A stretch of DNA of 31,343 nt, taken from assembly GCA_035758735.1 (NCBI GenBank), contig DASTWH010000077.1, forward strand, positions 1 to 31,343, written 5' to 3'. Shown here one piece after another: positions 1-31,343 of this stretch. Under the pieces are notes generated by a model. The model ran no database searches, was not told the DNA's origin, and saw nothing but the letters and a program-made list of their open reading frames with translations. This stretch comes from Gaiellaceae bacterium (GTDB lineage: Bacteria > Actinomycetota > Thermoleophilia > Gaiellales > Gaiellaceae). The position numbers and the translations under genes were made by a program. The first letter of the stretch is position 1; the number at the start of each line of letters is the position of its first letter.

Positions 1-237
1 AGGCGCGGTGTCCCGGATGAAGTCCTTCCAGAACTGGCCGGGCTCCTCCTCGACCTCGGGTGGCGGGCCGAGGCGCATGAGCCGCTCCTCGAAGCCCTGC
101 GCCTCGAGCGAGCCCGCGAAGGACTCCTCGATCACGAACACGACGCGATGTCCACGCTCCACGAGAACCTGTCCGATCCCGACGCAGTTGTTCGTCGGGC
201 CGTACGCCCCCTCGGGAAAGAACACGACGGTCGCCAC
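1..237 (-). CDS. Family 1 (GT-B, macrolide/UDP-glycosyltransferase-like) glycosyltransferase, 5' part only; runs off the window
   Basis: Not in the ORF track. Manual translation from GTG 237 gives MATVVFFPEGAYGPTNNCVGIGQVLVERGHRVVFVIEESFAGSLEAQGFEERL, the GT1 N-terminal pattern (..L..RGH.V.F). An alternative in-frame GTG lies at 255. Confidence 0.8.
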   Translation of the reverse strand, partial: MATVVFFPEGAYGPTNNCVGIGQVLVERGHRVVFVIEESFAGSLEAQGFEERLMRLGPPPEVEEEPGQFWKDFIRDTAP

Positions 238-307
238 GCGACGCAACTCTCTCACGGCCGGTTGCTTCCCGTCAAAGGGAGGAGTAGTGTCGCTTCAGTT
301 TTCTTCG

Positions 308-883
308 ATGGACTCGCAGATCGCTGAAGCCGAGCGCGTCGACGTCGGGGAGCGCCTCCGGGCGATCCGCCGGCTCCGACGGGCGACCCTGAAGACGGTC
401 GCGGATCGCGCCGACCTCTCCGAGAGCTTCCTGAGCCAGGTCGAGCGGGGGCGCGCGAACGCGAGTGTCGCGTCGCTGAAGCGAATCGCGGCAGCGCTCG
501 GCGTCAACGTCGCCGATCTGTTCGAGCCCAACGGGTCGACCGGCAAGCCGCGTGTCCTCCGCCGCGAGGCGCGGCCGAACCTCGCGTTCGGGACGCTCGG
601 CCGGAAGTTCATGCTCACACCGCGACCGCTCGAGAACCTGCAGGTCATCGTCGGCGAGTTCGACGCCGGCGGGTCGACCGGCGACGAGCCGTACACCCAC
701 GGCGACTCGGAGGAGCTCCTGGTCGTGCTCGAGGGAAACGTCTCGCTTCAGCTGGGGTCGGATGTGTTCGAGCTCGCGACCGGGGACTCCATCGACTACC
801 GGTCGTCGACGCCGCACCGGCTCGTCAACAGTGGCGGCGACCTGGCGGAGGTGATGTGGATCATCAGTCCGCCCAGCTACTGA
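308..883 (+). CDS. XRE-family HTH plus cupin transcriptional regulator (PuuR-like)
   Basis: N-terminal HTH (GERLRAIR...LSESFLSQVERGRANASVASLKRIAAAL) and C-terminal cupin (HGDSEELLVVLEG...GDSIDYRSSTPH). Start taken at ATG 308; it lies directly upstream of a polyamine ABC operon. Confidence 0.9.
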   Translation: MDSQIAEAERVDVGERLRAIRRLRRATLKTVADRADLSESFLSQVERGRANASVASLKRIAAALGVNVADLFEPNGSTGKPRVLRREARPNLAFGTLGRKFMLTPRPLENLQVIVGEFDAGGSTGDEPYTHGDSEELLVVLEGNVSLQLGSDVFELATGDSIDYRSSTPHRLVNSGGDLAEVMWIISPPSY

Positions 884-1896
884 GCACGACGGCGCCGGCT
901 CAGAGCGTTCCCGACGTGGAGCTCGTCGGTGTGACGAGGCGCTTCGGCGCGGTGGCGGCCGTCGACGGCATCGACCTCGAGGTGCATCCGGGCGAGTTCC
1001 TCTCGCTCCTCGGCCCGTCGGGTTGTGGCAAGACGACGACACTTCGCCTCATCGCGGGCTTCGAGCAGCCCGACGAGGGTCAGGTCCGCATCGGGGGAGC
1101 CGACGTCTCGCGCGTGCCTCCGTACAAGCGCGACGTCAACACGGTGTTCCAGTCCTACGCGCTCTTTCCGCACCTGAGCGTGCTCGACAACGTCGCCTAC
1201 GGTCTGAAGCAGCGGCGGCTCGGCCGGACGGAACGGCGCGCTCGCGCCACGGAGATGCTGGCGCTCGTCAGGCTCGAGGGCCTGGGCGGCCGAAAGCCTC
1301 GGCAGCTCTCGGGCGGGCAGCAGCAGCGTGTCGCGCTCGCACGCGCGCTCGTGATGCATCCGCGGGTGCTCCTCCTCGACGAGCCGCTCGGCGCGCTCGA
1401 CCTCAAGGTGCGCAAGGAGCTGCAGATCGAGCTGAAGCGCATCCAGGAGGAGATCGGCATCACGTTCGTGTACGTCACGCACGACCAGGAGGAGGCGCTC
1501 GCGATGTCCGACCGCGTCGTCGTGATGAACGGCGGTCGCATCGAGCAGATCGGAGCGCCGCACGAGATCTACGACTCGCCGGCGACCGAGTGGATCGCCG
1601 GTTTCATCGGCGACACGAACTTCATCAGCGTGGACGGGGGGCAGGTTGCGGTCAGGCCGGAGCGCCTGCGAGTCCAGGCGGGCGGCAGCGGAGTGCCGGG
1701 CGTCGTCGCAACGACGATGGTGATCGGCCCGGCGGTGCAGTGCGTCGTCCGGCTCGACGACGGTCAGGAGGTGCTTGCGCGGGAACAGCGGTCAGGAGCA
1801 CGTGCGGGGATCGAGACCCTCGCAGAGGGCGAGCGCGTCTCGGTCACGTGGGCCGACGAGGAGGCCCTGGACTTCGATCAAGGAGGGAACGAATGA
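856..1896 (+). CDS. potA: Polyamine ABC transporter ATP-binding subunit (start uncertain)
   Basis: Walker A GPSGCGKTT, FQSYALFPH, signature [15 protein letters not shown], Walker B LLLDEP, C-terminal TOBE-like region. Confidence 0.92.
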   Translation: MDHQSAQLLSTTAPAQSVPDVELVGVTRRFGAVAAVDGIDLEVHPGEFLSLLGPSGCGKTTTLRLIAGFEQPDEGQVRIGGADVSRVPPYKRDVNTVFQSYALFPHLSVLDNVAYGLKQRRLGRTERRARATEMLALVRLEGLGGRKPRQLSGGQQQRVALARALVMHPRVLLLDEPLGALDLKVRKELQIELKRIQEEIGITFVYVTHDQEEALAMSDRVVVMNGGRIEQIGAPHEIYDSPATEWIAGFIGDTNFISVDGGQVAVRPERLRVQAGGSGVPGVVATTMVIGPAVQCVVRLDDGQEVLAREQRSGARAGIETLAEGERVSVTWADEEALDFDQGGNE

Positions 1897-2990
1897 GCGA
1901 CGAGCTCACTTGGGAGCAGCCCGTCAACCGACGCGGCTTCATCGCGGGCGCCACTGCGGCGGCGTTCGCGGCCGCAGGTCTCTCGCGGCTCGCGCCCGAC
2001 GCGTTCGCAGCGTCGGAAGCGGAGACGCTCAACTTCTACAACTGGGCGCAGTACGTGAACCCGAAGACGTACGCGGCCTTCACGAAGGCAACGGGAATCC
2101 AGGTCAAGAAGAGCTTCTACGACTCGAACGAGACGCTGCACGCGAAGCTCAAGGCCGGTGCCCGAGGGTACGACCTCGTGTGCCCGTCGAACTACATGAC
2201 GAAGCAGCTCATCGCTGAGAAGCTGGTGGAGCCGCTCGACTGGTCGAAGCTTCCGAACGTCAAGAAGAACGTCGACCCGAAGTTCCACAACACGCCAGAC
2301 GACCCCAAGAGCACGTACTCGGTCGTGAAGGACTGGGGGACGACGGGCTTCATGTACCGGACGGACAAGATCAAGGAGCGGCCGACGACCTGGAGGGAGT
2401 TCGTCGCGCTCACGAAGAAGTACGGCAAGACGACGATGGTCGACAGCTCGCCCGAGGTCCTCGGGTCGATCGCGACGATGCTGGGCTACTCGTACTCGAC
2501 CGAGGACAGGAAGCAGCTCGACGAGGTCAAGAAGGTGCTGTTCGAGCTGAAGCCGTACATCGTGGCGCTCCACTCGTCGAACTACGACACGCTCATCGCG
2601 AGAGGCAAGGCCTGGATGGGCCTCGGCTGGAGTGGTGACGGCATCCTCCTGGCGTCGAAGGTCCCGGCGAAGTACGTCGTCGCGAAGGAGGGCGGGGAGA
2701 TCTGGATCGACTACTACAACATCCCCGTCGGTGCGAAGAACCCCGACGCCGCGCATGCCTGGATCAACTTCGTCTACCAGCCGAAGAACAACGGCGTCGA
2801 GACCTCGTACACGTACTACGGGTCGCCGCTCAAGCGATCGCTCCTCAAGGGGACCGCTGCAGGGAAACTGCTCAGCGACCCGGTCGTCTTCCCGCCGCCG
2901 GCGGTGGTGAAGAAGCTCGAGGTCAACGTGGTCTCCCCGACCGGCAAGCGGCTCCGCGAGCGGATCTGGACGGAGTTCAAGGCCTCGTAG
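1893..2990 (+). CDS. potD: Polyamine ABC transporter substrate-binding protein with Tat-type signal
   Basis: ATG 1893 overlaps the potA stop (ATGA) with AGGAGG at 1881-1886. NRRGFI twin-arginine motif; LNFYNWAQYV, YDSNE, GYDLVCPS, EGGEIWID motifs of PotD/PotF. Confidence 0.92.
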   Translation: MSDELTWEQPVNRRGFIAGATAAAFAAAGLSRLAPDAFAASEAETLNFYNWAQYVNPKTYAAFTKATGIQVKKSFYDSNETLHAKLKAGARGYDLVCPSNYMTKQLIAEKLVEPLDWSKLPNVKKNVDPKFHNTPDDPKSTYSVVKDWGTTGFMYRTDKIKERPTTWREFVALTKKYGKTTMVDSSPEVLGSIATMLGYSYSTEDRKQLDEVKKVLFELKPYIVALHSSNYDTLIARGKAWMGLGWSGDGILLASKVPAKYVVAKEGGEIWIDYYNIPVGAKNPDAAHAWINFVYQPKNNGVETSYTYYGSPLKRSLLKGTAAGKLLSDPVVFPPPAVVKKLEVNVVSPTGKRLRERIWTEFKAS

Positions 2991-2993
2991 CCG

Positions 2994-3908
2994 TTGGCGT
3001 CGACTGAAGCCGACACGCCCGAGCACCGGCGCGGGAGCAGCCGCGCCGGTGCCGGTGGTCCGCGCTACCCGGGGTGGCTCGTCCTACCGGCCGTCGCCTG
3101 GTACGTCGTCTTCTTCCTCGTCCCGCTCGGCTTCATCGCGGCGACGAGCTTCGGTCAGGTCGAGGGTTTCTCCGACGTCGCCTACACGTGGACGCTCGAC
3201 AACTACCGCTACCTCTGGGACGACATCGCAGGCGAACTCCACCTGTATCGCGACATCTTCCTCGAGACGCTCAAGCTGTCGATCGTCGGAACGCTGTCGA
3301 CGCTCGTCGTCGGCTTCCCGCTCGCCTACTACATCGCCCGCTACGCGAAGCACAAGACACTTCTCCTCCTGCTCGTCATCGTCCCGTTCTGGACGAGCTT
3401 CCTCATCCGGGCCTATGCGTGGCTGATCGTCCTCGACCCCGAGTTCCCGCTGTTCCGGGCACTCGGACTGACGGGCTTCCTCGAGCGCCACGAGATCCTC
3501 TTCACGCCCAACGCGGTCTACATCGGGGTCGCCTACAACTACCTCCCCTTGATGGTCCTGCCGCTCTACGCGGCGCTCGAGCGCATCGACTGGTCGCTCG
3601 TCGACGCGGCGCAGGACCTCGGAGATCCGCCCTGGCGCGCCTTTCGGCGAATCACGCTCCCGCTTGCTCTTCCGGGGATCCTCGCGGGGTCGCTGCTCGT
3701 GTTCATCCCGCTGACGGGCGAGTACATCATCCCCGTCATCCTCGGGGGCAACAAGACGTTCTACGCGGGCAACCTCATCGCGCAGCAGTTCCTCGAGTCC
3801 GAGGACTGGCCCCTCGGCAGCGCGATCGCGATGGTCGTGATCGGCGCGCTGACCGTCGCCCTCGTGGTCTACGCCCGCGCGCTGGGCCGCCAGGAGCAGC
3901 ACTCGTGA
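2994..3908 (+). CDS. potB: Polyamine ABC transporter permease
   Basis: TTG start. IVPFWTSFLIRAYAW, YNYLPLMVLPLYAALERID and the EAA-like loop DAAQDLG. Confidence 0.92.
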   Translation: MASTEADTPEHRRGSSRAGAGGPRYPGWLVLPAVAWYVVFFLVPLGFIAATSFGQVEGFSDVAYTWTLDNYRYLWDDIAGELHLYRDIFLETLKLSIVGTLSTLVVGFPLAYYIARYAKHKTLLLLLVIVPFWTSFLIRAYAWLIVLDPEFPLFRALGLTGFLERHEILFTPNAVYIGVAYNYLPLMVLPLYAALERIDWSLVDAAQDLGDPPWRAFRRITLPLALPGILAGSLLVFIPLTGEYIIPVILGGNKTFYAGNLIAQQFLESEDWPLGSAIAMVVIGALTVALVVYARALGRQEQHS

Positions 3909-4726
3909 CGGGACGCCGACTCCTCGGTGGCTACACCATCCTCGCGTACGTCTTCCTGTACGCCCCGATCGCCGTCGTGGTCGTCTTCGCATTCAACGGT
4001 GGCCGGGACGTCCTCTACTGGCAGGGCTTCTCGACCAAGTGGTTCGAGATCGCGCTCGAGACTCCCGAGATCCGGACCGCGCTCAAGTTCAGCATCCTCA
4101 TCGCGCTCGGGAACGCGGTCGTCGCCTGCGTCCTCGGGACGATGCTCGCACTCGCGTTGCCCCGGATGCGCTCGTGGGTGCGCACACCGATCGACGCTCT
4201 CGCATACATGACGCTCGTCACCCCCGAGATCGTGTTCGCGATCGCAGCGCTCGTGTTCTTCGTCCAAGCCGGGAGCCGGCTGGGACTCGAGAGCCCGCTC
4301 GGGTGGCACACGATCCTGATCGCGCACGTGGTCTTCAACGCGTCCGTGGTCGCTCTGGTCGTCCGCGCCCGTTGGGTGTCGATGGGCCAGCACCTCGAGG
4401 AGGCGTCCTTCGATCTCGGGGCGGGGCCGCTCTCGACGTTCAGGCAGGTGACGCTGCCACGGCTCGCGCCCGCGATCCTCGCCGGCGGGCTGCTCGCCTT
4501 CACGTTCTCGTTCGACGACTTCATCACGTCGTTCTTCGTGACCGGCACGAACTCGGAGACGCTCCCGATCTACATCTGGGGCCAGCTGCGGTTCGGGGTC
4601 ACGCCTGCGATCAACGCGACTGCGGCGATGATGCTCGCTTTCACGCTGGTCGTCGTCGTCGTCGCGTACCTCGTGCTCCGACGTTCCGGGCAGGAGCATG
4701 AGACCGGTGGGCTACCCGGCGTGTGA
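3905..4726 (+). CDS. potC: Polyamine ABC transporter permease
   Basis: GTGA overlap with the potB stop. FLYAPIAVVVVFAFN, LEEASFDLGA, AFTFSFDDF, TLPIYIW. Confidence 0.92.
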   Translation: MTGRRLLGGYTILAYVFLYAPIAVVVVFAFNGGRDVLYWQGFSTKWFEIALETPEIRTALKFSILIALGNAVVACVLGTMLALALPRMRSWVRTPIDALAYMTLVTPEIVFAIAALVFFVQAGSRLGLESPLGWHTILIAHVVFNASVVALVVRARWVSMGQHLEEASFDLGAGPLSTFRQVTLPRLAPAILAGGLLAFTFSFDDFITSFFVTGTNSETLPIYIWGQLRFGVTPAINATAAMMLAFTLVVVVVAYLVLRRSGQEHETGGLPGV

Positions 4727-5962
4727 GAGCGCCGGCTCTTCCGGACGAACACGCCTGGCGTTCGCGATGCCGATCGTCACGAGCGCGGTGAGACCGGCGA
4801 CCGCGAAGGCGAGCGTCGTGCCGCCGACGTCGGCGAGCCAGCCGGCGAACAGTCCGCCGACGGGCGCGAGTCCGAGAAACGCGAACAGGTAGAGGCCGAT
4901 GAGGCGGCCCCGCAGGTGGTCGGGGGCCGTGAGCTGCACGAGCGAGTTGGCGTTCGCGGTGAAGAGGGTGAAGGAGACGCCCACCCCGAAGAGGACGAGC
5001 CCTGCGAGATACGGGTTCTGCACGGGCGCGAGGAGCAGCACGAGTACTCCGAACGACGCCGTGCCGACGGAGAACATCCGCCAGCTCGCGTGCCGGAACG
5101 ACGCGGTCGCGAGCGCGCCCACGAGGGCGCCGAGGCCGAAGGTCGCAGACAACAGACCGAAGCCCTCGGGCCCCACGTGCAGCGTGTCCGCCGCGAGGAG
5201 CGGCACGAGGACGTGGAAGTTGAAGCCGACGGTCGAGACGACCGTGACGACCGTGAGGATCAGCCGGAGCTGTGGCTCGTTCCACGCGAACGACACCGCT
5301 CGGCGGAGTCCGCCGACGATGGTCGCGCCGCGATCCTTCACGACCGGGTGCAGCTCCTCCGCACGGACGATGGCGAGCGCCGTCAGCACGGCGAGGAAGC
5401 TCACGGCGTTCAGGACGAAGCACAGGCCCGTGCCGACCGCCGCGATCACGAGACCCGCGATGGCCGGCCCGATCACGCGCGAGCCGTTGAAGAGGCCGGA
5501 GTTGAGCGCGACGGCGTTCGGCAGCTCGCGCGGTCCGACCATCTGGAACGTGAGCGACTGCCGCCCCGGGGCATCGAAGGCGAGTGCGACGCCGCCGAGC
5601 GCCGCGAGCACGTAGACGATCGCGAGCGTCGCCGTGCCCGTGAGCGTGACCACCGCGAGCGCGATCGAGATCGCCATCGCCGCGGCCTGCGTCGCCATCA
5701 CGAGCTTGCGCGACTCGATCCGGTCGGCGACGACTCCGGCGACGAGCCCGAAGACCGTGAACGGGACGAAGCGCCAGAAGGCGAGCGCACCGATCGCGAG
5801 GGGCGAGCCGGAGAGCTCGATCACGAGCCATGCGAGCGCGACATTCTGCATCCACGTGCCCGCGAGCGAGACGAGTTGGCCGGTGAAGAAGATCCGATAG
5901 TTGCGGTGCCGCCGAAGGCTGCGAAACGTCCTGGCGCGCAGTGCGAACGCCAGGGTCGTCAC
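4712..5962 (-). CDS. MFS transporter (MFS_3/H+-antiporter-like efflux)
   Basis: About 12 hydrophobic segments. RNYRIFFTGQLVSLAGTWMQ N-terminus, GVVADRIESRK motif A, TAPDHLRGR repeat. Confidence 0.9.
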   Translation of the reverse strand: MTTLAFALRARTFRSLRRHRNYRIFFTGQLVSLAGTWMQNVALAWLVIELSGSPLAIGALAFWRFVPFTVFGLVAGVVADRIESRKLVMATQAAAMAISIALAVVTLTGTATLAIVYVLAALGGVALAFDAPGRQSLTFQMVGPRELPNAVALNSGLFNGSRVIGPAIAGLVIAAVGTGLCFVLNAVSFLAVLTALAIVRAEELHPVVKDRGATIVGGLRRAVSFAWNEPQLRLILTVVTVVSTVGFNFHVLVPLLAADTLHVGPEGFGLLSATFGLGALVGALATASFRHASWRMFSVGTASFGVLVLLLAPVQNPYLAGLVLFGVGVSFTLFTANANSLVQLTAPDHLRGRLIGLYLFAFLGLAPVGGLFAGWLADVGGTTLAFAVAGLTALVTIGIANARRVRPEEPALSHAG

Positions 5963-6402
5963 GCTCTTGCCTCGAGGAGCCGCACGAGTGCCGGGATGGC
6001 GAGCTCCACCGCTTCGAGCTCCGGTGGCTCGAGCGCCTTCAGTCGATCGGCGAGCCAGGTCGTCCGACGCGCGCGAACCCGGCGCATGAGCCGCTCGCCC
6101 TCCTCGGTGAGCCGGAGGCCCACCCGCCGCCGGTCGTCGCTCGAGCGCACGCGCTCCAGGAGCCCGGCGCGCTCCAACCGGTCGACGTGGCCGGACATCG
6201 CCGGTGCCGAGATGCCCTCATCGGCGGCGAGCTCGGCGAGCGAGAGACCGGGGCTGCGCTTCACGAGCCAGAGCAGCGTCGCCTGGCGGGCGGTGATCCC
6301 GAGCTGCTCGGTCTCCTTGCGGAGCTCCCGCGCGAGGCGCAGGAGCACGGGTCGCAAGTCGGATGCGACAGCCTCGGGAATAAGCGTAACCTCACTAACC
6401 AT
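5959..6402 (-). CDS. MarR-family transcriptional regulator
   Basis: wHTH with SLAELAADEGISAPAMSGHVDRLERAGLLER and DDRRRVGLRLT; coupled to the MFS gene. Confidence 0.92.
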   Translation of the reverse strand: MVSEVTLIPEAVASDLRPVLLRLARELRKETEQLGITARQATLLWLVKRSPGLSLAELAADEGISAPAMSGHVDRLERAGLLERVRSSDDRRRVGLRLTEEGERLMRRVRARRTTWLADRLKALEPPELEAVELAIPALVRLLEARA

Positions 6403-6443
6403 TAACCAGGCGAACTATACACGAACCGCGTAGTGTCCTTCGG

Positions 6444-6977
6444 GTGGGTGAGCTCGAGCAGAGCCGGGTCCTCCGCGACGAGGCGGTGTTCGCAGACCCG
6501 CTCGTGATCGAGCTTCTCGGCGCTCGCCTGGTCGGCGTCCTCGCGACGTTCGACCCGGCGGGAGCCATCCATGCGATCCCGATGTGGTACGCGCCGCACG
6601 ACGGCGCTGTGTTGCTCGCGACGTCGGCGCGGAGCCGCAAGGTGAGGAATCTCGAGACGGATCCGAGGGCGACGCTCGTCGTGCACGACTCGCGTCCCGG
6701 CTACGAGGTGTGCGGCGCCTCGATCGTCGGCTCCGTCGAGGTCGTGCGGGCTCCCGCCGCGCAACCGCTCATCGATCGCGTGCAGGGGCGTTACGTCGCG
6801 ACGGAGGCGGCCGTCGACGATCCGACCGCACTGTCGTTCCTCGAGTCCGACGACGTCGCGCTCCGCTTCACGCCGACCTCGGCGTTCACGTGGGACCATC
6901 GCGCGAGCGAGGGCTCGCGGATCCTCCGGACGCACGGCTGGGCGCGACCGCTCGTGACGACCGACCCCCGTGCCTGA
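6444..6977 (+). CDS. Pyridoxamine 5'-phosphate oxidase-like (split-barrel FMN/F420-binding) protein
   Basis: GVLATFDPAGAIHAIPMWY...SRKVRNLETDPRATLVV matches the PPOX-class pattern. Confidence 0.8.
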   Translation: MGELEQSRVLRDEAVFADPLVIELLGARLVGVLATFDPAGAIHAIPMWYAPHDGAVLLATSARSRKVRNLETDPRATLVVHDSRPGYEVCGASIVGSVEVVRAPAAQPLIDRVQGRYVATEAAVDDPTALSFLESDDVALRFTPTSAFTWDHRASEGSRILRTHGWARPLVTTDPRA

Positions 6978-7002
6978 CCAGCGCTCGCAGTAGGGTCCGC
7001 GA

Positions 7003-8316
7003 ATGCGAAACGACGAGGCGAAGGCATATGTTCGGACGCTCGTGCTCGCCGCGCTGCTCGGCTTTCCCGTCGCGTTCGCGGCCGTGCTCTTCCAGACGGC
7101 GATTCATGATCTGACGCACGTCGTATGGGAGGTGATCCCGGACGAGTTCGGGTGGAGCGAGCCTGCCTGGTGGTACGTGATTCTCGTTCCCGGTCTTGCG
7201 GGCCTACTCGTCGCCGCCGCGGTTCGACTACCGGGTCACGGCGGGCACTCGCCGCTCGAGGGCCTCGGCGCGGAGCCGATTGCTCCGATCGCACTGACGA
7301 GCATCCTCACCGCCGCCCTCGCGTCGTTGAGCCTGGGGCTCGTTCTCGGCCCGGAGGCACCCCTGATCGCGCTCGGCCTGGGGCTGGGCGCGCTGGCAGT
7401 TCGCGTGATCCGCCTCGACGGGACGGGAGCACAGCTTCTCGTGTTCGCGGGCGCTTTCGCAGCGATCGCTGCGCTCTTCGGAGGACCGCTCGTCGCCGCT
7501 TTCCTCCTCTTCGAGGTGACCGCCGCGAGCGGAAACATCCCGGCGCAGCAGATCGGTCGTGCCCTTCTGCCGGGGTTCGTGGCTGCGGGCACGGGTGCGC
7601 TCGTCTTCACCGGCGTCGCGGGCTGGCAAGGACTTCACCAGACGAACCTCGCCCTGCCGTCGCTCCCCGCATACGACAGCGTGCAGGTGACCGACCTCGC
7701 GTGGTGCCTCGTCATGGCAGTCGTCATTGCCGTGGTCGTCGTCGCGATCCGCCACCTCGCGCACCGGATCGCGGCAAGACCAGAGTTCGGGCCCGTCGCG
7801 CTGCTGATCGTCGCCGGGCTTCTCGTCGGTCTGCTCGCGGTCGTCTTCCGCGCGACCACCGACCGGCCCGTCGATCTCGTTCTCTTCTCGGGTCAGACGG
7901 GGCTGCCGGCCATCGTTGCCGAGGGATCGGCCGGTGTGCTCGTCCTGCTCGTCGTGGCCAAGGGCCTCGCGTACGCCCTGTCGCTGGGTGCCGGGTTCCG
8001 CGGCGGACCGGTTTTCCCGGCGATCGCCCTGGGCGTGGCCGCCGCGATCGCCGCCGCCGACGTCTTGCCCGGGTTGAACACCACGCCCGCGGTGGCGGCC
8101 GGGATCGCCGCGGGAACCACTGCCGTGTTGCGGGTCCCGTTCACCGCCGTGCTGCTCGCAACGCTTCTCATGGGCTCCTCGGCATTCGACGTCGCACCGA
8201 TCGCGGTCCTCGCTGCGGCTATCGCGTGGCTCGTCGCGACAGCGCTCCCGAATCCCGAGGACCGACTCCAGGCACGGCTCGCCGAGACCGAGACACCCGC
8301 GCCAGAGCCCGCCTGA
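7003..8316 (+). CDS. ClC-family chloride channel/transporter
   Basis: Multi-TM protein with LGPEAP (GxExP with gating Glu), AAIAALFGGP, GFRGGPVFP and LRVPFTA motifs. Confidence 0.85.
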   Translation: MRNDEAKAYVRTLVLAALLGFPVAFAAVLFQTAIHDLTHVVWEVIPDEFGWSEPAWWYVILVPGLAGLLVAAAVRLPGHGGHSPLEGLGAEPIAPIALTSILTAALASLSLGLVLGPEAPLIALGLGLGALAVRVIRLDGTGAQLLVFAGAFAAIAALFGGPLVAAFLLFEVTAASGNIPAQQIGRALLPGFVAAGTGALVFTGVAGWQGLHQTNLALPSLPAYDSVQVTDLAWCLVMAVVIAVVVVAIRHLAHRIAARPEFGPVALLIVAGLLVGLLAVVFRATTDRPVDLVLFSGQTGLPAIVAEGSAGVLVLLVVAKGLAYALSLGAGFRGGPVFPAIALGVAAAIAAADVLPGLNTTPAVAAGIAAGTTAVLRVPFTAVLLATLLMGSSAFDVAPIAVLAAAIAWLVATALPNPEDRLQARLAETETPAPEPA

Positions 8317-8319
8317 CGG

Positions 8320-9015
8320 CTACTTCGGCTCGGCTTCGAGCTTGTAGCCGACGCCGTAGCGCGTGTGGATGAACGTGTGGTTCGGCGCACGGCGGTCGAC
8401 CTTCTCGCGGAGCTTGCGGACGAAGACGTCGACCGTGCGGTCGCGATGGGTCGCCCGTCGTCCCCAGACTCGCTGGAGCAGCTCGTCACGAGTGAGCACG
8501 CGTCCCTTCTCGCGGGCGAGCGTGTAGAGGAGACGGAACTCCGTCGGTGTCAGCTCGGCGCTCTTCCCGTCGACGTACGCCTGGACGTTGTCGGGGTCGA
8601 GGCGAAGCTCCTCGATGTCGATCCTGTCGCCCCGCCGCGGCTCGGCGTCGCTCACGCCGCGGCGGGCAGCGGCGCGCACGCGCGCCGCGAGCTCCTTCAT
8701 CGAGAACGGCTTGACGAGGTAGTCGTCGGCGCCGATCTCGAGCGCGTGCACGCGATCGTGCTCCGTGCCGCGTGCCGAGACGACGACGATGGGCGTGCCG
8801 ATGCCCTCGTCGCGCGCCTGCTCGATTACGCGCCAGCCGTCGATGCCGGGAAGCATCAGGTCGAGGACGCAGACGTCGGGCCGCTCGTAGCGCAGGCGCG
8901 CAAGACCAGTCTCCCCATTGGCGACCCCAACAGCGTCGAAGCCGGCCGTCTCCAGGTGTCGCGCCATCCCGCGGGCGATGACGTCGTCGTCTTCGATGAT
9001 CAGGACTTTCGCCAT
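8320..9015 (-). CDS. OmpR/PhoB-family response regulator (PhoP/RegX3-like)
   Basis: IEDD acidic pocket, LDLMLP phospho-Asp, GADDYLVKPFS, C-terminal wHTH (LTPTEFRLL...RTVDVFVRKLREK...TRYGVGY). The Pho assignment rests on context. Confidence 0.9.
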   Translation of the reverse strand: MAKVLIIEDDDVIARGMARHLETAGFDAVGVANGETGLARLRYERPDVCVLDLMLPGIDGWRVIEQARDEGIGTPIVVVSARGTEHDRVHALEIGADDYLVKPFSMKELAARVRAAARRGVSDAEPRRGDRIDIEELRLDPDNVQAYVDGKSAELTPTEFRLLYTLAREKGRVLTRDELLQRVWGRRATHRDRTVDVFVRKLREKVDRRAPNHTFIHTRYGVGYKLEAEPK

Positions 9016-9090
9016 GCGGCAACACCATAGTGGCCGGCTGCGACCATTCCCGGGGAGCCGAGATGGTGTCCATCCGGTAACCGAGTGGCT

Positions 9091-9149
9091 ATGGCGATGT
9101 CAAGCTGGCTTGACACCACGACGCTGTCAAGCTAACTTGACATCGCCAT
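9091..9149 (+). promoter_or_regulatory. Two 18-bp palindromic operators overlapping a sigma70-type promoter (TTGACA 9110-9115, 17 nt, TAACTT 9133-9138)
   Basis: TGTCAAGCTGGCTTGACA at 9098-9115 and TGTCAAGCTAACTTGACA at 9125-9142, directly upstream of the XRE gene. Confidence 0.8.
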
Positions 9150-9342
9150 GCGGAACGACATCAGGGAGCGGCGGCTCGAGCGAGATCTGTCCCAGGCAGA
9201 GCTCGCGAGGGCCATGGGCGTGTCGCGTCAGACGATCAACTCGATCGAGACGGAGAGGTACACGCCGTCACTGCCGCTCGCGCTCGCGCTCGCCCGTTTC
9301 TTCGACGTCCAGGTGGAGGAGATGTTCGATGGAGATGAGTAG
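9148..9342 (+). CDS. Small Cro/C1 (XRE) HTH transcriptional regulator
   Basis: 64 aa; LSQAELARAMGVSRQTINSIETERYTPSLPLALALARFF. Confidence 0.92.
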   Translation: MRNDIRERRLERDLSQAELARAMGVSRQTINSIETERYTPSLPLALALARFFDVQVEEMFDGDE

Positions 9343-9712
9343 GTCGAAATGGTTCCAGCCCGCGCTCGCCGTTGCCCTCGGCGTCGTCTTCTTCGCGGCG
9401 CTTTGGATCGGCGGTGACCCCCGGAACGGCGCGTACTCGTTGCTGATCATGGTCGGTCTCGCGGCCGTGATCCTCTTCGGAGGGCGAAGCGAGACGATTC
9501 GCGGCCTTCGCGGCGACGGGAAAGACGAGCGCTTTCGCCAGATCGACCTCGCGGCGACCGCGATCGCGGGCATCGTCGTCATCACGGCGATCCTTGGTGC
9601 GTTCGTCGTCGAGGTCGCCCGCGGGGAAGACGGCAGCCCGTACGCGCAGCTCGGTGCGATCGCTGGAGTCGCCTATCTCGTGGCCGTCGTCGTGTTGCGC
9701 CTCCGCGGGTGA
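9329..9712 (+). CDS. Small 4-TM membrane protein (DUF2178-like partner of the XRE regulator)
   Basis: ATG 9329 preceded by GGAGGAG (alternative ATG 9335). Four hydrophobic helices and a DERFRQIDLAA segment; overlaps the XRE stop. Confidence 0.75.
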   Translation: MEMSRSKWFQPALAVALGVVFFAALWIGGDPRNGAYSLLIMVGLAAVILFGGRSETIRGLRGDGKDERFRQIDLAATAIAGIVVITAILGAFVVEVARGEDGSPYAQLGAIAGVAYLVAVVVLRLRG

Positions 9713-9744
9713 GACCGGGTCCCGGAGGCGCGGAACCCGGTCTC
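9711..9744. terminator. GC-rich hairpin between convergent genes, probable terminator
   Basis: Perfect 10-bp inverted repeat GAGACCGGGT (9711-9720) / ACCCGGTCTC (9735-9744); no long U-tract. Confidence 0.6.
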
Positions 9745-9754
9745 GGCGCCTGCC

Positions 9755-10402
9755 TCAACTGTCCGCTTCGGTGTCGGCGTCCGTGTTCTCGCCGTCCGCC
9801 TGCTCCTGCGTGAGCACGTCGACGAGGTAGACGACCTCGCAACCGACGAGCTGCGTGATGCGCCGCTCGGAGCGGAGGATCCATGCGGTATCGCGTCCAG
9901 GCCCGCACTGCAGGAGGTCCACGTCGCCGTCGGCCGCCAGCGCGTGGAGCTGGTCGTTCCCGTAGCCGCCGAAGACGCGGTCCGCGCCCCAGCCGCCGTA
10001 CAGGGAGTCGTCGCCCGCTCCGCCGGAGACGTCGTCGGGCCCACGGTTCCCGGCCGCGCGGTCGTCGCCGTCGCGTCCGTTCACCTCGTCCGAGTCGGAC
10101 CCGCCGTAGAGACGGTCGCCTCCGGTGCCGCCCGCAACGACGTCGTTGCCGCGGCCACCGTAGACGAGGTCTCCACCGTCGCCCGCGCGCACGCCGTCGT
10201 TCCCGGCGCCGGCCCGAACGTCGTCGCCTCCCGCTCGGGCATACACGAGGTCGTTGCCGGCGAACGCCGAGACGCGATCCGGCTGATCCGTGCCGCGTAG
10301 CACGTCGTCGCCCGGCGTCCCCACGACGACTGCGGCCGCCGCGACGGACGTCGCGATGAGCATTCCCGCCGCACCGAGAACTGTGAGTGCCTTGCCCTTC
10401 AT
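9755..10402 (-). CDS. Secreted calcium-binding protein with RTX/hemolysin-type GGxGxD repeats
   Basis: ATG 10402 with AAGGAG SD. Sec-type signal (MKGKALTVLGAAGMLIATSVAAA) followed by many nonapeptide repeats (YGGRGNDVV, AGGTGGDRL, SGGAGDDSL, YGGWGADRV, FGGYGNDQL). Confidence 0.85.
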   Translation of the reverse strand: MKGKALTVLGAAGMLIATSVAAAAVVVGTPGDDVLRGTDQPDRVSAFAGNDLVYARAGGDDVRAGAGNDGVRAGDGGDLVYGGRGNDVVAGGTGGDRLYGGSDSDEVNGRDGDDRAAGNRGPDDVSGGAGDDSLYGGWGADRVFGGYGNDQLHALAADGDVDLLQCGPGRDTAWILRSERRITQLVGCEVVYLVDVLTQEQADGENTDADTEADS

Positions 10403-10504
10403 GCGTTCTCCTTTCCGAGGACGCATGCATTCACCGAGATGTGAGTACGGACGTCGTGAGATCCGCGCAAGCGGTCCGCAAACCTTCTGTTAGAACGCTG
10501 TGAC

Positions 10505-11431
10505 GTGACGGACGCCGATGCCACTCGCGGGAGAGTCCTCGTCGAGGAGAGCCGGGAGGCGATCGTCGTCCTCGACGACAGCGACCGGGTGCTCCACGCG
10601 AGTCGCCGGGCACGCCAGGCCGTCGATGGCCTGCGCGAGGGTGATCCGCTACCTGCCGACCTGCTCACGGGCGAGCGCGGCGTGATCCCCCTCGTCGTCC
10701 CGTACGAGGTCAACGGACGCCGCGAACGCCTCGTCTACCTCTCGCGGGAAGGAGACCTTGCGGCGTACGAAGAGCTTCGCGCCGGCTTCACCGCAGCGGT
10801 CTCACACGAGCTGCGGACGCCCCTCGCCAGGCTGCTGACGCTCCTCGAGACCACGGCGCTTCCCGGCGAGGACGTTCCGGCGCTCGTCGAGCAGGCGCGC
10901 GGCGAGATCGACCAGATCACCGAGCTCATCGACGAGGTGCTCTTCCTCTCCGAGCTCGAGTCGGGCGCGCGTGTCGTCGCGCTCGGCCCCACACCCGTCA
11001 AGCCCGTGCTCGAGGAGGCAGTCGACGAGCTCGAGGAGCGGGCCACGCGGGCGGGGGTCGAGGTCCGGCTCGAGTGCGCCGACGACATCGAGCTGGCCAT
11101 CCGACCCCGCATGCTCCGCGTGATCGCGCAGAACCTCGCGGAGAACGCGATCCGCTACGCCGGCCCGGGCGCCACGTTCACGCTCTCCGTCGACCGCGAC
11201 GGTGGCGTCGTCACGGTGACCGGGCGCGACGACGGGATCGGCGTCGAGGAGTCCGAGCTGGCGAGGCTGTTCGAGCGGTTCTACCGCTCCGACCGCGCGC
11301 GCGCATCGCGCGGGACCGGCCTCGGGCTCGCGATCGTCAAGCACATCGTCACGCAGGCGGGTGGGACGGTCGACGCCCGCGGGGCGCGTGGGCGCGGGCT
11401 CGAGGTGCGGGCCGAGCTCCCGGCGCCGTAG
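10505..11431 (+). CDS. Sensor histidine kinase, PhoR/SenX3-like, with no transmembrane segment
   Basis: H-box SHELRTPL, N-box NLAENAIRY, G1 DDGIG, F-box FERFYR, G2 GTGLGLAI; upstream of pstB-phoU. Confidence 0.9.
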   Translation: MTDADATRGRVLVEESREAIVVLDDSDRVLHASRRARQAVDGLREGDPLPADLLTGERGVIPLVVPYEVNGRRERLVYLSREGDLAAYEELRAGFTAAVSHELRTPLARLLTLLETTALPGEDVPALVEQARGEIDQITELIDEVLFLSELESGARVVALGPTPVKPVLEEAVDELEERATRAGVEVRLECADDIELAIRPRMLRVIAQNLAENAIRYAGPGATFTLSVDRDGGVVTVTGRDDGIGVEESELARLFERFYRSDRARASRGTGLGLAIVKHIVTQAGGTVDARGARGRGLEVRAELPAP

Positions 11432-11433
11432 CG

Positions 11434-11462
11434 CTTCACCGAATCCTCACCACATCTTCACC
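11434..11462 (+). promoter_or_regulatory. PHO-box-like 11-bp-period direct repeats upstream of pstB
   Basis: CTTCACC (11434), CCTCACC (11445), CTTCACC (11456); a CAGCAT -10-like hexamer follows at 11481-11486. Confidence 0.75.
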
Positions 11463-11526
11463 ACCGTGCGGCCCGGCGCGCAGCATGGGCTGAGGACACT
11501 CTGGTCGTGGGTGCTCGCACGAAAGC

Positions 11527-12405
11527 GTGCTCGTGACGACCGTGGACGAGGCGACCGCCGCTCCAGCTGTCGACAGTGTCCGCATCGGCGAGCTGGCCGG
11601 AGCGGCCGCGACCGACGTCCGCTCGCGCGACGTCGTCTTCGCGATCGACAAGCTGTCGGTGCGCTACAGCGGGGCGATCGCGCTCCGCGAGGCGACGCTC
11701 GACGTCCACAAGAACGCCGTCACCGCGTTCATCGGGCCGTCGGGCTGCGGCAAGAGCACCTTCATCCGCTGCCTGAACCGGATGACCGACGAGATTCCCG
11801 GCGCGACCATCGAGGGCGAGGTGCTGTACCACGGTCGGAGCCTGTACGCGCCCGAGGTCGACAAGGTCGAGGTGCGTCGCCGGATCGGGATGGTGTTCCA
11901 GAAGCCGAACCCGTTCCCGAAGTCGATCTACGACAACATCGCCTTCGGCCCGCGGATGCTCGGGATGAAGAAGGACCTCGACGACCGGGTGGAACGCGTG
12001 TTGAGGCACAGCGCGCTCTGGGACGAGGTCAAGGACCGCCTCAAGGAGAACGCCCTCGGGCTCTCCGGCGGCCAGCAGCAGCGCCTCTGCATCGCGCGCG
12101 CGCTGGCGGTGGAGCCCGACGTGATCCTCATGGACGAGCCGGCGTCCGCGCTCGACCCGATCTCGACGACGCGTATCGAGGACCTCATCCACGAGCTCAA
12201 GCGCGAGTACACGATCGCGATCGTCACGCACAACATGCAGCAGGCCGCGCGCGTCGCGGACATGACGGCGTTCTTCAGCGTCGAGGTGCGAGAGGACGGG
12301 AAGGGGCGGAACGGGATTCTCGTCGAGTACGACCTGACGACGAAGATCTTCACCAACCCGGGCGACAAGCGCACCGAGGACTACGTGACGGGGCGGTTCG
12401 GATGA
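11527..12405 (+). CDS. pstB: Phosphate ABC transporter ATP-binding protein
   Basis: [74 protein letters not shown]. The start could be GTG 11533. Confidence 0.95.
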
Positions 12406-13064
12406 GAACCGAGCTGCAGTCGGACCTCGACGCGCTCGAGGCCGGGTTCCAGGAGATCGGCGAGGTCGTATCGCGGGCGATCCGCGGTGCGGTCGACGCT
12501 CTCCGGAGCCAGGACGTCGAGCTCTGCGACGAGGTCATCGCTTTCGACGACGAGATCGACGACCGCTACATGGGGCTCGAGAACCAGATCCAGCTCGTGC
12601 TCGCCCGGCAGACGCCGGTCGCGACAGACCTCCGGCTCGTGCTCGCGATCCTGCACTCGGCCATCCACGTCGAGCGCATGGGCGACCAGTGCGTCACGAT
12701 CGCGAAGCTCACGAAGCTCTCGAGCCATCTCGAGACGAAGCACGACGTCATCGAGAGCCTCGTCGACATGGGGGAGCGCTGCGTCGAGATGGTACGGGTA
12801 TCGCTCGACGCGTTCGCGACTCGCGACGTTGCGATGGCGCGGCGCATCCACGAGCTCGACGAGCTCGTCGACCGTGCGAATCGGCAGGTGTTCGACGAGG
12901 TCCTCGGCTACGTCAACGACGCCGCGGCGCTCGAGTGGGGCATGCGACAGATCACGGTCGCGCGCTGCTTCGAGCGCATCGGCGACAACGCCGTCGACAT
13001 CGGCGAGCAGACGGCATTCCTCGTCACGGCGGAGTTCCGCGAGTTCACCGACGCCTCGCATTGA
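12402..13064 (+). CDS. phoU: Phosphate signalling protein PhoU
   Basis: ATGA overlap with pst[26 protein letters not shown] and [11 protein letters not shown] repeats. Confidence 0.95.
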
Positions 13065-13070
13065 GCCACC

Positions 13071-13092
13071 AGATCGTCACGAGATCTTCACC
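13071..13092 (+). promoter_or_regulatory. PHO-box-like tandem 11-mers upstream of pstS
   Basis: AGATCGTCACG (13071-13081) and AGATCTTCACC (13082-13092), with a third in-phase CAC at 13067; they match the pstB-upstream units. Confidence 0.75.
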
Positions 13093-13194
13093 TTCGCGCA
13101 CCACACGGCCACAGCGATGCGGAGGAGACTCGCCGCGCATGTGCTCGGGGGCAGGCACGACCCACGACATCGGAGTGAAAGGGGAATCACGATC

Positions 13195-14247
13195 ATGAAG
13201 CGCATCCTTGCCGCGGGACTCGTAGCGCTCGCGATCGTCGCGCTCGCTGCCTTCGCAGGCAGGACGCAGTCGGCGTCCGCGAAGCCGACGGCGGGCTCGC
13301 TCGTGGGCACGGGAGCGACGTTCCCGTTCCCACTCATCTCGAAATGGATCCCGGCGGCCGACAACGCGCTCGGGATCAAGATCATCTACACCGCGACCGG
13401 CTCCGGAGCCGGCATCGCCCAGATCACGGCCCGGACAGTCGACTTCGGCGCTTCGGACGCTCCGTTGTCGCCGGATCAGCTCGCCGCCTGCAAGGGCTGC
13501 GTCGTGATCCCGTGGGCGCTCGCCGGCATGTCGGTGATGTACAACCTCCCGGGTCTCGGCGGACGGCTCATCCTGAATGGGCCTGTCCTCGCGAACATCT
13601 ACCTCGGGAACATCACGACCTGGAACGCGCCGGCAATCAGGGCGCTCAATCCCGGAAGGAACCTTCCGAACACCAAGATCACCGTCGTCTACCGCTCGGA
13701 CGGCTCCGGCTCGACGTACGCCTTCACGAACTACCTCTCCGAGATCAGCCCGCAGTGGAAGAGCAAGGTCGGCGTCAACACGAGCGTCAACTTCCCTGTC
13801 GGAACAGGAGCACGCGGGAGCGCTGGAGTCGCCGGCGTCGTCAGGTCGACGGAGGGTGCGTTGACCTACGCGGACGCGGCGTACGCGATCCAGAACAAGA
13901 TCGCGTTCGCGCTCATGAAGAACCGAGCCGGAGGGAACGCGACCCCGGGTGTCCGCGGCGTGACCGCGGCTCTTTGCGAAGTCCCCGCGAAGGTCACGAG
14001 CCTCTCGCAGCTGAAGATCGTCGACCCCTCGCCGAAGTGCGGCAAGCGGGCGTACCCGATCTCGACGTTCACGTACGTGATCGTCCCGACGAGCTCGGGG
14101 GACAAGGCCGCCGACCTCCGCAAGTTCGTCTACTGGGCCGTCACCGCCGGCCAGAAGTTCGGCCCGCCGCTCTTCTTCGTGCCGATGCCGAAGGCAGTGA
14201 ACGGGTTCATCTACCGCGAGATCAAGAAGATCCAGGCCGGGTCGTAG
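13195..14247 (+). CDS. pstS: Phosphate ABC transporter substrate-binding protein
   Basis: ATG 13195 with AAAGGGG SD. GTGATFPFPL, TGSGAGI, DFGASDAPL, RSDGSGST, YPISTFTY motifs. Confidence 0.95.
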   Translation: MKRILAAGLVALAIVALAAFAGRTQSASAKPTAGSLVGTGATFPFPLISKWIPAADNALGIKIIYTATGSGAGIAQITARTVDFGASDAPLSPDQLAACKGCVVIPWALAGMSVMYNLPGLGGRLILNGPVLANIYLGNITTWNAPAIRALNPGRNLPNTKITVVYRSDGSGSTYAFTNYLSEISPQWKSKVGVNTSVNFPVGTGARGSAGVAGVVRSTEGALTYADAAYAIQNKIAFALMKNRAGGNATPGVRGVTAALCEVPAKVTSLSQLKIVDPSPKCGKRAYPISTFTYVIVPTSSGDKAADLRKFVYWAVTAGQKFGPPLFFVPMPKAVNGFIYREIKKIQAGS

Positions 14248-14254
14248 GGCGGCT

Positions 14255-15229
14255 TTGACCTCGACGACCTACGAGACCACCACGGCGCCGGAGAGCGATC
14301 TCCGGCGCCGTGGCATTCGCATCGGCGATCTCCTCTTCAAGGGGATCGCGATCCTCGCGGCCCTCGCCGCGACCGTTCTCCTGGTCTGGATCGCCTACAA
14401 GGTCATCGATCTGGCGTGGCCGGCGATCCAGGACTTCGGGCTGAGCTTCGTCTGGACGGAGGCCTGGGACCCGGTCACGAACCAGTTCGGCGCGCTCATC
14501 TTCATCTACGGGACCGTCGTCACGTCGTTGATCGCGCTCGCCATCGCGACCCCGCTGTCCATCGCGATCGCTCTCTTCCTGACCGAAATCGCGCCGCGGA
14601 GGCTGGCGGCGCCGATTGCGACGATGGTCGAGCTGCTCGCCGCCATTCCGAGCGTCGTCCTCGGTCTATGGGGGATCCTCGTGTTCGGTCCCTGGGTTCG
14701 CGACCACCTCGAGCCGTGGATCCAGAACACGCCGCTCGGATGGCTTCCCGTCTTTTCGGGTGAGCCGAGTGCTTCGGGCATCTTCACTGCAGCACTCGTC
14801 CTGACCGTCATGATCATCCCGATCACGTCGGCGATCTGCCGCGAGCTGTTCATCCGGGTGCCACGCGAGCTCACGGATGGGGCCCTAGCACTCGGCTCGA
14901 CGCGCTGGGAGGCGATTCGGGGCGTCATGTTCGCGTACGCGGCTCCCGGCATCGTCGCGGCGGTGTTGCTCGGTCTCGGCCGGGCGTTCGGCGAGGCGAT
15001 CGCCGTCAACCAGACGATCGGCAACCACAATGCGATTCCGTCGTCGTGGTTCGAGCCGGGCGACTCGCTCGGGAGCAAGATCGCCTCGGAGTACGTCGGC
15101 GCCACGAGTGTCGAGCAGGCGTCGTCGATCCTCTACCTCGCCGCGATCCTGATGGTCATCTCGCTCGCGACGAATCTCGTTGCACAGCTCGTCGTCGTGC
15201 GCTTCGAGCGCGCCCGGAGAGCGGTATGA
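14255..15229 (+). CDS. pstC: Phosphate ABC transporter permease
   Basis: TTG start. IYGTVVTSLIAL, ELLAAIPSVVLGLWG, ALALGSTRWE, LGLGRAFGE. Confidence 0.93.
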   Translation: MTSTTYETTTAPESDLRRRGIRIGDLLFKGIAILAALAATVLLVWIAYKVIDLAWPAIQDFGLSFVWTEAWDPVTNQFGALIFIYGTVVTSLIALAIATPLSIAIALFLTEIAPRRLAAPIATMVELLAAIPSVVLGLWGILVFGPWVRDHLEPWIQNTPLGWLPVFSGEPSASGIFTAALVLTVMIIPITSAICRELFIRVPRELTDGALALGSTRWEAIRGVMFAYAAPGIVAAVLLGLGRAFGEAIAVNQTIGNHNAIPSSWFEPGDSLGSKIASEYVGATSVEQASSILYLAAILMVISLATNLVAQLVVVRFERARRAV

Positions 15230-16122
15230 GCGACATCGCCACGACGGTCGACCCGTTCGACATCACCGTCAAGTCGAACGGGCTCCGCCGCCGGCGCATC
15301 GTCGAGAAAGTCTTCGGCGTCCTCGCGATCGCGTCAGCAGTGCTGGCATGCGGAATCCTGCTCGTCGTGCTGGGGACCCTCGTCTACAAAGGGTTCAGCC
15401 AGCTCAACGTGGACTTCTTCACGAAGGCCCGCCCGCTGTTCGGTGAGAAGGGCGGCATCGCGGACGCCCTCGTGGGCAGTGCGCTCATCGTCGGCATGGC
15501 GATGATCATCGCGATCCCCGTCTCCGTGCTCGTGGCGATCTACATGTCCGAGTACGCGGGTCCACGGGTGTCGCGCGCGCTCAAGATCGTCCTCGACGTC
15601 CTGAACGGCGTGCCGGCGATCGTGGTCGGCATCTTCGTGTTCGGCGTCCTCGTCGTCGGCCACGGCCAGAGCGCGGTGTACGGGGCGTTCGCACTCGCGA
15701 TCCTCATGCTTCCCATGGTCGCCCGAGCGACGCAGGAGATCCTCGAGATCGTCCCGCGCAGCCTCCGCGATGCGAGCTTCGCGCTCGGCGTGACGAAGTG
15801 GCGGACGACCTGGAACATCATCCTGCCGGCGGCGATCGGCGGGATCCTCACCGGCGTTGTCATCGCGGTCGCCAGAGTCGCCGGGGAAACGGCGCCGCTC
15901 CTCTTCACGACATCCATCGCCGCGAGCGAGATCTCGACCGACGTCTCGCACGCGCTCCCAACACTGCCCGTCACGATCTTCGTGTTCTCGGAATCCCCCG
16001 ATCCCGGCGAGCAGGCCGCCGCGTGGGCGGCGGCGCTCGTCCTCATCGCCTTCGTGCTCGTCATGAACGTGCTCGCCAAGCTGTTCGCCGGCCGCAAGCG
16101 GCGTCAGCTCGAAGGCTCCTAG
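15226..16122 (+). CDS. pstA: Phosphate ABC transporter permease
   Basis: ATGA overlap with pstC. GVPAIVVGIF, VPRSLRDASFALGVTKW, ARVAGETAPLL. Confidence 0.93.
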   Translation: MSDIATTVDPFDITVKSNGLRRRRIVEKVFGVLAIASAVLACGILLVVLGTLVYKGFSQLNVDFFTKARPLFGEKGGIADALVGSALIVGMAMIIAIPVSVLVAIYMSEYAGPRVSRALKIVLDVLNGVPAIVVGIFVFGVLVVGHGQSAVYGAFALAILMLPMVARATQEILEIVPRSLRDASFALGVTKWRTTWNIILPAAIGGILTGVVIAVARVAGETAPLLFTTSIAASEISTDVSHALPTLPVTIFVFSESPDPGEQAAAWAAALVLIAFVLVMNVLAKLFAGRKRRQLEGS

Positions 16123-16143
16123 CTTCTCCTCCGTCTCCTGCCC

Positions 16144-16172
16144 GACGCAATGGCGCCCGCCGCCGTTGCGTC
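16144..16172 (+). terminator. Hairpin after pstA, possible terminator
   Basis: GACGCAATGGCG (16144-16155) pairs with CGCCGTTGCGTC (16161-16172), 12 bp including one G-U pair, around a 5-nt loop. Confidence 0.55.
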
Positions 16173-16276
16173 TGCCCGGAAGGAGCGAATCGACGCATGC
16201 CCCTTGACCGCAGGGGTACAAGTTCCGAGAATTCTGTGCAACGGGCCGGGGAGAGCCCGAGGACGAGAGGGCACCG

Positions 16277-16729
16277 ATGCTGTTGCTGAGACACGCGAGT
16301 GCAGGCGAGCGACTCTCGTCTCCCGGGGTGGACCGTTTCCGCCGGCTGGACGAGGAAGGACGCATGACGGCCCGCCAGCTCGTGTGGTCATTGGCAGACC
16401 GCGAGATCACGCAGATCGTTTCGAGCCCACTTGCGCGCTGCGTCGAGACCGTCGTCCCGATCGCCGCGAGCCGGGGGCTCGCCGTCGACCAGCGGTGGGA
16501 GCTCGGTCCGGACTCGTCGCTCGAGGACGTGACGACGTTGCTCCTCGACCTGCCCGAGACATCGCTGGTGTGTACGCACCGCGAGCTCTTCGAGCTGCTC
16601 CTCGGATGGGACGCGCCCTGCGAGAAAGGCGCGATCTGGGTGCTCGAGAAGAACGGGAGCGAGCTCGTCCCGATGCTCTACGTCGAGGCGCCCACGGGGC
16701 TTCCGACGCACCGCCAGGCGGCGGTCTAG
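16277..16729 (+). CDS. Histidine phosphatase superfamily protein (SixA-like)
   Basis: LLRHASAG catalytic RH motif, SSPLARCVET, LVCTH second His. Confidence 0.85.
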   Translation: MLLLRHASAGERLSSPGVDRFRRLDEEGRMTARQLVWSLADREITQIVSSPLARCVETVVPIAASRGLAVDQRWELGPDSSLEDVTTLLLDLPETSLVCTHRELFELLLGWDAPCEKGAIWVLEKNGSELVPMLYVEAPTGLPTHRQAAV

Positions 16730-16758
16730 CTTCTCGAGCCGAAAGCCGCGGCGAACAG

Positions 16759-17646
16759 CTAGGCGGCGGCCGACTCCACGCGCACGAGCGCGCGGACGGC
16801 TCCCTCGCGAAGCCCACCCCTGCCAACCTCGAGCTTCGTGTCGAGGCGCCGAGCCAGCTCGGCGAGGACGAGCGTGCCGCCGAGCAGCGTCTCGAGCCGC
16901 GTCGGCGTGACGTCGAGCCCGGCGCCCACGGACTCGTGACCCTCGGTGGCGATTCGGTCCGCAAGGGCGTCGAGCTTCCCCGCTCCGAAGCGAGGGCCGA
17001 CGATCCGGCCGACCGCGCGCGCCGTCCCGCCGATCGCGAGCGCGGCAGCGGCGCGCGGAGGCTCCATGCCGATCAGCAGATCTCGTACGCCAGCCCGTGC
17101 CGCCTCGACGTCCGCAGGTGTCGGTCGCGGATGGGACAGGAAGCGACGGGTGACCCTGAGCGCGCCGGCGTCGCACGAGCTGACCCATGCGGGGCCGACG
17201 GCGGCCGGGCCGAAGGCGATCTCGCACGACCCACCGCCCAGATCGATCACTGCCACGGTGCGCGGGTGCGCCTCGAGTGCGGCGACCGCGCCCTCCCAGG
17301 CGAGCCGCGCCTCGTCTTCGGCCGACAGCACGAGCACATGCGCGCGTGTCGCATCCGCGAGGACGTCCACCAGCTCGTCCGCGTTCGACGCCTGGCGACC
17401 CGGGGCGGTGACGATCGTCTCGATGCGCTCGGCTCCGAGTGTCCGTGCTCGGAGAGCGAAGCGCTCCGCGACGAACTCGAGCTCGTCCAGCTTGCGGGCG
17501 CCGATGCTGCCGAAGCGGTAGGCGTCGTCACCGAGCCGTAGATACACGCGATCGCGCTCGACCGCCTTCGCGTCGCCGCCCGGCTCGATCGCGGCCACGA
17601 GAAGCCTGATCGAGTTCGAGCCGACGTCGATGACCGCCACCCGCAC
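16759..17646 (-). CDS. ppx: Exopolyphosphatase Ppx/GppA (short form, no HD domain)
   Basis: IDVGSNSIRL, LSAEDEARL, IDLGGGSCE, GLREG. Start taken at GTG 17646, which has GACAAT 7 nt upstream. Confidence 0.88.
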   Translation of the reverse strand: MRVAVIDVGSNSIRLLVAAIEPGGDAKAVERDRVYLRLGDDAYRFGSIGARKLDELEFVAERFALRARTLGAERIETIVTAPGRQASNADELVDVLADATRAHVLVLSAEDEARLAWEGAVAALEAHPRTVAVIDLGGGSCEIAFGPAAVGPAWVSSCDAGALRVTRRFLSHPRPTPADVEAARAGVRDLLIGMEPPRAAAALAIGGTARAVGRIVGPRFGAGKLDALADRIATEGHESVGAGLDVTPTRLETLLGGTLVLAELARRLDTKLEVGRGGLREGAVRALVRVESAAA

Positions 17647-17677
17647 GGGCGGGATTGTCGCGAGTGGGTCGGCCGGT

Positions 17678-19774
17678 CTAGCCGGCGCGCCGCTCACGAG
17701 CGCCGCGGCGTGCGCGCTTGAGCGATCGACGCATCATCGTGTCGTGATGCGAATACGACTTCGCGGGCTTCTCGGGTATGACCCGGGTCCACTCGCCGTT
17801 GGCGTCGAGGGTCCAGGCGTTCGTGTCGTCGGCCAGCGCGCTGTCGAGGATGGCGTGCACCTCCTGTCGCGCGCGGCCGTTCTCGACGGGAGCGAGCACC
17901 TCGATCCGGTGGTCCAGGTTTCGCTGCATGAGGTCCGCGCTGCCGATGTACGTCGCGACCCTGTCGTCGGCCTCGAACGAGTAGATCCTGCTGTGCTCGA
18001 GAAACCGCCCGACGATCGAGCGCACGTGGATGTTCTCGGAGAGCCCTTTCACTCCGGGACGGAGTGCGCACGTCGAGCGGGCGACGATGTCGACCTGCGC
18101 GCCTGCCCGTGACGCTGCGTACAGCTCCTCCACGATCTTCGGATCGACGAGGTGGTTGAGCTTGAGGCGGATGCGCGCGTGCTTTCCGTCGGCGGCCGCA
18201 GCTGCGACACGGCGGATCTCGTCGACCAGTCCGCTTCGAAGCGTGAACGGCGCGACGAGGAGCTTCCGGAACTTCTGCGGGCGCCCGAACCCGGTGATGT
18301 AGTTGAAGAGGTCTGCGACATCGGCTGTGATCTCCTCGTCGGCCGTGAACACGCCGAGGTCTTCGTAGAGCCGGGCGGTGGCTGCGTGGTAGTTCCCCGT
18401 GCCGATGTGCGCATAGCGGCGGAGAGCGTCGCCTTCCCGGCGGACGATGAGGGTCATCTTCGCGTGGATCTTGAGGTCGGGGAAGCCGTACACGACGTGG
18501 ACGCCCGCCTGCTCGAGCGCTCTCGACCACTCGATGTTGCGGAGCTCGTCGAAGCGGGCCTTGAGCTCGACGAGGCATACCGACTGCTTGCCTTCCTCGG
18601 CGCACTGGATGAGCGAGCCGACGAGGACGCTGTCGTCGCTCGTGCGATACACGGCCGTCTTCATCGCGATGACGTTCGGATCGCGCACGGCGGCCTGCGC
18701 GAAGACCTCGAAGCTCGCGATGAACGAGCCGTAGGGCTGGTGCACGAGTACGTCGCCCCGGCGGATCTCGTCGAAGATGGCCGAGGGATCGCTCTGCGCC
18801 GGAGCGAGCCGCGGAGGAATCGCCGGAATCCAGGGCTCGGGCTTGAGCTCGGGCCGGTCGATCGCCGTCAGCTCGAGCAGCTCGGAGAGGTCGAGCGGGC
18901 TCTCGACGCGGTAGACCTGCGTCTCGTCGGCGCCGAGGCCGCTCTGCAGGCGCGCAACCATCTCGGAGGACGCCGACGAGCTCACCTCGACGCGCACGAC
19001 GTCCCCGAAGCGCCGTCGTCGAAGCTGGGTCTCGACGGCCTCCAGAAGGTCGTCCGCGTCGTCGGACACCTCGAAGTCGGCATCGCGCGTCACGCGGAAG
19101 ACGGCACGCTCGAGGATGGTGACTCCCGGGAACAGCGTCGGCAGGAAGTGCGCGATGACCTGCTCCAGCGGCACGTACAGGCCGCGTCCGCCGAGCTCGA
19201 GGAACCGGGGCAGGCCCTCCGGGATCTTCACGCGGGCGAAGCGCTCCTCGCCCGTATCGGGGTCTTCGGCGAAGATCGCGAGCGAGAGCGAGAGGCCCGA
19301 GATGTACGGGAAGGGCTGGCCGGGACCGACAGCGAGCGGTGTGAGGACGGGGTAGACCTCGCGCTGGAACCGCTTCTCGAGCTGGCCGAGCTCCTTGTCG
19401 GAGAGGTCCTCGATCCCGCCGACGGTGATGCCTTCGGCCGCGAGCGCGGGCCGGAGGTCGCGCTTCCAGAGCCGCGACTGCATTGCGGACAGCTCGAGGA
19501 CGCGCTCGCGGATGCGGGCGAGCGCTTGCTGTGGCGTCAGGCCGTCGGCGGAGCGGACGGTGATGCCTGCCTCGGCCTGTCCGAGGAGCCCCGCGACGCG
19601 CACCTGGAAGAACTCGTCGAGGTTGGAGGAGAAGATCGCGCAGAACTTCACGCGCTCGAGGAGGGACAGCGACTCGTCGGTCGCGAGCTCGAGGACACGC
19701 GCGTGGAACTCGAGGTGCGAGAGCTCCCTGTTGAGCAGGGTCTCGGGAGGCTGTGACCGAACGCGCGTCGCCAT
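17678..19774 (-). CDS. ppk1: Polyphosphate kinase 1
   Basis: NRELSHLEF, SSNLDEFFQVRVAGL, ELKARFDE, KIHAK, GTGNY, FLEHSRIY, GSADLMQRNL. Confidence 0.97.
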   Translation of the reverse strand: MATRVRSQPPETLLNRELSHLEFHARVLELATDESLSLLERVKFCAIFSSNLDEFFQVRVAGLLGQAEAGITVRSADGLTPQQALARIRERVLELSAMQSRLWKRDLRPALAAEGITVGGIEDLSDKELGQLEKRFQREVYPVLTPLAVGPGQPFPYISGLSLSLAIFAEDPDTGEERFARVKIPEGLPRFLELGGRGLYVPLEQVIAHFLPTLFPGVTILERAVFRVTRDADFEVSDDADDLLEAVETQLRRRRFGDVVRVEVSSSASSEMVARLQSGLGADETQVYRVESPLDLSELLELTAIDRPELKPEPWIPAIPPRLAPAQSDPSAIFDEIRRGDVLVHQPYGSFIASFEVFAQAAVRDPNVIAMKTAVYRTSDDSVLVGSLIQCAEEGKQSVCLVELKARFDELRNIEWSRALEQAGVHVVYGFPDLKIHAKMTLIVRREGDALRRYAHIGTGNYHAATARLYEDLGVFTADEEITADVADLFNYITGFGRPQKFRKLLVAPFTLRSGLVDEIRRVAAAAADGKHARIRLKLNHLVDPKIVEELYAASRAGAQVDIVARSTCALRPGVKGLSENIHVRSIVGRFLEHSRIYSFEADDRVATYIGSADLMQRNLDHRIEVLAPVENGRARQEVHAILDSALADDTNAWTLDANGEWTRVIPEKPAKSYSHHDTMMRRSLKRARRGARERRAG

Positions 19775-19832
19775 CGGTGCATTGTGTATCGGCAGCACGT
19801 TCTGTGGGGTGAGCTTCCGGTGAAGCGAGCCG

Positions 19833-20924
19833 CTACGCGTGCGCAGGAACGAGTCGCCGCGTCTCGTACCGGCGCGCCATGAACGCCGCGACGGCGATGG
19901 TGCCCGCGAGCAGGAAGACGATGAGGTCGCCCGCAGGGAGCTTCGTGACCTCCTCCATCACCGCGCCGACCAGGCCTGCGGCGGGCAACGTCAGCACCCA
20001 GGCCACGGCGATGTTGCCCGCGATGCCCCAGCGGACGGCCGCGAGCCCGCGCGTCGCGCCGGAGCCCATGACGCAGCCCGTGATCGTCTGCGTCGTCGAG
20101 ACGGGGAACCCGTAGTGCGCGGTCGTCCAGAGGATCGCCGCGCATGAGGTCTGAGCCGCGAAGCCCTGCGGCGGGTCGATCTTCGCGATGCGCGAGCCCA
20201 TCGTGCGGATGATCCGCCAGCCGCCGACGTACGTCCCGATCGCCATGGCGAGGGCCGACGACACGATAACCCAGGTCGGGGGGCGGTCGAAGTCTGGGCT
20301 CAGGTGTCCCGAGACGATGAGCGCCAGGGCGATGATGCCCATCGTCTTCTGCGCGTCGTTCGTGCCGTGCGTGAAGGCGACGAAGCTTCCCGAGACGATC
20401 TGCCCGCGGCGGAAGATCCGGTTGATGCGGCTTGGCGAGCGCCGCCGGATGACCCAGATGATGAGGATCATCAGCGCGAACGCCGTCGCGAAGCCGACCG
20501 TGGGCGAGAGGATCCCGGGGATGACGACCTTGTCCCAGATGCCGTCCCAGTTGATGACGTCGAGTCCGGAGGCGGCTATCGACGAGCCCGCGACGCCGCC
20601 GATGAGGGCGTGGCTCGAGCTCGAGGGCAGCCCGAGGAACCAGGTGATGAGGTTCCAGGTGATCGCTCCGACGAGTCCTGCGAGAATGACGCTCAAGGTG
20701 ATCGTGTCGGGATTCACGATCCCCTTGGCGATGGTCGCCGCGACCGCGAACGACGCAAACGCACCGGCGAAGTTGAGGATCGCCGCGAGGATGACTGCCG
20801 TGCGCGGCGTCAGCGCCCTCGTCGAGACGCTCGTGGCGATCGCGTTCGCCGTGTCGTGGAAGCCGTTCGTGAAGTCGAAGAAGAGGGCGGTCGCGATGAC
20901 GGCCGCGAGGGTGAGGTCCTCCAC
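19833..20924 (-). CDS. pit: PiT-family inorganic phosphate transporter
   Basis: GFHDTANAIATSV and HGTNDAQKTMG signature repeats, PSSSSHALIG, PVSTTQ. Confidence 0.95.
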   Translation of the reverse strand: MEDLTLAAVIATALFFDFTNGFHDTANAIATSVSTRALTPRTAVILAAILNFAGAFASFAVAATIAKGIVNPDTITLSVILAGLVGAITWNLITWFLGLPSSSSHALIGGVAGSSIAASGLDVINWDGIWDKVVIPGILSPTVGFATAFALMILIIWVIRRRSPSRINRIFRRGQIVSGSFVAFTHGTNDAQKTMGIIALALIVSGHLSPDFDRPPTWVIVSSALAMAIGTYVGGWRIIRTMGSRIAKIDPPQGFAAQTSCAAILWTTAHYGFPVSTTQTITGCVMGSGATRGLAAVRWGIAGNIAVAWVLTLPAAGLVGAVMEEVTKLPAGDLIVFLLAGTIAVAAFMARRYETRRLVPAHA

Positions 20925-20930
20925 GCCGGC

Positions 20931-21548
20931 CTAGCTCTTCACGAGGATGTTGGCGATGACGTTCGCCGCCGTCTCGCACGCGTCGAGCGCGCGCTCGAGG
21001 CCCTCGTAGATGTCCTTCCAGCGGATGACGATGAGCGGGTCGATCCCCTCGTCGCGGAAGAGTGCGGCGAGCGCGTCGCGAAGCACGCGGTCGCCCTCGT
21101 CCTCATGGGCCTTCACCTGCACGAGTGCCTCCTGGACGCCGCGCATCCCCTTCAGGTTGTCGCACGCGAGGGCGAGCTGCTCGCATGCCTTCACGATGAT
21201 CCCGCACTGCTCGACGGCGTGGCGCGTCGGCATCTCGACGCCGTAGAGACCGAGCAGGTCGGACGCCTCCTCGAGGTAGTCGACGACGTCGTCGATCTCG
21301 GTCGCGAGGAGGTAGATGTCTTCGCGGTCGAACGGCGTCACGTACTGCGTGTTCAGGAGCGTGATGAGCTCGCGCGTGATCGCGTCGCCTTCGGTCTCCT
21401 CCTTCTTCACCTGCTCCTGGGTGATCCCGGAGTTCGGGTGCTCGCGGAAGCGACGTTCGACGAGCCGCGAGACCTCGAGTGCGTTCTCGCCGGCCTTGCC
21501 GAAGAGCGTGAAGAACTCGGAGGTGCGCGGGGTCAGGCTGATCCGCAT
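20931..21548 (-). CDS. DUF47 PhoU-like phosphate transport regulator (Pit accessory protein)
   Basis: ETEGDAI, TPFDREDIYLL, HEDEGD, IRWKDIYEGLE; directly upstream of pit. Confidence 0.92.
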   Translation of the reverse strand: MRISLTPRTSEFFTLFGKAGENALEVSRLVERRFREHPNSGITQEQVKKEETEGDAITRELITLLNTQYVTPFDREDIYLLATEIDDVVDYLEEASDLLGLYGVEMPTRHAVEQCGIIVKACEQLALACDNLKGMRGVQEALVQVKAHEDEGDRVLRDALAALFRDEGIDPLIVIRWKDIYEGLERALDACETAANVIANILVKS

Positions 21549-21557
21549 GCGGGCGGC

Positions 21558-21585
21558 ACGTTAACCAATCGGAGACATTTGTAAA
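21558..21585 (-). promoter_or_regulatory. Putative sigma70-type promoter of the DUF47-pit operon
   Basis: Minus strand: TTTACA, 16 nt, TAACGT, then 9 nt to ATG 21548; an AT-rich patch in a GC-rich background. Confidence 0.55.
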
Positions 21586-21596
21586 CGCGAAGGCGT

Positions 21597-22655
21597 CTAC
21601 GCGAGGGCGTCGACGACGAGCGCCTGGAAGTGCGCGATGAGCTGTTCCGACTCCGGAAGCAGGCGTCCGTCCTCGATCAAACCCGCCCGCATGCCCGCCT
21701 GCACGCGCTCGATGAGGACGCGATCCTCTGCGCCGACCTGTGCGTCGAACGCCAGCGACTCCTCGATCCACGCCTCGTCGGCGTCCGCCGCGACGAAGTA
21801 GTCGAGGAAGCGATACGTCTTCTCCGGTGCGGTCGGGACGATCGGCCCGATCGAGAAGTTCGGGCGGCCTGGCATCACGTTGATCACCGTGCCCGGGAAG
21901 AGGAGGTGGAACTGGCCGCGCTCGACCTCCCCGTTCGGGTCGTACGCCCCGCGCGGCTCCGCCCGCGGTGGGCCGTGCTGCGTCATGCGGCCGCCGCTCG
22001 TCTCGAGCAGGTAGGAGTCGACGGAGACGTCCATCACCGCCGAGAACCCGGGGTGCGCGGTCGGGCAGTGGTAGCACTCGAGGAAGTTCTCGGCGGAGAC
22101 CTTCCAGTTGCACGCGAGCTCGGATTCGGAGCGCTGGAGGAACCGGAGGGCGTCGAGATCGATCCCCGCGTCCGCGATTCGCTCCGGCATGCCGTCGAGG
22201 AAGTCCTCGAGCGGAGCGGGCTCGGGATCGGGGTTGACGAACACAAGCGGTCCCCAGGTGCCGAGCTGGAGCTGTACGAGGCCGAGCTCGGGCGACTCGA
22301 TTCCGCCTTCCCGCTTGGAGCGCGGCGCCGTGATCAGGCGTCCGTCGAGCCCGTACGTCCACGCGTGGTACGGGCACTGGAGGGTCTCGCGCTGCCCTTG
22401 CCCGTCGCAGATGATCGAGCCTCTGTGCCGACAGACGTTGAGGAACGCTCGAAGCGTGTCCTCGCGGTCGCGCACCAGGACGACCGGGACGTCACCGACC
22501 CGCGTCGCCGCGAACGACCCCGGCTCGGAGACCTCGCCGGCGTGCCCGACGTACTGCCACGAGCGGCGAAAGATGCGTTCGCGCTCCAGCTCGAGCACCG
22601 CGGGATCGCTGTACCAGCCCCACGGAAGCGTGCGATTCGCGACGTCTGTGGCCAC
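21597..22655 (-). CDS. Rieske non-heme iron oxygenase alpha subunit (choline monooxygenase/CntA-like group)
   Basis: Rieske CRHRG...CPYHAW, mononuclear iron site ENFLECYHCPTAH, distal EDRVLIERVQAG. Confidence 0.9.
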   Translation of the reverse strand: MATDVANRTLPWGWYSDPAVLELERERIFRRSWQYVGHAGEVSEPGSFAATRVGDVPVVLVRDREDTLRAFLNVCRHRGSIICDGQGQRETLQCPYHAWTYGLDGRLITAPRSKREGGIESPELGLVQLQLGTWGPLVFVNPDPEPAPLEDFLDGMPERIADAGIDLDALRFLQRSESELACNWKVSAENFLECYHCPTAHPGFSAVMDVSVDSYLLETSGGRMTQHGPPRAEPRGAYDPNGEVERGQFHLLFPGTVINVMPGRPNFSIGPIVPTAPEKTYRFLDYFVAADADEAWIEESLAFDAQVGAEDRVLIERVQAGMRAGLIEDGRLLPESEQLIAHFQALVVDALA

Positions 22656-22704
22656 GGTTCGACTCTACCCGCGTCCCTTGCGGCCGGTCGGGCAGACTGC
22701 GCGG

Positions 22705-24279
22705 GTGGCTGACGCGCGGCGGATCGTGGAGGAGGCGGAAGCGCGTCTCGCCCCGCTGACCGAGGAGACCAACCTCGCGTGGTGGGCCTCGCAGGTCGAG
22801 GCGACGACGGAGAATGCGGCGCGGAGGGAGCGCGCGGAGATCGCATGGTCGGACGCGCTCGCCGACCGCGAGTACTTCGCAGCCGTCGAGCAGGCTCGTT
22901 CGAACGATGCTGGCGGAGACGTTCGGCGTCGTCTCGACCTGCTTCACGACGAGATGCTGAGACACCAGATCCCCCAGGGGCTGAGATCGAGGATCGTCGA
23001 GCTGGAGACGTCGGTCGACCTGCGCTACTCGCGCCATCGCGGCGTCGTCGGAGGCGAGGAGGTCGGTGACACGGAGATCAAGAGGGTCCTCCGCCGCAGC
23101 GACGATCTTCGCGAGCGGCGGGAGGCCTGGGAGGCGTCGAAGACCGTCGGTGCCGTCGTCGCCGACGACGTGCGCGAGCTCGCGCGGCTGCGCAACGACG
23201 CCGCACGTTCTCTCGGTCACCGCGACTGGTTCGCGCTGTCGCTGGCGACGGACGAGTTGGACGAGGAACGTCTCGTTGAGACGCTCGCCGAGGCGGATCG
23301 TGTGACCGCCGGGCCGTTCGCGCGCTGGAAGGGCACGCTCGACGAGCGCCTCGCGGCCCGGTTCGGCTGCCCGGTCGCCGAGCTGCGGCCGTGGCATCAC
23401 TCCGACCCGTTCTTCCAGGAGGTTCCGCCGGAAGGCGCGGTCGATCTCGACCCGTACTTCGACGGCGCGGACATCGTCGACCTCGCCCGGCGAACGATCG
23501 AAGGCGTCGGGCTCGACGCGCGGGGGATCATCGAGCGCAGTGACGTCTATCCCCGCGACGGGAAGAACCAGCACGCGTTCTGCATCGACATCGACCGCCG
23601 CGGCGACGTCCGCGTGCTCGCGAACCTCGTTACGACGCACGAGTCGGCCGACACGATGCTCCACGAGCTCGGCCACGGCGTCTACGACCTCGGCTTCCGG
23701 GACGACCTCCCGTGGCTACTGCGCTCGACCCACCTCGTGGCGACGGAGGCTTCGGCGATCCTCTTCGGCTCGCTCGCGGGGAGGCGGGAGTGGCTCGAGC
23801 GCGTCCTCGGCCTCGGGGCGCGCGAGGGAGCGGAGCTCGCGCCGAGGCTGCGCGGCGCTCGAGCCGTCGAGCTGCTCGTCTTCACCCGCTGGGTGCTCGT
23901 GATGAACGCCTTTGAGCGAGCGCTGTACGCGAACCCGGACGGGGACCTCGACGCTCTCTGGTGGGAGCTCGTCTCGCGCTACCAGCGAGTCACGCCTCCG
24001 GACGATCGCCGAGCCCCAGACTGGGCCGCGAAGATCCACATCGCGGTCTCACCCGTCTACTACCACACGTACCTGTACGGGGTGATCGTCGCGCTGCAGC
24101 TCGACGCCGCGCTCGAGAGCGAGGTAGGCGGCATCGTGGAGCGCTCCGAGGCGGGCGCGCTCCTGCGGGAGCGGCTCTTCCGGCCGGGGCAGTCGGTTCG
24201 CTGGGATCGGCTCGTCGAGGACGCGACCGGGTCGCCCCTCTCCGTCGAGTCGCTCGAACGCGCAGTCACGGCCGTATGA
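22705..24279 (+). CDS. Zinc metallopeptidase, M2 (ACE-like)/M3 gluzincin
   Basis: HELGH followed by Glu at +24 (TEASA) and PDWAAKIH...PVYYHTY; start at GTG 22705. Confidence 0.85.
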   Translation: MADARRIVEEAEARLAPLTEETNLAWWASQVEATTENAARRERAEIAWSDALADREYFAAVEQARSNDAGGDVRRRLDLLHDEMLRHQIPQGLRSRIVELETSVDLRYSRHRGVVGGEEVGDTEIKRVLRRSDDLRERREAWEASKTVGAVVADDVRELARLRNDAARSLGHRDWFALSLATDELDEERLVETLAEADRVTAGPFARWKGTLDERLAARFGCPVAELRPWHHSDPFFQEVPPEGAVDLDPYFDGADIVDLARRTIEGVGLDARGIIERSDVYPRDGKNQHAFCIDIDRRGDVRVLANLVTTHESADTMLHELGHGVYDLGFRDDLPWLLRSTHLVATEASAILFGSLAGRREWLERVLGLGAREGAELAPRLRGARAVELLVFTRWVLVMNAFERALYANPDGDLDALWWELVSRYQRVTPPDDRRAPDWAAKIHIAVSPVYYHTYLYGVIVALQLDAALESEVGGIVERSEAGALLRERLFRPGQSVRWDRLVEDATGSPLSVESLERAVTAV

Positions 24280-25439
24280 GCGAGCTCGCTCCGCTCGTCG
24301 GCGAGGAGACGACCGCCGAGGAGGAGCGCAAGACCAGCTACCTCGAGCTCTTCTTCGACCTCGTCTTCGTGTTCGCGTTCACGCAGGTCACATCGCTGAT
24401 CCTCGAGGACACGAGCCCGCAGGGGTTCGCGCGAGCCGCGCTCGTGCTCGCGATGGTCTGGTGGGCGTGGTCCGCCTACGCGTGGATGACGAACGCGATC
24501 GACGTCGAGAACAGCGTGACGCGGCTCATCATGTTCGCGGCCATGGCGGCCGGGTTCTTCATGGCTCTCGCCGTTCCCGACACGTTCCAGGACGAGGCTG
24601 CATGGTTCGCGGTCGCCTACTTCGTCGTGCGCGTCCTCAACTCGGCGCTGTACGCGTGGGGGGTGCGCGACGACCCGGCGGTGCTCAAATCGGTCGCGCG
24701 GCTCTCGCCCTGGTTCCTCGGCGCGGCGGTGGTCGCGCTCGTCGGCGGCTTCGTCGATCCCGACTACCGCGCGTGGTTCTGGGTCGCGTCGCTCACCATC
24801 GACGTCGTCGGGACGCTGACCGTCGCGAGATTGGAGTGGCACGTCTCGCCGTCGCACTTCGCCGAGCGCTTCGCGCTCATCGTGATCATCGCTCTCGGCG
24901 AGTCGATCGTGGCGATCGGCATCGGCACGTCACACCTCACGCGCGATGCGACGTACGCGGTCTCGGTCGTGGTTGCCTTCGCGGGCGTCGCGGCGCTCTG
25001 GTGGGCGTACTTCGACTTCACCGCAGTCGCTGCGGAGCGCTCGTTGCGACGTGCGTCGCAGCTCGCCCGCGGCCCCCTTGCGCGGGACGTCTTCACGTTC
25101 TTCCACTACCCGGTCGTGCTCGGGATCATCCTCTACGCCGTCGCGGCCAAGAAGACGCTCGAGCATCCGCTCGACCCCCTCTCCAAGGCGGGCCGCTGGG
25201 CGCTCGGGCTCGGGATCGCGCTCTTCCTCCTCGGGTTCGCGCTCATGCGCTTCCGTGTCATTCGCCGGATCGCATGGGAGCGCGTGGCCGCCGCCGCGGC
25301 CGTGCTCGTCATCGCAGTGCTGCTCGACGGGGCGGATGCGATCGTGACGCTCGGAGTCGTCATCGTCATCCTTCTCTTCTCGATCGCGCTCGAGACTGTC
25401 CGTCTGCGGGAGCTCCGTGCGACCTTGCGTGCCGGGTAG
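24276..25439 (+). CDS. ltrA: Low temperature requirement protein A family membrane protein
   Basis: ATGA overlap. TSYLELFFDLVFVFAFTQV and SHFAERFALIVIIALGESIV signatures. Confidence 0.92.
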   Translation: MSELAPLVGEETTAEEERKTSYLELFFDLVFVFAFTQVTSLILEDTSPQGFARAALVLAMVWWAWSAYAWMTNAIDVENSVTRLIMFAAMAAGFFMALAVPDTFQDEAAWFAVAYFVVRVLNSALYAWGVRDDPAVLKSVARLSPWFLGAAVVALVGGFVDPDYRAWFWVASLTIDVVGTLTVARLEWHVSPSHFAERFALIVIIALGESIVAIGIGTSHLTRDATYAVSVVVAFAGVAALWWAYFDFTAVAAERSLRRASQLARGPLARDVFTFFHYPVVLGIILYAVAAKKTLEHPLDPLSKAGRWALGLGIALFLLGFALMRFRVIRRIAWERVAAAAAVLVIAVLLDGADAIVTLGVVIVILLFSIALETVRLRELRATLRAG

Positions 25440-25450
25440 CCTCGACGCGC

Positions 25451-26242
25451 ATGAGCACCCAGGAGGAAAAGGGGCTCGCGTTCCGCGCATTGCACGAGGG
25501 CGAGCCGTTCGTCATCCCGAACCCGTGGGACACGGGCTCGGCCCGCGCGCTCGAGGCGCTCGGCTTCGAGGCGCTCGCGACGACGAGCTCGGGATTCGCG
25601 TTCACGCTCGGCCGGCTCGACGGGCAGGCGACCCTCGCCGAGGTCGTCGCGCACGTGTCCGAGCTCGATCGCGCGACGGGACTTCCCGTGTCCGTCGACC
25701 TCGAGAACGGCTACGCGACGGACGCGGCCGGCGTCGCGCTCGCCATCGCGCGCGTCGCTGAGGCCGGGGCGGTGGGCGGCTCGATCGAGGACTGGGATCC
25801 GGCGGGACGGTTGTACGACCGGGGCGAGTCGGTCGAGCGTCTGGCCGCCGCGGTCGAAGCGGTGCGCGGGCTCGGGTTCGCCTTCACGCTGACGGCTCGC
25901 GCCGAGAACCACATCCGTGGGAATCCCGACCTCGACGACACGATCGCGCGCCTGCGGGCGTTCGAGGAAGCAGGGGCCGACGTCCTCTACGCACCGGGCC
26001 TCCGGACGGTCGAGGAGATCCGCACCGTGTGCGACGCGGTCACGCGACCGGTCAACGTCCTCGCCTTCGGCGACCTCTCGTTGGCCGAGCTCGCCGAGGC
26101 CGGCGCGCAACGCGTGAGCGTCGGCGGTGGCCTGACCTGGGTCGCCATGGCTGCGTTCGCCGACGCTGCCCGCGCCATCCGCGAGGACGGTGATTTCTCG
26201 TCCCTCGGAGCCAGGGTTCCGCTGCGCGACTGGATCGGCTAG
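25451..26242 (+). CDS. Isocitrate lyase/PEP phosphomutase family protein
   Basis: PNPWDTGSAR, GFEALATTSSG, VDLENGY, GGSIED, LTARAEN, EAGADVLYAPG. Confidence 0.9.
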   Translation: MSTQEEKGLAFRALHEGEPFVIPNPWDTGSARALEALGFEALATTSSGFAFTLGRLDGQATLAEVVAHVSELDRATGLPVSVDLENGYATDAAGVALAIARVAEAGAVGGSIEDWDPAGRLYDRGESVERLAAAVEAVRGLGFAFTLTARAENHIRGNPDLDDTIARLRAFEEAGADVLYAPGLRTVEEIRTVCDAVTRPVNVLAFGDLSLAELAEAGAQRVSVGGGLTWVAMAAFADAARAIREDGDFSSLGARVPLRDWIG

Positions 26243-26562
26243 GGGAAGCGGCGCGGCGCCGGGCCGTCGGGCACGAGGCGTCCGAGCAAGCCGCGCCGGT
26301 TCGCGATCGCCCGGTACAGGGCATCCGGCAAGCGTCCGCGGACGCCGAGGTGGCTCCGCGACGAGCCGTCGCGGTGCGCCAGGCGCCAGCTGACGAAGCG
26401 CTCGTCCTCCGGCAACGGCGCAACGAGCGGGGCGGCCGCGGCGTCGTCGAGTGGGAGGACGGCCAGGCGTCCGCGACGGTCGAGGCGGACGACGGCACGC
26501 GCCGCCCAGCGGCAGAAGCGTCAGCCCGCGTCGTACAGGAGGACCGGCCGCCCGAGCGTCAT
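26239..26562 (-). CDS. DCC1-like (DUF393) thiol-disulfide oxidoreductase with in-frame TGA at the first motif Cys: candidate selenoprotein, or nonsense allele
   Basis: Manual translation: MTLGRPVLLYDAG*RFCRWAARAVVRLDRRGRLAVLPLDDAAAAPLVAPLPEDERFVSWRLAHRDGSSRSHLGVRGRLPDALYRAIANRRGLLGRLVPDGPAPRRFP-TAG. TGA at 26523-26521 is codon 14; ATGA-coupled to the upstream deacetylase gene. Confidence 0.8.
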
Positions 26563-27614
26563 CGCGCACCCTCGAACCCCTCGAGGGTCGCGCGGACGAG
26601 GGGGCCGATCGTCTCGAGCACGTAGCCGCCCTCCTGGACGAAGACCGTCGGGAGCCCCAGTCGCCCGAGCAGGCGTCCCGCCTCTCGGTACCCGGGCTCT
26701 GTGACGGCCAGGGGCGAGTTGGGATCACCTTCCGCGGCATCGACGCCCAACGCGACGACGAGTGCCTCCACTCCGTGCTCCTCGGCCGCCGCCGTCAGGC
26801 GGTCCAGTGCGGCGAGCCAGGTCGCGTCGCCAGACCCGGGAGGCAACGGGAGGTTGAGATTCGCGGCGCCGACCTCGTCGGCGAAGCCGAGGAAGTGGGG
26901 AAACCAGCCCGCTCCCGGGTCGACGTGCACCGACCCGGTGAGCACGTCGTCGCGCTCCCAGAAGATCGCCTGTGCGCCGTTGCCGTGGTGCGCGTCGACG
27001 TCGAGGAGCGCGACGCGGTTGTTCCCCCGGTCGCGGAGGTACTGCGCGGTGACGGCCGCGTTGTTCAGGTAGCACGAGCCGCCGAACGAAGACCGCGTGA
27101 CGTGGTGCCCGGGCGGACGGCAGCACGCGTACGCGACCGGCGCTCCGTCGAGGACGAGATCCGCCGCCGTGAGCGCCGCGTCGACGGCCCCGCGTGCGGC
27201 CCTCCACGTTCCCTCCGCGACGGCTGTCATCGTGTCGAAGCACCAGGCGCCGGTGCGCGCCGAGAGCGCGGCCGGCACGTGCGGCTCGACCCCCGCGAGG
27301 AGACCGGGCGTGGGGAAGATGTAGCCGATGACGTCCCGCTGACCCGACTCGGCCGGCATGCCGCCGGTGCTCCAGGTCTCCCACGCGGTGCGCAGGAACT
27401 CGACGAGCCCGGGGTCATGGACGGCGAGGAGCGCGTCGTCGGGATGCGGCGTCGCGACGACGACCTCCGCGCCTGCGTCCTCGAGCGCTGCGCGGATACG
27501 GTCTGCCCGCGCGGGCAGCTCGTCGCCATCGATCGGCATTCCGACCCAGACTGCGCGCTCCGGCGCGTGAAGGCGGTGGGCCTCGCTCCACGTGACCGGC
27601 ATCGCGAGCGCCAC
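26559..27614 (-). CDS. Histone deacetylase-family amidohydrolase, acetylpolyamine amidohydrolase-like
   Basis: CRPPGHH, GGSCYLNNAA, LDVDAHHGNG, GVDAAEGDP, QEGGY (catalytic Tyr kept), N-terminal ELPARADRI. Alternative ATG at 27602. Confidence 0.9.
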   Translation of the reverse strand: MALAMPVTWSEAHRLHAPERAVWVGMPIDGDELPARADRIRAALEDAGAEVVVATPHPDDALLAVHDPGLVEFLRTAWETWSTGGMPAESGQRDVIGYIFPTPGLLAGVEPHVPAALSARTGAWCFDTMTAVAEGTWRAARGAVDAALTAADLVLDGAPVAYACCRPPGHHVTRSSFGGSCYLNNAAVTAQYLRDRGNNRVALLDVDAHHGNGAQAIFWERDDVLTGSVHVDPGAGWFPHFLGFADEVGAANLNLPLPPGSGDATWLAALDRLTAAAEEHGVEALVVALGVDAAEGDPNSPLAVTEPGYREAGRLLGRLGLPTVFVQEGGYVLETIGPLVRATLEGFEGAR

Positions 27615-27617
27615 CCG

Positions 27618-28301
27618 CTACCCCGCGATGCGGTACTCGGCGGCCACGTCTGCCGTGAGGTACGCGGCGGAAGGGCTTCCCGCGGGGGTGAAGATCCCGA
27701 TGATCGTCATCTCGCCCTCGCCGGCGTTCTCCACGATGTGCACCTGGCGCGGCCGGAGCCTGAATGCCGTGCCGGCTCCGAGCTCGTCGGTTCCGCCCTC
27801 GAGATGCAGGCGCCCCGAACCCTCGGGGACCCAGACGATCTCGTCGTACAGGTGGTAGTGCCACGGCGCCTTCCCCGGCGGGATGAAGCCCGCGAAGAGT
27901 GTCGCGCGCGTCGATCCGTTGTGAGGCCCGAAGAGGATCTGGAACGAGCGTGCACTCGTCGCGGCCTCCGCGTCGGCGTCGTCGAGCGAGGTGACGAGCT
28001 CCGCAGGGCCCATCGGCGCGTGGAGGTCGGCGTCGGCGCCGACCGTCGCGACGAACGCCTCGAGCTCGTCCGTCGCGGCCAGCTGGGCCTCGCTCCCCGC
28101 CCGGACGAAGCCCGCGCTGCCCGCGCGCACGGATGCGGCATCGTCTCCGATCGAGAGCAGTCCCGCCCCGCGGCCGACGTAGACGAGCGAGTCGTGTTCC
28201 GGCTCGCCGATCGCTGCCGTCATCCCTGCACCGGGAAGCGTGAGCGTTCGCAGAGCGAGCGCCGAGCCGTCGAGCGCGCGGACGTCGAATGGGTCGTGCA
28301 C
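27618..28301 (-). CDS. Two-domain cupin protein
   Basis: The C-terminal cupin has metal ligands (PWHYHLYDEIV...EGSG...PRQVH); the N-terminal cupin-like half lacks them. Confidence 0.8.
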   Translation of the reverse strand: MHDPFDVRALDGSALALRTLTLPGAGMTAAIGEPEHDSLVYVGRGAGLLSIGDDAASVRAGSAGFVRAGSEAQLAATDELEAFVATVGADADLHAPMGPAELVTSLDDADAEAATSARSFQILFGPHNGSTRATLFAGFIPPGKAPWHYHLYDEIVWVPEGSGRLHLEGGTDELGAGTAFRLRPRQVHIVENAGEGEMTIIGIFTPAGSPSAAYLTADVAAEYRIAG

Positions 28302-28327
28302 GAGGCGGGAATGTAGCGTCCGTTCTC

Positions 28328-28612
28328 GTGGCCTCGTGCACGCACCTCGACACCGTCGCGTTCCGCGATGTTCCCGAGGAGATCCCGGGTTGTGAGGACT
28401 GCCTGAAGATCGGCGGCTGGTGGGTGCACCTGCGCCTGTGCACGACCTGCGGTCACATCGCGTGCTGCGACAACTCGCCGAACCGGCACGCGACGGCGCA
28501 CGCGGGTGAGACCGGCCACCCGGTCATGCGCTCGATCGAGCCGTTCGAGAACTGGTTCTGGTGCTACGTCGACGAGGTCGCGTTCCTCGCCGACGCCCTC
28601 CCCGATCGCTAG
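28328..28612 (+). CDS. Stand-alone UBP-type zinc finger protein
   Basis: CTHL...GCEDC...WVHLRLCTTCGHIACCDNSPNRHATAH...WFWCYVD; GTG 28328 with TAGCGT 8 nt upstream. Confidence 0.9.
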   Translation: MASCTHLDTVAFRDVPEEIPGCEDCLKIGGWWVHLRLCTTCGHIACCDNSPNRHATAHAGETGHPVMRSIEPFENWFWCYVDEVAFLADALPDR

Positions 28613-29643
28613 CGACGGCTCCGCGGGAAGAAGCGGTCGTCCGATCGACGTTCGAAGACCCTCTCAGCCCGACCTTCGAACCATCCGGCCCGCACGTCGT
28701 CGGCGGGTGCGTCGAAGAGGGGGACGTACGGCTTGAGGTCGAGGACGGGCGTGCCCGAGAGGAGGTCGAGCCCGGAGACCACGACAGCGAGGTCCTCGAC
28801 CTCCACGAGCTCCGCGAGCGACAGCCCGACCGCGTTCGGCCGCCGGGGGGAACGCGTCGCAAACGTGCCGTGAGTCCGATCGTCGAGGAACGTGGGCACC
28901 GCCGGATCCCAGCCCGTCGTCTCGTGCAGGTGCGCGAGCACCCAGACGTGCGAGAAGCCGTCGAGGTCGTCGAGGCAGCCGCGATGTGGCTCGAAGACGT
29001 CGATGCGGGAGTGGCCGCTCGTGTCCGCGATCGGCTGCAGCGGCATGCCGTCGAGGTCGGCATGGGGTGACACGACGACACCGATCGGGCGGTACACGAC
29101 CGGCTCCACGGTACGGTGGTCGAGGAGCGCCTCCACGAAGGAGAGCGCTGCCCGTACCACCGAGAGCCGCCACAGGACGAGTGTCCGGTCGAACGCGGTC
29201 GACGACCGCAGCTGGCGCTCGAGCGCGAGCTCGCCGCGGGTGAGGAATCCCGCCTGGTCACGCAGGAGAGCAACGGGGTCGGTGCCCGCGCGCTCGTGGA
29301 AGAGCAGCTTGAGCATGAGCTCCGAGCGGAGGTCGCGGACGTGGCCGACCGCCGAGTCGCGCCACTTCCCGAACGCGGCGCGGCCGCGCCGCGTAACGGC
29401 GAGTGTCGTTCGCGCGGGGCCCTCGTCGCTCGCAGCCGTCCCCTTCTCCTCGATGAGCCCGGCTTCGCGTAACTGTCCCAGCGCCCGGTACACGAGCGGC
29501 CGCGTGCACGAGTACACGCGGCCGATCTCGCCGTCCGCAGCGAGCTCGCGCGCCATCGCCCAGCCGTGCCGCGGGCCCTCGCAGAGGAGACCCAAGGCCG
29601 CCCATTCGGGCAGCGAAGGTGTAAGGCGCGTTGGTCGGCTCAT
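28609..29643 (-). CDS. PadR-family wHTH regulator fused to a TrmO/TsaA-like SAM-binding domain
   Basis: Residues 1-~177: WAALGLLCEGPRHGWAMAREL...VYRALGQLREAGLIE...VTRRGR plus a helical tail. Residues ~183-322: YRPIG, LDGFSHVWVL, GTFATRSPRRPNAVGLS, GTPVLDLKPY. One uninterrupted ORF. Confidence 0.88.
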   Translation of the reverse strand: MSRPTRLTPSLPEWAALGLLCEGPRHGWAMARELAADGEIGRVYSCTRPLVYRALGQLREAGLIEEKGTAASDEGPARTTLAVTRRGRAAFGKWRDSAVGHVRDLRSELMLKLLFHERAGTDPVALLRDQAGFLTRGELALERQLRSSTAFDRTLVLWRLSVVRAALSFVEALLDHRTVEPVVYRPIGVVVSPHADLDGMPLQPIADTSGHSRIDVFEPHRGCLDDLDGFSHVWVLAHLHETTGWDPAVPTFLDDRTHGTFATRSPRRPNAVGLSLAELVEVEDLAVVVSGLDLLSGTPVLDLKPYVPLFDAPADDVRAGWFEGRAERVFERRSDDRFFPRSRR

Positions 29644-29660
29644 GGAGTAGTCAACAAATA

Positions 29661-29677
29661 ACTACCACAGTGGTAGT
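29661..29677. promoter_or_regulatory. Perfect 17-bp palindrome, candidate operator between padR-trmO and the mod operon
   Basis: ACTACCAC-A-GTGGTAGT overlaps a TAGTGT -10-like hexamer (29674-29679). Confidence 0.7.
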
Positions 29678-29685
29678 GTGCCGAC

Positions 29686-29799
29686 GTGGATCGACGACAG
29701 TTCGTCTTCGCGTCGCTGGGCGCCGGTTCGGCCGAACCGTTCCCCGTCGCGCTCGACATCGAGTCGGCGAGCGATGCAATCGAGAGGTACCTCGGATGA
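29686..29799 (+). CDS. Putative 37-aa small ORF with a twin-arginine-like N-terminus, coupled to modA
   Basis: GTG 29686 lies 6 nt after TAGTGT. Translation MDRRQFVFASLGAGSAEPFPVALDIESASDAIERYLG; its TGA overlaps the modA ATG (ATGA). Confidence 0.5.
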   Translation: MDRRQFVFASLGAGSAEPFPVALDIESASDAIERYLG

Positions 29800-30527
29800 A
29801 GTGGCTCGCGGCTCTCGCCGTCTCCGTCGCCGTAGTCGCAGGAAGTGCAAGTGCGTACGCGCAGTCCCAGCCGCTGACCATCTATGCGGCCGCGTCGCTC
29901 ACCGACGCGTTTCGAGCATTCGATCCCGACCAGCGCTACAGCTTCGCGGGCTCGAACGCCCTCGAAATGCAGATCCGCAACGGCGCGCCGGCCGACATCT
30001 TCGTCTCGGCCGCGCCGCTCAACACCCAGCGGCTCTTCCGGCAGAACCTCGTCGGGAAGCCGGTGACGTTCACCTCGAACCGGCTCGCGTTGATCGTTCC
30101 CAGGTCGAACCCCGCGGGGATCCGCTCGGTCTACGACCTCAAGCGGAAGCCCGTCAAGCTCGTGATCGCCGGCGCCGCCGTGCCTGTCGGGGGGTACACG
30201 CGGACTGTGCTGCGGAAGATGGGCCTGTCGTCCGTCCTCTCGAAGGTCGTGAGCCAGGAGACGGACGTGCGGGCAGTCACCGGAAAGGTCGCTCTCGGTC
30301 AGGCCGACGCCGGGTTCGTGTACGTCACCGACGCCCGTGCGGTCGCAGACCGCGTGACCGTCATCAGGATCCCCGCCTGGGCGCAGCCTCGCGTGCGCTA
30401 CGAGATCGCCGTCGTGTCGAGCTCGTCGAAGAAGCCCGCGGCGCAGGCGTGGATCAGGACCCTCTTGTCCGCGCGCGGCCAAGCGGCGCTCAAGGAGTAC
30501 GGATTCCTTCCGGTTCCGGGCGCGTAG
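29796..30527 (+). CDS. modA: Molybdate ABC transporter substrate-binding protein
   Basis: Signal peptide, then IYAAASLTDAF, FAGSNAL, NGAPADIFVSA, VPVGGY, DVRAV, ADAGFVYVTD. Confidence 0.93.
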   Translation: MKWLAALAVSVAVVAGSASAYAQSQPLTIYAAASLTDAFRAFDPDQRYSFAGSNALEMQIRNGAPADIFVSAAPLNTQRLFRQNLVGKPVTFTSNRLALIVPRSNPAGIRSVYDLKRKPVKLVIAGAAVPVGGYTRTVLRKMGLSSVLSKVVSQETDVRAVTGKVALGQADAGFVYVTDARAVADRVTVIRIPAWAQPRVRYEIAVVSSSSKKPAAQAWIRTLLSARGQAALKEYGFLPVPGA

Positions 30528-31343
30528 CAGGCGGCGCGCTCTTCAGGACGACGCTCGTTCTGGCCACGAGCGTCGTCCTCCTCTTTCTGCTGCTCCCGAT
30601 CGTCGCGGTCTTCCTCCAGATCCCGCCCGGTGAGCTCGTGTCGGCGCTGGGCTCCGACGCCGCTCGCGACGCCCTCCGCGTCACCGCGGAGACGATCTCG
30701 ATCTCGATGCTCGTGATCCTCGTGTTCGGGACCCCGGCCGCGTACTGGATCTCGACGCGTCGCGGGGCGCTCCGCGACCTGCTGGTGACGCTCGTCGAGC
30801 TGCCGCTCGTCCTCCCGCCGGCAGTCGCCGGGATCGGACTGCTCGTCGCGTTCGGTCGACTCGGGCTCCTCGGTGGCACCTTCGACGCTCTCGGCATCGA
30901 CATCGCGTTCACGAAGGCCGCGGTCGTCCTCGCGGTGACCTTCGTCGCGAGCCCCTTCTACCTCCGGACCGCGATCGCGTCGTTCGAGGTCGTGGATCCG
31001 ACGCTGCCCGCCGCGGCGAGGACTCTCGGCGCCGGGCCGGCGCGGGTGTTCGCCCGCGTGATGCTCCCGCTCGCGCGAGGCGGCCTCGGCGCCGGCGCTG
31101 CCCTCGCGTTCGCTCGCGGCCTCGGCGAGTTCGGCGCGACGATCATGTTCGCGGGATCGCTGCAGGGCGTCACACAGACGCTCTCGCTCGCGATCTACGA
31201 GCAGTTCGACATCGACCTCGACGTCGCGCTCGCGATCAGCGCCTTTCTCATCCTCCTGAGCGCGCTCGTCCTGTTGTCCGTCAAGCTCCTGAGCCGATGG
31301 CGCTCCGGGTCCGATTCGCTCACGCTCTTCGCAGCTTTCGCGC
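30503..31343 (+). CDS. modB: Molybdate ABC transporter permease (start uncertain; stop beyond the window)
   Basis: Manual translation (absent from the ORF track): LLLPIVAVF, ELPLVLPPAVAGIGLLVAFG, FVASPFYLR, AARTLGA, FARGLGEFGATIMFAG, TLSLAIY. Confidence 0.9.
   Translation, partial: MPSGSGRVAGGALFRTTLVLATSVVLLFLLLPIVAVFLQIPPGELVSALGSDAARDALRVTAETISISMLVILVFGTPAAYWISTRRGALRDLLVTLVELPLVLPPAVAGIGLLVAFGRLGLLGGTFDALGIDIAFTKAAVVLAVTFVASPFYLRTAIASFEVVDPTLPAAARTLGAGPARVFARVMLPLARGGLGAGAALAFARGLGEFGATIMFAGSLQGVTQTLSLAIYEQFDIDLDVALAISAFLILLSALVLLSVKLLSRWRSGSDSLTLFAAFA
31297..31343 (+). CDS. modC: Probable start of the molybdate ABC ATPase (partial)
   Basis: ATG 31297 gives MALRVRFAHALRSFR inside the 3' end of modB. 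Identified from operon position and an N-terminus like that of ModC; only 15 codons are visible. Confidence 0.5.
   Translation, partial: MALRVRFAHALRSFR

Follow-up and report, generated by a model that had tools for sequence, protein, structure and literature searches.

The window, by which we mean the whole 31,343-nucleotide stretch of DNA that was analyzed, carries on its minus strand a 108-codon gene (107 codons plus the stop) with a TGA inside its reading frame. Read from 26562 down to 26239, the frame opens with MTLGRPVLLYDAG, passes through the TGA into RFCRWAARAVVRLDRRGRL, and runs on to LVPDGPAPRRFP and a TAG stop. The in-frame TGA is codon 14 (26523 to 26521) and occupies the place of the first cysteine of a DxxCxxC redox motif; the residues that follow it are RFCRWAAR, and 85 of the 93 codons beyond it end in G or C. 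The ATG of the gene (26562 to 26560) overlaps the TGA stop (26561 to 26559) of an upstream gene of the deacetylase family in the tetranucleotide ATGA, while its TAG (26241 to 26239) overlaps the TAG (26240 to 26242) of a convergent PEP-mutase open reading frame (ORF) in the tetranucleotide CTAG. A sequence-only reading of this DNA had already described much of this arrangement, and retranslation bears it out: we recover its 108-codon frame with a TGA at the first redox cysteine, its ATGA overlap with the upstream gene at 26562 to 26559, and its CTAG common to the convergent stops at 26239 to 26242, and its hand count of G/C-ending codons proved exact on recount. The features of the locus are collected in Table 1.

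Table 1. Features of the DCC1-like locus in the window, with the evidence on which each assignment rests
Feature	Position	Strand	Evidence
Short-form DCC1-like thiol-disulfide oxidoreductase (predicted), full coding sequence	26239..26562	-	Translation, PF04134, homologues; D11-A-G-U14-R-F-C17
UGA, putative selenocysteine, at the N-terminal Cys of the redox CxxC	26521..26523	-	Aligned TGA/Cys codons, no variant in 4 independent runs
Cys17 codon TGC, putative resolving cysteine of UxxC	26512..26514	-	Invariant in the family alignment A3 and in 30/30 loci
Histone-deacetylase-family gene (PF00850), upstream of the DCC gene	26559..27614	-	Pfam 205 bits; stop overlaps the DCC start
PEP-mutase/isocitrate-lyase-family gene, convergent (domain-bearing part only of ORF 24461-26242)	25481..26242	+	PF13714 232 bits, residues 341-573 of ORF 24461-26242
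Sec-form-specific synonymous constraint zone	26488..26520	-	Codons +1 to +11 after UGA, third-position entropy
Candidate SECIS-like hairpin, model A	26494..26522	-	RNAalifold consensus, pairing, minimum free energy (MFE)

We refer below to genes with TGA at the first redox cysteine as Sec forms and to those with TGC or TGT there as Cys forms. The deacetylase-family gene is the probable operon partner of the DCC gene. It lies directly upstream of the DCC gene in six Cys-form loci and approximately 0.7 kb upstream in three Sec-form loci, and the PEP-mutase-family gene is kept downstream of six other short-form Sec loci. The recurrence of the deacetylase and DCC genes as neighbors hints at a shared process; we do not propose that one protein binds the other.

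With cysteine standing in for the TGA, the window protein matches the DCC1-like Pfam family PF04134 at 31.8 bits (cut-off, 27.8; E = 3.7e-7), a match that covers the N-terminal profile positions 1 to 40 only. A long-form relative of the same clade (P0072) and the distant TGA forms described below match the profile over its full length, at 41 to 62 bits. NCBIfam has no model that matches the window protein, the Cys forms related to it, or the distant TGA forms. Public protein homologues of the window protein, 65 to 85% identical to it, comprise both full-length Cys forms and truncated calls. In the motif D11-A-G-U14-R-F-C17, no relative departs from D11 or C17, and at position 14 all of them have either Cys or TGA. 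Every one of the residues invariant in A3, a 37-sequence family alignment, is kept by the window protein (21/21).

The AF2 model of the window protein (pLDDT, 77; pTM, 0.67) has a thioredoxin-like topology of β1-α1-β2-α2-β3-β4-α3, in which U14 lies where strand 1 gives way to helix 1, at the N-terminus of the helix. Thioredoxin-fold CxxC proteins classically have their nucleophilic cysteine at this junction. A Foldseek search of the PDB gave only weak top matches (E, 0.06 to 0.2; TM, ~0.4), almost all of them thioredoxin-superfamily proteins, including a glutathione S-transferase (GST) N-domain, glutaredoxin, Mrx1, DsbE/F, and thioredoxin. A sequence search of the PDB with the window protein found no relative.

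The TGA is a recurrent character of this gene. A six-frame search that read through stops recovered the DCC gene in 74 of 401 genomes of the same order, many of them with one TGA inside the match. From these we took 30 loci from 30 species for a codon alignment, in which the codon at the first cysteine of DxxCxxC is TGA in 15 loci and TGC or TGT in the other 15; 14 species genomes besides that of the window thus carry the TGA. All 30 frames are open and conserved to a common end, LVPDGPAPRR(F/Y)P, and conservation flanks the UGA on both sides, with RPVLLYD before it and RFCR(F/W)AAR leading on to that shared terminus. When sequences from the metagenome contigs listed, which include further TGA forms, are added to those of Gaiellales, the aligned codon is TGA in 22 distinct sequences and TGC or TGT in 19. 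The residue that homologues align with the TGA is always Cys, never Trp or Gly. A search with the Pfam model across 301 genomes of the phylum (a tally that includes one unpublished genome, G409) revealed additional DCC1-like genes that contain a single TGA and belong to three other actinobacterial families. We examined five of these distant genes, and in all five the TGA once more takes the place of the first Cys codon of DxxCxxC; read through it, their proteins match PF04134 over its full length at 54 to 62 bits. Sec and Cys forms are intermingled in the maximum-likelihood tree, a pattern that needs approximately six changes, at least two of them forced by strongly supported branches. Such pairing of Sec and Cys among close relatives is expected of selenoproteins.

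Sequences assembled elsewhere agree with the window at the codon in question. An independent metagenome contig (L047, from Ga0114129) matches 1,200 nucleotides of the window at 99.25% identity and has the same TGA, and no other letter stands at 26521 to 26523 in contigs assembled from the soil metagenome runs that three other studies produced or in those of one RNA-type library. The sequence-only reading had proposed a search for independent genomes in which a TGA aligns with Cys, and that search was productive, with the 22 TGA sequences and the five distant genes; it had also singled out two outcomes that would count against selenocysteine, a TGA unique to this assembly and close relatives that all carry TGC or TGT, and what we find is a TGA shared with L047 and 14 other species and relatives of both kinds. 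The support it sought from reads at 26521 to 26523 comes in the form of the contigs from the runs of those three studies. As a separate observation, the contig from the library labeled "metagenomic RNA-Seq" (X15), a library that may hold DNA, spans 26481 to 26631 with zero differences; we make no claim of transcription from it.

Public gene calls give a very different picture of these loci. Beside full-length Cys forms of 107 to 140 amino acids stand dozens of clusters of 73- to 83-residue "hypothetical proteins," and the call for the window's own copy is a fragment of 58 residues. These calls are the natural starting point for an alternative in which translation ends at the UGA and the working protein is made from the downstream ORF of 58 to 83 residues, started at an internal GTG or TTG and devoid of the redox motif; for dozens of relatives, the called protein does begin just past the motif. 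We nevertheless regard this alternative as very improbable. The 13 codons before the TGA, like the RFCR(F/W)AAR that follows it, are conserved in frame and as protein sequence in all Sec forms, a conservation for which a start beyond the motif gives no reason, whereas the internal start is not conserved, being TTG at codon 50 in the window and GTG at codon 25 in others. Judged by the AF2 model, the downstream piece would also have lost the first strand and the greater part of helix 1.

The genome from which the window derives, that of a soil Gaiellaceae bacterium, has machinery for selenocysteine. It is a metagenome-assembled genome (MAG) of 435 contigs, 83.9% complete with 4.5% contamination, and a single contig (C368) carries SelA (430 bits), a SelB wing-3 domain (57 bits), and tRNA-Sec with the anticodon tca; the SelB thus includes the SECIS-binding wing domain. 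A second selenoprotein gene, encoding an alpha-type formate dehydrogenase (FdhA), lies on contig C314; its frame contains a TGA at CEST-U-HAPT, behind which the RNA folds into a hairpin whose apical loop, GGUC, occupies approximately nucleotides 27 to 30. SelD was not found in this MAG, where the best candidate is an AIR-synthase-type match of 33 bits, below the cut-off. It is present in 10 of 12 genomes of the same genus, and in four genomes (G147, G079, G235, and G067) selD lies on the same contig as the DCC gene, 38 to 55 kb from it; in G147 that DCC gene is a TGA form. Since this distance falls just outside the ends of the 31-kb contig, the absence of selD is likely a product of MAG incompleteness. 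The search for selA, selB, selC, and selD that the sequence-only reading had proposed therefore succeeded for SelA, SelB, and tRNA-Sec and failed for SelD in this MAG; the genome devoid of Sec machinery, which would have told against its proposal, is not what the genes on C368 and the Sec-type FdhA describe.

Across the order, SelA is present in 343 of 401 genomes (a tally that includes the unpublished genomes G368 and G060), and two TGA-form genomes, G387 and apparently G302, gave no SelA match. The unpublished genomes G368, G060, and G409 enter these tallies alone; none of their sequence was used, and nothing else that we claim depends on them. The presence of SelA fails as a discriminator between genomes with Sec forms and those with Cys forms, because it is almost ubiquitous in the order.

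A bacterial SECIS element sits immediately 3' of the UGA (PMC9312934), and it is here that the Sec forms differ from the Cys forms at the nucleotide level. Mean third-position entropy over codons +1 to +11 is 0.54 bits in the 22 Sec forms versus 1.13 bits in the 19 Cys forms; over codons +12 to +44, the corresponding values are 1.30 and 1.25 bits. The constraint is most conspicuous at nucleotides 19 to 24 (counted, as throughout, from the U of the UGA), where the two alanine codons read GCG-GCG or GUG/UCG-GCG in 22/22 Sec forms and where Cys forms use GCC, GCU, GCA, ACC, and others. G is present at nucleotide +21 in 22/22 Sec and 8/19 Cys forms (p = 2.4e-5) and at nucleotide +24 in 22/22 Sec and 11/19 Cys forms (p = 8e-4), p values calculated on sequences that are not independent of one another. 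The Sec forms occur in separate parts of the tree, so common descent by itself does not explain the invariance of the alanine codons. There is an RNA element specific to the Sec forms after the UGA.

The candidate structure that we favor for this element, model A, pairs nucleotides 2 to 6 with 26 to 30 in a lower stem and nucleotides 10 to 15 (UGCCGC, the Cys17-Arg18 codons) with 19 to 24 (GCGGCG) in an upper stem spanning 26514 to 26500. Its apical loop, nucleotides 16 to 18, would be UGG in the window and UUC in the forms with Phe; G or GU is typical of E. coli-type SECIS loops, and the Phe-type UUC is without it. RNAalifold recovers a consensus hairpin in the Sec set only (-9.7, versus 0.0 in the Cys set), and the pairs of model A are formed in 91.5% of cells in Sec forms versus 63.6% in Cys forms. 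The MFE of nucleotides 1 to 33 is likewise lower in the Sec forms (-14.4 versus -10.6 kcal/mol; p = 0.004), and in two control windows further downstream the two sets do not differ. Seven substitutions preserve the pairing of model A through G-U wobble, and no double compensatory change was found in the Sec set, so the exact pairing is put forward as a candidate, as is its binding by SelB. An alternative hairpin, B, which pairs nucleotides 19 to 23 with 31 to 35, fits the Sec forms equally well (100% of cells), and it is indistinguishable from codon periodicity because the controls pair too, with 80% of cells in Cys forms and 96% when the hairpin is slid by 3 nucleotides. For each of the five distant TGA forms, folding likewise gives a hairpin within approximately 40 nucleotides of the UGA. 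Folding the single sequence after the UGA gives nothing better than its shuffles (z = -0.27), which in a context of 70% GC is uninformative on its own, and a search of Rfam at E values up to 10 returned only chance-level matches to microRNAs and small RNAs.

The genome's machinery and the RNA constraint bear jointly on whether the UGA might be read through without selenocysteine, with Trp, Cys, or Gly inserted through near-cognate decoding or a change of code throughout the lineage. Read-through of this kind would likewise maintain selection on the frame. A code change of the whole lineage is excluded, however, because TGA is an ordinary stop here, ending the deacetylase gene of the same operon. 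The exclusive alignment of the TGA with Cys speaks against Trp and Gly, and the genome holds machinery dedicated to Sec as well as another selenoprotein gene, one of a classic kind. Local constraint on the RNA directly after the UGA is, moreover, a prediction of SelB-dependent recoding. We therefore consider non-Sec read-through very improbable, slightly more so than a functional product that starts beyond the UGA.

The codons after the TGA are under purifying selection. Pairwise dN/dS (NG86, over the 93 codons that follow the TGA) is 0.2 to 0.36 when the short clade's other Sec forms are compared with one another and 0.28 to 0.54 for the window's copy, the same range as in Sec-Cys pairs. The short clade itself is well defined: the window gene belongs to a 10-member group (eight Sec, two Cys; support, 97/98 in the maximum-likelihood tree) of proteins 107 to 108 amino acids long, and Cys-form proteins such as P0003, P0013, and P0029 are of this short form. 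The residues missing from the short forms, approximately 20, fall between strand 4 and the last helix. Because Cys-form members share this shortness, it is a character of the clade and not a sign of decay, and in the AF2 model the set of strands and helices is complete despite it. The sequence-only reading was thus right that the protein is about 20 amino acids shorter than its relatives, a property of a natural clade with both Cys and Sec members, and the dN/dS values that it wished to see downstream of the TGA, 0.2 to 0.54 overall, reveal no relaxed selection. Its counter-case, an assembly error or a gene killed by mutation of TGC to TGA and now decaying, is, together with a sequencing error, the least probable of the alternatives and we reject it: only one substitution separates the two codons, and the protein is shorter than is typical of PF04134 with a Pfam match to the first 40 profile positions, yet the TGA is common to distinct sequences in several clades and to distant family members, dN/dS is below 1, the invariant residues are kept, the Cys-form relatives are equally short, and the codon is the same in L047 and in contigs assembled from the runs of three other studies. 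Even pooled, the three alternatives leave little room for any reading other than selenocysteine.

We consider it very probable that the DCC gene is intact and that its UGA at codon 14 is decoded as selenocysteine via SelB and a SECIS element, yielding a U-x-x-C oxidoreductase of predicted thioredoxin-like fold. The conserved pairing of TGA with Cys, the purifying selection, and the nucleotide constraint and hairpin stability peculiar to the Sec forms are direct observations, as are the presence in the genome of selA, selB, tRNA-Sec, and a second selenoprotein gene; together they uphold the UxxC DCC1 selenoprotein that the sequence-only reading had proposed. The insertion of selenocysteine, the pairing of the SECIS element, the redox chemistry, and the substrate are inferred. 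In the scheme we envisage, the DCC gene would share a transcript with the upstream deacetylase-family gene, to which its translation would be coupled. A stretch of approximately 30 nucleotides directly after the UGA, made mostly of the codons of the CxxC motif and of the Ala-Ala-Arg that follows, would form a hairpin that recruits SelB·GTP·Sec-tRNA(Sec) at codon 14, and selenocysteine would be inserted there in place of termination. In the folded protein, Sec14 may act as the attacking nucleophile on a substrate disulfide or another oxidized species, and Cys17 would then resolve the selenenylsulfide formed with Sec14, completing a redox cycle.

A broader proposal is more tentative, and we would put it at somewhat less than an even chance. 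The Sec DCC1-like proteins may constitute a widespread, uncatalogued family of soil Actinomycetota that is common in Gaiellales, where the Sec trait is near universal, and their SECIS element in Gaiellaceae may be unusually compact, built from the codons of the redox motif itself with its apical loop 16 to 18 nucleotides from the UGA. If this is true, then the SelB of this lineage must accept a shorter spacing and a different loop than are found in the fdhF-type element of the same genome. The compact candidate hairpin is, in that respect, a test case for the variability of bacterial SECIS elements, and the interleaved Sec and Cys orthologues at one locus are a natural test bed for the choice between the two residues. 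A selenoprotein at this locus would also correct a systematic misannotation, as dozens of public fragments of 58 to 83 residues lack the active site; it would add a whole Pfam family, PF04134, to the proteins that use selenium; and it would indicate that the abundant, uncultured soil Actinomycetota of the Gaiellales are regular users of selenocysteine.

As a selenium-using family, PF04134 appears not to have been catalogued yet. Neither PF04134 nor DCC nor DUF393 is among the 119 prokaryotic selenoprotein families and subfamilies in Table 1 of a May 2026 review (PMC13188914), in keeping with the sequence-only reading, which tentatively left this family out of the classical bacterial selenoproteins. 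There is no mention of a DCC1/DUF393 selenoprotein in GOS 2008, Peng 2016, the 2022 review, or deep-Sep 2025, nor is there one in the main text of BSepDB 2026. In the literature searched, no relevant paper links "selenoprotein" to DUF393, YuxK, or PF04134.

The closest known relatives of the window protein are the Cys-type DCC1-like (DUF393) proteins, which we take to include the DCC family thiol-disulfide oxidoreductase YuxK and Arabidopsis DCC1. They share with it the Pfam family PF04134, the position of D-x-x-C-x-x-C, and the size class, and Cys-form positional orthologues adjoin the same deacetylase gene. The window gene departs from them in having UGA for its first redox cysteine, in the RNA constraint and hairpin that the Cys forms lack, and in belonging to a short subclade with approximately 20 fewer residues. 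The substitution of Sec for the first Cys of CxxC in thioredoxin-fold proteins, with Cys homologues coexisting, is itself well known. Catalogued UxxC selenoproteins of thioredoxin fold include Sec-thioredoxin (PF00085), Sec-glutaredoxin (PF00462), a DsbA-like protein (PF01323), and a Prx-like thiol:disulfide oxidoreductase (PF00578) (PMC13188914). The DCC protein resembles these in the placement of Sec at the N-terminal Cys of CxxC, where helix 1 begins in its predicted thioredoxin-like fold, in the coexistence of Cys homologues, and in a candidate recoding signal immediately 3' of the UGA; it differs in the protein family to which it belongs, PF04134. The candidate RNA element, finally, is best compared with the FdhA SECIS element of the E. 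coli fdhF type on contig C314. Both would be stem-loops at or next to the UGA inside a coding sequence, but the GGUC loop of FdhA lies at approximately nucleotides 27 to 30, whereas the candidate DCC element has a UGG or UUC loop of 3 to 5 nucleotides at nucleotides 16 to 18, nearer the UGA, and would be made from the redox-motif codons themselves.

A single 13.4-kb contig (C368) of the genome assembly that contains the window groups selA, selB, and the tRNA-Sec gene selC (see table). We did not find selD in this assembly; in genomes of the same genus, selD and the DCC gene lie on one contig, 38 to 55 kb apart. Across our order-level genome sample, SelA is present in 343 of 401 genomes (a tally that counts two unpublished genomes, G368 and G060) and in 209 of the 233 that form the high-quality subset, so the use of Sec looks near-universal across the soil actinobacterial order to which this genome belongs.

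Locations of the Sec machinery, the second TGA-containing gene, and the ORFs considered here
Feature	Location	Strand	Remarks
selA	contig C368, about 3521-4558		
selB wing domain	contig C368, about 6579-6710		
tRNA-Sec (selC)	contig C368, 12896-12988	complement	
Formate dehydrogenase alpha-type gene (locus L040)	contig C314, TGA at + coordinates 1478-1480	minus	in-frame TGA
Metallopeptidase-type ORF, 723 codons	window 22108-24279	+	M2/M3/M32-type metallopeptidase matches
LtrA ORF, 492 codons	window 23961-25439	+	strong PF06772 (LtrA) match
PEP-mutase-ending ORF, 593 codons	window 24461-26242	+	PEP-mutase domain at residues 341-573 only
Cupin-domain ORF	window 27618-28301	-	PF07883 match

A 151-nt contig from run X15, a library labelled 'metagenomic RNA-Seq', matches window positions 26481-26631 with no differences and spans both the TGA of Sec-DCC, the short-form DCC1-like gene, and its junction with the deacetylase gene; this sequence may derive either from a transcript or from DNA left in the library. 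Farther upstream on the same strand, the cupin ORF ends 4 nt ahead of the deacetylase ORF start (27614), making an operon in the order cupin, deacetylase, Sec-DCC possible.

On the plus strand, the first ~340 codons of the PEP-mutase-ending ORF lie ahead of the PEP-mutase domain and overlap the LtrA ORF in a different frame. This makes it likely that the true PEP-mutase gene begins near 25480 and that the 593-codon ORF is a high-GC artefact. The matches of the metallopeptidase-type ORF are confined to its C-terminal third, and because about 320 nt at the 3′ end of this ORF are shared with the LtrA ORF, the start of one or the other has probably been mis-set.

Two Cys forms from relatives, L005 and L007, are placed within the short-form Sec clade. 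Most of the Sec-type hairpin codons are retained in L007 (GCG GCA) and are gone from L005 (GCC GCT), a pattern that would be expected if both were recent Sec-to-Cys reversions with SECIS decay at different stages.

Sec-DCC is not alone in its genome. The formate dehydrogenase alpha-type gene on C314 carries its TGA within ...SVHSCEST-U-HAPT..., followed by a hairpin whose apical loop, GGUC, lies ~27-30 nt downstream; it is the second selenoprotein gene in this genome, and one of a classical kind.
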